Below the pieces are notes generated by a model that saw only the letters and a program-made list of their open reading frames with translations, ran no database searches and had not been told where the DNA came from. A stretch of DNA of 64,000 nt from an uncultured Planctomycetaceae bacterium (GTDB lineage Bacteria; Planctomycetota; Planctomycetia; Pirellulales; UBA1268). Numbering within the stretch: position 1 is the stretch's first letter; each line of letters opens with the position of its first letter. Below are positions 1 through 64,000 of the stretch, one piece after another. The translations under genes were made by a program, and so were the position numbers. The stretch is taken from assembly GCA_903917235.1 (NCBI GenBank), contig CAIWZS010000039.1, positions 15,695 through 79,694 on the forward strand, given 5' to 3'.

Positions 1-112
1 GGAGGCCGACCATCTCACCGGGGGAGACCGACAGCGACACCCCGTCCACCGCCCGCACGATGCCGCCGTCGCTCGCCCGATAGTGCTTCACGAGGTCGAC
101 GACGTCGATCAT
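1..112 (-). CDS. ABC transporter ATP-binding protein, N-terminal fragment (gene continues past the left edge)
   Basis: ATG at 112 on the minus strand reads MIDVVDLVKHYRASDGGIVRAVDGVSLSVSPGEMVGL. This is the typical lead-in to an ABC ATPase Walker A. It lies 16 nt downstream of the frr stop. Confidence 0.7.
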   Translation of the reverse strand, partial: MIDVVDLVKHYRASDGGIVRAVDGVSLSVSPGEMVGL

Positions 113-128
113 GCCGAACCCCCGCGAC

Positions 129-689
129 TCACTGCTCCATCACCTCGGCCTCTTTCGTCCGCGCGAGGTCGCCCACCCTCGCCTCGTACTTCTTCGTGAG
201 TTCCTGCACCTCCTCCTTGCAGTCGTTGCACGCGTCCTCCGTGAGCGCGCCATCCGCCTGCTCTCCATCGGCCGCCTTGTTGCCGTCGCGTCGCACGTTG
301 CGGATCGCCACCCGCGCCTCCTCGGCGAGTTCCTTGATGCGGGCCGACATCTTCCGTCGCACGTCGGTCGAGAGCGCCGGGATCGTGATGCGGATCACGC
401 GGCCGTCGCTCTGCGGATTGAGGCCGAGGTCGCTCGCGTGGATCGCCTTCTCGATGTCCTTGATGGTGCCGGGATCGAACGGCCGCACGACGATCTGGTT
501 CGGTTCCGGAGCGCCCACGCTGGCCAGCGCCTTGATCGGCGTCGGCGACCCGTAGACCTCCACCCGCAGCGTGTCCACGAGCCCGGGATTGGCCCGGCCC
601 GTCCGGATGCCGGTGAGGGCATGGCGGAAGACGTCCACCGCCTTCTCCATGCGCTCTTCGGCGTCGAGCAAAATGTCGTCGACCGGCAT
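129..689 (-). CDS. frr: ribosome recycling factor
   Basis: 186-aa ORF. The full-length Frr pattern is present (DAEERMEKAV...GIRTGRANPGLVD...VRPFDP...IPALSTDVRRKM...IRNVRRD). Confidence 0.95.
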   Translation of the reverse strand: MPVDDILLDAEERMEKAVDVFRHALTGIRTGRANPGLVDTLRVEVYGSPTPIKALASVGAPEPNQIVVRPFDPGTIKDIEKAIHASDLGLNPQSDGRVIRITIPALSTDVRRKMSARIKELAEEARVAIRNVRRDGNKAADGEQADGALTEDACNDCKEEVQELTKKYEARVGDLARTKEAEVMEQ

Positions 690-749
690 CGTGCGACCCC
701 TCCATTCTGGTTGCGCCGCCCGTCGTCAGCCGGGCACGCCCGCGGAGCC

Positions 750-1505
750 TCAGCCCCGCTCTCCGACCACCGCCCCCTCGGCCCGACCCCCGAGCAGCGT
801 GCCCACGCGTTCGCCCGCCACGGCCCGTTCGATGTTGCCATCCCGGCGGTAGTTGAACACGAGGATCGGCATGCCGTGCTCCATGCACTGCGAGATCGCG
901 GTGGAATCCATCACCCGCAGGTTCTGCTCCCGCACCTGCTGGTACGTCAGCTCACGATAGAGCATGGCGTGAGGATTCTTCTCGGGATCGTCCGAATAGA
1001 CGCCATCCACCCGCGTGGCCTTCATGAGGATGTCGGCGCCGAGCTCGAGCGCCCGCTGGGCGGCGGCCGTGTCGGTGGTCACGTAGGGACTGCCGGTGCC
1101 GGCGGCGAGAATCACGATCCGCCCCTTCTCGAGGTGCCGACGGGCACGACGACGGATGTAGGGCTCGGCGACGCCGTCCATGCGGATGGCCGTCATGAGG
1201 CGGGTCTGGGCGCCGAGGCTCTCGAGCGCGTCCTGGAGCGCGAGCCCGTTGATCACCGTGGCGAGCATGCCCATGTAGTGGGCGGTCGCCTCCTGGATCG
1301 CGGTGTTCCCCGCGGTGAACGAGCCGCCGCGGAGGATGTTGCCGCCACCGATCACGACGGCCAGTTCGACGCCGCGCGACACCGCCTGGACCGTCTGCCG
1401 GGCGATGTGCACCACCTCGTCCATCGAGATGCCGCGTTCGCCCTGCCGCGCGAAACTCTCTCCCGAGAGCTTGAGGAGCACGCGACGAAACGGGCCGGCG
1501 GACAT
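750..1505 (-). CDS. pyrH: UMP kinase
   Basis: Track ORF 750..1958 trimmed to the ATG at 1505 ([16 protein letters not shown]...[10 protein letters not shown]...[21 protein letters not shown]). The upstream part of the ORF is Arg/Gly-rich junk. Confidence 0.93.
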
Positions 1506-1573
1506 GGTTCGCTCACTGGGCGGGAAGGAGCGGACGGGAGTGTACGCGGCCGCCCGGGCGGCCGCCAAACCAG

Positions 1574-2416
1574 TCAGCCGCCGAGCTTCCAGTTCTCGAC
1601 GCGCGTGATCCCGATCCCCGCCGATTTCACGAGTTGGCCGACGGTCTGCTTGTCGTCCTTCACGAAGGGCTGTTCGAGCAGGACGCACTGCGCGAAGAAG
1701 TTCCGCAGGCGACCCTCGATCATCTTCGCGATGATGTTCTCCGGCTTGCCCTCCTTGCGCGCGGCCTCGGTGAGGATCTCCCGCTCCTTGGCGACCACCG
1801 CGGGATCGAGATCCTCCTTGGTGATCGCCTGGGGCGCGAGCGCGACGACGTGCATCGCCACGTCCTTCGCCACCTCGGCCGCCTTCGCCCCGGCCGTGTC
1901 GCCGGAAATCTGGACGAGCGACGCCTTGGAACCGTCGTGGTGCGCGTAGCCGCCGCACGGGGCGTCGATCCGATGGATGCGGGCCAGGTCGAACACCTCG
2001 CGCATGCGGTTGAAGAGGTCGTCCTTGAGCTCGGCGAGCGTCCGCTCAGGGTGGGCCACGCTCCGCTGCGCGAGCAGTGCCTCCGGCGTCGCCGCACCCG
2101 GACCGAGGGCGAGCGTCTTCGCGATGTCGTGGGCCAGGTCGCGGAAATCCTGGCTGCCCGCCACCGGCGGGCTCTCGCACCGCAGTTCGATGATCGCCCC
2201 GACCCCGCGAGCCGTGTCGGTGTAGACCGCGAGCCGGCCACAGGAGGTCTCGCGGTCGGCCCGCAGCGACTGGGTCTTGATGCCCTGCTTGCGGAGCCAG
2301 TCCACCGCCGCCGCGGTGTCGCCGCCGCACTCCTGGAGCGCCTTCTTGCACTCCATCATCGGCAGTCCGGTCTTCTCGCGGAGCGCCATGACGGCGGCCG
2401 CCGTGATCTCAGCCAT
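1574..2416 (-). CDS. tsf: translation elongation factor Ts
   Basis: 280 aa. The N-terminal UBA-like motif is present ([33 protein letters not shown]). It sits in the conserved rpsB-tsf-pyrH-frr order. Confidence 0.95.
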
Positions 2417-2541
2417 ATTCGATTCTCCCGGTGCCTCCCCGCGATCGCCGCGGGTGTGGTGGACGGTTGGTGCGGGGCGAAGACGCGCGGCAGGCCCGCC
2501 GGCGACAGCCGCGGACGTGCGCGACGGATCCCGGCGCCGCG

Positions 2542-3354
2542 TCAGGTGGCCGGCTTCGGCACGGACCGCTTCGCGACCATCGGCCGAGCCTTCGGCTTCG
2601 GCTTGCCAGAGGACGGTCCCTCGGCGGCGTCGCCCCCCTCGGCGGCCACCTGGTTGGCCGCGGCCACCTGAGCCTTGCCTTCGAGGATCGCGTCGGCCAG
2701 CCGGGCGGCGACGAGTTCGATCGAGCGGATCGAGTCGTCATTGCCCGGGATCGGCAGGTCGACGAGGTCGGGATCGCAGTCGGTGTCGATCAGGGCCACC
2801 GTCGTGATGCCCATCTTGCGGGCCTCGCTGATCGCGTTCTTCTCCTTCTTCGGATCGAACACCACCAGGCACTCGGGCAGCCGCGACAGGAGCCGGATGC
2901 CGCCGAGGTTCCGCAGCATCTTGCGATGCTCGCGGCGGAGCGACGACTGCATCTTCTTCGAGTAGGTGTCGAACGATGCGGACGGCAGCAGCGCCTCGAG
3001 CTCCTCGAGCCGCGCGAGCCTGTTGCGAATGGTGCGGAAATTGGTGAGCGTGCCCCCGAGCCACCGCTCGTTCACGAACGGCATGCCGCACCGAGCGGCC
3101 TCCCGCGCGATCGCGTCGGCCCCCTGCCGCTTCGTCCCGACGAACAGGATCAGGCTGCTCGTGGCCGCCACCTGCTTGAGGTATTTCCGAGCCCGCAGGA
3201 GCCCCCGGATCGTCTCGCGGACGTCGATGATGTGGATGAGATTGCGGCGCCCGTGGATGTAGGGCTTCATCTTCGGGTTCCACCGGCTCGCACGATGGCC
3301 GTAGTGGACGCCCGCTTCGATCAGTTCCTGGGCCAGGGTTGTGGACACAAGCAC
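2542..3354 (-). CDS. rpsB: 30S ribosomal protein S2
   Basis: 270 aa with a GTG start. S2 signature present ([19 protein letters not shown]...[14 protein letters not shown]). Confidence 0.95.
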
Positions 3355-3544
3355 ACGCTCGGGGGTGGAGGAAACGCGCCGCGGAAACCCTGCACACTAT
3401 GGGGATTTTTCGTCGCCTGTCAACGCAGGCCGCGGCCATGGCCCTCGCGGCTTGAATCGGTTTGGCAGCCGAAACTACACTGCGGGATTCCGTTCACGAA
3501 CCGCTCCCTGCACGACCTCAGGGCCTCCCCGTGCTGGGTGGGCG

Positions 3545-3624
3545 TGACCGCCCCGGATCGTGAGCGACCTGGATCATGACCGACCCGGATCGCGACCGCC
3601 CCGGATCCTGACCGCCCTGGATTC
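3545..3624 (+). repeat. five head-to-tail 16-nt repeats (consensus TGACCGCCCCGGATCN) in the ilvN leader
   Basis: Read directly. Units start at 3545, 3561, 3577, 3593 and 3609. The array ends 10 nt before the ilvN ATG. Confidence 0.9.
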
Positions 3625-3634
3625 AGAGTCCCCC

Positions 3635-4186
3635 ATGCGTCACGTCCTTTCGGCCACCGTCCAGAACGTCCCCGGCGTGCTCGCGCACGTGTCGGGCATG
3701 CTCGCCTCCCGGGGCTACAACATCGACAGCCTGGCCGTCGGCGAGACGGAGGATCCCGGCTTCTCACGGATGACGTTCGTGCTCCGCGGCGACGACCGCG
3801 TGCTCGATCAGGTGCGTCGCCAGCTCGAAAAGATCGTGACGGTCGTCCGCGTGGACGACATCAGTTCGCGAAACTACGTGGAACGCGACCTGATGCTCAT
3901 CAAGATCGCCGCCACCGTGGGGGCCGCCCGCAGCGAGGTGAAGGAGCTCACCGAGATCTTCCGCGGCCGGATCGTCGACGTCGCGACCGACAGCGTCATC
4001 GTCGAGATCGCGGGCACCGAGAAGAAGCTCGAGGGCTTCATCGAACTCGTGCGGCCCTACGGCATCCTGGAACTCGTGCGTACCGGCCGGATCGCCATGG
4101 TGCGGGGAAGCCCGCCCCCCCGCGAGCTGACCGAGGCCGCCGGAGGCGTCCAGGCCGGCACGGTCGATGCCGATTCGCTCGCATGA
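3635..4186 (+). CDS. ilvN: acetolactate synthase small (regulatory) subunit
   Basis: Track ORF 3560..4186 trimmed to the ATG at 3635. The ACT-domain start is typical of IlvN/IlvH (MRHVLSATVQNVPGVLAHVSGMLASRGYNIDSLAVGETEDPGFSRMTFV). No ilvB is adjacent. Confidence 0.9.
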   Translation: MRHVLSATVQNVPGVLAHVSGMLASRGYNIDSLAVGETEDPGFSRMTFVLRGDDRVLDQVRRQLEKIVTVVRVDDISSRNYVERDLMLIKIAATVGAARSEVKELTEIFRGRIVDVATDSVIVEIAGTEKKLEGFIELVRPYGILELVRTGRIAMVRGSPPPRELTEAAGGVQAGTVDADSLA

Positions 4187-4350
4187 TCCCGGGTGGGTCG
4201 CCTCCTCCGTCGGCAGTCGTCGTGAATCCTCAGGCATTATCGTGACGGCTCAGCGCGAGTGAGCACGTCCGCAGTCCGTTCGCCAGCGTTCGATCGCCTC
4301 CCGTCCGTTTTCGTTTCCCTCCTGATGCCCCTCCCCCTGGAGCCCCTTCC

Positions 4351-5354
<1,004 letters not shown>

Positions 5355-5355
<1 letters not shown>

Positions 5356-5630
5356 TGACGAGCGAGGAGTCGCAGGCGCGGGCGCTGTACGAGCACCTCC
5401 AGCCCGGCGACCGGGTGGAGGTGGTCCACGGCGTGACCGTGGGTTCGAGCGCGACCTGGAGCACGACCACCGTCGGCACCGTGCTGCGGCGCGAGCGCCG
5501 CCGCCACGGCCTGCACTTCCGCAGGAGCGGTGACGACAAGGTCTATTCCGACGTGCTCATCCTCGCCCGTGAGGACGGCGAGCTCACGACCATCACGATG
5601 GACGAGTTCACCCGGCTGCGTCGCCTCTGA
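5355..5630 (+). CDS. small hypothetical protein (91 aa), translationally coupled to ilvC
   Basis: Its ATG at 5355 shares a base with the ilvC TGA (gtgATGAcg). The composition is protein-like (MTSEESQARALYEHLQPGDRVEVVHGVTVGS...). I recognise no family. Confidence 0.55.
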
Positions 5631-5644
5631 TGCCGCGCGGCCGC

Positions 5645-6952
5645 TCAGATCACGCGGGCGATCACGCAGGTGAGATACTCGCCCTCGAGGCAGCTCACGC
5701 TGACCGGGTGGTCCGCCGCCGCTCCGCGGACCTCGAGGATCTGGAGTGTCCGCCGGCCGCGCTGGGCCACGCCGGCGAGCATCTGGAGGAAGTCGTCGCG
5801 CGACACGCTCCCGGAGCATGAGCAGGTCACCAGGATGCCGCCCGGTTCGAGCAGGTCGACGGCCAGACGATTGACGCGGTGGTAGGCCCTCAGGGCGTCG
5901 TCCACCGACGCCCTGCTGCGGGCGAATTTTGGGGGATCGAGCACGACCATGCCGAACCGCTCCCCGGCGGCCGCGAGCGCGTCAAGCTTCTCGAACGCGT
6001 CGGCCGCTTCCACGGTGATCGACGCGGCGCCGTTGAGTTCCGCGTTGGCCCGGGCCAGGGCCGCGGCCCGCGGGCTCCCATCGACGGCCAGCACGCTCCG
6101 CGCGGTCCCTGCGACCGCACAGGCGACGGCGAAGCCGCCGGAGTAGCAAAACATGTCGAGCACCCGTCGGCCGCGCGCCAGCCTTGCGGCGGCCTGACGG
6201 TTGTCGCGCTGATCGAGGTAGTGACCTGTCTTCTGTCCCTCGGTCAGGTCGACCCCGAACCGCAGCCCGTGCTCCGTGACGAACACGGGCCCATCCGGGG
6301 GTGCGCCGCGCAGCACGCGGTCGGGGAGATGGAGCCCCTCGAGCTTCGCGAGACCGCGTTCCGCGCCGCGCAGGAGGATGCCCCGCGGCGCGACGAGTGC
6401 CTCGAGCGCGTCGCAGACGACCTCGAGGCGGCCCGCGAGCGCCAGCGCCGTCACCTGCACGGCGAGATACGCGCCGTATCGGTCGACGATGAGGCCCGAC
6501 AGGTCGTCCCCCTCGCTGTTGACGAGGCGGCAGGCTCCGGACGGATCGAGCATGCCGAGGGTCCGCCGCAGCGCGACGGCCCGCTCCAGCCGTCTCCTCC
6601 ACTCCGCGGTGTCGAGGGGCGTCGCGGCGTCGAAGGCGTAGAGCCTGACTCGAATCCGACTGGAGCCGTTCCAGAGCCCACGCCCCACGAACAGTCCGTC
6701 GTGCGTGGTGAGGTCGACGACCGCCCCGGACTGGGGATCGCCGTCGACCCGCAGCACGGCCGAATCGAGCACCCACGGGTGACGCCCGAAGAAGGGACGG
6801 GCCCGCTTCGGCTTGAGCACCACCGTGGCCGCCGGCAGACCGTCGGCGGTCCGACCCTCCGGACCGCGTCCGTCCGGACCACCGTCGTCGCGGGCGATCG
6901 ACTCGCCTGCGGGAATCGATCGTCTGGCTTCGGTCTCGACCTCGTCGTTCAC
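5645..6952 (-). CDS. rlmI: class I SAM-dependent rRNA (cytosine-C5) methyltransferase, RlmI-like
   Basis: It has a PUA-like N-terminus (VVLKPKRARPFFGRHPWVL), SAM motif VLDMFCYSGGFAV and VVLDPPKFA. The ORF stays open up to ATG 7150, but that start would overlap the divergent oxidase gene. I chose the in-frame GTG at 6952, so the start is uncertain. Confidence 0.8.
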   Translation of the reverse strand: MNDEVETEARRSIPAGESIARDDGGPDGRGPEGRTADGLPAATVVLKPKRARPFFGRHPWVLDSAVLRVDGDPQSGAVVDLTTHDGLFVGRGLWNGSSRIRVRLYAFDAATPLDTAEWRRRLERAVALRRTLGMLDPSGACRLVNSEGDDLSGLIVDRYGAYLAVQVTALALAGRLEVVCDALEALVAPRGILLRGAERGLAKLEGLHLPDRVLRGAPPDGPVFVTEHGLRFGVDLTEGQKTGHYLDQRDNRQAAARLARGRRVLDMFCYSGGFAVACAVAGTARSVLAVDGSPRAAALARANAELNGAASITVEAADAFEKLDALAAAGERFGMVVLDPPKFARSRASVDDALRAYHRVNRLAVDLLEPGGILVTCSCSGSVSRDDFLQMLAGVAQRGRRTLQILEVRGAAADHPVSVSCLEGEYLTCVIARVI

Positions 6953-7140
6953 GTCACGCCCGCTCGGGAGTCCCGGGACGGCTCCCTGCGCCCGAGCCCG
7001 CAGCGTACGATGCGGGCGCGGAAAGTCCACCGTCCGCACGCGCCGGCTGGGTGGATCGAAACTTCGTCGCTCGTGGGGCGTTTCAGCCGGAGGGCGATCC
7101 GCAGGAATGCGGGGCGCCCGCGGAGCGAACTCGGGCACGC

Positions 7141-8508
7141 ATGCATCCACGCAGGATCGCGATCGTCGGCGGTGGCCCGGGAGGGCTGTTCACCGCGTGG
7201 CTCCTCGAGCGGATGGCTTCCCGGCGCATCGAGTTGACGATCTACGAGGCGCGTGACCGCGTGGGCGGCAAGGTCCTCACGCCCTCGTTCGACTCGGCGC
7301 CGGTGCGCTACGAGGCGGGCGCCGCGGAGTTCTACGACTACTCGGCCGTCGACGAGGATCCCCTGCGGCATGCGGTCGCCATGCTCGGCCTGCCCACGCA
7401 GCCGCTCGGAGGATCGGCGGTGCTGCTCGACGACACCGTGGTCGGCACCGCCGACGATGTCCATGACCGCCTCGGGCCGGCCGCCCATGCGGCCCTCCTC
7501 GCCTTCGACGAGCGTGCGAAGGCGGCACAGTCCCCGCGTCGCTTCTACGCCTCCGGCTTCGACGCGGTCGCCGACGGATCGAGTCGGCGGTTCGACGCCG
7601 TCATGGATGCGGTCCACCCGCCGGCGGCGCGCCGGTACCTCGAGACCATGCTGAAAAGCGATCTCGCCACGGAGCCCTGCCGCACGAGCACGGAGTACGG
7701 GCTGCAAAACTACCTCATGAACGATCCCGCCTACATGGGGCTCTACTGCATCTCCGGCGGCAACGAGCAGCTCGTCCAGGCGCTGGCGGCCCGGGTGGCC
7801 GCGAGCGTGCGCCTCCAGGAGCCGGTCATGGCGATCGGCCGCACCGCGTCCGGGAGCCTGTGGGTCGAGTCGCGCCGCGGGGGGCAGACGCTCGTGGAGG
7901 CTTTCGACACGGTGATCGTCGCCCTGCCGATGGCGCATCTGCCGCTCGTCCGCTTCGTCGGAGGCCGCCTGGAGGCGGCCCTCGCGGCCCACTGCGCGCA
8001 CCACGCCCACCCGGCACACTACCTCCGCGTCACGATCCTCTTCGATCGCCCCTTCTGGAGACGCCGCGTGCGCGACGCCTTCTTCATGCTCGACCGCTTC
8101 GGTGGCTGCTGCCTCTACGACGAGTCGGCACGTGATCCCGACGCCACGCACGGCGTGCTCGGCTGGCTCATCGCCGGCACCGCCGCGCTCGAATCGTGCG
8201 CTCGATCCGACGACGAGCTCGTCGCGCTCGCCCTCGACTCGCTCCCGGCGTCGCTCGGCGACGGCCGGGCCGCCTTCCGCGAGGGACGCGTGCATCGCTG
8301 GCCCGGGGCCGTCAGCGCCCTGCCCGGAGGCGAGCGGCTCGCGCCCGTCGATCAACGCCACCGCCCGGAGCCGATCGACCATCCCGACCTGTTCCTCGTC
8401 GGCGACTACCTCTTCGATTCCACGCTCAATGGCGTGCTCGATTCCGCCTCCCACGTCGCAGGATGGGTCGCCGCGCGCCTCGCCGAGGGTCCGGGAGGTG
8501 CTGCATGA
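7141..8508 (+). CDS. FAD-dependent oxidoreductase, flavin amine-oxidase-like
   Basis: Track ORF 7051..8508 trimmed to the ATG at 7141. It has a dinucleotide-binding start (RIAIVGGGPGGLFTAWLL...YEARDRVGGK) and a C-terminal LFLVGDY motif. Confidence 0.85.
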   Translation: MHPRRIAIVGGGPGGLFTAWLLERMASRRIELTIYEARDRVGGKVLTPSFDSAPVRYEAGAAEFYDYSAVDEDPLRHAVAMLGLPTQPLGGSAVLLDDTVVGTADDVHDRLGPAAHAALLAFDERAKAAQSPRRFYASGFDAVADGSSRRFDAVMDAVHPPAARRYLETMLKSDLATEPCRTSTEYGLQNYLMNDPAYMGLYCISGGNEQLVQALAARVAASVRLQEPVMAIGRTASGSLWVESRRGGQTLVEAFDTVIVALPMAHLPLVRFVGGRLEAALAAHCAHHAHPAHYLRVTILFDRPFWRRRVRDAFFMLDRFGGCCLYDESARDPDATHGVLGWLIAGTAALESCARSDDELVALALDSLPASLGDGRAAFREGRVHRWPGAVSALPGGERLAPVDQRHRPEPIDHPDLFLVGDYLFDSTLNGVLDSASHVAGWVAARLAEGPGGAA

Positions 8509-9302
8509 TCCGACGCGACGCGCCGATGGACGGAAACGGGCAGCCGGTGAGGCACGATGGCTCCGGGCAGGAGGTTCTCGGACAGGTGCGGGTCGAGGAG
8601 GTGCCGGTGGACGACGCCGTGCTCGAGCTCGTCGTCCTGCCCGCCGCCGACGCCGACGGGACGCGGGACGGGGAAGGGCAGGAGGCAGCCGCCCTCGCCT
8701 GGGTGGCCGCGTGCCGGACGGACACGCCTCCGGTGCAGGTGCCGCTCTACGGGACGACCGTGATCTGGTCTCCGAGCCGGGCCGCGATCCTCGCGCCGCA
8801 CGCCGCGCTCGTTGCGGTGCGCGAGGCGCTCCTCGATTTCGCGCGGTGCGACGCGGCGCTCCGCCGGCTCGAGGGCGAGGCCGGACTGTTGCTCGGCCGG
8901 CTCGACGAGGACGCGCCGTGCGCCGTCGAGTTCGACGAGCGGCACATCGAGCGCCAGGCGTCGCTCGAGGAGCGGTTCCGCCGCTCGGTCAGGCTTCGCG
9001 CGGACCTCGCGGACCTCGCGCCCGCGGTGCTGCGCCCGCCCGTCCACCCACCGACGCTCGCGGCGCAACTGGGGGAGCGGCTGCGCGAGCGGACACGGCT
9101 CGCGGACCGCCTCGAGTTCGTGCAGGCGAAGGCGGACGTGCTCGACCGCGTCTACGACCTGTGCGCCCAGCGCGTCGGCGACTTCGCCATCGCCCGCCGG
9201 CATCTGCGGCTCGAGTGGGTGATCATCGTCCTGCTCGCAGCCGAGCTCGTCGTCCTCCTCGTCGAGGTGCTCGCCGGCCTCGGGACGACGCCGACACCAT
9301 GA
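8505..9302 (+). CDS. hypothetical protein, DUF155/RMND1-like with a C-terminal TM helix
   Basis: ATGA overlap with the oxidase stop (8505-8508). The C-terminus (HLRLEWVIIVLLAAELVVLLVEVL) resembles the LEWxIIxLI ending I remember for DUF155. The family call is from memory only. Confidence 0.65.
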   Translation: MIRRDAPMDGNGQPVRHDGSGQEVLGQVRVEEVPVDDAVLELVVLPAADADGTRDGEGQEAAALAWVAACRTDTPPVQVPLYGTTVIWSPSRAAILAPHAALVAVREALLDFARCDAALRRLEGEAGLLLGRLDEDAPCAVEFDERHIERQASLEERFRRSVRLRADLADLAPAVLRPPVHPPTLAAQLGERLRERTRLADRLEFVQAKADVLDRVYDLCAQRVGDFAIARRHLRLEWVIIVLLAAELVVLLVEVLAGLGTTPTP

Positions 9303-10450
9303 CCAGCGCCCCGACCGCCGGCCGAGCGAGCGACGAGGCGGCCCGCCTCCCTTCGATCGACGTGCTCCGGACGGTTGCGATCTGCCTCATGATCGTCGTG
9401 CACTTCGTCGAGAACCTCGCCGCCACGCACGATGCGTGGTCGCTGGCGATGAACCGGTGGATGCCGGCCGGTGCCGCCGCCCCGCTCTTCACGTTCCTCG
9501 CCGGGGTCAACTACCGCCTCTGGTGCACGCAGCGGATCGCCCGCGGCACCCCCGCCGCGGCCCTCTCGAAGGCGACCATCCGCCGCGGCCTCTTCCTGAT
9601 CGGCACGGGCTTCGCCTTCAACGTGCTCGTCTGGCTGCCCGAGGACACCTTCAACTGGGACGTGCTCACGTTCGTGGGACTCGCCCTCATCTCGCTCGAC
9701 GTCGTGCGCCGCATGCCCGTGTCGGCGGTGGCGCTGGCACTCGTGCTCGTCCTGCTGACCAGTCCGGTCCTCCGGGTCATCGCCGACTACCCGTCCTACT
9801 GGAGCCGGTCATGGTTCGACTACGACGTCACGCTCAGCGACGTCGTGCTCGGCTGCCTCGTGGTCGGCTACTTCCCGCTGGCGCCCTGGCTCGTCTTCCC
9901 CTGGGCCGGCTACCTTGCGACCCCGCTGATCTTCGGCGGCGATGCGTCCGCGTGCGGCGGGATGCGACGGCCACTCCTCGCCACGGCGGCCCTGGGAGCG
10001 CTCTCCGCGGTCGCATGTCTCGTGTGGCCCCACCTGCCAGCGGGCCTGCGGATCGGCGCGGCCGACGGCTGGACGATGTTTCCCGCATCGACCGCCTACG
10101 TCCTCGGCTCGCTGGCCATCGCGATGCTCTCCCTCACCGCGCTCCACCGGGTGCTCGACCGCGGCCCGTCGTCCGCCTGGACGGCGTCCCTCGTCCACTG
10201 GACCGGTCCCTTCAGCCGCCACTCGTTCTCCATCTACGTCCTCCACCACCTCGTCCACATCTGGCCGCTCTGGATCGCGGGCCTCGTGGTCGGAGACGAC
10301 CCCACGGCACTCTGGCAGGTCGCCATGCCCGCGCCGCTGGCGCTCGCCTTGGCGCTGGCATGCATCGTCGGCTGCGTCGCGCTCTTCGCCTGGGTCGATC
10401 GGGCCCGCCTGCCATCGCTCGAGGGGGCGATGCGGTGGCTGTGCGACTGA
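9299..10450 (+). CDS. polytopic membrane protein, DUF1624 / heparan-alpha-glucosaminide N-acetyltransferase-like
   Basis: ATGA overlap with the preceding stop (9299-9302). The N-terminus (RLPSIDVLRTVAICLMIVVHF) is typical of this acyltransferase-like family. Many hydrophobic segments follow. Confidence 0.75.
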   Translation: MTSAPTAGRASDEAARLPSIDVLRTVAICLMIVVHFVENLAATHDAWSLAMNRWMPAGAAAPLFTFLAGVNYRLWCTQRIARGTPAAALSKATIRRGLFLIGTGFAFNVLVWLPEDTFNWDVLTFVGLALISLDVVRRMPVSAVALALVLVLLTSPVLRVIADYPSYWSRSWFDYDVTLSDVVLGCLVVGYFPLAPWLVFPWAGYLATPLIFGGDASACGGMRRPLLATAALGALSAVACLVWPHLPAGLRIGAADGWTMFPASTAYVLGSLAIAMLSLTALHRVLDRGPSSAWTASLVHWTGPFSRHSFSIYVLHHLVHIWPLWIAGLVVGDDPTALWQVAMPAPLALALALACIVGCVALFAWVDRARLPSLEGAMRWLCD

Positions 10451-10466
10451 CGCGGCGCGGTCGGCG

Positions 10467-13001
10467 TCAGGCGTGGACGGCCTGCTTGGCCGGTCCGGGC
10501 AGCACGTGCGGGGCGGGCAGGGCGTCGCTGCCGGGCTCGATCACGACCCGCCGCCCCTCCCCCCGCGCGGCCTTCCGCCGCTCCTCGCGCTGCACGCTCC
10601 ACGCGAAGACGGCGCCGAGAGGCCCCGACAGCAGGGCCGGCAGGAAGACGAGGTTGCCGACGAGGGCGATCGTGAGCATCGACAGCATCATGTAGCCGAA
10701 GCGCTGCGTCGGTCCGAACGGGGAGAGCGAGAAGACCGAGAGACCGATGCCGATCACGCCCCAGCTCTGGTACATCGCCCGGGCGCAGCCCTTGTAGGCG
10801 AGCATGGTGGCCTGCCGGCGGTCGAGCCCGTCGGCGATGCCGCGGCGGAACCACAGCATGAAGTGGACGACGTCGTCCACCGTCACGCCGAGGGCCACGC
10901 TCGGCGCCATGACCGTGCCGATGTCGACGAGCAGCGAGCCGGTGCCGAGCGACTTGAGGATCGAGTTGCCCCAGCCCATCCCGCCGAAGACGAGGATCGC
11001 CGGAAACGCCGCCGGCAGCAGGAGCACGAAGCCCGCCGACACGGCCCGGCAGATGAGCATCATCACCGCGACGATGATGGCGAAGTCCCACACGAAGCCG
11101 ATGCGCAGGCCGTCGAGCAGCGAATGCTGGGCCTTGTACACGAGCGGTACGAGGCCGGTGTACTCGACATGCACGCCCTCGATGCCGTCGCCGTCGAGCC
11201 TGGCGAGGATCGGGTCGATGCGCTTCCGCAGGTCCGACTTGAAGAGCGCATAGTCGACCTCCTGCACCGCACTCACCCGGGCACTGATGCGCCAGAGCTC
11301 CTCCGACCGCAGGCCGTCCTCCGCCTCGCTCGTCGCCTCGCGCAGATAATCACCGTCGAGGAACTCGTCGCGGTGGGCGACGAGCCGACGATTGAGCACG
11401 CTGCGCTTCGTGCGGGCTCCGAGGCCGATGGCCCGGGCCGCCGCGCCGCCGAGTCCGTTGCCCGCCTCGCCTACGTCGAGGCTGCGGCCGAAGGTCACCG
11501 TGGACAGCGAGCTGCCGACCTCCTCGAGCCCGACGATCTCGTCCTGGATCTCGCCGACGAGCTCCATCCGTTCGAGGAAGTTGAGCGGGCACGTGTCGTC
11601 GATCCGCACGAGGATCTCCATCGGCACGAGCGGCCCGAGGTGGGCCTCGAGCCACTTGTAGTCCTGCCGGATCCGCGCCTTCGGCGAGAAGAGCCGCATC
11701 AGCTGCACGCTCGTCTCCACGCGGGTCATGCCGTAGCCGATGCCCGCCATGACGAGCACGCATCCGACCGTCGCGAGCGCGTGGTGCTCGGTGACCCACT
11801 GCCCGACCTTCCACCACGGGCTCGATTCGATGGGCCTCCACGCATCGGCCCCCTTGCCGTCGGCGGTGACGCCGATGCGGAGACGGGGCGGGAAGAGCTC
11901 GAGCGCCGCCGGCATGAGCGTCACGAGGATCAGGAAGCTCACCACGACCCCGATGGCGGAGAAGATGCCGAACATCTTGATCGGGACGAGTTCACTCACC
12001 GCCAGCGTCGCGAGGCCGACGGCCGTCGTGCCCGTCGCGAGCGAGAGCGGCAGGAGCGCGTGATGGAGCGCCCGTCCGGCGGCCCCGTCCTGCATGCCGG
12101 TCTCCGCGATCTGGTCGCGGTAGTAGTTGGCCAGGTGGATCGCCCCCGAAGTCGTCGCCACGTAGACGAGCGAGGGCATCGTGAGCAGGATCGCATCCAC
12201 GGGATAGCCCGAGTACCACACGACCGCGAGGCTTGCGAACATGCTGTACACGCCCGACGCGAGCACCAGGCCGACGAGCGTCGCGTTGCGGAGACTGAAC
12301 CAGCTGACGATGCAGCCGACGACGAGCGAGAGGCCGAAGAGCACCGTGACGCTCGTCTGCCCGGCCTTGTCGATCGAGACGTTGTCGACGGGAGGGCCGC
12401 CCATGTGGAGGGTGGCCTCGGGGATTCCGCATTCCTGCACGGCGACGTCGCGGATCGTGTCGATCGCCCCATGCAGGTTGGCCCGGGCGACGTCGGCGAG
12501 CGTGAGCACGAGGCAGGTCTGCCGCGAACCGATCGCGTCCTCGGGCGACCCCGGCACGACCCCCGGGGGAGGCGGCCCGATGAGCGCCCCCGTCAGCCGA
12601 CCGACGGCCTCGACCGGGTCGAGGTTGAGAGGCTCCCGCGCCATCCGTTCGACCGCCCGGGGGCCCGTCTGGGCCGTCTTGAAGTAGAGCGCGCGGTCGA
12701 TCCGCGACGCCTCCTCGGGGGGCGGTATCAGCTTGCGGGCCAGGAGTTCCAGGCGGGGGTCGGCCATGGTGCAGCCGTCCCAGCTCACGAGAACGAACTC
12801 CTCCCCCTGGAAATGCCGCCGGAAGAACCCGTAGGCACGGGTTTCCGGGTACTCCATGGGCAGCCAGCCCTTTACGTCGTTCCGGTTGTTCGACTTCGCC
12901 TTGATGCCCCCCACGAGCACCAGCGGCAGCAGGAACACCAGCACCGCCATGATGGCGACGCTGAAACGCTGGTAGAAGTTGCGGTGGGGGTGCGGCATCA
13001 C
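10467..13001 (-). CDS. RND-superfamily exporter (MMPL/HpnN-like)
   Basis: 844 aa. It has two blocks of about 6 TM helices, each preceded by a large loop. The N-terminus (YQRFSVAIMAVLVFLLPLVLVG) is typical of MMPL-type RND proteins. Confidence 0.85.
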   Translation of the reverse strand: MMPHPHRNFYQRFSVAIMAVLVFLLPLVLVGGIKAKSNNRNDVKGWLPMEYPETRAYGFFRRHFQGEEFVLVSWDGCTMADPRLELLARKLIPPPEEASRIDRALYFKTAQTGPRAVERMAREPLNLDPVEAVGRLTGALIGPPPPGVVPGSPEDAIGSRQTCLVLTLADVARANLHGAIDTIRDVAVQECGIPEATLHMGGPPVDNVSIDKAGQTSVTVLFGLSLVVGCIVSWFSLRNATLVGLVLASGVYSMFASLAVVWYSGYPVDAILLTMPSLVYVATTSGAIHLANYYRDQIAETGMQDGAAGRALHHALLPLSLATGTTAVGLATLAVSELVPIKMFGIFSAIGVVVSFLILVTLMPAALELFPPRLRIGVTADGKGADAWRPIESSPWWKVGQWVTEHHALATVGCVLVMAGIGYGMTRVETSVQLMRLFSPKARIRQDYKWLEAHLGPLVPMEILVRIDDTCPLNFLERMELVGEIQDEIVGLEEVGSSLSTVTFGRSLDVGEAGNGLGGAAARAIGLGARTKRSVLNRRLVAHRDEFLDGDYLREATSEAEDGLRSEELWRISARVSAVQEVDYALFKSDLRKRIDPILARLDGDGIEGVHVEYTGLVPLVYKAQHSLLDGLRIGFVWDFAIIVAVMMLICRAVSAGFVLLLPAAFPAILVFGGMGWGNSILKSLGTGSLLVDIGTVMAPSVALGVTVDDVVHFMLWFRRGIADGLDRRQATMLAYKGCARAMYQSWGVIGIGLSVFSLSPFGPTQRFGYMMLSMLTIALVGNLVFLPALLSGPLGAVFAWSVQREERRKAARGEGRRVVIEPGSDALPAPHVLPGPAKQAVHA

Positions 13002-13246
13002 GGGCGGCGGCTGCGACGACGGGTGCCGGAAGCCCGTGCTCCCGACCGATTGCGATCAACCCTACAGGTAGCCACCGGTCGCGTCCATATCGTTCGCCCC
13101 TCCGGAGAGGCCATTTTTCGGCCCTCTGGACGCTGCATCTGGCGTCCGCGGAAGACTTTCCGTCGACGGCACAGCCGGATGTCCGCCAGCATGGCAGGGA
13201 TCGAATCGGGTCGATCCGGCCGCTGGTCGAGCGGACCACGGATGGA

Positions 13247-13549
13247 TCAGCTGCCGGCTGGCTCGGCGGGGGCGACCTCCGCGGCCTGAAAGCCCGCCTC
13301 GCGGTGCGACCCGTCGCAGAACGGGCGGGTCCGACTCCTCCCACAGCGGCACAACGCGACCGCTTTTTTGTGGGTCGGGAGCGGGAACGTGCCACCGAGG
13401 TGGTCCGTCACACGGACGACGCAGCCCGCTGCTGCCTGCATTTCGATCACGAACGGGCCGTCCTCGCGGCAGCGGATCACGATCTCACCGCAAGGGGAAT
13501 CTGGCGATGCACCCGAACGAACCTCGTCCGGCACCCCATCCGGGGTCAC
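13247..13549 (-). CDS. CDGSH iron-sulfur domain protein
   Basis: Canonical CxCx2(S/T)x3PxCDG(S/A/T)H motif present (ALCRCGRSRTRPFCDGSH). I chose the start at GTG 13549 because it makes a GTGA overlap with the upstream stop. Alternative GTG starts are at 13534 and 13480. Confidence 0.75.
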   Translation of the reverse strand: MTPDGVPDEVRSGASPDSPCGEIVIRCREDGPFVIEMQAAAGCVVRVTDHLGGTFPLPTHKKAVALCRCGRSRTRPFCDGSHREAGFQAAEVAPAEPAGS

Positions 13550-13968
13550 AGCGGCATCCGTCCCGCGGGCTGGGGTGGCCCGATCGCCGACTCGGGCACG
13601 GGCACGAAGACTTCCGAGCCGCCCTCGACGTCCGTGATCTCGACGCGGTCGCCCTCGGATGGCTCGGCTCCGGCACTGCGGGCCGACCACGTCCGGAACC
13701 CGCCCGTGGGCGCGGGGGCCGCGAGGAGGCCCAGGGGCGCGACCGCCGCAGGGTCGTTGCCCGCAGTCGTCGGGAACTCGGGCCTCAGAAGGGTGTCGGC
13801 GAGAATCGCGACACCGACCCCGGCCATCAGGGAGCCGAGGAACGTCGGCCAGAGCAGCCGACGGGGAAACGCCTCGACCGCCCGCCGATCCGCGGCGATC
13901 ACGGCTGACCCGTTCCCGGCACTGCTGCCGGCCACGCCACCCGTTCGGGAAATCTGTTCCAGTTCCAT
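13546..13968 (-). CDS. hypothetical single-pass membrane protein
   Basis: Track ORF trimmed to the ATG at 13968 (MELEQISRTGG...). It has one TM segment (LLWPTFLGSLMAGVGVAILADTLL). No family recognised. Confidence 0.5.
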   Translation of the reverse strand: MELEQISRTGGVAGSSAGNGSAVIAADRRAVEAFPRRLLWPTFLGSLMAGVGVAILADTLLRPEFPTTAGNDPAAVAPLGLLAAPAPTGGFRTWSARSAGAEPSEGDRVEITDVEGGSEVFVPVPESAIGPPQPAGRMPL

Positions 13969-13999
13969 CTCCCTATCGTCCCGAATCCGCCCCGGCGCG

Positions 14000-15091
14000 T
14001 CAAAGTGGCGACCGAACCCCCTCACGAGATGGGGCCTGCGTGGCCTCTGGAGGCCGGGGAGGCTGCCTGAGCACCCACCACCAGAGCAGGCCTGCGGCTG
14101 CCAGGAGCCCGAGCGAGATCAGCTGGGAGATCGAGAGGGGCGTTCCCAGGGCGGGTGGCTCGTCCACGCGGATCGCCTCGAGGAGCATCCGTGCGACCGG
14201 ATGGATCGTGAGCACCAGGGCGAACACGGCCCCTTCTCGACGGGCGACCGGCGTGAAGAGCACCGCCAGAATCGCCAGAAACCCGGCATCTAGGGCGGCG
14301 TAGAGCTGGGCGGGGTGCACCGGCAGGCTCCAGGGCGCATCCGCCTCTGCGGAGGCCGGTGGCAGCATGCCCCGGGCCATCTGGTCGAACCATGGCGGGC
14401 TCTCTGGAGGGAACCGTACCGCCCATGGCAGGTCGCACGGTCCTCCGTAACAGCAGCCGTTGAGGAAGCAGCCCACCCGGCCGAGCGCGAGGCCGACGAG
14501 CAGCCCCGGCGCGATGCAGTCGGCGAGCCGCAGGATCGAGAGCCCCCTCCGGCGGGCGAACCACCAGGCGGCGAGGCCGGCGGTGGGCAGCGCGCCGAAC
14601 ACGACGAGGCCGCCTGCGGCGACGTTGAGCACCGCGCGCAGTCCCTCCGTCCAGCCGCGGCCGGGAGGGAAGAACTGCTCGCGGTATTCGATCACGTAGA
14701 GGAGCCTGGCGCCGACGAGGCCCCACAGAAACACCTCCATGCCGAGCGCGAGGATCGTGTCGGCGTCGAAGCCGGCGCGGCGACCACGCACGATCGACAG
14801 CCAGGTGCCGGCGGCTGCAGCCGCGAGAAGCATGACTCCATAGCCTCGCACCGGTACGCCCGCGCCGTCATCGAGCGCCGGCAGCCCCCACACGATCATC
14901 CCGCCGGTGACCGCGAGGGGCAGTCCGAGCGCGGCCACGGCCGACCGCACACCATGCCGCACCGCATGCCACACGAGGAGGCCGAGTCCGACGACGCACC
15001 ACGCCGCGAACAGCAGGCCGACACCGAAGAGCGGTACGGTCCAGTCGCCGAGCGATACGGTCACGGGGACGTGGAAGAGCGTCGATCGCAT
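14000..15091 (-). CDS. lgt: prolipoprotein diacylglyceryl transferase
   Basis: Track ORF 14000..15637 trimmed to the ATG at 15091 (MRSTLFHVP...). Lgt signature present (GRVGCFLNGCCYG...HPAQLY). Its ATG shares its A with the panC TGA. Confidence 0.88.
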   Translation of the reverse strand: MRSTLFHVPVTVSLGDWTVPLFGVGLLFAAWCVVGLGLLVWHAVRHGVRSAVAALGLPLAVTGGMIVWGLPALDDGAGVPVRGYGVMLLAAAAAGTWLSIVRGRRAGFDADTILALGMEVFLWGLVGARLLYVIEYREQFFPPGRGWTEGLRAVLNVAAGGLVVFGALPTAGLAAWWFARRRGLSILRLADCIAPGLLVGLALGRVGCFLNGCCYGGPCDLPWAVRFPPESPPWFDQMARGMLPPASAEADAPWSLPVHPAQLYAALDAGFLAILAVLFTPVARREGAVFALVLTIHPVARMLLEAIRVDEPPALGTPLSISQLISLGLLAAAGLLWWWVLRQPPRPPEATQAPSREGVRSPL

Positions 15092-16026
15092 CAGCCCGCA
15101 CCGCTTCGGGGACGCAGCGGCATGGTGTCGATGAGTCTCGTCACCCCGACCCGACCGGCGACGAGCGCCACCGCCGGCCGCGCGGCGATCGGCGGCTCCA
15201 GCGACTCGGCGTCGACGACCGCCGCATAGTCGATGACCACCCCACGGTGCTCGAGCAGCTTCCGCATCGCCGCCTCGATCACCGGGCACGCGGCCCCCGC
15301 CTCCCACATCGTCGTGGCCACCCGCAGGCTTTCGACGAGGGCCGTCGCGCGGCCGCGCTCGTCGGACGACAGGTAGGCGTTGCGCGAACTCAGCGCCAGT
15401 CCGTCCGGCTCCCGCACCGTCGGACAGATGCGCAGCTCGACCGGCAGGCCGAGGTCGCGGACCATGCGATCGATCACGCGGGTCTGCTGCCAGTCCTTGG
15501 CCCCGAAGTAGGCGACGTCGGCGGGCACGGCGTGCAGCAACCGGCAGACGACCGTGGCCACCCCGACGAAGTGGCCCGGACGAAGGTCTCCCTCGAAGCC
15601 GTGCGCGGGGCCATCCACGACGACCCGCGTCGCACATCCCGCGGGGTAGATGGCGGCCACCTCCGGCACGAACGTCCAGCGGGCGCCCGCGGCCTCGAGG
15701 ATGGCGATGTCGGCGGCGAGCGGCCGGGGATACCGGGCGAAGTCCTCACCCGGACCGAATTGGGTCGGGTTGACGAAGATCGAGACGGCGACGTCGTCGC
15801 AGTCCGCGCGGGCGGCGGCCACGAGGCTGACGTGGCCGCGGTGCAGCGCTCCCATCGTGGGGACGAATCCGACGCGCCGCCCGGCCGCCCGCGCGGCGGT
15901 CACCACGCCCCGCATCGCGACCGGATCGTGGATCAGCCGGGACGTGGCGCCCGTTCGGTCGGCGGCATGATCCGCCGCGGGTCCGGCGCCGGCGCGCCCG
16001 CTTCCATCCTCGGACGGCGTGGCCAT
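15091..16026 (-). CDS. panC: pantoate--beta-alanine ligase
   Basis: This is the C-terminal 311 aa of track ORF 15091..17382, starting at ATG 16026 (MATPSEDG...). Motifs PTMGALHRGHVSL, FVNPTQFGPGEDF and SSRN are present. It makes an ATGA overlap with the folK stop. Confidence 0.9.
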   Translation of the reverse strand: MATPSEDGSGRAGAGPAADHAADRTGATSRLIHDPVAMRGVVTAARAAGRRVGFVPTMGALHRGHVSLVAAARADCDDVAVSIFVNPTQFGPGEDFARYPRPLAADIAILEAAGARWTFVPEVAAIYPAGCATRVVVDGPAHGFEGDLRPGHFVGVATVVCRLLHAVPADVAYFGAKDWQQTRVIDRMVRDLGLPVELRICPTVREPDGLALSSRNAYLSSDERGRATALVESLRVATTMWEAGAACPVIEAAMRKLLEHRGVVIDYAAVVDAESLEPPIAARPAVALVAGRVGVTRLIDTMPLRPRSGAG

Positions 16027-17123
16027 CAAAGCATCGCCTCGACGGCGGCGATCGCCTCGTCGGTCGCACGCGACAGGTCGTCGGCGGCGATCGTCACGAC
16101 CGCACGGGGCGCCGGTGTGAAACGGTCCCCCGGATCGCGCAGCCTGCAGGCGAGTCGTTCCTGGAGACGTACGAGCGGCGCGACGGCGTCGGCCGGCACG
16201 ACGCAGGCGCCGCGCAGGACGCCGACATCGGAGAAGACGTCGGTCTGCGCGGCACGGCGCGACTGGAACGTCATCCGCTCGGCGAGCGTGTCGGCCTCGA
16301 CCACAAGCAGGATGATCGCGTGCGGCACGACGGCGGCGGCGGCGAGCGGCGCGAATCCCTCGTCGAATCGGCGGCGTTCCGCGGCGGGCAGTCCCTCGGC
16401 AGCCACGCCGATCGTGCCGATCCAGTGATCCGTGATCGCCACGCCGCAGTCGTCGGCCCCCTCGTCGCGTCGCGCCTGGCGCGGGGCCGTGGCCCGCGCC
16501 CATCGCTCCGCCACCTCGAGCCACGTCGCGACGTCGTCCGTCTCGAGCGGCGCCGGCCGCGGCGCGGGAATCAGGCGGGCCATCGTCGCATCGGCGACGG
16601 CCGTCGCGACCTCCGACGCACCGCTTCCCGGCACGCCCACCATCGAGACGAGCGGACACGGCGCGGAGATGGTCCCGAGCAGGTCTCGCAGGCTGCACCC
16701 GGCGGTCGGATGAGGCAGGTCGGGGGCGATCTCGACGGATGGCTCGAGCACGAAGCGCCGGGTGGCCATCCGTGGATGCGGCACGGTGAGGGCCTCGGTC
16801 TCGAGGACCAGCTCGTCGTAGAGGAGCAGATCGAGGTCGATCGTGCGGGCCGACCAGCGCTCCTGACGGTCGCGGGCGAGCGTGTTCTCCACCGCGGCGA
16901 GCATGCCGAGCACGTCGTGGGGATCGAGTTCCGTCTCGATCAGGCAGGCGCCGTTGAGGAACGGCGGCTGCCCGGGCGGACCGCCGATCGGACGCGTCTC
17001 GCGGTAGGCACTCACCGCCTGCACGGTCACGCCCGGCATGAATCGCAGCAGTTCGATCGCGCGATCGAGCTGCTCGCGGCGACTGCCGAGGTTCGAGCCG
17101 CACCCGATGAGGCATCGTGCCAT
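16026..17123 (-). CDS. folK: HPPK (2-amino-4-hydroxy-6-hydroxymethyldihydropteridine diphosphokinase) fused to a degenerate P-loop kinase-like domain
   Basis: The N-terminal 160 aa are classical HPPK (GCGSNLG...ETRPIGGPPGQPPFLNGA...RTIDLDLLLY...VPHPRM..RRFVL). The C-terminal 200 aa begin VSMVGVPGSGASEVA, a Walker-A-like motif with Ala in place of Lys. Confidence 0.88.
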   Translation of the reverse strand: MARCLIGCGSNLGSRREQLDRAIELLRFMPGVTVQAVSAYRETRPIGGPPGQPPFLNGACLIETELDPHDVLGMLAAVENTLARDRQERWSARTIDLDLLLYDELVLETEALTVPHPRMATRRFVLEPSVEIAPDLPHPTAGCSLRDLLGTISAPCPLVSMVGVPGSGASEVATAVADATMARLIPAPRPAPLETDDVATWLEVAERWARATAPRQARRDEGADDCGVAITDHWIGTIGVAAEGLPAAERRRFDEGFAPLAAAAVVPHAIILLVVEADTLAERMTFQSRRAAQTDVFSDVGVLRGACVVPADAVAPLVRLQERLACRLRDPGDRFTPAPRAVVTIAADDLSRATDEAIAAVEAML

Positions 17124-17757
17124 GGTCTTCCCCGCATCGTGACCGTCGGCATGGATGCCGATGGCGGAGGAATTCTACGGCTGGGCGGCCCGCTCCCGGC
17201 AAACCGGTCCGTCCGCGGATGGTCACCGTGTGAAACGCGGGGGGGACATCCAGGCCACGACCAAGGTCGTCGACAGTCGATCCCTCAAGTCGTCGCCCCC
17301 CGGGCTCACGTATGTCTTCGTCGCGTCTCCTCGCACCCTCACGCACACGTGGGTGCACACGTGGGTGCAAACCTCCGTGCAATCCTGGGCATTCGCTCGC
17401 GAATGTCGTCGGGGCTTGCGGGCGCCCTCATCGATCCCACGAAGCCGAATGCCTGTGCACCATGGATCCATCCCCCATGCACGCGGTCGAAGCCATCACA
17501 GCCTCGAGCGACGTGTGAGGGCTCATTCTGCGGAGCACGAGCATTCTGTCAAGGAATGCGCGGACTCCCTACCGCGTCTCCACGCATCGCGCGTCGAGAG
17601 CCCGACGAAAGCCGTGCCCGCTTGCAAAAAAATTCTTCTGCATGCTGTGCAAGCATTGTCGAATGAGCCCTCAGGCGGCGATGCTGTGCGTGCAAGGGCC
17701 GCACGGCCGTGTCACGATCGCAACGCCGCATCGCCTATCGCCCTGGGACCGAGCCAC

Positions 17758-18609
17758 GTGCCCCTGCCCGAGCCGCCTTCACCACGCGATCCCGACGACG
17801 ATGTCGATGCCCTGCCCGGCGCGACGCCGCGGATCGACGGCGAAACGGGCCTGGAAATCCCGTGCGACGCCGTCGATGCCGCGACGTCGGTCGCACCCGA
17901 GCAGGAAATCCCTTCCTACCGGGCGCTCTCGCGCACGCCGCTGACGAGCCTCGTCTTCACCCTGCCGCTCGTGCTGGCGTACGAGGGCGGCGTGCTCATG
18001 CTCGGCCGTGGAACACCGCGAAACGGGGCCGATGTCTGGCTGCGGCAGGCGCTCGACGCGCTCGGTTTCGGGGCGTATTTTCTGCTTCCGGCACTGACGG
18101 TCGTGGGCCTCCTCGCCTGGCACCACGTCGAGCACGATCGGTGGCACTTCAGCCCCGGGGTGCTCATGGGCATGGCGGGCGAGTCGACGCTCTGGGCCCT
18201 GCTGCTCGTGGCCCTCGCGCGGCTCCAGGAGCGGCTCTGGCCGCTCGACATGGGACCGGATGCGGCATTGGGAGCATGGGACTCGTTCGCCGCCCGTCTC
18301 GTGGGCTACTGCGGCGCAGGGCTCTACGAGGAGGTGCTGTTCCGGCTGCTCATGCTGCCGGCCGTGGCGTGGATGCTGCGGCGGCTCGGTTTTTCGGCAT
18401 CAGGCGCCGTCGCCGGCGCGATCGCGGTCACGAGCGGGATCTTCAGCCTCGCGCACTACGTGGGTCCGCTCGGAGACGCCTTCGACCCGTACAGCTTCAC
18501 GTTTCGCGTGATTGCCGGGGTATTCTTCGCGCTCATCTTCCTCGGGCGCGGCTTCGGCATCGCCGCGGGCACGCACGCGATCTACGACATGCTCGTCGGC
18601 TTGTCATGA
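17758..18609 (+). CDS. CPBP-family intramembrane glutamic endopeptidase (CAAX protease-like)
   Basis: CPBP motifs present: EEVLFR, FSLAH and HAIYD, with multiple TM helices. I chose the GTG at 17758. The ORF is open from 17155, but that region is His/Arg/Ser-rich and non-protein-like. The start is uncertain. Confidence 0.75.
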   Translation: MPLPEPPSPRDPDDDVDALPGATPRIDGETGLEIPCDAVDAATSVAPEQEIPSYRALSRTPLTSLVFTLPLVLAYEGGVLMLGRGTPRNGADVWLRQALDALGFGAYFLLPALTVVGLLAWHHVEHDRWHFSPGVLMGMAGESTLWALLLVALARLQERLWPLDMGPDAALGAWDSFAARLVGYCGAGLYEEVLFRLLMLPAVAWMLRRLGFSASGAVAGAIAVTSGIFSLAHYVGPLGDAFDPYSFTFRVIAGVFFALIFLGRGFGIAAGTHAIYDMLVGLS

Positions 18610-18778
18610 CCGCCGCCGGAACCGATCATGGTCCCCCGCGTCGGATCTCCCTATACTCGGCGACTGTCCGAGGTCTCCCGCGGGACATGCGGGGCGCCCG
18701 AACGAGGATATGACGATGGCCTGACGATGCGATCGCGAGGCGCGTGCCTCACGGTGGCCATGACGGAGGAGTCCGCTC

Positions 18779-19318
18779 GTGCTGTCGGTTCGCCCGCGGG
18801 CAGCTGAACTCGTCTTCCAGCTCTATGGGCGCGCCCTGCACCCCGAGCTGTTCGAGATTCGTGCGCGACGCACGATCGACCGTGGCAGTTATTCGGCGTC
18901 GGTGGCCATCACGACGGCGGGCCACCTGATCAGCTGGCGTCGTGACGGGCTGACCCTCACCGAGGTGGCCGCCGGCACGTCACAGCCACTGCCCCAGCGA
19001 CGGCGCCTCCTGTCCCACCGCCTCGGCGGTGAGCGCAGTGACCGGGTCGAGTGTCGCGGAGGACTGCGGTACCAGACGTGCTTCCAGCTCGAGACGCTCG
19101 ACCACGATCTCTTCTGGGGGTTTCAGCAGGAGCTCGTGGCACAGGCGGCTCGACGCGGCGTGGCCCATCGGTTCGAGGCGCCCGGCCGTCTCGACGTGGG
19201 AGCCTTCAGCTGGATCGACGTCGAGACGCGACCGCGCAGCCTGCTCGTGCAGACGTTCCATACGTTTCCCGATGACAGCGCGATCGTGAAGACCCAGTCG
19301 CTCTTCGAGATTTCCTGA
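18779..19318 (+). CDS. hypothetical protein (possibly DUF2617 family)
   Basis: 179 aa. GTG start with GGAGGAG 7 nt upstream. The composition is protein-like (LVFQLYGRALHPELFEI...). The family assignment is from memory only. Confidence 0.6.
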   Translation: MLSVRPRAAELVFQLYGRALHPELFEIRARRTIDRGSYSASVAITTAGHLISWRRDGLTLTEVAAGTSQPLPQRRRLLSHRLGGERSDRVECRGGLRYQTCFQLETLDHDLFWGFQQELVAQAARRGVAHRFEAPGRLDVGAFSWIDVETRPRSLLVQTFHTFPDDSAIVKTQSLFEIS

Positions 19319-19394
19319 CCCCGAGCCCCCGAGTTCCTTCGCGGGGTGCCGCGCGTCGCACCCGTCGTCTCGCCGGCTCGACATTCCCCGGACG

Positions 19395-19928
19395 GTGCCC
19401 GCCATGCCCGCCTCATCCCAGCCCGCGTCGGCTCCGCGTCCGCGACCGTCGGGGGACGCAGCCCGCCGCAGTCGGGTGCTCATCGCCGACGACAACGAGC
19501 CGAATCGGGAGCTTCTCGAGGCCTATCTCGCCGAGATCGACTGCGAGATCGCCACTGCGGTCGACGGTCGGGACACGCTCGAGAAGGTCGCCTCGTTCCG
19601 TCCCGACGTGATCCTGCTCGACGTGATGATGCCCCGGCTGTCGGGCTTCGAGGTGTGCCAGCAGCTCAAGGACGACCCCGCCACCAGCCCGATCATGATC
19701 CTCATGGTGACGGCCCTCGGCGAGCTCGGCGACATCGAGCGGGCCGTGGAGGCCGGCACGGACGACTTCCTGTCGAAGCCGGTTCACAAGACGGAGCTGC
19801 TCAAGCGCGTCGAGAACATGCTGAAGCTGCGTCACGTGAGCGACGAGCTCGAGCGGCTGCGGAGCTACATCAGCACGATGGACGACGACCAGCCCCCGCG
19901 GCAGTCCGGCGCGGGACGGGCCTCGTGA
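19395..19928 (+). CDS. single-domain response regulator (CheY-like receiver)
   Basis: RVLIADDNEPNRELL...DVILLDVMMPRLSGFEV...ILMVTA...DFLSKP shows the receiver Asp pocket, phospho-acceptor D and the conserved T/K. No output domain is present. Confidence 0.9.
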   Translation: MPAMPASSQPASAPRPRPSGDAARRSRVLIADDNEPNRELLEAYLAEIDCEIATAVDGRDTLEKVASFRPDVILLDVMMPRLSGFEVCQQLKDDPATSPIMILMVTALGELGDIERAVEAGTDDFLSKPVHKTELLKRVENMLKLRHVSDELERLRSYISTMDDDQPPRQSGAGRAS

Positions 19929-19984
19929 GCCGCTTCGGGCGGACGCGCATCGCGCGGCACGTCGACCAGGCAAGTACGAACGCC

Positions 19985-20182
19985 GAGGCGAAGGGGGTCG
20001 GCGAACGCTTCCCGAGCGAGCGGCCGCCGCGGCCGGAGCGAGGAGACTTTTGCCGCCCCCTGAGCCGGTGCTCCGCCGCACGAGAAGACGAGGCGAAGGG
20101 GGTCGGCGAACGCTTCCCGAGCACGCGGCCGTCGCGGCCGGAGCGAGGAGACTTTTGCCGCCCCTTGAGCCGGTGCTCCGCC
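19985..20182 (+). repeat. tandem pair of 93-nt repeat units (period 105 nt), type II member of the window's repeat family
   Basis: Units at 19985-20077 and 20090-20182 differ at 4 positions. They fill the convergent gap between the response regulator and metF. Confidence 0.9.
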
Positions 20183-21076
20183 TCAGCCCCGCACACCCCG
20201 AGAGAGCCCCACGTCCTCGAGCACGCGGACCGTCGCTGGGGACCGGTTGAGCACGTAGAAGTGGATGCCGGGCACGCCCTCCTCGATGAGCTCACGCACC
20301 TGCCGCGTCGCGAACGTCACTCCCGCCTCGAACTGCGCGACCTCGTCATCTCCGGCCGCCTCGAACGAACTCGTGAACGCCTCCGGCAGCCGCGCCTTGC
20401 ACAGCGACGCGATGCGACGGATCTGCGCGTAGTTGGTGACGGGCATCACGCCCGGCACGATCGGGGCCCGGATGCCGATGCGGTCGCAGGCGTCCCGGAA
20501 GCGCAGGAAGTCGGCGTTGTCGTAGAAGAGCTGCGTGATCACGACGTCCCCACCGGCATCGCACTTGCGTTTGAGGTTCTCCAGGTCGGCCTCGGCGCTC
20601 ACCGCTTCCTGATGCGTCTCCGGATACCCGGCCACGAGAATGCCGAAGTCCGGAAACGTCTCGCGGATGAGGGCGACGAGCTCCGCCGCGTAGCGCAGGC
20701 CCCCGTCCACGGGCGTGAAGGCCGCGGACCCTTGGGGCGGATCGCCCCGCAGGGCGACGATCGCGGACACACCATGATCGCGGGCCGCCTGCAGATAGTC
20801 GCGAAGCTCGCCCACGGTGCTGCCGACGCACGTCAGGTGGCTCGCGACTGCCACGTCGTGCCGGTCGCGCACGCCTCGGATGACATCGAGCGTCTTCGCG
20901 CGGGTCGAGCCTCCGGCGCCGTAGGTGCACGTCACGAGCGCCGGCTCCCACGCCATGAGCTCGTCGACGGTGCGCCACATCATCGCCTCCGACTCGGACG
21001 TCTTGGGCGGAAAGAGCTCGAACGACAGCCCGAATCGTCCGGACGCGTAGGCATCGTGAAGCGGCATGACGGACAC
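20183..21076 (-). CDS. metF: methylenetetrahydrofolate reductase
   Basis: 297 aa. MetF pattern present (FSFELFPPKT...TCTYGAGGSTR...HLTCVG...LRGDPP). GTG start with GGAGGA 8 nt upstream. Confidence 0.93.
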   Translation of the reverse strand: MSVMPLHDAYASGRFGLSFELFPPKTSESEAMMWRTVDELMAWEPALVTCTYGAGGSTRAKTLDVIRGVRDRHDVAVASHLTCVGSTVGELRDYLQAARDHGVSAIVALRGDPPQGSAAFTPVDGGLRYAAELVALIRETFPDFGILVAGYPETHQEAVSAEADLENLKRKCDAGGDVVITQLFYDNADFLRFRDACDRIGIRAPIVPGVMPVTNYAQIRRIASLCKARLPEAFTSSFEAAGDDEVAQFEAGVTFATRQVRELIEEGVPGIHFYVLNRSPATVRVLEDVGLSRGVRG

Positions 21077-21160
21077 GGGAAATCCTCCGTGTGGATCGGG
21101 GATGGAGCCGCGGCGAGCAGCGCCCGCCGGCCCCTGCGATCTTAGAGCGCATCTGGTTTA

Positions 21161-21300
21161 GCTGTAGCGACGACTTGGCAAACCTGGAGACGGAGGCGAG
21201 GGGTCGGCGAACGCTCGAGGAGCTTTGGGCCGCCTCGGCCCACGCGACGAGACTTTTGCCGCCCCGAAGCCGTCGCTACACCAAATCGGGATACGCCCTA
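21161..21300 (+). repeat. structured intergenic repeat element, type I, copy A
   Basis: Its 112-nt core (21166-21277) is identical to 39829-39940. It is closed by terminal inverted repeats (gcTGTAGCGACG / CGTCGCTACAcc). The 3-prime flank is also conserved up to CTAG. Confidence 0.9.
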
Positions 21301-22596
21301 GATCGCGTCCGAGTTTGGTGTAGCACCGGGTTCGCCAGCGGCCAAGGAACCTGCCCCGGCCAGTTCGGTGAGCAGCGCGAGATCGGCCGGCAGCGATGGG
21401 ATGCCGCGACGCGCCATCATGCGGGAAAGGATGGTGGCCGCCTGATCGGGCGTGGACTGGCTGCCGCCGAGGCCGCCCATGAGCATGTTGAAAAAAGGCG
21501 GCACGCGGTCGGGCACGCTGCCGCCGATCGTCGCGGCCATCCCGATGCGTGCCCCACAGGGAAGCATGGTGCCGACCTGGCTGCGCACAAGGTCGCCGAC
21601 GAGGGCCCCGAGGAACTGTCGCCCCGTGTGGACCGTCGTTCGGCTGCCATCCGGCAGCGGGTCGTGGAGGCGGACCTCGCCGTAGGTGCTCTTGAGGTTG
21701 CCGGTGATCGTGCCCGCCGCGAGATTGACCCAGCTGCCGACGTGCGAGTGTCCGACGAACCCCTCGTGCGGCTTGTTGGCAAAGGGCTCGAACACCGTCG
21801 CCTCCACCTCGCCCCCGACCCGACAGCCGCGACCGATCGAGGTGCCCGGCCGAATCCACGAATGGGGATGGATCCGCGCCTCGGGCCCGACCCACACCGG
21901 ACCGTCGAGGCAGACGAAGGGGCCGATCTCGGCTCCGGACTCGACGACGACGGGACCCCGTCGCACGACGACGAGCCGATCGACGTGGCCACCTGGTGCG
22001 ACATGAAGTCCGGGACGCTCCTCGGCATACCGGCCTGCGTCGATACGTGCCGCGAGGTCATCCTCGATCGCTCGCTCGTGCTCGGTCACGACGTCATGCG
22101 GATCGACGAGCAGACGGATCTCCTCTCCCTGCTCCGTGGCCTCCCTTCCGGCGAGGGCGTGGGCCGCATCCGACCGGCGCTCGAGAAGCGCCTGCACGAG
22201 ATCGCCGTCGGCGGCCGAGGCGGGCAGGACGAGCGCGGCGGCGACGACGCCGTCCGCCGTCACCACCGTGGATCGTCCGGCGGCGATGAGCGAGCGGAGG
22301 AGCGCGAGATGTCGTGCTGTCGGCACGAGCCGCGCGTTGACGGCCAGCACCGGCGCGTCCTGAAGCGATTCGACGTGCGTGTGCCACGGCGGCAACCCCC
22401 ACAGCGTCACGCCACGCGACCGGCTCGAGGACGCGTGGGCTGCGAACGGGCGGCGCGGCACGGGTCTCACGACTCCGAGTGTGTCGAGCATGCCGACGAG
22501 GGTCGTCGTGCCGATCGTGAGCGCGCACGCTGGGCGGGCGGCCACGAGCACACCGAGCCGCTCGACGGCGTGATCCTCGAAGATGACGACGTGCAT
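21298..22596 (-). CDS. putative sugar nucleotidyltransferase with a C-terminal left-handed beta-helix (GlmU/RfbA-like)
   Basis: Track ORF 21298..22728 trimmed to the ATG at 22596 (MHVVIFEDHAVERL...). Hexapeptide-like repeats occupy the C-terminal half (VGPEARIHPHSWIRPGTSIGRGCRVGGEVE...VGSWVNLAAGTITGN). Confidence 0.75.
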   Translation of the reverse strand: MHVVIFEDHAVERLGVLVAARPACALTIGTTTLVGMLDTLGVVRPVPRRPFAAHASSSRSRGVTLWGLPPWHTHVESLQDAPVLAVNARLVPTARHLALLRSLIAAGRSTVVTADGVVAAALVLPASAADGDLVQALLERRSDAAHALAGREATEQGEEIRLLVDPHDVVTEHERAIEDDLAARIDAGRYAEERPGLHVAPGGHVDRLVVVRRGPVVVESGAEIGPFVCLDGPVWVGPEARIHPHSWIRPGTSIGRGCRVGGEVEATVFEPFANKPHEGFVGHSHVGSWVNLAAGTITGNLKSTYGEVRLHDPLPDGSRTTVHTGRQFLGALVGDLVRSQVGTMLPCGARIGMAATIGGSVPDRVPPFFNMLMGGLGGSQSTPDQAATILSRMMARRGIPSLPADLALLTELAGAGSLAAGEPGATPNSDAI

Positions 22597-22716
22597 CGAT
22601 GGCCCGGGATCAAGTGCCTGGGAAGGTTGGAAACCGCCGGTGCGGGCGACACGGTCCCAGCCGTGCGAGCCCGCGAGTGTTCTCTCGGAGAGGGTCTCGG
22701 CAGAGCGGATCCGTCG

Positions 22717-22770
22717 TTGGTGTAGCACCGGCGCCGGGGGGACGGCAAAAATCTCCGCGTTCCGACGGCG
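22717..22770 (-). repeat. partial, inverted copy of the repeat family's 3-prime module
   Basis: The reverse complement reads GGAGATTTTTGCCGTCCCCCCGGCGCCGGTGCTACACCAA. The type II 3-prime end reads GGAGACTTTTGCCGCCCCCTGAGCCGGTGCTCCGCC. Confidence 0.7.
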
Positions 22771-22888
22771 GCGCGGTCGTGCCTGCGTTGTCGAATCACG
22801 CGACCGTCGGGCACCGCGTGCGGGCGCACCTGGAACACTGGTAAACGAGTCGTCTTCCGCGTACGTTGCCTCCCAGGGAATCGATCGC

Positions 22889-22971
22889 GCCGGAGTGGCG
22901 GAATGGCAGACGCGGCGGACTCAAAATCCGTTGCCCGCAAGGGCGTGTGGGTTCAAGTCCCACCTCCGGCA
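22889..22971 (+). tRNA. tRNA-Leu (anticodon CAA)
   Basis: Cloverleaf read by eye: acceptor GCCGGAG/CTCCGGC, anticodon loop CTCAAAA, long variable arm, T-loop GTGGGTTCAAGTCCCAC. CCA is not encoded. Confidence 0.9.
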
Positions 22972-22996
22972 TTGCCCGCGGTGGACGGCCGACGGT

Positions 22997-23677
22997 TCAC
23001 CCGGCGGCCTTCTCCTTCCGCCCGATGAAGAGGCAGGCACTCGATCCGCTCCCGACGTGGAGCGGGGCCCGCTCGGTGATCACGGCGAAGCCGCTGCGGC
23101 GCAGGCGTTCCTCGAAGGCCGGGTCGCCGGCGGCCGACCAGATGGCCAGAAGGCCGTCGGGCCGCAGCGATGCATGGAGACGGGCGAGCCCCGGCGCGGT
23201 GTAGAGCCGCGCGTTCTCCGTGGTGGTCAGGCCCGCGGCACCATTGTCGACATCGAGGATCACGGCATCGAAGAAGCCACGCCGTCGCCCGACCACGTCG
23301 GCCACATCGCCGAGAACGGTCTCGACCCTCGGATCATCGAGCAGGACGCCGGCCAGGCCGTAGTCCGGCTTCCGATTCCACGACACCACCTCGGGCATGA
23401 TCTCGACGACGGTCACGGTGGCATCCGGACGCAGGGAGCCGAGCGCGGCCCGCAGGGTGTAGCCAAAACCCAGGCCGCCGATCAGCACCCGGGCCGAGCG
23501 TGCGTGCTCGAGTGGCTCACAGGCGCGTCGCGCGAGCTGCTCCTCGGAATGGTGCTGCCGCGTGGTCATCAGCTCGACGCCCGCCACGCGGATCGTGTAC
23601 GAGCCGTCGTGCTCGGAGAGCGTCATCAGCCGGCCGTCCGGCGTGAGGGCCTGTTCGCGAAGGATCGAGGGCTTCAT
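22997..23677 (-). CDS. spermidine synthase-like SAM-dependent methyltransferase-fold protein
   Basis: 226 aa. SAM-binding motif VLIGGLGFGYT and acidic loop VVEI are present, followed by DAVILDVD. This is typical of short SpeE-like proteins. Confidence 0.75.
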   Translation of the reverse strand: MKPSILREQALTPDGRLMTLSEHDGSYTIRVAGVELMTTRQHHSEEQLARRACEPLEHARSARVLIGGLGFGYTLRAALGSLRPDATVTVVEIMPEVVSWNRKPDYGLAGVLLDDPRVETVLGDVADVVGRRRGFFDAVILDVDNGAAGLTTTENARLYTAPGLARLHASLRPDGLLAIWSAAGDPAFEERLRRSGFAVITERAPLHVGSGSSACLFIGRKEKAAG

Positions 23678-23782
23678 GGAATGGACCAGCTCCCGAAAAT
23701 CCCGACGTCGTCTTGCTCGCGCTCGAGGCTTCCCGACCCCAGGATCGTCGACCGTTCGTGCTTGCTGCGAGCGAGGCCGTGG

Positions 23783-26518
23783 TCAGTCGATCGGAAGAAA
23801 GGCCCAGAGCGCGGGGCGACCGCAGTTGCAGTGCACGGCCCTCCCGAGGAGGCCGAGCCCAGCCGCGCTCAGGTACACCGCGGAGCGCGCGGCATCCCAG
23901 CAGCCGGTCGCTCCCGTGGCCCGGGGCCCGTGGATCCGCGACTCGACGCTGGGCACCGGGTGGAAGATGGTCTCGATCCACGGACCGCGTGACCGCTCGC
24001 GATCCTGAAACTGGTCGAGCAGTTCGATCGCGCGCACGAGGACGTCGCGACGACAGCCGGCTGCGATCAGGCTGCGATCGATGTCGGCCACCCCGCGTCG
24101 GCTCGGCGTGGGCAGCGTGAGCAGGCCGACGAACGACCAGAGCGTGAACGCGAGGCTGAAGACCACGATCCCCTCCGCGGTCGCGAGCCGTCGCTCGCCG
24201 ACGACCGAGGCCGCCAGCGCCACGCCCGCGAGCGTGAAGGCGAGCGCCAGCAGGCGGCCCCGCCACCATTCACCGGTCTGCACGGCCATCTGTCGGCGCC
24301 GCACCGCCACGGCGAACGCCTCCGGGTCGAGGACCTCGCGCCACCGGAGCGGCACGAGGTGAAGCGACGGGCGCACCACACCGGCGATCCCGCCGGTGAA
24401 GCCCTCGTCGTCCGATTCCACGATCGTGGCGGGCAGCATCGGAGCGTGTGGGTCGGAGGCCGTCGCGGGCAGGCTCGGGGTCAGTTCGAGCGGCGCGAGG
24501 GCCTTCGCGACCGCGATCCGTCCCTGAAGGAGCGCGAGCATCACGAGCCCCGCGGCGGCGATCACCCCGGGCACGCCCCAGGACCGTCCGGCCAGGAGCA
24601 GGACGACCGCCACCAGCATGAGCATCGCGGCATGAACCAGCACACCCCGCGCGAGCAGCGCGACAAACATGAGCAGCGATGGATGCCTGCGGCCGTACGA
24701 GCGCGGCAGGAGGTATCCACCACAGAGATCGAAGGGAAGATGGATGAGGAGGTAGGCCAGCACGAACGAGCCGAGCGCAGCCACCTCGGCCCCGAGCGAC
24801 CCGGCCGCGGGCAGCAGTCGGGCGGGCAGTCCGAGCGCGAGCCCGGCGGTCGCGAGCGCGACGATCGTGCCCACACCACTCACGCCCAGCCAAAGCCGCG
24901 CCCTCCCGTACCCGGGTGCGGTCTCGAGGGGCGGGACGGCCTCCGGGGACGTCGCATGCAGCCGATGCATCGCTTCAGCCGTCTTGCGGATGCCGCGCAG
25001 CATCCCGCCGAACACGATCTCGTGCAGGGGCACGACGGCATACCAGTAGAGGAGCCCGAAGAGGCCGCGCGGTCGGAAGCGGGCCGTCATGACCAGCCGG
25101 GTGAGAGGTCGGGGCGGCGGGAGGGGCGTGACGGATCCGGTCGGATCGGCCACGCGCCCGGCGGAGACGTCGCGGTCGCCGTCGAGCGTGTCGATGCGGA
25201 AATCGAGCTGGGCCTCGCCGGGCATCCTCATCTCGGCCCTCAGCGCCAGCGCGCGATTGCGTTCGATTCCGACCACCCTCCAGAAGTCGAGCGTCTCGCC
25301 AAACTCCACGGTCTCGGAGTCGCGACGTCCGCGCCGCAGTCCGGGACCGCCGAGGAGCGTGTCCATCCATCCGCGCAGCCGCCAGAGCAGGTCGCCCGCA
25401 TACCATCCGTTGCCGCCACCGATCCTGCAGATCGCCGCGTACACGCTCGCCGGATCGGCCTCGATGTCCACGGTGCGTTCGTCCGTGAACACCGTGCCGC
25501 CGGCCCACACCGGATCACCTGGCACCGGCCCCGCGACACTCCAGCGGGTCTCGACGGCATGCCGGTCGATCTTGGCCAGCGCGCGGCGGATCGCCTCACG
25601 GATCGAGAGCGCGTCGTGAGGCATGAGCCGCTGCGTGGTGTCGTCCGACACGACGACGCGGTTCTTGAGTCCTTCGGCAAGCGGCCGCGCGATGCGGTAG
25701 GAGACGGGGGTGACGATGTTGATCCACAGCGAGCTGAGCCGCGGCGTGAGCACCGGCACGGGAATGATGACCCGGCGTGGCAGGCCGAGTTCCTCCGCCA
25801 TCACCCGCATCAGGTCCCGGTACGGCATCACGTCGGAGCCGCCGATCTCGAGCGTCCGCCCGACGGTCTCGGGCACCGCGAGGCAGCGGACCAGCCAATG
25901 GAGCACGTCGGCGATGGCGACCGGCTGGCAGGCGGTGGTGACCCACCGCGGCGTCACCATGATCGGCAGCCGCTCGACGAGGTAGCGCAGGATCTCGAAC
26001 GACGCCGAACCCGAGCCGATGATCATCGCCGCCCGGAAGGTGGTCACGGGCACGCCCGTCGCGGCGAGTTCCTGCTCGACCTGCCGCCGCGAGCGCAGGT
26101 GCTCGCTGAGATCCGCCCCCATTTCGCCGAGACCGCCGAGGTAGATGATGCGGGGCAGTCCGGCATCGCTGGCGGCGGCCGCGAACGCGGCTGCGAGCTG
26201 CCGATCCTTGTCGGCATACGCGCCGGCGGTGGCCACCATGGAGTGGACGAGGTAGTAGGCCGCCCGGCACCCGCGGAGCGCGTGCGCCACGGCCGCGCGG
26301 TCGCCGAGGTCGCCGGCGATCACCTCGACGCGCGGATCATGCCGCCAGGGTCGGGCATCGAGCTTGCGTGGCTCCCGCACCAGACAGCGCACGCGGTAGC
26401 CCGCCGTGAGCAGCGCTGGCACCAGCCTCCCGCCGACGTAGCCCGTGGCACCGGTCACGAGCACGGGCTCGTCCGCATCGAGCGACGAAGTGGCCGGTTC
26501 GTTCATGGGGCCGAGCAT
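23783..26518 (-). CDS. SDR/NmrA-like NAD(P)-binding domain + DUF2867-like domain fused to a roughly 400-aa polytopic membrane domain
   Basis: Continuous 911-aa ORF. N-terminus VLVTGATGYVGGRL. The middle region (WYAGDLLWRLRGWMDTLLGGPGLRRGRRD...GETLDFWRV) matches the DUF2867 pattern as I remember it. The C-terminal half has at least 6 hydrophobic segments and no family I recognise. Confidence 0.8.
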   Translation of the reverse strand: MLGPMNEPATSSLDADEPVLVTGATGYVGGRLVPALLTAGYRVRCLVREPRKLDARPWRHDPRVEVIAGDLGDRAAVAHALRGCRAAYYLVHSMVATAGAYADKDRQLAAAFAAAASDAGLPRIIYLGGLGEMGADLSEHLRSRRQVEQELAATGVPVTTFRAAMIIGSGSASFEILRYLVERLPIMVTPRWVTTACQPVAIADVLHWLVRCLAVPETVGRTLEIGGSDVMPYRDLMRVMAEELGLPRRVIIPVPVLTPRLSSLWINIVTPVSYRIARPLAEGLKNRVVVSDDTTQRLMPHDALSIREAIRRALAKIDRHAVETRWSVAGPVPGDPVWAGGTVFTDERTVDIEADPASVYAAICRIGGGNGWYAGDLLWRLRGWMDTLLGGPGLRRGRRDSETVEFGETLDFWRVVGIERNRALALRAEMRMPGEAQLDFRIDTLDGDRDVSAGRVADPTGSVTPLPPPRPLTRLVMTARFRPRGLFGLLYWYAVVPLHEIVFGGMLRGIRKTAEAMHRLHATSPEAVPPLETAPGYGRARLWLGVSGVGTIVALATAGLALGLPARLLPAAGSLGAEVAALGSFVLAYLLIHLPFDLCGGYLLPRSYGRRHPSLLMFVALLARGVLVHAAMLMLVAVVLLLAGRSWGVPGVIAAAGLVMLALLQGRIAVAKALAPLELTPSLPATASDPHAPMLPATIVESDDEGFTGGIAGVVRPSLHLVPLRWREVLDPEAFAVAVRRRQMAVQTGEWWRGRLLALAFTLAGVALAASVVGERRLATAEGIVVFSLAFTLWSFVGLLTLPTPSRRGVADIDRSLIAAGCRRDVLVRAIELLDQFQDRERSRGPWIETIFHPVPSVESRIHGPRATGATGCWDAARSAVYLSAAGLGLLGRAVHCNCGRPALWAFLPID

Positions 26519-26605
26519 GGATGACGCGCGATGGCCTCACGCCGCGCGTGACCCCAGCCCGACGTCGCGCATGGTTTTGTCACCGACTCCCGCATGGACC
26601 AGAAA

Positions 26606-26678
26606 AGCGGGCGACCGGACTCGAACCGGCGACATCCAGCTTGGGAAGCTAGCGCTCTACCAACTGAGCTACGCCCGC
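26606..26678 (-). tRNA. tRNA-Gly (anticodon CCC)
   Basis: The reverse complement is GCGGGCGTAGCTCAGTTGGTAGAGCGCTAGCTTCCCAAGCTGGATGTCGCCGGTTCGAGTCCGGTCGCCCGCT, with anticodon loop TTCCCAA. Confidence 0.92.
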
Positions 26679-26908
26679 AGTGTGCGACAGTCTAACGGCG
26701 CGCGGAGCGGGTCACCGAAAAGCGTGTCCCCGACGCCCCAATCGGCCGGGAGTCGACACGCCTCCTTTGGTTTCCGAGACCGGCACGGCTTCGACGGTCG
26801 CGGCGGCGTAGAATCGGTCCTCATCGCCAGGTCGTGGGGCCCGCGGCCCGGGCGATGCCGACGACGTCCGATGGGCGAACGGCCCGGAGGTTTCCCGTGG
26901 GGGCCCAG

Positions 26909-28534
26909 ATGCAGGCGCGCATGGCAGACGAGATTTCCACGATCGAGCCTGCCGTACCGGCCGCCGGGGCGGTACGCGGATGGTTTCCTTCGGCGCTCAG
27001 GCTTCTCCTCGCCACGGGGGCGGCCGTCGCACTCGTGGGGCTCGGCGCCGTACCGCTCCTTCTGTCCGACCCGGGGCGGCTGTCGCGACTCGTGGCGGCG
27101 GCGGTGCCGGGGCTCGATGCCGACGTCACCTTCGGCAAGGCACGGGTCGGGTGGCTGGGGCCGCTCATCCTCGAGGACGTGCGGGTCGTTCCCAGAAACG
27201 GCGCCGTCGAGCCGCTCCGAATCACCCGCATCGAGGGGAGTCATGGCCTCCTGGCGATGCTGCTCTCATGGGGCGACGTGGGTCGCATGCGGCTCGTCGG
27301 CGTCGAGGGACACCTCGCGTTCGACGAGCAGAGGCGCTCGAACCTGGTCGATCTCGTCGTGCCGCGGGAGAACGCCGGCGCGTCCCCCGCAGCCGGGCCG
27401 AGGCGCTCGGCGGTGCGCGTGCGGCTGGAGGCGGACGATGCCGTGCTGCGGATCACGGGCCCGTGGACGGCCGAATCCTGGGTCAGCGAGCCGATCCGGC
27501 TCCGGGCACGGCTGGCTCACGATGATGACGCCGCCACGAGCGCGTGGACGATCGAACCGGTGGAGGTGTTCACCGACGCGCGGATGGAGCCGGGCGTCGC
27601 GCAGGGTGTGCTGGCGTACGTCGCCCCGGTGCTCGCCGATGCGACGCGCACTGCAGGCCGTTTCTCGCTCCGAATCGACGGCGCGACGTTCCCGGTGGGA
27701 GACCCGGGCGGCGCGACGCTGGCCGGGAAGCTCGCGATGCACGAGGTGGTGCTCGGGCCGGGGCCGCTGGTGGTGGGCGTGTTCGCGGCCCTGCCCGGAC
27801 GGCTTCCCGCACCGCCCACGGTGCGCATCGCCGACGAGTCACACGTCACCTTCCGCCTCGAGAACGAGCGCATGTGGCACGACGGCCTCGAATTCGGCGT
27901 GCCGCTCGCGAAGCCGGGGCAGCGGCTCGACGTGGCATCGAGGGGCTGGGTGAGTCTGCGCGACGGGGCCATGGACCTCACGCTCAGCCTGCCGATCCCG
28001 GCCGACCTGCCACAGGATCGACCGCTCATCGCGGCCCTTGCCGGCAAGACGATCTCCGTCGGCATTGGGGGCGAACTGGGGAAGCCGCGGGTCAACTTCG
28101 ACGGATCGATCCGGGCAACGGCCGGGGAGTTCGTCGCCGATCTTCTGGACCGGCTGCGAGCCGATGCGGCGGGGGGATCCGGGCCCCGCGCTCCGGGTGC
28201 GCCGCGACCGTTCCCCGCCCCGCGCCCGCCGACCGGGTCGCGGGAGAATCCCGAGGCGGAAGCCCCCTCTGGACGAGAGGCCGCAACCCCGGACGCAGCG
28301 GCACCAACGACACAGCCAACCCCGAACGGGCCCCAGGCGGGAGACGTGATCGACCTGGTCGGTGGGGTGCTCGACGAGGTGGCCCGTCGCCGGGCGGAAC
28401 GTCGGGCGGCCGCCGCAAATAGTGAAGGGGCCACTGAGCCTGCCCGTCCGGGAGGACTCCTCCGGGGCAGGTTTCGGAAACTGGTCCCGGTCCCGACACC
28501 ACCCGCGGCGACGCCCGAGCCTCCCGCCGAGTGA
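26909..28534 (+). CDS. hypothetical membrane-anchored protein (AsmA/TamB-like feel) with a Pro/Ala-rich C-terminus
   Basis: It has an N-terminal TM anchor (LRLLLATGAAVALVGLGAVPLLL) followed by a long beta-rich region. The ORF opens at GTG 26834. ATGs at 26909 and 26921 are alternative starts. The family call is weak. Confidence 0.6.
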   Translation: MQARMADEISTIEPAVPAAGAVRGWFPSALRLLLATGAAVALVGLGAVPLLLSDPGRLSRLVAAAVPGLDADVTFGKARVGWLGPLILEDVRVVPRNGAVEPLRITRIEGSHGLLAMLLSWGDVGRMRLVGVEGHLAFDEQRRSNLVDLVVPRENAGASPAAGPRRSAVRVRLEADDAVLRITGPWTAESWVSEPIRLRARLAHDDDAATSAWTIEPVEVFTDARMEPGVAQGVLAYVAPVLADATRTAGRFSLRIDGATFPVGDPGGATLAGKLAMHEVVLGPGPLVVGVFAALPGRLPAPPTVRIADESHVTFRLENERMWHDGLEFGVPLAKPGQRLDVASRGWVSLRDGAMDLTLSLPIPADLPQDRPLIAALAGKTISVGIGGELGKPRVNFDGSIRATAGEFVADLLDRLRADAAGGSGPRAPGAPRPFPAPRPPTGSRENPEAEAPSGREAATPDAAAPTTQPTPNGPQAGDVIDLVGGVLDEVARRRAERRAAAANSEGATEPARPGGLLRGRFRKLVPVPTPPAATPEPPAE

Positions 28535-28604
28535 TCGCAAAACTCACCGCGTGATCGGCCGAGCCGGCTGCTGCATGGGCCAGCGGACGGGACGGCGGGC
28601 CATG

Positions 28605-28644
28605 AAAAAAGCCGGGCCTCCCGAAGGAGGCCCGGCTCGTTTCG
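28605..28644. terminator. bidirectional rho-independent terminator
   Basis: AAAAAA-GCCGGGCCTCC-CGAA-GGAGGCCCGGC-TCGTTTCG: an 11-bp GC stem with a tetraloop. The A6 run gives a U-tract for the minus-strand Cys/His-rich gene. The T-rich tail on the plus side is weaker. Confidence 0.8.
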
Positions 28645-28694
28645 TAGCATCGATGCCTGACCTGACGCGAGCCGCGGCTGGCGGCGTACGTCGA

Positions 28695-29162
28695 TCAGGT
28701 GGCCTTCGGAGCGGCCGGTGCCTCGGGGGCAGCCGGGGCAGCGGGAGTGGCCGGAGCAGCGGGAGCGGCCTCGGTCGGAACGGCCTGCTCGACCGCACCC
28801 TCCGAGATGACGCTCTCACCACCGCAGGCACCACCGGCGCAGCCACCTTCCATCACGACCTCACCGCCACCGCACGATCCGCAGCTCGAAGCGGCCTCGC
28901 CGCACGAACCGCAGTCGCTCGCGGCCGACTCGCACGCCGGAGCGGCTTCGGCAGCACCGTGGCAGCCACGGCGATGACGAGCAAACAGGCCGCCGTGGCA
29001 ACGCTCACGCTCGCCGTGGCAGCGGTGCAGACGGGCGAGAAGACCGCCATGACCGCGACCATGGCAGCCGTGACCGGCCACCGCACCCGAATCACCGCCG
29101 ACGAGCGCGATGCCGACGAGCGCGAAGAACATCGCGAACGCAAAGCCGAGGAAACGCTTCAT
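28695..29162 (-). CDS. small secreted Cys/His/Gly-rich protein (155 aa), putative metal-binding
   Basis: Track ORF trimmed to the ATG at 29162, with GGAGG 6 nt upstream. Signal peptide MKRFLGFAFAMFFALVGIALVGG. The mature part carries four CHG motifs and two CGSCG motifs, then a PAAPA-type tail. Confidence 0.75.
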   Translation of the reverse strand: MKRFLGFAFAMFFALVGIALVGGDSGAVAGHGCHGRGHGGLLARLHRCHGERERCHGGLFARHRRGCHGAAEAAPACESAASDCGSCGEAASSCGSCGGGEVVMEGGCAGGACGGESVISEGAVEQAVPTEAAPAAPATPAAPAAPEAPAAPKAT

Positions 29163-29382
29163 TACTGACCTCCGGTTGAAAACACGAGACGCGACGTGCG
29201 CCCGACGGCCGTCACGAGTGGAACCCCGATCCGGGACGGCCACCGGACCGCAGCAGAAAACGGATAGCGATGGGACACCCCGACCGGACTCCAACCGAGC
29301 CGCTTGAAGACCCGTCAGCACGCATGGCGGGCGGACGGGGCCTTGTACGGATCAGAAAGAGTTTGCGGGTGGGGCAAACCAG

Positions 29383-29416
29383 GCTGCTAGGCTAGCAGCG
29401 GGATGCCCACTGTCAA
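29383..29416 (-). promoter_or_regulatory. candidate sigma70-type promoter with a palindromic operator over the -10 region
   Basis: On the minus strand: TTGACA (29416-29411), a 16-nt spacer, then TAGCCT (29394-29389). The 17-bp palindrome GCTGCTAGgCTAGCAGC (29383-29399) overlaps the -10. It points at the Cys/His-rich gene. Confidence 0.35.
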
Positions 29417-29540
29417 GAAAAGTGGGCAATCTGGCAAAGATATGCCGCCCAAAAGATCCGTTTTTCTTCCGAGCGCGGGCGCCGGTTGGCTGAATTCAGG
29501 CGTTCCCGGGGATGGCGCTCCGGGCCGGTGCCATGAGCCT

Positions 29541-30182
29541 TCAGCGTGGTTTCGGCTGCGGCTGGGACGGCTGGCCCTGGGCGGTCCGCGGCTGAAGAGG
29601 TGCCCCGGCCGCCTTCGCCGCCCGCTTTTGCAGTTCGGTCGCCACCAGCTGCTGCTTGGCCAGCATGTCCTCGGGATCCTCGAAGTCGAGCAGGAGCGGC
29701 GGGAGGTCGTCGAAGACCTTCATCGCCATGCCCACGATCCGCCACCCCTCCGGATCGAGCCGGGTGACCCAGATCACGTTGTCCGTCGACTTGAACCCGT
29801 CGGCATCGACGTCGGTCCAGATGGTGGCGACGTGCACGACGTCCCCTGCCTCACCCACCACTTCGCATGCCCGGACCGAGTACGTGGCGTTGTCGTTGAC
29901 CGGCGGCGCGACGGAAATACCGAGCTCCTTGGTTTTGGCCCGGGCCACCTGCGTGAGGAGACCTCGTGCGGTCGCGTCGTCGCCCCGCTTGATCGCGTCG
30001 AGGAACGCCACGACCGTCGCCTGGGCAGGTCCCGTCACGGCGGGGTCGCCCGCCGCCTCGACCGGACCGGCGAACACCGTGCTGAAGCCGATCAGTATCA
30101 GGCCCGTGAAGATCCCCGTTCGACCGCGGCGGCTCGTCGTCGCGGCGCGAGCCACCGCCTCGTACATGTTTCGCAGTATCAT
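29541..30182 (-). CDS. hypothetical signal-anchored protein
   Basis: Track ORF 29541..30272 trimmed to the ATG at 30182 (MILRNMYEAVARA...GIFTGLILIGFSTVFAGPVEA). The globular part is protein-like and the C-terminus is Gln/Pro-rich. Confidence 0.6.
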   Translation of the reverse strand: MILRNMYEAVARAATTSRRGRTGIFTGLILIGFSTVFAGPVEAAGDPAVTGPAQATVVAFLDAIKRGDDATARGLLTQVARAKTKELGISVAPPVNDNATYSVRACEVVGEAGDVVHVATIWTDVDADGFKSTDNVIWVTRLDPEGWRIVGMAMKVFDDLPPLLLDFEDPEDMLAKQQLVATELQKRAAKAAGAPLQPRTAQGQPSQPQPKPR

Positions 30183-30345
30183 GAGGATGTCCGCTCCTTC
30201 GACGGGAATGCCCGCGCCACCCGACTCGGGCGCCGGCAGGACTCGGTGAGGGACGGAGGGTGACGGGGCCACGTTCGCGGGTCAAGATGGAATCGCCCGT
30301 CATTTCGGCCTGAAATCGGACCCCACGAAGGGAAAGGGATCGCTC

Positions 30346-31413
30346 ATGAAACGCCGCATGAAAGGCTCGGACGAGCCGCGTTCTCCACACTCCCATCAGA
30401 CCTTTGCGACGCCTGCACGTCCTCGAAACCGTTTGCCCGTCGCCACAGGCTTGCCCGTCGTCGTCTGCGTGGTGATGGCTGCAGCCGCGACGGTCGTGGC
30501 CGAGGCCCAGACCCTGCGCCGCGGTGCCACGCAGATCCGTCGCGCGACCCCGCCGAAGGGGTCGTGGGACCAGTCCGTCGAACGCACGTTCTTCCCCGAC
30601 GCTTTCACGACGCTCGACGGGCCGCGGCCCGACTTCACCGCCCGCCCGAGTGGTGGCGGCTCCACCGGAGGATCGTCCGGCGGCTCGGATGGTCAGACGG
30701 CGCCACAGGGGGGCGGGTTTCGCTGGTCGGGGCTGGTCTCGGAGGACACGCTCACCGACGAGATCAAGAACATGAAGGACGTCGTGGTGGAGGCATGCGC
30801 CACGCCCTCGGCCTTCAAGGGTGGCGGCTACGACAAGGCTCGGAAGGGATTCAGCGCGATCGCGCTCGCCTTCGCGGTCGTCGCCGATTACGACGGTGAC
30901 GTCCGCTGGAAGAAGGATGCCGTGACGGCACGCGACCTGTTCGCACGGGCGGGGTTCAACTGCAAGGTCGGCACCGACCAGTCGTTCGCGGAGGCCAAGG
31001 CCCGCATCGACGATCTGAATCGCATGCTGCAGGGCAGTTCGCCCGAGAGCCGGCCGGAACGCGACGAGGAGTTCGCGTGGAGCCAGGTGGCGGGCCGTCC
31101 GGCGCTCATGAGTCGCCTCGAGGAGGCGCAGGCCGCGCTGCGTCCGGCCGCCGCGTCGGCGGCCGACTTCAAGCGCAACGTGGAGGCCGCGCTCCATGCC
31201 GCCGAGGTCATGGCCGTGATCGGCGAGATCATCCAGCGGCGCGACTACGAGTACCACGACGACCAGACCTACGTCGGGTACTCGTCGGAGATGCGCGATG
31301 CGGCGGCCGCCCTGCGGCAGGCGTGCAACGACGGCAACTACGAGGCGGCGCGGGAGGCGGCCGGCCGCATCGAGAAGTCGTGCAACGCGTGCCACGGCGA
31401 CTACCGCGGCTGA
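30346..31413 (+). CDS. secreted protein with a C-terminal class II (cytochrome c-prime-like) heme-binding domain
   Basis: It has a signal/TM segment (LPVVVCVVMAAAATVVAEA). The helical C-terminal region ends in CNACHGDYRG. A CxxCH placed near the C-terminus is the hallmark of four-helix-bundle class II cytochromes c. Confidence 0.7.
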   Translation: MKRRMKGSDEPRSPHSHQTFATPARPRNRLPVATGLPVVVCVVMAAAATVVAEAQTLRRGATQIRRATPPKGSWDQSVERTFFPDAFTTLDGPRPDFTARPSGGGSTGGSSGGSDGQTAPQGGGFRWSGLVSEDTLTDEIKNMKDVVVEACATPSAFKGGGYDKARKGFSAIALAFAVVADYDGDVRWKKDAVTARDLFARAGFNCKVGTDQSFAEAKARIDDLNRMLQGSSPESRPERDEEFAWSQVAGRPALMSRLEEAQAALRPAAASAADFKRNVEAALHAAEVMAVIGEIIQRRDYEYHDDQTYVGYSSEMRDAAAALRQACNDGNYEAAREAAGRIEKSCNACHGDYRG

Positions 31414-31452
31414 TCCGGGCGCGGCCCAGGATCGCCGCGAATCACCGGTCGA

Positions 31453-32043
31453 TCACCGTGCGGTCAGGTGCGCAAGCGGTTCGAGCGGCACGAGTTCCGC
31501 CAGGCCGGCCTCCACCATCTCGCGGCCTGACACGTAGCGGTGGGCGCGGATCCAGGCGTTGATGCGGTCCGCCTCGCGGCCGAACAGGTCGCAGAGGAAT
31601 ACGTCCATGTCTCGCTCGAGGTCGCCGAAGTGCCGGGACCACTCCGCAGCCTCGCGCAGCCCGATGTGCTCCTCGCTTTGCCACTTCATCGGATGGAAGA
31701 GGAACACGCTGTAGGCGGTCACCAGCCGGCGGGCGCACGCCGCGAAGGGCCAGAGCGCGGCCGACGAGCATTCCCCGGTCACGACGGCGGTCGCGCTGAT
31801 GCCCCGCAGCCGCAGGAGGGCGGTGAGCGACATCGCGCAGTACGGACTGCCTCCGGGCGAGTCGAAGTAGATCGTGCAGGTGCCGCCTGGTTCGACGCCG
31901 AGCAGGCGGTCGGTGAGGTCGGCCTCGTGATCGGTCAGGTCGCCGACGATCGCGATCTCGAGGGGTCCCTCCTCGCGATCGTCGTCGCCGGACGGTCCGG
32001 CGCCGCGGCGGCTGCGGGACGGAGGGTCGTCGCGTCGGGCCAT
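31453..32043 (-). CDS. ClpP-like serine protease family protein (S14 fold), short paralog
   Basis: Track ORF trimmed to the ATG at 32043. Motifs YFDSPGGS, TGECSSAAL (Ser) and LFHPMKW (His) are present, with a C-terminal EMVEAGLAELV like ClpP's eA.eyGLiD. Confidence 0.7.
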   Translation of the reverse strand: MARRDDPPSRSRRGAGPSGDDDREEGPLEIAIVGDLTDHEADLTDRLLGVEPGGTCTIYFDSPGGSPYCAMSLTALLRLRGISATAVVTGECSSAALWPFAACARRLVTAYSVFLFHPMKWQSEEHIGLREAAEWSRHFGDLERDMDVFLCDLFGREADRINAWIRAHRYVSGREMVEAGLAELVPLEPLAHLTAR

Positions 32044-32211
32044 CGGCACCTCGGGAAGCGCTGCCGACCGCACGGCAGGACCGGTGCCGGGCACGTCGTG
32101 AAGCAGCGAGCGTGAGAGCCTAAGATGGGCACGGCGTCGCGACAAGCCGCGGACCGGCCTTTCCACCCGTTCGACGCCACGTTCGCGACACATACGAGGA
32201 GGATCGCCGGC

Positions 32212-32781
32212 ATGGGAATCGAGGCCCGCTGTCCGAACGGGCACGATGTTCGCGTGAAGGATCGCTTCGCCGGCAAGAAGGCGTACTGTCCGGAGTGCGG
32301 CGCGACGTTTCGGGTGCCGCTGCCGAAATCGCGCTCGTCCGATGCGCACGCGACCGAGCCGCCGGAACTGCCCGTCGCGACGATCGTGTCGCTCGACGGC
32401 GACTACGCGGCCAGCCTGCCACGAGCCACGGCGCTCGGCACGCTCGAGGTCGCGGACCCCGTCGCGTCGACGGAGGCGCCGGCGCCGGCCCGTCGCGAAC
32501 CTCGCGCGCCCGTCACCCCGGCCGTCGCGGAGGAACCGCCGCCCGAGGAGATCCCCGTGGAGCGGCGGTTCCACCCCGTCATCGCCGAAGCCACCGATGT
32601 CGAATGGAACGTGGCGCTTCCCGGCGGCGATCCGTCGGAGCCCCTGTCGGCCGACATGCTCCAGGAGTGGCTCGATGCCGGCGGAGCCACCGGCAGTGAA
32701 CTGGTCTGGCGCCAGGACTGGCCCGACTGGGTCCCGATCCGCCTCGTGTTTCCCGAGCATGTGCCGCCGTCGGCAGGCTGA
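32212..32781 (+). CDS. zinc-ribbon + GYF_2-like domain protein
   Basis: ATG at 32212 with GAGGAGGA 9 nt upstream. N-terminal zinc ribbon CPNGH...CPECG. C-terminal VEWNVALPGGDPSEPLSADMLQEWLDAGGATGSELVWRQDWPDWVPI resembles GYF_2/DUF4339. Confidence 0.7.
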   Translation: MGIEARCPNGHDVRVKDRFAGKKAYCPECGATFRVPLPKSRSSDAHATEPPELPVATIVSLDGDYAASLPRATALGTLEVADPVASTEAPAPARREPRAPVTPAVAEEPPPEEIPVERRFHPVIAEATDVEWNVALPGGDPSEPLSADMLQEWLDAGGATGSELVWRQDWPDWVPIRLVFPEHVPPSAG

Positions 32782-32847
32782 ACGGTGCCGCCGGCCTTCC
32801 CGGTGATCTGATACATTTCGGGGTGAACCTCGACTCGAGCACCATTA

Positions 32848-32888
32848 CCCCGGATCATCTCCGGGGATCATTTTCCCGGATCGGAGAC
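32848..32888 (+). repeat. three GGATC-centred repeats at 13-nt spacing just upstream of the 32896 start codon
   Basis: CCCCGGATCATCT / CCGGGGATCATTTT / CCCGGATCGGAGAC. GGATC occurs at 32852, 32865 and 32878. Confidence 0.7.
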
Positions 32889-32895
32889 CCCGTCC

Positions 32896-33564
32896 ATGAA
32901 CGCCCTCGTCGTGTCCCCGCGGCATCGGATGCTCGCACGCGGCCTCGCCTCCCCACGGCTGCTCGGTCGGCGGATCGTGCATGCAGCCTCGCTCGTGGTC
33001 ACGGCGGGCGTCGCGGTCATCGCGTGCGTGCTCGTCGCCCCCCGCGACGCGCGGGCCCAGGCGGCCGCACCCGCGGCCGGCGCCTTCACGATCGCCGATG
33101 GCGGCCTGTCGCTCGAGGCGCCGCAGGCGTGGAAGCAGGTGCCGCCCAAGTCACGGATCGTGGATGCGGAATTCCAGATTCCCGGCGCCGGACCGGACGA
33201 CGCCGGCCGGATGACGGTGATGGGTGCCGGCGGCACGGTCGAGATGAACATCGATCGCTGGTACGGACAGTTCACGCAGCCGGACGGCAGCGCGACCAAG
33301 GATCACGCGACCACGAAGGCGCTGAAGATCGCCGGCTGCCAGGTGACGATCGTGGACGTCGCCGGCACCTACAAGGACATGCCGGGAGGCCCGTTCGCGG
33401 GCGGACAGACCATCCAGCGGCCCGGGTACCGCATGCTCGCCGCCATCGTCGAATCGAAGGGGGGGAACTACTTCCTCAAGTTCTACGGACCGGCGGCCAC
33501 CGTCGCGGCCCATGCCGACGGCTTCATGAAGATGCTGGAGGGCATGGTCGCCAAGGGCAACTGA
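32896..33564 (+). CDS. secreted hypothetical protein
   Basis: 222 aa. Signal peptide with an A-x-A site (VLVAPRDARAQAA). The mature part is beta-rich. Its stop lies 18 nt before the NTPase gene. Confidence 0.7.
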   Translation: MNALVVSPRHRMLARGLASPRLLGRRIVHAASLVVTAGVAVIACVLVAPRDARAQAAAPAAGAFTIADGGLSLEAPQAWKQVPPKSRIVDAEFQIPGAGPDDAGRMTVMGAGGTVEMNIDRWYGQFTQPDGSATKDHATTKALKIAGCQVTIVDVAGTYKDMPGGPFAGGQTIQRPGYRMLAAIVESKGGNYFLKFYGPAATVAAHADGFMKMLEGMVAKGN

Positions 33565-33582
33565 CGCCCGACGCACCGATCG

Positions 33583-35046
33583 ATGAAGGTCCACGCATTC
33601 CTCGAGCACCACGGCATCGCGGGAAACCCGTTCGCCGAGGAGGATGCGCAGAACGACACGGTCTTCAAGCGCACGTGCCTCGAGACGACGTTCCACCCCG
33701 CGTGGGACAAGATCTACGGCGATCCGGCCGATCCGAGCACGGCGATCGTCTTCGGCGAGAAGGGGGCGGGGAAGACGGCGCTCAAGCTGCAGATGGTCAG
33801 GCAGTTCGAGCGGCATGCGTCCGAGCATCCCGACGCCGCCACCTTCGTCGTGCTCTACGACGACTTCAATCCGTTTCTCGACCGGTTCGTCAGCCGTCTC
33901 GGCCCGCATCGGCCCGTCGACCGGGTGCTCGCCCGCTGGAAGCTCTGGGACCACATCGACGCCATCCTGTCGCTCGCGGTGACCCAGCTCGTCACCAGGC
34001 TCCTCGAGGGCAAGGGGTCTCGGCCTCCGCTCACCCAGCCGCAGGCGCGCGATCTCGCCCTCCTGGCCGCCTGCTACGACCAGTCGACCGCGGAGTCGTT
34101 CCCGTCACGGTGGCGGCGGCTGCGGGGCCGCATCGGGCATCATGGGTGGATGGCGCTGCTCGCGCCCGCGCTCGCGATCGGTGCCACGCTCGCGTTCTCC
34201 GGCGCGCTCGCCTGGGGCGCGATGAGCGGCTCGCTCGGATGGACGAGGCAGTGGTGGCCGTGGCTGCTCCTCGCCGCCGCGTGGCTGCCCGCCGCGCTGC
34301 GTCGGGCCCGCGCGACCTGGCGCGCCTGGCGGATCGTCCGCGGCATGCGCTCCGGCAACCGCACCGTCGCCCAGCTCGCCCGGGCGCTCGTGCGGTTCCC
34401 CGAGGTCGACCTCGCCGGCCAGCCGCTGCCGGCGTTCGCGCGCAGCGACGACCGGTACGAGCTGCTCGCGAAGTTCCAGGGCGTGCTCGCCGGCCTGGGC
34501 CACACCGGCATGGTGGTGATCGTGGACCGGCTCGACGAGCCGCATCTCATCAACGGCTCGGCCGACCGGATGCGGCTCGTGCTCTGGCCCCTGCTCGACA
34601 ACAAGTTCCTCAAGTCGCCGGGACTCGGTTTCAAACTGCTGCTTCCGCTCGAGCTCTACCGCTTCATCGAGCGGGAGGACGAGTCCTTCAACCAGCGCGC
34701 GCGGCTCGACAAGCAGAACCTCGTGCCGTCGCTCGAATGGTCCGGCGAGACGCTCTACGACATCGCCTCGATGCGGGTGAAGGCCGCGAGCGTGGGTGAT
34801 CCGCCCGCCACGCTGGCCGACCTCTTCGACGACACGGTCGATCAGCGTCGGCTGATCGAAGGACTGCGCGGCCTGCGGGTGCCGCGGCAGCTCTTCAAAT
34901 TCCTCTACCGTCTGCTCGTCGCGCACTGCCACGCCCACACCGACGAGGCGCCGTCGTTCCGCATCCCCGTGGAGCGCTTCGAGCGCGAGCTCGCGCTGTT
35001 TCGGCGCGATCAGGAGGCGTTCGACCGCGGCCTCGCACCTCGGTAG
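33583..35046 (+). CDS. P-loop NTPase with an inserted two-helix membrane hairpin (KAP-like topology; ExeA-like N-terminus)
   Basis: Walker A is GEKGAGKT (aa 58-65). Hydrophobic helices lie at about aa 189-214 and 224-239, followed by RRARATWRAWR. The Walker-B-like motif is MVVIVDRLDE (aa 310-319). The N-terminus (HGIAGNPF) resembles ExeA/GspA-type AAA proteins. Confidence 0.8.
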   Translation: MKVHAFLEHHGIAGNPFAEEDAQNDTVFKRTCLETTFHPAWDKIYGDPADPSTAIVFGEKGAGKTALKLQMVRQFERHASEHPDAATFVVLYDDFNPFLDRFVSRLGPHRPVDRVLARWKLWDHIDAILSLAVTQLVTRLLEGKGSRPPLTQPQARDLALLAACYDQSTAESFPSRWRRLRGRIGHHGWMALLAPALAIGATLAFSGALAWGAMSGSLGWTRQWWPWLLLAAAWLPAALRRARATWRAWRIVRGMRSGNRTVAQLARALVRFPEVDLAGQPLPAFARSDDRYELLAKFQGVLAGLGHTGMVVIVDRLDEPHLINGSADRMRLVLWPLLDNKFLKSPGLGFKLLLPLELYRFIEREDESFNQRARLDKQNLVPSLEWSGETLYDIASMRVKAASVGDPPATLADLFDDTVDQRRLIEGLRGLRVPRQLFKFLYRLLVAHCHAHTDEAPSFRIPVERFERELALFRRDQEAFDRGLAPR

Positions 35047-35128
35047 CGACGGGCAGACCCCGTCGCGAGTCGCCTCCCCACTCCGCCGCGCGGGAGCGGC
35101 AGGACCACCCGGCCCCCCGTCGCGGACG

Positions 35129-36163
35129 ATGGCATCCGATCTGCACACGATCGTCGTGGGGCGCGAGGCGATGGGCTGCCGCTTCGAGGTCGCCTTCAAT
35201 GCCGGCGAGCATGCCGACGCCACGGAGCTCGGCATCGACGCGCTCGACGTGGTCGACGCGATCGAGGACCGGCTCACCGTCTACCGCGACACGAGCGAGC
35301 TCGCCCGCCTCAACGCCGCCGCCGCATCCGGATGGCAGACGGTGTCGGAGGATCTCTTCACGCTGCTCGCACGATCCCGCGAGCTCCACGACGCCACGCT
35401 CGGTGCCTACGACATCGCCGCCGGATCGCTCGTGCGCACCTGGGGCTTCCTGCGCCGGCAGGGGCGCACGCCCGACGACGACGTGCTGGCCGCCGCCCGC
35501 GCGGCGTCGGGCATGCACCTGGTGGAGCTCGATGCGGCGGGCCGACGCGTGCGGTTCACGCGGCCCGGCGTCGAGATCAATCCCGGCGCGATCGGAAAGG
35601 GCTGGGCGATCGATGCCGCGATGTCGCGACTGAGGGACGCCGGCGTGCAGAGCACGCTCGTGCACGGCGGCCAGAGCAGCGTGCGCGCCGCCGGGATCCA
35701 GGGGCCCACGACCCCGGGCCGACGGGGCTGGCGCGTCGGTCTCGCGCACCCGCTGCGACCGGGCCGCCGCCTCGCCACCTTCACCCTCGTCGATCGCGCG
35801 CTCGGCACGAGCGGCTCGGGCACGCAGTTCTTCATCGATCGCGGACGGAGGCTCGGCCACATCCTCGATCCGCGCACCGGCAGACCGGCGGAGGGCGTGC
35901 ACTGTGCCACGGTCGTCGCCCCCTCCGCGGCCGACGCCGACGCCCTGGCCACGGCGCTCTACGTCCTCGGCCGGGACGGGCTCCCCCGGATCGCGCCACG
36001 CGGTGGTCCGGTCGGTGCGGTGCTCGTCGTGCCGGACGACGGGGCCGGCGTGCGGATCGTCACGGCGAACCTCCCGCGCGGCATGATCGACCTGGAGAAC
36101 GCCGTGGGCGTGACGGTCGAGGACACCACGGCCACGCCGGTGGATGCGCCCGCGCCGTCGTGA
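35129..36163 (+). CDS. apbE: FAD:protein FMN transferase (ApbE family)
   Basis: MGCRFEV...LNAAA...DIAAGSLVRTWGF...NPGAIGKGWAID...GTSGSG matches the ApbE pattern. Confidence 0.88.
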   Translation: MASDLHTIVVGREAMGCRFEVAFNAGEHADATELGIDALDVVDAIEDRLTVYRDTSELARLNAAAASGWQTVSEDLFTLLARSRELHDATLGAYDIAAGSLVRTWGFLRRQGRTPDDDVLAAARAASGMHLVELDAAGRRVRFTRPGVEINPGAIGKGWAIDAAMSRLRDAGVQSTLVHGGQSSVRAAGIQGPTTPGRRGWRVGLAHPLRPGRRLATFTLVDRALGTSGSGTQFFIDRGRRLGHILDPRTGRPAEGVHCATVVAPSAADADALATALYVLGRDGLPRIAPRGGPVGAVLVVPDDGAGVRIVTANLPRGMIDLENAVGVTVEDTTATPVDAPAPS

Positions 36164-36263
36164 TTCGGGCGGTTTCGCAGCGTGGACTGCGCCGCGGGCG
36201 GCGTGACGGTACACTCCACGGCCCGGAGTTTTCGATCCCGATCCCGCCGTCGCGCGCCGCATC

Positions 36264-36998
36264 ATGTTCGACTGGTTCGAGCGGGGTTCCTATCTCGGGA
36301 TCATCCTGTTCCTCACGCTGACGGGCCTCGGGCTGCCCATCCCCGAGGAGGTGCCCATCGTCGCCGCGGGCGTGGCCAGCCGCGCGCAGGCGCTCAAGTG
36401 GTACTACGCGCTGCCGGCGTGCCTCGTCGGGGCCCTGCTCGGCGACAGCCTCATGTACTTCATCGGGCGATTCTTCGGCGCCCGCGTCCTCCGCGAGCAT
36501 CCGTGGTGGTCGGGCTTCCTCACCCCGGAGCGCGAGCGCACGATCGAGCAGCTCATCCAGAAGCACGGCATCAAGGCCTTCTTCGTCGCCCGCTTCCTCG
36601 TCGGCCTGCGGAGCCCCTTCTACCTGACGGCGGGCATCCTGCGGGTGAACTACCGCTGGTTTCTCTTCGCCGACTTCGTCTGCGCCTCCATCGTCATCGG
36701 CGGCTTCTTCGGGCTCGCGTACCTCTTCGGGGACCGGATCACGGGGCTCATCCAGAAGGCGGAGCGGGGCCTCACGGCCTTCGTGCTCGTCGCCGTCGCG
36801 GTGACGATCGCCGTGGTCGCCTTCTTCTCCTTTCGCCAGCGGCGGATCCGGATGCTCGACCAGAATCCGGAGTCGCTCTTCGAGAACCGGGAGATCCTGC
36901 TCGGCCCGGCCGCCGACCGGATCGCCGACGCGGTGGCGCTCGGCGACGTGACGCGCCGCGACCACGATCGCCCGAAGCCGCCACCCCGCGAGGAGTGA
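36264..36998 (+). CDS. DedA family membrane protein
   Basis: GLPIPEEVPIVAAG...GDSLMYFIGRFFG...FFVARFLVGLRSPFYLTAG is the DedA/SNARE-associated signature. Confidence 0.88.
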   Translation: MFDWFERGSYLGIILFLTLTGLGLPIPEEVPIVAAGVASRAQALKWYYALPACLVGALLGDSLMYFIGRFFGARVLREHPWWSGFLTPERERTIEQLIQKHGIKAFFVARFLVGLRSPFYLTAGILRVNYRWFLFADFVCASIVIGGFFGLAYLFGDRITGLIQKAERGLTAFVLVAVAVTIAVVAFFSFRQRRIRMLDQNPESLFENREILLGPAADRIADAVALGDVTRRDHDRPKPPPREE

Positions 36999-37021
36999 GG
37001 GGCACCCGCCGGGCGTCGCCT

Positions 37022-38359
37022 TCAGCGGACCTCGGTGCCGAACACCCTCGGCTGCCCGGTCGCCTCGAGCACGGCCAGCCACAGGTCGCCGTCCGGAGCG
37101 ACCTCGTTGCGGTGGCTGACGGCGAGCGGCATCGGGATGTGGACGAAGCGGCCGTGCCAGCGGCCCACGACGCACTCCGTCCGGCCGGCGAGGGCCGCAT
37201 GCACGGCGTTCTGCGCGAGCCGCAGGCAGTAGACGCTGTCGTAGGGATTGGCGGCGACGCTGCGGATGTTGTAGCTCGGGTCGATGTACTTGAGGCTGAT
37301 CTCCTGTCCGGCCGCCGCGAAGTGCCGCGCGATCCGGTCCTTCAGGAACAGCCCGATGTCGTCGAGCTTGACGTTGCCCGAGGCGTCACGGGCGTCGCTG
37401 CCGTCGCCGCACAGGTCCTGTCCGGCCCCCTCGGCGACCACGATGACGGCGTGGCCCCGCAGCCTCACCCGCTCGAGCAGATGATCGAGCAGTCCGCCCG
37501 GGCCGTCGAGCGCGAATGGCACCTCGGGGATGAGCACGTAATTGGCGTCCGGCTCCGCGAGCGCCGCATAGCAGGCGATGAAGCCCGAGTGCCGGCCCAT
37601 GAGCCTGACGAGTCCGACCCCGTTGGGCGACGCCTTCGCCTCCACGTGCGCCGCCCGGATCGATCGGGTCGCCTCGCCGAAGGCCGTCTGGAAGCCGAAC
37701 GACTGGTCGACGTAGGGGATGTCGTTGTCGATCGTCTTCGGCACCCCCACGACGGCGATCGCGAGCCCGCGCTCGGCGATCACGCGGGCGATGTCCATCG
37801 CACCGCGAAGCGTGCCGTCCCCGCCGATGACGAAGAGGATGCGGATGTTCATCCGCTCGAGGCAGTCGACGATCTCGCCCGGATCCTGCCCGCCGCGCGA
37901 CGTCCCGAGCACCGTGCCGCCCCCCTCGTCGATCTCCGTGACGATGTCCGGAGTGAGGTCGAGCACGTCGTGGCCGTACTTCGGGATGAAGCCCTGGAAG
38001 CCGTTGCGGAACCCGTGGATCTTCTGCACCCCGTAGTGGAACGAGAGTTCCATCACGATGCCGCGGATGACGTCGTTGATGCCCGGGCAGAGACCGCCGC
38101 AGGTGACGATGCCGACGCGGAGTTTCGCCGGCTCGAAGAAGATCTTGCGCCGCGGACCCGCGGGCTCGAAGCCCGGCAGTTGGTCGGGTGACAGTCCGGT
38201 GGCGGTGACGAGCCCGACGGTGTCGTGGAAGAGCACGCGATCGTCCTCGGCGACGTAGTGGACGGTCGTGCGACGTGACTCGACGAGCGACTTGAGCGGC
38301 GAGTCGATGCGGCAGGGGCCGAGCGACTTCACGGCCAGGGCGGCGGCATCCATGGGCAC
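37022..38359 (-). CDS. pfkA: 6-phosphofructokinase (predicted ATP-dependent; Gly at the position that is Asp in PPi-PFKs)
   Basis: TCGGLCPGINDVIR, GGDGTLRGA, PKTIDNDI and MGRHSGF are present. GGDG rather than GGDD argues for ATP over PPi specificity. Confidence 0.9.
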   Translation of the reverse strand: MPMDAAALAVKSLGPCRIDSPLKSLVESRRTTVHYVAEDDRVLFHDTVGLVTATGLSPDQLPGFEPAGPRRKIFFEPAKLRVGIVTCGGLCPGINDVIRGIVMELSFHYGVQKIHGFRNGFQGFIPKYGHDVLDLTPDIVTEIDEGGGTVLGTSRGGQDPGEIVDCLERMNIRILFVIGGDGTLRGAMDIARVIAERGLAIAVVGVPKTIDNDIPYVDQSFGFQTAFGEATRSIRAAHVEAKASPNGVGLVRLMGRHSGFIACYAALAEPDANYVLIPEVPFALDGPGGLLDHLLERVRLRGHAVIVVAEGAGQDLCGDGSDARDASGNVKLDDIGLFLKDRIARHFAAAGQEISLKYIDPSYNIRSVAANPYDSVYCLRLAQNAVHAALAGRTECVVGRWHGRFVHIPMPLAVSHRNEVAPDGDLWLAVLEATGQPRVFGTEVR

Positions 38360-38620
38360 GCGTTCCCGGAAAGGCGGGGCGGGAGGGGCAGGGCCGACTC
38401 ACCGCAGTCTACCGCGTTCGCCGGGCCGCTCCCCGAAGTCGCGCGCACGCGGCAGGAGCAGCGTCGCGGCGCCTGACCTCGGCGGCCGTTCGACTTACCG
38501 CGGGCCTCGCCACCTGCTACAGACCCGCTGCGGGGCGACCGTGACGATCCCTCGCGGCCCACGACCTGCCGACGCCCGCCCGGCGTGCGGGCGCAGGCCC
38601 TCGACCCGCGCGCGATCCGC

Positions 38621-39808
38621 ATGCGATTGCTCACGACACCCATCGCCGTCGCGCTCGTCCTCGCCGCCTCGGGACTGCGGGCCGGCGAACCCACGCCCCG
38701 CAGTGCGATCGACGTGACGGCGCTGCCACCCGTCGGCGATGCCATGGCGCTCGCTCCCGACAGCCTCCCACCGCTGCGACCGCACGACGGTGCCCACGCT
38801 GATGACCGGGTCGCGCTGCTGCCCCCGGTCGAGTTCAACCTCGAGCAGGACGCGTTCGCCACGGAGCCCGCACCGGGTCCGGGCCTCGGGGCCGGACCGC
38901 CACGCCGCCGTTTCGAGACGCCGTACGGTTCGGCCGCGCCGGTCTCGCTCGGCGCGTTCTGGGCTCCCGCCACCGACGTCGTGCGTCAGGGACCCAGTCT
39001 CGCCATGAACGCGCAGTTCGCCCGCGTGGCGATGCCGCTCGTGCCACCGTCCGAGGGACGACCGCTCTGGATCGGGGTCGGCCGATTCGGGCGGCTCGAG
39101 CTCGCGACCGACGCGGTCCTGCCGGACTCGGGCCGGCCGATCCCCGACCAGTTGTGGCTCGTCGAGACGGGCATCACGCACGTGCGTCCCCGGGACGACG
39201 GATCGACGCTCGGAGGCACGTTCCTCTTCGGTTCGGCGAGCGACCGCCCCTATGCCGCCGGCCGTGACCTGACGCTCGTCGCGGTCGCCTTCCTGCAGAC
39301 TCCCGCCGCCAACGACCGAGACGAGTGGAGCTTCAGCGCCTTCTACTCCCCCACGTCGCAGCTGCCCTATCCGCTGCCCGGGGTGGCGTACGTGTGGCGT
39401 CCGGACGCCACGCTCGAGGCCCGCATCGGTGTGCCGCCCGCGATCGAGTGGCGGCCCGACGACGACTGGACCGTGTCGGTGAACTGGTTTCCGCTGGTGA
39501 ACCTGAACGCGACCGTGCGCCGCCGACTCGACGAGTCGTTCTCACTCGTCGCCTTCTACCGCACCGACACGCAGATCTATTTTCTCGCCGACCGGGCGCG
39601 CGACGACGAACGCTTCTTCGTCTTCGATCAGCGGGCGGCCTGCGGGCTGGAGCGGTCGCTCGGCAGAGGGCTCACGCTCGAATTGCTGGGATCCTGGCTC
39701 TTCGACCGCGAGCTGTTTCAGGGCACGAATTTCACGTCCGGCCGCACCGATGTCGTGGAGCTCGAGGCGGGTCCGGCCGTCTCGCTGCAGCTGTCGTGGC
39801 GCCGCTAA
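38621..39808 (+). CDS. hypothetical secreted protein, possible outer-membrane beta-barrel
   Basis: Track ORF 38585.. trimmed to the ATG at 38621, with signal peptide MRLLTTPIAVALVLAASGLRA. The C-terminal half has alternating beta-like segments and ends ...VSLQLSWRR. Confidence 0.6.
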   Translation: MRLLTTPIAVALVLAASGLRAGEPTPRSAIDVTALPPVGDAMALAPDSLPPLRPHDGAHADDRVALLPPVEFNLEQDAFATEPAPGPGLGAGPPRRRFETPYGSAAPVSLGAFWAPATDVVRQGPSLAMNAQFARVAMPLVPPSEGRPLWIGVGRFGRLELATDAVLPDSGRPIPDQLWLVETGITHVRPRDDGSTLGGTFLFGSASDRPYAAGRDLTLVAVAFLQTPAANDRDEWSFSAFYSPTSQLPYPLPGVAYVWRPDATLEARIGVPPAIEWRPDDDWTVSVNWFPLVNLNATVRRRLDESFSLVAFYRTDTQIYFLADRARDDERFFVFDQRAACGLERSLGRGLTLELLGSWLFDRELFQGTNFTSGRTDVVELEAGPAVSLQLSWRR

Positions 39809-39823
39809 AGCACGTCTTGCGCA

Positions 39824-39963
39824 GGTGGAGCGACGACTTGGCAAACCTGGAGACGGAGGCGAGGGGTCGGCGAACGCTCGAGGAGCTTTGGGCCGCCTCG
39901 GCCCACGCGACGAGACTTTTGCCGCCCCGAAGCCGTCGCTCCACCACATCGGGATGCGATCTA
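39824..39963 (+). repeat. structured intergenic repeat element, type I, copy B
   Basis: Its 112-nt core is identical to copy A. Its terminal stem is GGTGGAGCGACG / CGTCGCTCCACC, which differs from copy A by a compensated pair. Confidence 0.9.
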
Positions 39964-40146
39964 GCCTCGACGCGCGCGGTTTTCGGAGGCGTGCGAGGCG
40001 CACCGTCGCGTGCGTCGGATGCGGTCCAGGACGCATCCCCACCGGTCGACCGCGGGGAAAAGGGCATGGAGGGCACGTTCCACCGGCTGCTAGAATCCCG
40101 GCCCACGCCGCAAGGCCTTCCCAAACCCCCCAGGCGGAACCCTGCC

Positions 40147-42093
40147 ATGCACCTTCGTCCCCTCCTCACGCTCCTCGCCGTCGGTGCGTTCGCATCTCCC
40201 GCCATGGGGCAGCTGCCCTCGGCCCAGCTCGAGCGTCTCGCTGCCGACGCCGTCCAGGCGGAAGCGACCTTCTCGCCTCCCGGCCCGGGCACGCTCGAGT
40301 CGGCCGCCGTCGGCGTGCGCAACGCCCTGCGTCCACTCGACGCCCTGCTCGCACGGAGCAAGAGCGGCCCCGATTGGCGAACCTACCTGCAGTGGCCGAA
40401 GCTCGAGGCGCAGGCGGCCGCCGGGCCGGCCGCGGATGCGGAGACCCTCCGCGATCTCGAGGATCTCTTCGGCGCGGCGGAAACGGGACTCGAGCGGCCG
40501 GAGTTCGCCCGGGTGCGCAAGGCGGTGACCCGCTTCGCCGAGGCGACCGACGCGGCCCGCGGCGAGGGGGGCGCACGCCTCTACGCCCGGCGGCTCGAGT
40601 CACTGGCCGCCGCGTTGCAGCGCGCCGCGTCGTCGGGATCGGCCGAGACGCTCGCCCCTGTGCCTCCGATCCTCGAACGCCTCGGCGAGTCGGGCCAGGC
40701 CGTGTCGCTCGTCGAGCGCGTGCGCGGCAGTTTCGGCCGACCGAACGTCATTCTCGGCATCCACGAGGATCTCTTCGCGCGGGCGGTCAACCGGCCCGTC
40801 GACCAGGCTCAGCCGGTGGATGAAAACATCCTCGGCACGCGCGTGCGCGGCAGCGGGCACACGACGGGATCCGTGCGGCTCGACTTCGTGCCGTCGTCCG
40901 ACCGGGCCGCCTTCGAGATCGTGCTGGCCGCTCGCAACATCTCGAGCACGCGGGGCACGCAGGGCCCGGTGACCGTCCACACGCGCGGCGTCACCGACCT
41001 CGGGGCCCGCCGCCGCATCCTGCTCGACGGCCAGTCCGTCACGGCGACCCCCGTCGACGCATCGGCCCACACCGATTCGACCGTCACCGGCATCGGGATC
41101 AGTTCGCGGGTCGGCCGCCGACTCATCCAGCGGATCGCCTCGAAGAAGATCGCGGAGACGAAGCCGAAGGCGCAGGCCGTCGCCGAGGAGCGTGCCCGCG
41201 ACCGGGTCCGCCGCCAGTTCGCCGAGCAGACCGATCCGGCGGTCGATCAGATCCGCAACGAGTTCGAGAGCCGGGTGCGCGGTCCGCTCGTGTCCCGTGG
41301 TCTCTATCCCGAGATGCTCCACCTGAGCACGACCGACTCCCAGCTTCACGTGACCGCGCGAAAGGCCCTCCCCTCGCAGCTCGCGGCGGCGAGCATGCCG
41401 CCGTCCGTCTCGTCCCGCGCGGTCATCACGGCACAGGTGCATGAATCGGTGGTCAACAACGTGCTCGAGGAGAAGTTCGGTGGCGCCATCGTGCGGCAGG
41501 CGGACGTCGAACGGCTGGCGCGGGAATCGGGCCGGGACATGCCGCAGTCCCTCGGCACCGACAAGGATCAGCCGCCCTGGGAGGTGACGTTCTCCCGGTA
41601 CAGGCCGATCACGGTCTCCGTGGCGGACGGCCGCGTGAAGGTGATGGTGCGCGGGGACAAGTTCATGTCGGGTGACCGGGATTACCCGGGCATGGATATC
41701 TGGGCCACGTATGCCATCGGCAAGGCCCCGCACGGCTGGCTGCTCCTGCGCGAAGGGGACGTGCAGATCTATCCGCCGGGATTCGAGCCGGGGGGCGAGG
41801 CGAAGCTGTCGATCAAGGAGACGTCGATCCGCAGGATCCTGCAGAAACGCTTCGAGCAGGTCTTCAAGTCGGAGATCGAGATCCCCGACCTCCCGCTGGA
41901 GGGCGAACTCGCCGCGATGGGACCGCTGCCTCTCGCCGACCTCGTCGCGCGTCGTGACGGCTGGATCGCCGCGAGCTGGCGGGCCAAGGACGCGCTCCCC
42001 GGTGGCGCGAACGTCGTCCGCGTCTCCGAGACTGCGGGACCCGACGTGGGAAGCGGTGCGACGCGCGTCGAGACGGTGTCGCTCGGGCGCTGA
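40147..42093 (+). CDS. large secreted hypothetical protein (648 aa)
   Basis: Track ORF 39325..42093 trimmed to the ATG at 40147, with signal peptide MHLRPLLTLLAVGAFASPAMG. The upstream part of the ORF reads through repeat element B and the end of the previous gene. Confidence 0.7.
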   Translation: MHLRPLLTLLAVGAFASPAMGQLPSAQLERLAADAVQAEATFSPPGPGTLESAAVGVRNALRPLDALLARSKSGPDWRTYLQWPKLEAQAAAGPAADAETLRDLEDLFGAAETGLERPEFARVRKAVTRFAEATDAARGEGGARLYARRLESLAAALQRAASSGSAETLAPVPPILERLGESGQAVSLVERVRGSFGRPNVILGIHEDLFARAVNRPVDQAQPVDENILGTRVRGSGHTTGSVRLDFVPSSDRAAFEIVLAARNISSTRGTQGPVTVHTRGVTDLGARRRILLDGQSVTATPVDASAHTDSTVTGIGISSRVGRRLIQRIASKKIAETKPKAQAVAEERARDRVRRQFAEQTDPAVDQIRNEFESRVRGPLVSRGLYPEMLHLSTTDSQLHVTARKALPSQLAAASMPPSVSSRAVITAQVHESVVNNVLEEKFGGAIVRQADVERLARESGRDMPQSLGTDKDQPPWEVTFSRYRPITVSVADGRVKVMVRGDKFMSGDRDYPGMDIWATYAIGKAPHGWLLLREGDVQIYPPGFEPGGEAKLSIKETSIRRILQKRFEQVFKSEIEIPDLPLEGELAAMGPLPLADLVARRDGWIAASWRAKDALPGGANVVRVSETAGPDVGSGATRVETVSLGR

Positions 42094-42109
42094 GCGGCTC
42101 CGCCCGACG

Positions 42110-43297
42110 TCACGTCCGCTCGACGAGCACCGCGATCCCCTGCCCCAGCCCGATGCACATCGTCGCCAGCCCGAGCCGCGCCGACGGTTCGTCCCGCAGC
42201 GCGTGCACGAGGGTCGTCGTCAGCCTCGCACCGCTGGCACCCAGCGGGTGTCCGATCGCCAGGCCGCCGCCACGGACGTTCACCCGCGCCGGGTCGAGCC
42301 CCAGCGCCTCGATGCAGTGGATCGCCTGGGCGGCGAAGGCCTCGCTCAGTTCCACGAGATCGATGTCAGCGAGCGTGATCCCCAGGGAGCGGACGTCGGC
42401 GAGGAGTTTCCTCGTGGCAGCCACGGGACCGGTCCCCATCGCGGACGGGGGTACGCCGACGACGGACGTGGCGACGACCCGCGCGAGCGGCTCGAGGCCC
42501 TGCCTGGTTGCCTCCGCCTCCGACATGACGAGAAGGGCCGCGGCCCCGTCGCTCAGCGGCGCGCTGGTCGCCGCGGTGATCGTGCCCACCTTCGGAAGGA
42601 AGACCGGTTCGAGTGCCGCCATCGACTCGCCGGACGTGTCGCGACGGATTCCCTGGTCGGCGCAGGCCTCGACGATGCAGCCCGCCTCGTCGTGCCCCAG
42701 CACCCGCACGATCTCGTCCTCGAAGAGGCCGGCGTCGTCGGCGCGAGCCGCCCTGGCGTGGCTCTCGAGCGCGAAGTCCTCCTGCGCGCGGCGGGAGATG
42801 CCATGTGTCGCCGCGAGGTGCTCGGCCGTGAGTCCCATGGAGAGCATGCCCCGGCTGGATCGCGCGAACACCCGCGGATGCATGTCGATCGCCGACTCCA
42901 TCGGCAGGTGGTGCATGTGCTCGACGCCGCCGACGACCTGCACGTCGGCGGCGCGGGCGGCGATCGCGTGGCATGCCTGCGCGAGCGCCTGGAGCGATGA
43001 TCCGCAGAGCCTGTTGACCGTGGTCCCGGCCGTCGTGAACGGCAGTCCGGCCATGATCGCCACGGCGCGGGCGACGTTGCCGCCGAGTTCGCCGCGCTGC
43101 TGCGTCGCGCCGAGGACCACGTCCTCCACCGTGCCGGGATCGACACCGGCACGCTCGACGACGCCCCGCACGACCGCCACGGCGAGGTCGTCGCCACGGA
43201 CGTGACGGAAGACGCCGCGCTCCGCATGCGCCCGGCCGATCGCGGTGCGACAACAGGCGACGATGACGGGGGTGATGTCGGGGGTGCGCGTGTGCAT
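42110..43297 (-). CDS. fadA: acetyl-CoA C-acyltransferase (thiolase)
   Basis: Active-site Cys context NRLCGSSLQA is present, plus the C-terminal GLATMCIGLGQG. 395 aa. Confidence 0.93.
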   Translation of the reverse strand: MHTRTPDITPVIVACCRTAIGRAHAERGVFRHVRGDDLAVAVVRGVVERAGVDPGTVEDVVLGATQQRGELGGNVARAVAIMAGLPFTTAGTTVNRLCGSSLQALAQACHAIAARAADVQVVGGVEHMHHLPMESAIDMHPRVFARSSRGMLSMGLTAEHLAATHGISRRAQEDFALESHARAARADDAGLFEDEIVRVLGHDEAGCIVEACADQGIRRDTSGESMAALEPVFLPKVGTITAATSAPLSDGAAALLVMSEAEATRQGLEPLARVVATSVVGVPPSAMGTGPVAATRKLLADVRSLGITLADIDLVELSEAFAAQAIHCIEALGLDPARVNVRGGGLAIGHPLGASGARLTTTLVHALRDEPSARLGLATMCIGLGQGIAVLVERT

Positions 43298-43318
43298 GCG
43301 GAGGCGTGCGTCGGGGAG

Positions 43319-45553
43319 TCAGGCCGTGAAGGCGCCGCCGGCTCGCGCCAGTGCGAGCAGTCGGTCGGTCGGGAGCATGCGTGGCCCGAGCGCCGCGAGC
43401 GGTTCGAGCCGACGCACGACCTCCGCGGCCCCGAGCGTATCGGCCCACGCGAGCAGTCCGCCGCGGAACGCCGGGAACCCGAGCGCGTGGATGACCGCGA
43501 GATCGACGTCGCGAGGATCCCGCACGATCCCCTCGTCGAGCACGCGGAGCGACTCGAGCAGCATCGGCAGCAGGAGGCGGTCGGCGATGGTGGCCTCGGA
43601 CGGGGGGGCGGCGGGTGCATCGACCCGATAGCGCATGACGATCGCCGCCGCCGCCTCGTCCGGAGCGGTGATCCGCGCCCGCTGTCCACCCGACGCGTAG
43701 GCGTAGAAGCCCGCGCCGCTCTTGCGACCGAGCCGCCCGGACTTCACGAGCGCGGGAATCACCGGCGAGGGCTCGATGCGGTCACCGAAGGCGGCGCCGA
43801 GCACGAGGCCGGCGTAGAAGGCGGTGTCGAGGCCGATCATGTCGTACAGTTCGATCGGTCCCATGGGCATGCCGAACTGCCGCGCCACCCGGTCGATCCG
43901 CCGGCAGTCGACGCCCTCGCGCACCATCTCCACCGCCTCGTGGAGGTAGGGCATGAGGACGCGGTTCACGAGAAAGCCCGGGCTGTCCCGCACCACGACG
44001 GGACACTTGCCGAGCCGCTTGGCATGTGCGACGGCCCGGGCCACGGTGGCATCGCTCGTCGCCGGGCCGCGCACGACCTCGACGAGCGTCATGCGGCGCA
44101 CCGGGTTGAAGAAGTGGAGTCCACAGAACCGGGATGCATCGACGAAGGCGTCGGCGAGGCGGGCGATCGGGTTCGTGGACGTGTTGGTCGTGATGACGGC
44201 CGCGGGGCCGACGATCGACTCGATCTCGGCGAGCACGCGGTGCTTGACGTCGGGCCTCTCGACGACGCTCTCGACGACGAAATCGGCACCAGCCAGCGCG
44301 GCGAGCCGTGACGACGACCGCAGCCGGCCCGCGAGCGCGAGGGCTGCATCGGCGTCGGTGCGCTTCGTCGTGCGATCCCAGGCCGCCTCGTCGAGCACGC
44401 CGGCGATACTGGCGCCGAGCACGCGTTCGTCGACATCCACGAGCGTCACCGCACATCCAGCCCGCAGGTGGCTGGCGGCGATCCCGGCGCCCATGATGCC
44501 GGCGCCGACCACCGCGGGTGATCGGGCCCCGCCGGTCGCATCGTCGGGGAGCGGACGCGAGCCCCGTTCGGCCGCACCGCCGACCGCTTCCCCCATCGCG
44601 CCATCCCCGCCCACGCCGGAATCGTGCCGATTGCGCTCGCCTATGCGGAAGACACGCACGAGCTGCCGGGCCACCGGCGTCCGCACGAGCGAGGCGAAGG
44701 CGGACGACTCGATCCTCCCGGCCTCGACGGCCGGGGCCTCACAGCCGCAGAGCATGGTCGCGAGGATCGCCGGCGGTGCCGGATAATGGCCGGCGGTGCG
44801 GCCGAGGATGACCGCGGAAGCGGACGACTCGAGAAAGTCACGTTCGAGAGGATCGATCACCACGGGCTCGGCCAGGCGTCGTCGACGTGCCTGCACGTCG
44901 CCGTTCGAGCCGCACCGGTCGATCAGTCGTCGCGCCGCCTCGAGGGCGTGCTCAGCCGGCACGAGCGCGTCGACGAGACCGATGCGCTCCGCCATCCGAC
45001 CCGTGATGCTCTCCCCCGCGACGGCCATCTCGATGGCCGGCCCAGGTCCCACCAGACGCGGCAGCCGCACCGTGCCACCCCATCCCGGCAGCAGGCCGAG
45101 CTTCACCTCCGGGAGGCCGAGCAGGGTGCGGGCGTCGGTCGTCGCCACCCGGAGGTCGCAGCCGAGGGCGAGCTCGAGGCCGCCACCCAGACAGGCTCCG
45201 TCGATGATCGCCACGCTCGGCCAGGGTCGGGCCGAAAGGCGGCCGAAAAGCGCGCGGCCGGCATCGCAGAGCGCCTCGATCTCCGCGTCCGTCCGATCCC
45301 AGAGGCGATCGATGCGGGAGATGTCTGCCCCGGCGAAGAACGATCCATCGCGGCCCGAGCGGATGACCACGCCACGCGGCGTCCACCCGCGTCCCCGCCC
45401 GTCGATCTCGTCGAGGGCGGCCGCAAGATCGGTGACCACACGCTCCGTGAGGACGTTCTGGCGGTGGCCGGGCACCCGGAATGAGAGCACCACGAGCCCG
45501 TCCACATGCCGCTCCACGGCCAGCGTCGCATCGTCGCGGACGGTCGCCGGCAT
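43319..45553 (-). CDS. fadB: fatty-acid oxidation multifunctional protein (enoyl-CoA hydratase / 3-hydroxyacyl-CoA dehydrogenase)
   Basis: Track ORF trimmed to the ATG at 45553 (MPATVRDD...). Crotonase motif FFAGADI...GGGLELALGCD. NAD-binding motif VVGAGIMGAGIA. Its stop lies 21 nt upstream of fadA. Confidence 0.9.
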   Translation of the reverse strand: MPATVRDDATLAVERHVDGLVVLSFRVPGHRQNVLTERVVTDLAAALDEIDGRGRGWTPRGVVIRSGRDGSFFAGADISRIDRLWDRTDAEIEALCDAGRALFGRLSARPWPSVAIIDGACLGGGLELALGCDLRVATTDARTLLGLPEVKLGLLPGWGGTVRLPRLVGPGPAIEMAVAGESITGRMAERIGLVDALVPAEHALEAARRLIDRCGSNGDVQARRRRLAEPVVIDPLERDFLESSASAVILGRTAGHYPAPPAILATMLCGCEAPAVEAGRIESSAFASLVRTPVARQLVRVFRIGERNRHDSGVGGDGAMGEAVGGAAERGSRPLPDDATGGARSPAVVGAGIMGAGIAASHLRAGCAVTLVDVDERVLGASIAGVLDEAAWDRTTKRTDADAALALAGRLRSSSRLAALAGADFVVESVVERPDVKHRVLAEIESIVGPAAVITTNTSTNPIARLADAFVDASRFCGLHFFNPVRRMTLVEVVRGPATSDATVARAVAHAKRLGKCPVVVRDSPGFLVNRVLMPYLHEAVEMVREGVDCRRIDRVARQFGMPMGPIELYDMIGLDTAFYAGLVLGAAFGDRIEPSPVIPALVKSGRLGRKSGAGFYAYASGGQRARITAPDEAAAAIVMRYRVDAPAAPPSEATIADRLLLPMLLESLRVLDEGIVRDPRDVDLAVIHALGFPAFRGGLLAWADTLGAAEVVRRLEPLAALGPRMLPTDRLLALARAGGAFTA

Positions 45554-45651
45554 GGTCAGCTTCCAGGTTTTGCTTGCCGCAATCGGGAAAACCGATAGTG
45601 TATCCGGGTCGTTGAGCCGTTCCCGAGGATGCCTGCCGCGAGGTGGTGTCG

Positions 45652-46323
45652 ATGATGTCGAAGAACCCCGGACAGAACCGCGGACAGAACCCCAGACGGG
45701 GAGGAGCGGAGGGCGCCGCTGCGGTCGCCCCGTTCGATCGCCCGTTCGATCGACTGTCGTCCGTCTCCGTGGCCGCGTGGTGCGGGCTGGTGGGTGTCGC
45801 CGTCGTGGGCCGTCTCTGGCAGCCGACATGGAATGGCGAGCCGCTGTGGAACGTCACCCCGCTGGCGGCCGTGGCGCTCGCGGCCGGGACGATCTTTGCA
45901 CGCCCGCTCGTCGCGGCGAGCGTGCCGCTCGCGGGAGCGGTGATCTCCAACCTCTTCCTGCCGGCGTACGGCAGCATCGTCATGGCCGTCGTCGTCTATG
46001 CGGCGTTGGCCTGGCCGGTGATGATGGGCGGCCTCATCCGCCGTGCCGCTGCACGGGGCGGTACGGCGCGTTATGCCGCCTTGGGAGGTGGATCGCTCGC
46101 CAGTTCCCTCGTCTTTTTCCTCACGACGAACTTCGCGTGCTGGGCCATGCCCGACGGCCTCTATCCGCACACGGCAGCCGGTCTGACCGCCTGCTTCACG
46201 GCCGCCCTGCCGTTCTACCGCTGGATGCCTGCCGGCGATCTCGCCTGGACGGCTCTCGTGTTCGCAGGCATGGCACTCGTCTCGAGGGTGCGTGTCGCCT
46301 TGACTGCGGCGGAAACGGCCTGA
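45652..46323 (+). CDS. polytopic membrane protein (ECF S-component-like / DUF6580-like)
   Basis: About 6 hydrophobic segments. The ORF opens at GTG 45643 and the first ATG is at 45652. The family call is from memory only. Confidence 0.6.
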   Translation: MMSKNPGQNRGQNPRRGGAEGAAAVAPFDRPFDRLSSVSVAAWCGLVGVAVVGRLWQPTWNGEPLWNVTPLAAVALAAGTIFARPLVAASVPLAGAVISNLFLPAYGSIVMAVVVYAALAWPVMMGGLIRRAAARGGTARYAALGGGSLASSLVFFLTTNFACWAMPDGLYPHTAAGLTACFTAALPFYRWMPAGDLAWTALVFAGMALVSRVRVALTAAETA

Positions 46324-46378
46324 GAATGAGACCGATGGATCTGCGGGCCGGCTCGACGGCACTCGGATCGCATCGCCC

Positions 46379-46462
46379 GCGGGAATGGCGGAATTGGCAG
46401 ACGCGCCAGGTTGAGGGCCTGGTGGTAGTAATACCGTGCAGGTTCAAGTCCTGTTTCCCGCA
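46379..46462 (+). tRNA. tRNA-Leu (anticodon GAG)
   Basis: GCGGGAA-TG-GCGGAATTGGCAGACGCG-CCAGG-TTGAGGG-CCTGG-long variable arm-GCAGGTTCAAGTCCTGT-TTCCCGC-A. It aligns position by position with E. coli tRNA-Leu. Confidence 0.9.
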
Positions 46463-46493
46463 CTTCCGAGACCGACATGACCGATCGTGAGTC

Positions 46494-48242
46494 ATGACCG
46501 ACCCTGAGTCGACCGAGGCTCGCGACGAGTCCTCGCATGAGCCGCCGAGCGAGGCATCCTCCGCTGCCGCGTCGGCCGACGCTGCGCACACGGCACGACG
46601 CCGCATCGCGATCGGCACGCAGCGCCCCGGCGTGAAGCCACCGTCGCTCGGGACGAACTACCGATACGTCGGCGGGGTGGACCAGAGCCCCGGCGGACCG
46701 TCTGTCGGTCCGCTGCCGGTCGATTCCTCTGCACCACGGCCGGACGAACGCCGTGCGGACGCCGGTGCCCTCGCGGCGGCCACGCCGCTCGACTCGGTTT
46801 CCTCGGGCGATGCCGGCCACCAGGCGACACCCGGCAACGCTTCAACAGCAGTCCACGCCGCCCCGCACGCACCGGGGGGAAGAGGCGGTCGCGGTGACGG
46901 CCGCCGCCGCGGCCGGGATGCCGCCGCTCGTTCAACGCCCGCCGACGTCCTGCCGCCGGCCAAACGCGTCGCCGTGCCCAGTACGCGTGGCGACCTCGAT
47001 GACGACCTGGAGGCCGACTACGAGGCGGCTCTCGCCGGACTCGAGGTGGATCGCCTGCTCGCAGCGACCGGCGACCGTCGCGACGAGGCACCGATCGAGC
47101 CGGGCACGCGGCTCACGGGCACCGTCCTGTCGATCGGTGGAGATACCGCCTTCATCGACCTCGGCGGTCGGCGTCAGGGCGCTCTCAAGCTGACCGGCTG
47201 GCTCGAGGAGGGACGTGAGATCCCCGAGGTCGGCCAGTCGCTCGACGTCGCCGTCGGCGGCCGCAACCCGGAGGACAACCTCTACGACGTCGCCCCGGCG
47301 AATCGGGCCGTCGCCGTCGAGAACTGGTCGCAGCTCGAGGCGGGCATGGTCGTCGCCGCCCGGGTCACGGCCGCCAACAAGGGCGGTCTCGAGTGCGACG
47401 TCGGCGGTCTCCGCGGCTTCATGCCGGCGAGCCTGGTGAGCACGTGGCGGATCGAGAACCTCGAGGAGCTCGTCGGACAGACGCTCGAGGCGCTCGTCAC
47501 GGAACTGGTGCCCGCGGCACGGCGGCTCGTGCTCTCGCGGCGTGCCGTCATCGAACGGCAGGCGGCCGACGCACGGGCGAAGCTGCTGGAATCGCTCGAG
47601 CCCGGGACGGTGCTCGAGGGGATCGTGCGGAGCGTGCGGGACTTCGGCGCGTTCGTCGACATCGGTGACGGAGTCGAAGGGCTCGTGCACGTGAGCGACC
47701 TGTCGTGGGAACGGGTGACCACGCCGACCGACATCCTCAAGGCGGGCGAGAAGATCCGCGTCGTCGTCAAGAAGGTCGACCGGCAGACCGGAAAGATCGG
47801 CCTCTCCGCCAAGGATCTCGTCGAGAGCCCGTGGCGGCGGGCGGAGGAGAAGTACCACCTCGGCACGATCGTGCGCGGCACCGTCAGTCGCATCGCCCAG
47901 TTCGGCGCCTTCGTGCGGCTCGAGCCGGGAATCGAAGGCCTCGTGCACGTGTCGGAACTCGCCACGCGTCATGTGCGCGCCGTGACCGATGTCGTGCGGG
48001 AGGGGGAGCAGGTCGAATGTCGCGTGCTCGCGGTCGATCCGGAAGGCCAGCGCATGTCGCTCTCGATCAAGGCGCTCGCGCCCGTCCCGGCGGCCGTGGG
48101 CGGGGCACCGGCGGGAGATGCCTCCGGGTCGGACGACGACGCGGCGGCCGCCCCGCCACCGCCGCCGAAGAAGCGCGCGACACCGCTCAAGGGCGGCCTC
48201 GGCGGATCCGACGCGGGGTCGCGGTTCGGACTCAGGTGGTGA
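46494..48242 (+). CDS. rpsA: 30S ribosomal protein S1 (four S1 domains) with a low-complexity N-terminal extension
   Basis: Repeated S1 modules are present (G.V....DFGAFVDIG..VEGLVHVSDLSW; GTVSRIAQFGAFVRLEPGIEGLVHVSEL). About 200 aa at the N-terminus are low-complexity. Confidence 0.85.
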   Translation: MTDPESTEARDESSHEPPSEASSAAASADAAHTARRRIAIGTQRPGVKPPSLGTNYRYVGGVDQSPGGPSVGPLPVDSSAPRPDERRADAGALAAATPLDSVSSGDAGHQATPGNASTAVHAAPHAPGGRGGRGDGRRRGRDAAARSTPADVLPPAKRVAVPSTRGDLDDDLEADYEAALAGLEVDRLLAATGDRRDEAPIEPGTRLTGTVLSIGGDTAFIDLGGRRQGALKLTGWLEEGREIPEVGQSLDVAVGGRNPEDNLYDVAPANRAVAVENWSQLEAGMVVAARVTAANKGGLECDVGGLRGFMPASLVSTWRIENLEELVGQTLEALVTELVPAARRLVLSRRAVIERQAADARAKLLESLEPGTVLEGIVRSVRDFGAFVDIGDGVEGLVHVSDLSWERVTTPTDILKAGEKIRVVVKKVDRQTGKIGLSAKDLVESPWRRAEEKYHLGTIVRGTVSRIAQFGAFVRLEPGIEGLVHVSELATRHVRAVTDVVREGEQVECRVLAVDPEGQRMSLSIKALAPVPAAVGGAPAGDASGSDDDAAAAPPPPPKKRATPLKGGLGGSDAGSRFGLRW

Positions 48243-48299
48243 ACAATGCGCCGGTGCGCCTCGGCTGCCTGCCGAGGCGGGCGCGACGTCCCGCCGAAC

Positions 48300-49580
48300 T
48301 CAGACAGGCTCGATCGTCGTCATGCCCATCCAGGGCACGAGCGGCGGCGGCACCCGCACCGACCCGTCGGCCTGCTGGTGATTTTCGAGGATCGCCACGA
48401 TCGCCCGGCTCACGGCGATCGCCGTGCCGTTGAGCGTGTGGACGAAGGATGTGCCCTTCTCCCCGCTCCGCCGATAGCGCAGCCCGAGACGCCGTGACTG
48501 ATAGTCGGTGCAGTTCGACGTGCTCGTGACCTCGCCCCATTCCCCGGCGGTCCCGCGACCCGGCATCCACGCCTCGAGGTCGAACTTGCGGTAGGCGGGC
48601 CCGCCGAGGTCGCCCGACGCGGTGTCGATGACGCGGTACGGGATCTCGAGGCCGTCGAAGAGGCGGCACTCGAGATCGAGCAGATGGGCGTGCATCGCCT
48701 CGCTCTCCTCCGGCAGCGTGAAGGCGAACATCTCGATCTTCGTGAACTGGTGGACCCGGTACAGGCCTCGGGTCGCCCGACCGTGCGCCCCGGCCTCCGT
48801 GCGGAAGCAGTGACTGATGCCGCCGAGCTTGAGGGGGAGTTCGTCGGCGGCGAAGATCCGCTCGTGATGGGCGCCGCCGAGCGTGATCTCGGCCGTGGCC
48901 ACGAGCGAGAGGTCGCTGTCGGCGATCGAATAGATCTGCGTCTCGGGACCGCGCGGCATGAATCCGGTGCCCTCGAGGATGGTGTCGCGCGCAAGGTCGG
49001 GCGTCGCCATGAGCGTGAAGCCCTCCCGGGCGAGCAGATCGATCGCGTAGCGCTGCAGGGCGAGCTCGAGAAGGACGCCAGCATTGGTGAGGAAGTAGAA
49101 GCCGTGGCCCGCCACACGGGCACCGGCCTCGAAGTCGAACAGCCTCAGCCGCTCGCCGATTTCCACATGGTCGCGCGGCGCGAATTCGAAGGTCCGCCGG
49201 TGCGTCGCCCCCTGCCTGATCTCCACGGCCGCGTCCTCACCCCCTTCCGGGGCATCCGGGTGCGTGAGGTTGGGAATCATCTTGAGGATGGCATCCCCCT
49301 CGGACACCACGGCTGCGGACTCGGCCTCCAGGGACCCGATGCGCTCGCGGAGCCGCCGGCCCTCGGCCTTGCGTGCCTCCCGCTCCGCGTGATCGGCCGC
49401 CTGGCCGATCGACCGGCTCACCTCGCCCGCCGCCCGATTGAGGCCGTCGATCTCGGCCTGCAGCTGGCGGCGGCGGAGGTCGAGCTCCGCGAACCGCGTG
49501 ACGTCCGCGTCGGCACCACGACGACGGCAGTTGGCAGCGACGACCTCGACGTTTTCAGCGACATAGCGGCGATCGAGCAC
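48300..49580 (-). CDS. serS: serine--tRNA ligase
   Basis: 426 aa with an N-terminal coiled-coil arm. Class II motifs present (FRTEAG..GRATRGLYRVHQFTKIEMF; GTAIAVSRAIVAILEN). Confidence 0.95.
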   Translation of the reverse strand: MLDRRYVAENVEVVAANCRRRGADADVTRFAELDLRRRQLQAEIDGLNRAAGEVSRSIGQAADHAEREARKAEGRRLRERIGSLEAESAAVVSEGDAILKMIPNLTHPDAPEGGEDAAVEIRQGATHRRTFEFAPRDHVEIGERLRLFDFEAGARVAGHGFYFLTNAGVLLELALQRYAIDLLAREGFTLMATPDLARDTILEGTGFMPRGPETQIYSIADSDLSLVATAEITLGGAHHERIFAADELPLKLGGISHCFRTEAGAHGRATRGLYRVHQFTKIEMFAFTLPEESEAMHAHLLDLECRLFDGLEIPYRVIDTASGDLGGPAYRKFDLEAWMPGRGTAGEWGEVTSTSNCTDYQSRRLGLRYRRSGEKGTSFVHTLNGTAIAVSRAIVAILENHQQADGSVRVPPPLVPWMGMTTIEPV

Positions 49581-49702
49581 GGCAGACTCCGGAGGAACGG
49601 GAACGTGAACCCCGACACGCTGGGAGGAGGGTGCCGCGACGCGCGGCCCTGATCGGTGTAGGATGCGGAGGTCGGGATTCGCACGCGGAGTGTGCCAGAG
49701 CG

Positions 49703-50080
49703 ATGTCCGATTCCGCCAGTGCCACCGTCGAGGTCCAGACCGACCCGCCCGCGGATGCCACGGCCCGGTCGCAGCCGACGCCGGCCCGCTCGACCGGTTC
49801 CAAGCCCAAGCGACAGCCTCGCTACCACGTCGTGCTCTGGAACGACGACGACCACACCTACGAGTATGTGATCGCGATGCTCCGACGGCTCTTTGGCATC
49901 GAGCCGGAGAAGGGATTTCGGATCGCGGAGGAGGTGGACCAGAGCGGTCGCGCCGTCGTGCTCACGACCACACGGGAGCACGCCGAACTGAAGCGCGACC
50001 AGATCCACGCCTTCGGTGCCGACCGACTGCTCGCGCGCTCGAAGGGGTCGATGAGCGCCTCGATCGAGCCGGAGGCGTGA
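49703..50080 (+). CDS. clpS: ATP-dependent Clp protease adaptor ClpS
   Basis: Track ORF trimmed to the ATG at 49703. The core YHVVLWNDDDHTYEYVIAMLRRLF...AVVLTTTREHAELK is the ClpS fold signature. Confidence 0.88.
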   Translation: MSDSASATVEVQTDPPADATARSQPTPARSTGSKPKRQPRYHVVLWNDDDHTYEYVIAMLRRLFGIEPEKGFRIAEEVDQSGRAVVLTTTREHAELKRDQIHAFGADRLLARSKGSMSASIEPEA

Positions 50081-50163
50081 CGCGGTCGGATGCGGCCCGC
50101 CTCGCGGCAATCGACCACGGGGCGATCACGAACCGGCCCGACCGCGTCCGAACTGCCCGCGTG

Positions 50164-50616
50164 TCACGGCAGTTCGAGCGTGACCTCCCCGCCCTCGCTC
50201 GCGATGTCACAGCGGAGCCCGCCCGCCAGGGTGCTGAATCGCGCGTCGATGCGCGGCGGCCGCGTGGCGGTCTCACCCTGCGCCGGCCGTTCCTCGAGCG
50301 TGTCGGCGAGGATCACCGTATGTCCGCCGACGACGGCCCCCGCCCCGCCCTCGGTCGTCTTCAACTGGAAGCGCCCGGACGCGTCGGTCACGGCAAACGA
50401 GGTTGGCCGCACCTCGCCCGGCAGCGGATCGGGGAGAAACTGCACCGAGACGTCCGCAGCCGGCTCACCGCCGATCAGGACGATGCCGCCGGCAGGCACC
50501 AACCTGGCCACGGGTGGACCACATCCAACCGCACCGGTCCATACGATCGCGATGGCCATGACCAGGGCCACGAGGCGATCAGCCCGCTCGACGCACGATG
50601 CGTGGTCAGTTGCCAT
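50164..50616 (-). CDS. lipoprotein with a carboxypeptidase-regulatory-like beta-sandwich domain
   Basis: Lipobox (WTGAVGCG). Pattern [17 protein letters not shown]...[10 protein letters not shown]. This is the usual small partner found downstream of DUF1559 genes. It overlaps the upstream gene's end by 11 nt. Confidence 0.65.
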
Positions 50617-51649
50617 CGATCACTCCGCCGTCGGCCCGCGTGCACAGGAGCGAGAGGGTCGACTGTGGCAGCGTGTTCGCGAGGAAGCGCACACTGCCAT
50701 CGCTCATCACGACGCTGGCACCGCCGGGATGCAGGCTGCCGATCGCGCTGAGTCGTTGGTCCTGGAACAGGAACCACCCGCTCTGGGAGCCGGGCGCACC
50801 AGGACCGCCATGCCGGAATGGAGTGGTGTAATTGATCGGCGCGAAGGCCCCGCACAGCAGGTTGCCGAGCCCGTTGTCCCCACCCGCCGGATACCATCTC
50901 GACCACGTGCTGATGGTGCTTCCCGAGTTCCACCCAGCCGTCGTGAAGGTGTTGAAGTTGGGGTCGTAGTGCGAGCCCTCGCCAAAGAGGATGGTCTTGC
51001 TGAGCCCGTCGCTCACCTGCGACATCCGCACCTTGACGCCCGCCGGCGCGGAACTCGCCTTGCGGGCCTGCGATCCTGTGGCCATGAACATGCCGTCGTT
51101 CGTGGACGAGGTGGCGAAAAACGGCCTGCTGCCACCGTTCGCCCGGTAGCTCGTCACGCCGTAGTGTTCGGTGCCGCTCGGTGCGCTGTAGGGATGCGGG
51201 TTGCCCTCCGGGAATTGATCGGAGGGGCAGACGAACGTCGTCACGGCGGCCGCGGCCCTCGCGCCGGGCACGGCGCTGATGTTGTCCCTCGGAACGGCGC
51301 TGCTCATCGTGCCGTGCAGACTGCCCGCCTCGATGAACTGGAGCAGAAAGTAGAAGACGGAGTGACCCTGAAAGGTTCCGTTGATCCGCTCCTGGGTGTA
51401 GCCGGACGGAAACTCCCGCTGCGCGTCGTGGTGGGACAGGGCGGCCAGCCCGATCTGGCGGATGTTGTTCTGGCATGAACTGCGGCGTGCCGCCTCGCGA
51501 GCGCTCTGCACCGCCGGCAGGAGCAGGCCGATGAGAACCGCGATGATCGCGATGACGACGAGGAGTTCGACGAGCGTGAACGCATGCCGTCGCGATGCAC
51601 GAGCGCCGGACGCGATCCGTCGGAGAGGGAGGCTACCGGACATCGTCAT
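50606..51649 (-). CDS. DUF1559 domain protein with a prepilin-type N-terminal cleavage/methylation domain
   Basis: [48 protein letters not shown] is the textbook Planctomycete DUF1559 N-terminus. Confidence 0.92.
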
Positions 51650-51717
51650 GGCCGCGTCTCCGGGAAAAGAGATCGGGCGGCGGGAAGGTGGGCCGCGATC
51701 GATTTCCGGATCGTAAG

Positions 51718-51781
51718 CCGCTCATGTGAGCGGACGGTGAGCGATTCGTGAGGAGCGCATGAGCGACTCGCGAGCGCGCCC
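51718..51781. repeat. 16-bp palindrome followed by five TGAGCG-type motifs at an exact 11-nt period
   Basis: CCGCTCAtgTGAGCGG lies at 51718-51733. TGAGCG/TGAGGA/CGAGCG motifs start at 51727, 51738, 51749, 51760 and 51771. The array lies 70-130 nt upstream of the DUF1559 start. Confidence 0.7.
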
Positions 51782-51837
51782 GCGTTCCGAGCGGGTGCAC
51801 GGAGGCCCCGCATCGCTCGACCCCATCCTGACCGCGC

Positions 51838-54096
51838 TCAATCCGCGGCCGGAAGGCCCTGGTGGAAGCCGTCCCGCAGCCCGCGGATCGCCTCGAGGTC
51901 GACGCCGTCCGGCTCGCGCTCCAGAAACCAGTCGAGCGCGGCGATGGCGGCGGCGCGACGGCCGGTCTCGTACCGAACGACCGCCAGCAGGCCGCGGTCC
52001 GCCGTGTCGTCGGGATCGAGCGCGACGAGCGCCTCGAGATACCGGAGCATCGCCTCCCGATCCTTCTCGCCGCGAGCCACGCCGAGCAGATTGCGCAGCA
52101 CCCGCTGGATGATCGCCCGCGGCGACACCGGCAGCAGGTGGGCCTCCTTCAGCGGTTCGCCGGTGATCGACTGCACCTTCGCGGCGGCCTCGTCGCGCGT
52201 GAGCGCCGTGCCCCCCTCGAAGACGTCGATCAGTCGCGCCTCTCCGGAGGCTGGCACGTGTCGCACGACGAAGTGTCCCGGCAGGCCGACCCCCTCGATC
52301 GCCACGCCGAGGCGCCGACCCAGTTCCATGTAGAGAATCGCGAGCGTGATCGGCAGCCCCTCGCGGTCGTCGATGACGCGGCTCACGTGGCTGTTGGCGC
52401 GGTGGTAATACTCCGACCGGCTCCCGTGGAAACCGTTCTCCGCGAACAGGTGGCGGTCGATCGCCTCGCGTCGAGCGACCTCGTCCGCGTCGACAGGAAG
52501 CGTGCGGCGGACATCCTCGGCCATCCGATCGACGCGGGCGACGTAGTCCTCGACATCGAGCTCGTCGTCGTCGAGCCGCGCCACCTCCAGTGCCGCGCGC
52601 AGGAGATCGGCACCCTCCCCCTCCTCCACCGCGGCCACGATCGCCGGGATGACGGCTGCCGTGTGCACATCGGCCGCCACGAGCCGGAGCTCACCGACCC
52701 TCGCCTCGAGGTCGTCCGCACGCTCCCGCAGCATGGCCGCGACCGGCTCCGTCTCGGCCGCCAGCACCGCCACGTCCGACTCCGTCAGGCTGGCGAGCGA
52801 CGGCAGACGGTCGAAGGCGGTCTGCAGACGCGCCTCGGCATCGGCTCCGGGCCGCCCCTCCGCGAGCGATGCGGCGACGCGGAAGCGGCGGAACTCGGCC
52901 TCGGTGTCACGAAACTTCGCGATCCCCACGCGTCCCGGTGGAAGCCGGGCGTCGGCCACGACGGTGACGACATCGCCGTTGCACGAACAGACGAATCGTC
53001 CCTGCTCCACACGGACCGTCAGGGTGTTCCAGTCACCCGGCCGATACCGGGCCGCCGACAGCTCCCGGAGAACCGACCAGTCATTCACCGTCGCGCCCTC
53101 GAAGCGGGACACCCGGAGCCGGCCGCCCGACGGATAGAAGCCGTAGTGACGGTCGGCTCCGTCGGCGTGAAAAACCAGACCGGCCGCGCCCCGCTCGTCG
53201 TCGAGCCGAACCTCGACGGTCGCCTCGTAGGGAAGACCCGGCGGCTCCGCGACCGCGAGGCAGAGGGAGCGCCCGCCGAACCCGTCGCCCTCGCCACTGA
53301 CGGCGATCCTCCCTCCACGTTGCTGCCAGCGTGCGCCGAAGAGCGTCGTCCACCGCGTCGGATCGAGGGTCCCGAGCGTCAACCACCGCGAGATCGGAAT
53401 CGGATTGGGGCGCTCGAGGAGCGTCCGCAGCGAGTCGACGCCCACGGCGAAGCCGAGGTTCCGGGTGACGAGTGACTTGATCGTCACCACGCCGACCACG
53501 CGTCCCTCCGGATCGACCACGGGGCCGCCGCTGTTGCCCGGCTCGATCGGCATCGCCAGCTGGATCATCTCGCGCCCCTCCACGTCCCGGGTGCCCGAGA
53601 CCACGCCGCTGACGACACTGAAGGTCAGGCCGAGCGGATTCCCAACCGTCACGATCGGCAACCCGTCAGGGAGGTCGGCCGAGCTGCCGAGGGCCAGCGG
53701 GACGAGGGGCCGTGCGGGAGGCTCGATCCGCAGGATCGCCAGGTCGAGCGTGCGGTCCGAGGCGGTCACCTCGACCACCCGATGACGCGATCCGTCCGCG
53801 AGCGCGACCTCGAGCGGCCGGCCCTCGCCGGCGACGTGAAGGTTCGTCGCGATGAGTCCTGCGGCATCGATCACGAAGCCCGTGCCGAGTCCCTGTCGTC
53901 CGCCGTCCCTCCCCTCGTGGGTCACCACCACGACCGACCCGCGCACCCGCTTCGCGAGATCCGGCACGCGGGTCGTGTCCGTCGTCCCCGCCACCACCCC
54001 GCTCGCGGCCTCGGCGGCGGGCGGATCGGCTCGTGATCGATCGACACCCGCAGTCACGGCGGCCGCGAGCATCGCCAGCGTCTTCGTGAACCCCAT
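51838..54096 (-). CDS. trypsin-like serine protease (S1C) + DUF1080/LamG-like domain + SirB1-type transglutaminase-like/TPR domain
   Basis: The catalytic triad contexts are TNLHVAG, DLAILRI and GNSGGPVV. The middle domain ends GRVGIAKFRDTEAEFRRFRV. The C-terminal LPITLAILYMELGRRLGVAIEGVGLPGHFVVR is SirB1-like. I chose the ATG at 54096. In-frame ATGs at 54144 and 54192 are alternatives. Confidence 0.8.
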   Translation of the reverse strand: MGFTKTLAMLAAAVTAGVDRSRADPPAAEAASGVVAGTTDTTRVPDLAKRVRGSVVVVTHEGRDGGRQGLGTGFVIDAAGLIATNLHVAGEGRPLEVALADGSRHRVVEVTASDRTLDLAILRIEPPARPLVPLALGSSADLPDGLPIVTVGNPLGLTFSVVSGVVSGTRDVEGREMIQLAMPIEPGNSGGPVVDPEGRVVGVVTIKSLVTRNLGFAVGVDSLRTLLERPNPIPISRWLTLGTLDPTRWTTLFGARWQQRGGRIAVSGEGDGFGGRSLCLAVAEPPGLPYEATVEVRLDDERGAAGLVFHADGADRHYGFYPSGGRLRVSRFEGATVNDWSVLRELSAARYRPGDWNTLTVRVEQGRFVCSCNGDVVTVVADARLPPGRVGIAKFRDTEAEFRRFRVAASLAEGRPGADAEARLQTAFDRLPSLASLTESDVAVLAAETEPVAAMLRERADDLEARVGELRLVAADVHTAAVIPAIVAAVEEGEGADLLRAALEVARLDDDELDVEDYVARVDRMAEDVRRTLPVDADEVARREAIDRHLFAENGFHGSRSEYYHRANSHVSRVIDDREGLPITLAILYMELGRRLGVAIEGVGLPGHFVVRHVPASGEARLIDVFEGGTALTRDEAAAKVQSITGEPLKEAHLLPVSPRAIIQRVLRNLLGVARGEKDREAMLRYLEALVALDPDDTADRGLLAVVRYETGRRAAAIAALDWFLEREPDGVDLEAIRGLRDGFHQGLPAAD

Positions 54097-54400
54097 GCCG
54101 ACGGTGGGCGATCGGTGTTCGCGGCTTCTGATCATGATGCACATGGCGGCTCCCTCGCGGGTGAACGATCCTCGTGGCTTGGATTGTCGCACGGCGGACG
54201 ATGCCGGGAAAACCGTGCGTCCCCCGGACGGTCATCCTGGTCGGACGCCCAGACGCACGATTCCCCGGCTGCCGAGCTCGTCCGGTCGCTCCGCGCGTGA
54301 GTGGGAGCCCGGGGTCGCGGATGCACATGCCGCACGCACCACTCCCGCGTCCGTTCCGGGAGGGCCACGCGCGATGTATCCTGTCCGGGGGAGTGTGCCG

Positions 54401-56782
54401 ATGGGCTCGTCATCGTTTCGCCGACGCTGCCGCATGCAGCAGGTCGTCGTCCTGGCGGGATGGGGGGCGATCATGCCCGCGATCCCCGACGCATCCGCCG
54501 CCGATGGTGTGGATTCCGCCGCCGTCGAACACTTCGAGCGGAGGATTCGCCCGCTACTGCACCGGCACTGCTACGAGTGTCACTCGGGGGACGCGAAGGT
54601 CGTCCAGGGCGGCCTGCGGCTCGATCGTCGCGACCTGCTGCTCGCCGGAGGAGACAGCGGGCCCGCCGTGACCCCGGGCCACCCGGGGGAAAGCCCGTTG
54701 GTGGCGTCCCTCATGCACGCGGGCGACGGCCTCGACATGCCGCCGCAGGGCCGACTGCCGCAGGCCGACATCGACCTCATCGTCGACTGGGTCGCGCGGG
54801 GGGCGCCGATGCCCGCCGACGGAGCGGCAGACACGGCCCGCACGCAGCCCGACATCGAATCGAGCCGGGGCTTCTGGTCATTCCTGCCCCTCGCGTCCCC
54901 GCCGGTGCCACGGATCGACGACCCATGGGTCACGAGTCCCATCGATGCATTCGTGCTCGCCGCCCTGCGCGAAAGCAATCTCGCCCCGGCACCGGAGGCC
55001 GATCGAGGCACGCTCCTGCGACGCCTGTCGTTCGACCTCGTCGGCCTCCCGCCCACGCCGGAGGAGATGGAGGCTTTCGTCTCCGATCCATCCCCGCGGG
55101 CATTCGACGCCGCCGTCGAGCGACTGCTGGCGTCGCCCCATTTCGGGGAGCGACAGGCCCGCATGTGGCTCGATCTCGCGCGCTACGCCGACACCACCGA
55201 GTCGTGGCTCGGCAGCACCGCCGGCGCGTGGCATTACCGCGACTGGGTCGTGCGGGCATTCAACGACGACATGCCCTACGACCAGTTCGTGCGTCGCCAG
55301 CTCGCCACCGATCACCTCGCGGAGACCGGCCCCGGCGATCGTGCCGCCCTCGGGTTCCTCGGTCTGTCACCGACCTATTTCAAGGAACTGCAGCTGCCGC
55401 CGGACATCATCAGGGTCATCGTCGCGGACGAGTGGGAGGAGCGGGTCGATGCGGTGGGACGGACGTTCCTCGGGCTCTCGCTCGCCTGTGCGCGGTGCCA
55501 CGACCACAAGTTCGATCCGGTGACCCAGGAGGACTACTACGGGCTCGCGGGCGTCTTCGCGAGCACCCGCATGATCGACCGTCCGATGATTCCCGACGAG
55601 GACTACGCGCCCGTCGCCGCCGCGAAGGCGGAGGTGGCCGCGCTCGAGGAGGATCTGAAGAAGGCGCGGAAGGAGAAGCCCGCTCCCACCGAGACCATCC
55701 AGGCGCTCGAGGTGAAGATCGCCGCCATCAGGACGTCGACGCCGCTGTACGACACGCCACTGGTGGGCGCCGTCGTCGACGAGGCCCTGGAGGTGGTTCT
55801 CGCCGGGGACGACCCGCAGTCGGGCACGAAGCTCGCCTGGCGGCCCGGCGCGCAGGACCTGCCCGTGCACGTTCGCGGCAATCCGAATCGGCCGGGCCGC
55901 GTCGTTCCCCGGCGATTCCTCGCGGTCCTGTCACGCGGTGCGCCGCGGCCGCTCTCCACCGGGAGCGGGCGGGCCGAGCTCGCCGCCGCGATCGTCGACG
56001 AGGCCGCGCCCCTGGCGGCACGCGTGATCGTCAATCGGGTCTGGCTCGGCCACTTCGGTCGCGGCCTCGTCGAGACGCCGAGCAACTTCGGCCTCCTGGG
56101 GGCGCCCCCGTCGCATCCTGCGCTGCTCGAGCACCTGGCGGCGGGTTTCGTGGAGCACGGCTGGTCGCTCAAGTGGCTGCACCGGCAGATCGTCACCTCC
56201 TCCACGTGGCGGCAGGCGAGCCGCTTCGACCCGGCCGCCGCCCGCATCGATCCCGACAACCGGCTCCTCTGGCGCATGAATCGTCGTCGGCTCGAGATCG
56301 AGCCATGGCGTGACGCGATGCTCGCCGTCACCGGTGAGCTCGACCTCGCGGTCGGAGGCCCCTCGTGCGCCGCCGATGACCCGACCAACCTGCGCCGCAC
56401 GATCTACGCCACGGTGCACCGCCGCGAGCCGGCGACGATGCTCCTGCTGCACGACTTTCCGGACCCGGGGCTTCACGCGGAGCGCAGGCTCGAGACCACG
56501 ACACCGCTCCAGGGACTCTTCACGCTCAACAGTCCGTTCCTCTCGGCCCGTGCCACGGCCCTGGCGGCACGACTCGCCCGCGAGGCGCCGGACGCGGGCG
56601 TCGCTCGCCTGCACCGCGCCCACCGGCTGCTCTTCGGTCGGCCCGCGCGGGATGACGAGGTCTTCACTGCGGCCGAGTTTCTGACGGCGGCGCGGCTCGA
56701 CGGCGGCGACGCCGCGGCCGATCCGTGGGTCGCGTTATGCCACGCCCTCCTGGGAAGCAACGAGTTTCTGTTCGTGGACTGA
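54401..56782 (+). CDS. PSCyt1/DUF1549/DUF1553 (PSD1) domain protein
   Basis: Track ORF 53852.. trimmed to the ATG at 54401. It has a signal-like N-terminus and the Planctomycete cytochrome-C motif HCYECHS. DUF1549-like (FVRRQLA.D) and DUF1553-like (CARCHDHKFDP) blocks are present. Confidence 0.88.
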   Translation: MGSSSFRRRCRMQQVVVLAGWGAIMPAIPDASAADGVDSAAVEHFERRIRPLLHRHCYECHSGDAKVVQGGLRLDRRDLLLAGGDSGPAVTPGHPGESPLVASLMHAGDGLDMPPQGRLPQADIDLIVDWVARGAPMPADGAADTARTQPDIESSRGFWSFLPLASPPVPRIDDPWVTSPIDAFVLAALRESNLAPAPEADRGTLLRRLSFDLVGLPPTPEEMEAFVSDPSPRAFDAAVERLLASPHFGERQARMWLDLARYADTTESWLGSTAGAWHYRDWVVRAFNDDMPYDQFVRRQLATDHLAETGPGDRAALGFLGLSPTYFKELQLPPDIIRVIVADEWEERVDAVGRTFLGLSLACARCHDHKFDPVTQEDYYGLAGVFASTRMIDRPMIPDEDYAPVAAAKAEVAALEEDLKKARKEKPAPTETIQALEVKIAAIRTSTPLYDTPLVGAVVDEALEVVLAGDDPQSGTKLAWRPGAQDLPVHVRGNPNRPGRVVPRRFLAVLSRGAPRPLSTGSGRAELAAAIVDEAAPLAARVIVNRVWLGHFGRGLVETPSNFGLLGAPPSHPALLEHLAAGFVEHGWSLKWLHRQIVTSSTWRQASRFDPAAARIDPDNRLLWRMNRRRLEIEPWRDAMLAVTGELDLAVGGPSCAADDPTNLRRTIYATVHRREPATMLLLHDFPDPGLHAERRLETTTPLQGLFTLNSPFLSARATALAARLAREAPDAGVARLHRAHRLLFGRPARDDEVFTAAEFLTAARLDGGDAAADPWVALCHALLGSNEFLFVD

Positions 56783-56792
56783 GGAGTTCGCC

Positions 56793-58208
<1,416 letters not shown>

Positions 58209-59531
58209 TCACGAGCGTCCCCGCGCGGCATCACGGGGTGACGCGGTCTCGGCCGCCTCGATCGCACGGCGCACGAAGACGGGTGCCGCGATCTGGGCCT
58301 CGGAGAGTAGCGTGTAATCCGCGGAGACGGCGTGGATGCGGCGCGCGACGTCGGCGTCGAAGCACCGGAGCACGAGCCGCAGCGGGCGGCTCCCCCGATA
58401 CCCCTCGAGGATCGACTGGGCGGTGAGACCGATCTCGAGATTGAGCGCATCGTTCGCGGTGCACGCGACGAGCGCCCGCGCGCGGTCGATGCCCGCGCGG
58501 CCGAGCACCGCCGGCCGCGTCGCATCACCGACGATCACGGGACAGCGCAGCCGCAGTTCACGATGGTCGTCGTCGAAGGCGGCCGGATCGACGATCACCA
58601 CACGCACCCCCTGCCGGCGCAGGTCCCGCGCGACCGCGCTGCCGACCTGCCCGATCCCGCACACCACCACGTGATCATGCAGACGCCTGGCACGCGCGGC
58701 GTTCAGGACCTGATCCGCCGTCCCCGACACGATGACGATCGTCAGCAGCGAGGAGATGATGGCGATGAGCACGATGCCGGCAAACATGAGCGCGATGCCG
58801 AAGAGCTTCACGGCGCCGGGGGCATGCTGCAGGTTGAAGTCACCGAAGCCGACCGTGGTGACGATCGACGTCGCGAAGTAGGCCGCATCGATCCAGTCGA
58901 GGCCGAGCGACGCCCGGAACACCACGATCGCGACCCCGTAGATCGCGAGCAGGACCGCCGGAATGAGCACGTACTCCGGCCGCACGACCGGCCGCGGAAC
59001 GACGATGCGTCGGGCATGCCGACCGGAGGCGACCTGAGGGGAGGGCGCTTCGAGCGCGGCCTGCACGAACGCGTCCGCGGCGATGAGCGCCGGCGACATG
59101 GCGGCCTGGATGCCGAAGTCGGCCTCGAGTCGTCGATTCAGTCGCGGCTCCGAGTGGCGCATGACGACCGGCACCATCGGCACCTCGTCGCGGATCTCGA
59201 GTGCCGTCTCGAGATTGTCGACGTCGTTCGACGTGGTCAGCAGCACGCCCGCCGCGCCGTGCAGATTCGCGGCGCGACGGGCGCTGGCACAGCGAAAGTC
59301 GCCCGCGACGATCGTCGCACCCGCCGCAGTGGCCCGATCGATCCGATCCTGATTCGTGCGCGCGTCCGTGATGACCGTGACGCCTCGTCGTGCCGATCGC
59401 AGCGCCTCGACGATGGTGACCCCGAACCGCCCGAGCCCGCAGACGACGATGTGTCCCATCATGCTGGCTCGCGGACGCCCATCCGGGCGGGGCTCGAACG
59501 CGGATTGGCGGGCGAAGCCCCAGCCTGACAC
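58209..59531 (-). CDS. potassium channel with RCK(TrkA-N) - 2TM pore - RCK(TrkA-N) architecture
   Basis: Two Rossmann starts (IVVCGLGRFG and VVVCGIGQVG) flank a pore module with selectivity filter TTVGFGD. The start could instead be the MMGH methionines at about aa 24. Confidence 0.85.
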   Translation of the reverse strand: MSGWGFARQSAFEPRPDGRPRASMMGHIVVCGLGRFGVTIVEALRSARRGVTVITDARTNQDRIDRATAAGATIVAGDFRCASARRAANLHGAAGVLLTTSNDVDNLETALEIRDEVPMVPVVMRHSEPRLNRRLEADFGIQAAMSPALIAADAFVQAALEAPSPQVASGRHARRIVVPRPVVRPEYVLIPAVLLAIYGVAIVVFRASLGLDWIDAAYFATSIVTTVGFGDFNLQHAPGAVKLFGIALMFAGIVLIAIISSLLTIVIVSGTADQVLNAARARRLHDHVVVCGIGQVGSAVARDLRRQGVRVVIVDPAAFDDDHRELRLRCPVIVGDATRPAVLGRAGIDRARALVACTANDALNLEIGLTAQSILEGYRGSRPLRLVLRCFDADVARRIHAVSADYTLLSEAQIAAPVFVRRAIEAAETASPRDAARGRS

Positions 59532-59640
59532 GGCGACGCACGACTCGTCGCGTCACCCGGGCCCCGCGAGCGTGACGACCATCACGCCCGGAGGGCTTCA
59601 CTCCCGCGACGAGCCGCTTCCAGACCTGGCCCGTTCCGAG

Positions 59641-59730
59641 CGGAGAGGGCGGGATTCGAACCCGCGGTCCAGCTTTTGACCGGACACGTCTTTAGCAAAG
59701 ACGCGCATTCGACCACTCTGCCACCTCTCC
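59641..59730 (-). tRNA. tRNA-Ser (anticodon GCU)
   Basis: The reverse complement is GGAGAGGTGGCAGAGTGGTCGAATGCGCGTCTTTGCTAAAGACG...GGGTTCGAATCCCGCCCTCTCCG. It has a long variable arm and closely parallels E. coli tRNA-Ser(GCU). Confidence 0.9.
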
Positions 59731-59780
59731 GAACTGCGTCGGACGAACCCGGCCCGACGTATCACCGACGCGACGTCAAT

Positions 59781-60317
59781 TCAGTCGTCGTCGTCTTCAT
59801 CCTCATCCTCATCCTCATCCTCGTCTTCGTCCTCGTCGTCCCACTCCTCGTCGTCGTCCTCCCACTCCTCGTCGTCTTCGTCCTCGTCCTCGTCCTCCTC
59901 TTCGTCTTCCTCCTCGTCCTCGTCGTCGACCTCCTCCCACTCCTCGTCGTCCTCCTCCTCGTCGTCCTCGTCCTCATCCTCGTCGTCTTCGTCGACGTCC
60001 TCGTCGTCGTCCTCGAAATCCTCGTCCTCTTCGTCCTCCTCCTCGTCCTTGGCGGCCACCGGAGATGGAAGGGACGGAGACGCGACCGGGAAGAGTTCCT
60101 CCGCTGCGAGGAGCTCAGGCATCTCACTCCACGAGAACACGTCGGCGTCAGGAACGTCCCGCAGCCCTCGCCCGCTGGCAACACTCGTCACGGCAAAACC
60201 TCCCGGCGTCTTGTGGCGACCTCGAACCTCGGCCAATTCTGTAACCGATCGCAGAATCAACGTCCAATCATCGACCGAAATCTTTTCCACCTTCGGGGTT
60301 CCTCGGAGGATTCGCAC
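59781..60317 (-). CDS. hypothetical protein with an 88-residue poly-Asp/Glu C-terminal tail
   Basis: The GTG at 60317 is the first canonical start after the scpB stop. The track ORF extends to 60560 but overlaps scpB there. A roughly 90-aa N-terminal region is followed by DEEEDEEDEDFEDDDEDVDEDD...DEDEDDDD. Confidence 0.6.
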   Translation of the reverse strand: MRILRGTPKVEKISVDDWTLILRSVTELAEVRGRHKTPGGFAVTSVASGRGLRDVPDADVFSWSEMPELLAAEELFPVASPSLPSPVAAKDEEEDEEDEDFEDDDEDVDEDDEDEDEDDEEEDDEEWEEVDDEDEEEDEEEDEDEDEDDEEWEDDDEEWDDEDEDEDEDEDEDEDDDD

Positions 60318-60396
60318 CGGATCCTCGAAGGCCCGAAAAGTGTGGCCCGATCGACGACCAGCCGCAAGGTTGCGGCGTCGGGCGAACCGTCCGGCG

Positions 60397-61167
60397 TCAG
60401 CCGGACGGCGGGTTTTCGGCGGGAGGAACCGCAGGCTCTTCCTCGGCAGCACCGCCGAGGCCGTCCACGGGCGGGAGATCCTCGAGTCGCGCGAGCCCGA
60501 AGGTCGCGAGGAATCGCCGGGTCGTGACGTAGACGTTCGGCCGGCCGAGGTCCTCGGCACGGCCTCCGATCGCCACGAGATCCCGTTCGAGCAACTGCCG
60601 CAGCATCTCCTCGCTCCCGGCGCCGCGGATCGCCTCCACCTCGGCCCGGGTGACGGGCTGGCGGTACGCGACGATCGCGAGGGTCTCGAGGGCGGCAGCC
60701 GAGAGCCTGCCCCCTGGGGGCGCGTCGAGCAGACGACGCAGCCAAGGGCCGAAGGCGCCCCGTGTGAGCAGCTGGAAACCGCCCGCGATCGACTCGACGC
60801 GCACGGCGGACCCGGCCGTTTCCTGGAGGGACCTGAGTTCGCTCAGCAGCACGCGCGCACGGCTGCCGTCGGCCAGCCCGGCCAGCTTCGCGATCCGACG
60901 GGTCGTCAGCGGTTCCCGGGCCACGAAGAGCACGGCCTCGACCCGCGCAAGTTCGTCACTGCGGCGATGATCCCCAACGGGCTCGAGGGCCGGCGAGGCG
61001 GCGGGGGCGGGTGTCGCTCCCGGATAGCGTCGCCGCGCCGCGCGGCTCGGAAGGCGTCCATCCCGAGCCGACACGTACGCGACAGCACACCCTCCGGGAT
61101 GCGGAAAACCCTGCACGACGAGCAGCCCGTGGGCGAGCCCGCCCCGCCCGTGCCGAAGCGCCTTCAT
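60397..61167 (-). CDS. scpB: SMC-Scp complex subunit ScpB
   Basis: Winged-helix pattern present (VEAVLFVAREPLTTRRIAKLAG...ALETLAIVAYRQPVTRAEVEAIRG...RPNVYVTTRRFLATFGL). Its ATG at 61167 makes an ATGA overlap with the upstream stop. The first 80 aa or so are atypical. Confidence 0.85.
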   Translation of the reverse strand: MKALRHGRGGLAHGLLVVQGFPHPGGCAVAYVSARDGRLPSRAARRRYPGATPAPAASPALEPVGDHRRSDELARVEAVLFVAREPLTTRRIAKLAGLADGSRARVLLSELRSLQETAGSAVRVESIAGGFQLLTRGAFGPWLRRLLDAPPGGRLSAAALETLAIVAYRQPVTRAEVEAIRGAGSEEMLRQLLERDLVAIGGRAEDLGRPNVYVTTRRFLATFGLARLEDLPPVDGLGGAAEEEPAVPPAENPPSG

Positions 61168-61694
61168 CGCACGATGCCCCGCTGCTCGGCGAGGCGGCGT
61201 TGCCAGGCCATCACATCATTGAGCAGGAGGTGCGCGGCGGTGTCGGCGTCCGACCCCTCCATCTGGAACACGCGGTGAAGCTGCCCCTCCGCATCGAGCG
61301 GTACCTGGCAGCTCGCGAGATGACGGCCGACCGCCGCCGGCAGGGCGACGCATTCGATCGACACCGCTCCGAGCCCCGACAGGCGGCGCACGCTCACGTC
61401 GAGCGGAGGCGGCTGCACGCCGGGGTCGGGGCCGGGATGGGGCGGGGTCGGTGCCGGACCGCCGGGCGTCGCGGTGGCCACCAGCGCGGACGCGGGCTCG
61501 CCAGGGACCGTCTGGATGGGATCGCGGGCCGCGGAGGTCGGCGTGACGGCCGTCGGCCGAGCGCGCGTGGTCCACCACGTCATCACGCAATCACGGACCG
61601 AGCGGCGGGTACCCGCGGGAATCAGATGGGAGAACATCGCCACGGTCGGCACGATGACCATGCAGACGGCGAGCAGACAGGTGCGGAATTTCAT
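61164..61694 (-). CDS. hypothetical signal-anchored protein
   Basis: 176 aa. The hydrophobic start MKFRTCLLAVCMVIVPTVAMF is followed by a Pro-rich linker and a small globular C-terminus. It is translationally coupled to scpB. Confidence 0.55.
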   Translation of the reverse strand: MKFRTCLLAVCMVIVPTVAMFSHLIPAGTRRSVRDCVMTWWTTRARPTAVTPTSAARDPIQTVPGEPASALVATATPGGPAPTPPHPGPDPGVQPPPLDVSVRRLSGLGAVSIECVALPAAVGRHLASCQVPLDAEGQLHRVFQMEGSDADTAAHLLLNDVMAWQRRLAEQRGIVR

Positions 61695-62114
61695 GGCAGG
61701 ACCGTCGGCACGTGGCCGCCAGTGGAGAAGACCGCGACGGTCTCAGGCCCCTGACGACACTCGGTCAAAACGGCAGGACGATCGCCGACCGCGACTCGGC
61801 GCATCGTGCGACCGCGGACTCGCTCTCGCCGGGCTCCGGCGGGGCGGAAGGGTAGCCAACCGCCCCCGTTCGTCACAACGGGAAATCACCTCCTCGCGAC
61901 ACGCAGGCTGACGCTCCGACAGCGGGCCCGCGGCACCGGGACATCCGCGGGTCGGGCGCCCCTGTGGCACGCGGTCCATATGCCACACCCGCCGAGCGCG
62001 GTCGTGCGCTCCGACGCCACGGCCGTTGGCAGGCGCGGCGCCGGCAGAGCAGAATGTCGTCCTTCGTCGGCCTGCAGCCCCGCCCGTCCTCCACCGCCTG
62101 AACCACCTCTGCCG

Positions 62115-63206
62115 ATGGCGAACATCGCGATCAGCCTCTGCGGGGAGGGGCGGGGCCACGCATCCCGCGTGTGCACGCTCATCGAGCGTCTCGACCCGGC
62201 ACACGATGTGCTCGTCTACACGGGCGCCGACGGCCTCGACTTCATGCGCCACAGACTGGCGATGCGGATACCCAGGGTGCGCATCGAGTCGATCCCGGGG
62301 ATCGTCTTCCAGTACGTCGGCGGCCGGCTCGACGTGATGCGATCGATCGCGGCCGGCCTCGACTACCAGGCCCGCCAGATCGGGCCACTGGTCGATCGCA
62401 TGATCGCCGACCTCGAGGCCTTCGGTGCGGACATCGCCATCACCGACTTCGAACCGGCACTGCCCCGCGCGGCCAGCCGCCTCGGGATTCCGCTCGTGAG
62501 CATCGATCATCAGCACTTCCTGCTCGCCTATGACCTCGACGCCCTGCCCTGGACGCTCCAGTGGAATGCGTGGTTCATGAGCCATGCCGTGTGGATGTAC
62601 GTGATGGACGCGGCGGACACCGTCGTGTCGGCGTTCTTCCGGCCACCGCTCCGCCGCGGCTGGGAGCACGTCGTCCAGGTCGGGCCGCTGCTGCGGGCCG
62701 AGATCGTCGCCGCCTCTCCACATGCGGGGGATTACGTCGTCAGTTACCTGCGACGACACACCCCCTTCTCGGCCATCGACGCGATCGCCGCCTGCGGCCT
62801 TCCGGTGCGGGTCTACGGCCTCGGCGAGCGGGAGCCGACCGGCTCGGTGTCGTTCCATGCCATCGACGACAGGCGGTTCGTGGATGATCTCGCCGGCTGC
62901 CGCGCCGTCATCGCCGCCGCGGGCAACCAGCTCATCGGCGAGGCGCTCCACCTTGGCAAGCCGCTGCTCGTGCTGCCGGAGCGGGCCCATGCGGAGCAGC
63001 TCATGAACGCCCATTTCCTCGCCTCGATGGGCTGTGGCACCTTCACGCTGCTCGAGGAGATCGATCGCGCCCGCGTGCAGGAGTTCGTCTCCGGACTGGA
63101 GCGATTCTCCCAGGCGATCGCAGGCGTCGCCGGCAGGATGGATGGCACGCCTGACGCGCTGCGGGTCGTGGAGCACCGGCTCGCGCATCCCGTGACGGCG
63201 GTGTGA
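62115..63206 (+). CDS. glycosyltransferase, GT-B fold (MGT/MurG-like family)
   Basis: Track ORF 61806.. trimmed to the ATG at 62115. The N-terminal glycine loop (MANIAISLCGEGRGHASR) and the C-terminal AAGNQLIGEALHLGKPLLVLP are typical of this family. Confidence 0.8.
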   Translation: MANIAISLCGEGRGHASRVCTLIERLDPAHDVLVYTGADGLDFMRHRLAMRIPRVRIESIPGIVFQYVGGRLDVMRSIAAGLDYQARQIGPLVDRMIADLEAFGADIAITDFEPALPRAASRLGIPLVSIDHQHFLLAYDLDALPWTLQWNAWFMSHAVWMYVMDAADTVVSAFFRPPLRRGWEHVVQVGPLLRAEIVAASPHAGDYVVSYLRRHTPFSAIDAIAACGLPVRVYGLGEREPTGSVSFHAIDDRRFVDDLAGCRAVIAAAGNQLIGEALHLGKPLLVLPERAHAEQLMNAHFLASMGCGTFTLLEEIDRARVQEFVSGLERFSQAIAGVAGRMDGTPDALRVVEHRLAHPVTAV

Positions 63207-63218
63207 GGCGAGCGGGAC

Positions 63219-63260
63219 GGCGCCGATCGGCGCCCAGAGCCCGCGACGGCGGATCCGCCG
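63219..63260. terminator. two GC palindromes in a convergent gap (possible bidirectional terminator hairpins, no U-tract)
   Basis: GGCGCCGATCGGCGCC lies at 63219-63234 and CGGCGGATCCGCCG at 63247-63260. Both sit between the GT stop (63206) and the rdgB stop (63269). Confidence 0.3.
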
Positions 63261-63268
63261 GTGGGGCA

Positions 63269-63994
63269 TCACGAGTCACGCAACGCCTTCACGAGCAGCG
63301 GCAGCATCGCCCGAAGAGCCCGCCCCCTGTGACTCACGATCGCCTTGTAGGAGGGGCCGATCTCCGCGAAGGTGCGGTGGCACTCCCGCACGAGAAACAG
63401 CGGGTCGTAGCCGAAGCCGCCCGTCCCCCGGCGTGCGCGGGTGATGAGGCCGTGGCAGGTGCCCGTCGCCTCGGCCACGACGCGTCCGGTCGGATCGGCG
63501 AGCACCGCGTGGCAGGCGTACCACGCGGACCGCTCCCTCCCGCTCATGCCCGCGAGGCGATCGAGGAGGAGCCGGTTGTTCCGCTCGTCGGCCGGCGTGC
63601 CGTCGCCCGGCGCCGGCGGCCCGGCGAACCGCGCTGAACGGACTCCCGGCTCGCCGTCGAGCGCGGGCACCACGAGGCCGCTGTCCTCGGCGAGGACCCA
63701 GTGACCGAGCGCCCGTGCCTGCATGACCGCCTTGAGGACGGCATTCTCGGCGAACGTCGCCCCGGTCTCGTCGACCTCGACGGCACCGGCCATCTCCGAG
63801 AGCGATCGGCAGGTGAGGCCGTGCGGTGCGACGAGCGCCAGGAGTTCGCGCACCTTCCCGGCGTTGGTGGTGCCGAGGACGAGGACCGGATCGCGGCCGG
63901 CCGGCGTCCCGGCAGGGTCGGGTGTCGCCCAGCGTGCGCCACGGCCGTCGTCGCTCGCGCCCTCGGTCACGTCTGGCATCCCGGTCGCGGTCAC
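63269..63994 (-). CDS. rdgB: non-canonical purine NTP pyrophosphatase (RdgB/HAM1 family)
   Basis: LVLGTTNAGKVREL...EDSGL.VPALDGEPGVRSARF...RGTGGFGYDPLF...SHRGRAL is the RdgB signature. It has a roughly 35-aa N-terminal extension, so the start is uncertain. Confidence 0.88.
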   Translation of the reverse strand: MTATGMPDVTEGASDDGRGARWATPDPAGTPAGRDPVLVLGTTNAGKVRELLALVAPHGLTCRSLSEMAGAVEVDETGATFAENAVLKAVMQARALGHWVLAEDSGLVVPALDGEPGVRSARFAGPPAPGDGTPADERNNRLLLDRLAGMSGRERSAWYACHAVLADPTGRVVAEATGTCHGLITRARRGTGGFGYDPLFLVRECHRTFAEIGPSYKAIVSHRGRALRAMLPLLVKALRDS

Positions 63995-64000
63995 GAGGGG

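Follow-up and report, generated by a model that had tools for sequence, protein, structure and literature searches.

Repeat copies in the window

The 64,000-nucleotide stretch of DNA analysed here (hereafter, the window) contains two closely similar intergenic repeats, copies A and B, in the contexts described by a first, sequence-only reading: copy A is flanked by metF (PF02219) on one side and, on the other, by the stop codon of a gene for a sugar-nucleotidyltransferase, and copy B lies between a gene with a weak match to DUF6268 (38585-39808) and the gene of a protein starting with MHLRPLLTLLAVGAFASPAMG, which we read as a putative signal peptide. A base-by-base comparison showed that the 112-nt identity of 21166-21277 and 39829-39940, noticed in that reading, is exact. 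The two changes described in the closing stem were also recovered: T21165/A21278 of copy A is G/C in copy B, keeping the base pair, and the mismatch of C21162 with C21281 in copy A becomes a G-C pair through a G in copy B. The similarity extends beyond the identical segment, since a repeat finder gave 91% identity between 21143-21301 and 39806-39964. In the 160-nt alignment of the two copies all 15 differences are located in the two arms (10 in the left and 5 in the right), the arms being 32% divergent and the 112-nt centre 100% identical. Beyond the TA dinucleotides the flanks of the two copies are unrelated.

The element had been placed at 21161-21300, limits that had to be moved: copy A occupies 21145-21298, with a TA repeat on each side, and what had been perceived as related 3' flanks of the two copies is the right arm of the element itself (Table 1). 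From 5' to 3', copy A is composed of the left terminal repeat GAGCGCATC, the inner arm GCTGTAGCGACG, an asymmetric bulge, the core hairpin, the inner arm CGTCGCTACACC and the right terminal repeat GATACGCCC, and it folds with -67.9 kcal/mol (z = -3.05). The terminal repeats are decayed in both window copies.

Two copies had been counted in the window, which holds three further ones, namely two cores in direct tandem (C and D) and a remnant (E). The C/D pair sits between a response-regulator gene and the 3' end of metF; its units are 95% identical, with a period of 105 nt, and copy C is of a diverged subtype, 'CTTCCCGAGC'. The repeat finder placed this pair at 19984-20080 and 20089-20185 and identified two long blocks that it has in common with copies A and B. 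The same position is also occupied in the related loci L077 and L074, the array being approximately 121 nt longer in L077. Remnant E is located upstream of the nucleotidyltransferase gene, some 130 nt from the nearby tRNA gene, and was not detected by the covariance model of the core (model R1). This model recognized four intact copies in the window, all on the + strand, and gave on the opposite strand no match above 16.6 bits in the window and none at copy A.

Table 1. Coordinates, strand and supporting evidence of the repeat copies and their flanking TA dinucleotides in the window
Feature	Position	Strand	Basis
Left TA, target-site duplication of copy A	21143..21144		Inside TTAG 21142-21145; L077 empty-site comparison
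Copy A, full-length MITE (putative), 154 bp	21145..21298	+	Sequence reading, repeat finder, full-length profile
Conserved core hairpin, copy A	21185..21281	+	Covariance model R1, 75.6 bits
Right TA of copy A duplication	21299..21300		L077 empty-site comparison
Left TA of copy B	39806..39807		Sequence reading, stop-codon tally
Copy B, full-length MITE (putative), 154 bp	39808..39961	+	Decayed terminal repeats AAGCACGTC ... GATGCGATC
Conserved core hairpin, copy B	39848..39944	+	Covariance model, 75.6 bits
Right TA of copy B	39962..39963		Inside CTAG 39961-39964
Core copy C	19977..20076	+	65.2 bits; first unit of direct tandem pair
Core copy D	20082..20181	+	68.9 bits; second unit of direct tandem pair
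Remnant E, right half only (GAGATTTTTGCCGTCCCC..GGTGCTACACCAA..GGATCCGCTCTG)	22701..22757	-	Pattern search, hit near 22739-22755

At gathering thresholds, the only Rfam matches in the window are four tRNA genes (22889-22971, 26606-26678, 46379-46462 and 59641-59730). The last of these is adjoined by a long run of imperfect 9-15-nt repeats resembling TCGTCCTC (59764-60075), possibly a low-complexity Asp/Glu-rich coding stretch on the minus strand, and four to five tandem copies of the 16-nt unit CGTGACCGCCCCGGAT are present at 3543-3622.

Organization of the full-length element

Full-length copies have 160-162 bp when the flanking CTAG is included and 154 bp between the TA repeats. This form was defined on eight seed copies with CTAGAGCGCATC ... 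GCGCTCTAG ends, and its order is CTAGAGCGCATC, a variable segment, GTGTAGCGACG, an unpaired 5' segment of approximately 20 nt, the core of approximately 90 nt, CGGCGATACAC, a second variable segment and GATGCGCTCTAG. The whole element constitutes a long imperfect foldback, limited by imperfect terminal inverted repeats (consensus TA-GAGCGCATC ... GATGCGCTC-TA), whose terminal 10 columns show a mean pairwise identity of 0.72-0.75. Conservation peaks at the termini, at the inner GTAG block (GTGTAGCGACG/CGGCGATACAC) and in the core, and is lowest between them; the apical region differs in length by 1-5 nt from copy to copy. There is no conserved start-to-stop open reading frame among the copies, and the element is thus non-coding.

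Since local alignment of flank against flank did not separate the different forms from controls in this GC-rich DNA, we used a full-length profile to distinguish them. Among its 170 hits, 49 span the profile from its first 10 positions to its last few, approximately 10 more nearly do so, and about 60 align over the core alone, some of the latter being full-length copies with diverged arms.

We also observed less common architectures. Two core variants (L047:4991-5111 and L100:4317-4428) carry in the 3' strand of the hairpin an extra segment of approximately 25 nt, AATCCGCAGGACCGCGCAGCGGCGA, which possibly forms an added small stem-loop. In the loci L014, L026 and L089 (e.g., L089:1534-1850), which belong to a single genome lineage, the core forms part of a longer repeat, sometimes in tandem, with TTGACAGAAA(A)GTGGAGG upstream and a GGACCACCCGCGCGCGGTCTCC hairpin downstream.

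Distribution of the family

We scanned one genome per species with the pattern GGCGAACGCT-N25-45-CTTTTGCCGCC and obtained matches in at least 116 loci, nearly all labelled as Planctomycetota (Pirellulales, Planctomycetaceae and others); the first 80 loci listed come from at least 39 assemblies, each a species-level genome. All loci among the matches listed have a GC content of 58-72%, for which reason we did not trust the few 'Candidatus Kuenenia' labels. Locus L102 is a chance match, and the sole match in viral contigs is also a chance match. In these at least 116 loci and the window, an nhmmer profile of the core gave 155 hits. The repeats are scattered through many high-GC freshwater Planctomycetes genomes.

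Among the matches listed it is common to find 2-4 copies per 8-kb locus, and 10 of the 131 clusters are direct tandem arrays. Copies are also frequent at the ends of contigs: at least 17 of the first 80 loci carry one within approximately 150 nt of an end and, of the six metF-carrying contigs listed, two begin inside copy A, two begin just beyond it and two span it. The 90 neighbouring proteins listed are unrelated housekeeping proteins (RecA, SmpB, Fur, histidine kinases and rhodopsins, among others).

The identity of 112 nt would by itself have been compatible with two copies that belong to no family and are due to a recent segmental duplication or to chance, and the sequence-only reading had left room for there being two copies only. 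The existence of at least 116 loci with about 155 copies of the core, in at least 39 genomes and in unrelated gene contexts, speaks against this explanation, as do the unrelated flanks of copies A and B and an empty site in a close relative (see below). Chance similarity is excluded because the core was found some 155 times, and we attribute to this explanation as a whole a practically negligible probability.

Insertion, target site and stop codons

Comparison of all loci with the window by BLAST showed that L077 is collinear with it across metF and neighbouring genes, with 94-97% identity, and that the alignment skips from window position 21150 to 21299. L077 is shorter by exactly 156 nt at the place of copy A and keeps a single TA in the context T-TA-G: it reads GCGATCT-TA-GATCGCG where the window reads GCGATCT-TA-[G21145 ... 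C21298]-TA-GATCGCG. This single clean pair of filled and empty sites shows a precise insertion of copy A with duplication of TA, a duplication of TAG fitting equally well. For copy B, an 88%-identical orthologous locus without the element (L128) has an intergenic region of 182 nt, compared with approximately 338 nt in the window. The proposal that the repeat is mobile is hence substantiated by the filled and empty sites (n=1), the TA duplication, the terminal inverted repeats and the many unrelated contexts, to which the breaking of assemblies at copy A can be added.

In a different pair of loci, one gene end with an 87%-identical flank carries differing versions of the element in two species (L039:5985-6077 and L055:909-1002), one being core-only with a GGGCCGCTCTGGCCC tip and the other full-length with a GGGCGTATCCTCGCCC tip. 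This difference suggests that the two were inserted separately at a single hot spot, or that one version replaced another.

At the termini of the 31 full-length copies with both flanks available, CTAG, TTAG and CTAA predominate. In 17 of these 31 copies the terminal TAG or TAA is the stop codon of the adjacent open reading frame, always with the same offset (7 at the left and 11 at the right end, one copy being counted on both sides); reading frames with a minimum of 80 codons and a GC3 signature of coding sequence were considered. With one more copy, which has a TGA stop codon 4 nt beyond its right end, the scripted tally for either end reaches 18, and at control positions 45 nt outside the element stop codons were found in 0 of 31 copies. 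Both window copies follow this pattern. At copy A, the CTA at 21298-21300 is the TAG stop codon, on the minus strand, of the nucleotidyltransferase gene (21298-22596), and the empty site of L077 has TTA (TAA on the coding strand) at the stop position of the same gene; at copy B, the TAA at 39806-39808 is the stop codon of the DUF6268-like gene.

With respect to neighbouring genes, 30 copies are placed between convergent genes, 25 between co-directional genes in sense, 22 between co-directional genes in antisense and 8 between divergent genes, counts that fit insertion at gene ends with no strand preference.

The target sequences are scarce in the window. CTAG occurs 7 times, for 173 expected from base composition (approximately 25-fold under-represented), and two of its seven positions (14290, 21298, 26649, 29387, 29392, 39961 and 40090) are ends of the element; YTAR occurs 13 times for 348 expected (approximately 27-fold) and TA is approximately 3.5-fold under-represented. 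This scarcity may reflect avoidance of the target of the element or a general depletion of CTAG in bacteria.

A probable family of miniature transposons

The repeats have about 154 bp, inside the range of approximately 70-300 bp expected of such elements, and no coding capacity, are limited by terminal inverted repeats, occur in many dispersed copies and are flanked by a TA duplication with one clean empty site, as is typical of miniature inverted-repeat elements (MITEs). The TA duplication, or equally TAG, and the CTAG-type target are in turn those of IS630/Tc1-mariner elements. Some groups of the IS5 family also use TA-centred targets. We consider it quite probable that the repeats are copies of a non-autonomous, non-coding DNA transposon of 154 bp, mobilized in trans by an IS630/Tc1-mariner-type mechanism. 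IS630-family elements duplicate TA (PMC2170065), and the reference list of the same article includes a title reporting preferential IS630 transposition to TA in 5'-CTAG-3'.

In the mechanism that we propose, the gene of an IS630/Tc1-mariner-type DDE transposase would be located at another place in the genome; the enzyme would move the element in trans and insert it into the TA of (C/T)TA(G/A), preferentially of CTAG, with duplication of the TA. YTAR sites would be extremely rare in genomes of approximately 70% GC, and a large share of those where an insertion is tolerated would be TAG or TAA stop codons; the element would often land exactly on a stop codon because of this rarity, its own first or last base regenerating the codon. 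Among the 25 families listed for the 90 neighbouring proteins there is no transposase, of the Y1/RAYT type or any other, and no solo terminal repeats were found in approximately 0.9 Mb of family loci.

Two observations do not sit easily with a MITE moved by a DDE enzyme. Simple transposition does not explain the core-only copies and the direct tandem arrays, and DDE transposition does not usually require an interior that is strongly conserved and covaries.

The tandem arrays, together with the very high copy density, would instead be expected of REP/REPIN-like repeats, moved as single-stranded DNA hairpins by a HUH tyrosine transposase (RAYT, IS200/IS605-like). The GTAG...CTAC motif at the base of the inner stem points in the same direction, and so do the irregularities confined to one strand of the hairpin (a bulged T and tandem G.A mismatches, described below), which are similar to those by which HUH enzymes recognize one of the strands. 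Set against these features are terminal inverted repeats ending in YTAR and a TA duplication that is clean at the single empty site; elements of the REP/IS200 type are not known to duplicate their target. The unit, moreover, has 90-160 nt and not 20-40 nt, no Y1-transposase is present in the neighbour families listed, and in multi-copy loci no inverted pair of copies flanks a short open reading frame. GTAG-tagged REPs were reported in the PVC superphylum, Planctomycetes included (PMC3733652). Taken together, we regard a REP-like origin as very unlikely.

Integron attC sites were also considered and rejected: the ends lack the R''/R' motifs (RYYYAAC ... GTTRRRY), and the copies are found next to housekeeping genes (metF and recA, for example) in either orientation, whereas attC sites form arrays of one orientation, each behind a cassette open reading frame.

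Structure and covariation of the core hairpin

The 5' half of the core reads GGC-[GA]-GGGGG-T-CGGC ... CTC-[GA]-G-[GA]-GC and is followed by the apical hairpin and by the 3' half, GC-[GA]-C-[GA]-GAC ... GCCG-CCCCC-[GA]-GCC. As RNAalifold, applied to MAFFT alignments, recovered only part of the structure (15 pairs), we wrote it by hand, checked it by pair counts and refitted it with the covariance model (126 sequences).

Changes on both sides of the pair were observed at 22 of the 33 pairs, compared with 9.4 +/- 1.5 in column shuffles and 6-11 with slid partner columns, counts that are somewhat favoured by the alignment having been fitted to the covariance model. For one pair, flanked on both sides by G.A motifs, we counted 90 copies with G-C and 20 with C-G. 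Two of the tandem G.A/A.G motifs alternate with Watson-Crick pairs (G.A in 67 copies and G-C in 34; A.G in 68 and C-G in 39; G.A in 50 and T-A in 22), and the third is G.A/A.G in 114 of 116 copies. Over all pairs, G.A and A.G account for 555 cells and T.C and C.T for 17, which confines the irregularities to one strand. Wobble pairs give no signal as to an RNA strand, since G.U (54) is balanced by A.C (49). A palindrome bound by a dimer on double-stranded DNA was discarded, as such a symmetric site does not require the G.A/G.A asymmetry on one strand.

The sequence-only reading had proposed that the stem is under selection, from a single compensatory change in the closing stem. Family-wide, this pair is T-A in 10, G-C in 7, G.A in 3, T.G in 1 and otherwise in 3 of 24 full-length copies; paired states dominate, and uncompensated intermediates nevertheless exist. 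Over the whole core uncompensated changes do not dominate, and the covariation in the family alignment argues for selection on the stem. A second pairing that had been suggested inside the element, GGCAAA/TTTGCC, found no support in the family, GGCAAA being located in a variable asymmetric bulge; in the family alignment TTTTGCCG pairs with CGGCGAA.

A pair of orthologous copies (L054 and L041) allowed us to follow the changes in situ. The two differ at 13 of 84 core positions, where the adjacent gene is diverged at 21.7% of its third codon positions, and there are 0 changes in the 46 nt of the central segments. In the alignment, read by eye, 11-12 of the 13 changes preserve or improve pairing (e.g., GGGGG/CCCCC to GTGAA/TTCAC). 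This compensatory change in situ, in an unusual stem variant, indicates that pairing itself matters.

Selection or gene conversion on the core

The identity of the centres of copies A and B, between arms that differ by 32%, requires an extra force acting on the core, either selection or gene conversion. The latter is plausible, given this contrast and the observation of a strain with a 99%-identical flanking protein, in which copy B has a patch of approximately 20 nt replaced in its left half and is identical in the rest (window 39830-39870, GGCAAACCTGGAGACGGAGGCGAGGGGTC; L123:1700-1740, GGCAGCCCACGGCGGGCAGGCGAAGGGGGTT). The patch suggests gene conversion from another copy, and recombination between copies, which had been raised as a possibility for this repeat, is suggested by it as well as by the divergent arms around the identical centre. 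Gene conversion could mimic selection on the core. The core could be a fold of single-stranded DNA or RNA that the element or the host needs, could be homogenized by gene conversion, or both.

It is possible, if rather doubtful, that the core is a functional fold whose three tandem G.A motifs and bulged T are recognized by a conserved protein. This protein could be a host factor that binds or processes RNA and acts on 3' UTRs located exactly at stop codons, or a transposition factor acting on a hairpin intermediate.

It has also to be considered whether the ~90-nt core is primarily a functional structured RNA, which transposition merely spreads and whose copies the host keeps; it could be a protein-binding or mRNA-stabilizing 3'-UTR module, or a small RNA. 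The strong covariation of the core and the conservation of tandem G.A motifs on one strand only are what would be expected of such an RNA, as is the asymmetry of the covariance model, which scored 65-76 bits on the + strand of the window and at most 16.6 bits on the opposite one. The identity of the A and B centres despite their decayed arms, and the compensated stem changes and invariant 46 nt of L054/L041 in spite of the divergence of the neighbouring gene, are also in its favour. Most copies lie directly behind stop codons and would thus be co-transcribed with the upstream gene. Nevertheless, there is no preference of orientation between co-directional genes (25 sense and 22 antisense), the window copies and their immediate surroundings contain neither a sigma-70-like promoter nor an intrinsic terminator, and no Rfam match was obtained over the element even with E up to 10 (best at most 19 bits, for thresholds of 42-190 bits). 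G.U and A.C pairs are equally common, and the patchy replacement in the 99%-identical strain indicates that conversion could homogenize cores without any function. We therefore consider a primarily RNA-based role unlikely. Of the two alternatives initially put forward, a mobile hairpin or a structured RNA, the mobile element stood, and a discrete small RNA gained no support, given the absence of orientation bias and of a detected promoter or terminator.

A cis-regulatory RNA of 5' UTRs was another candidate, as some copies are 30-50 nt upstream of start codons, yet orientation over the copies tallied is unbiased, and it was set aside.

Comparison with known repeat families

The initial impression that the repeat matches no described family held, as Rfam was negative and topic and sequence-string searches of the literature found no published description of the element. 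The MITE to which we assign the repeats is a new family of the TA/CTAG-targeting (IS630-like) kind, with a conserved covarying internal hairpin.

Short terminal inverted repeats, TA duplication and CTAG-like targets are common to this family and to IS630/Tc1-mariner insertion sequences and the MITEs derived from them. RUP of Streptococcus pneumoniae is linked to an IS630-type element. With such IS630-derived MITEs our family also has in common a small size, the absence of an open reading frame and a high number of copies; however, a hairpin with tandem G.A motifs, conserved and covarying, occupies its interior in place of leftover sequence of an insertion sequence.

The Correia/NEMIS elements of Neisseria and the ERIC/YPAL elements of enterobacteria are likewise intergenic MITEs of approximately 100-160 bp with long imperfect palindromes, and ERIC is, like the present family, conserved across several species. 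Those elements adjoin coding sequences and are co-transcribed with them, and their hairpins alter mRNA stability (PMC3733652). The planctomycete element has no detectable sequence similarity to them, belongs to another host phylum and targets CTAG/YTAR, its termini being frequently stop codons.

REP/BIME and REPIN sequences with their RAYTs resemble the family in high copy number, GTAG motif, compensatory evolution of the hairpin and tandem clusters. Gaps between convergent and co-directional genes, downstream of open reading frames, are preferred by both (for REP: PMC3733652, which treats short GTAG/CGTC REPs only). In contrast to REP/REPIN, our element has a TA duplication, terminal inverted repeats and a unit of 90-160 nt instead of 20-40 nt; its arrays are direct repeats and do not alternate, and no RAYT is found in the neighbour families listed.

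Significance for Planctomycetes genomes

For a phylum with a poor catalogue of mobile DNA, the family provides a named and testable repeat. Its copies can be masked or annotated with model R1 and the 162-nt profile; copy A coincides with contig breaks in several assemblies, and many other copies are located at contig ends. The specificity for TA in CTAG, combined with the scarcity of such targets at 70% GC, would channel the transposon onto stop codons and leave the genes intact. A testable question follows, namely whether the hairpin is kept for the element, kept for the host through effects on mRNA 3' ends, or homogenized by gene conversion. If the core fold is functional, the family would represent a structured module of RNA or DNA that is mobile, spreads itself and is kept by purifying selection at orthologous sites.
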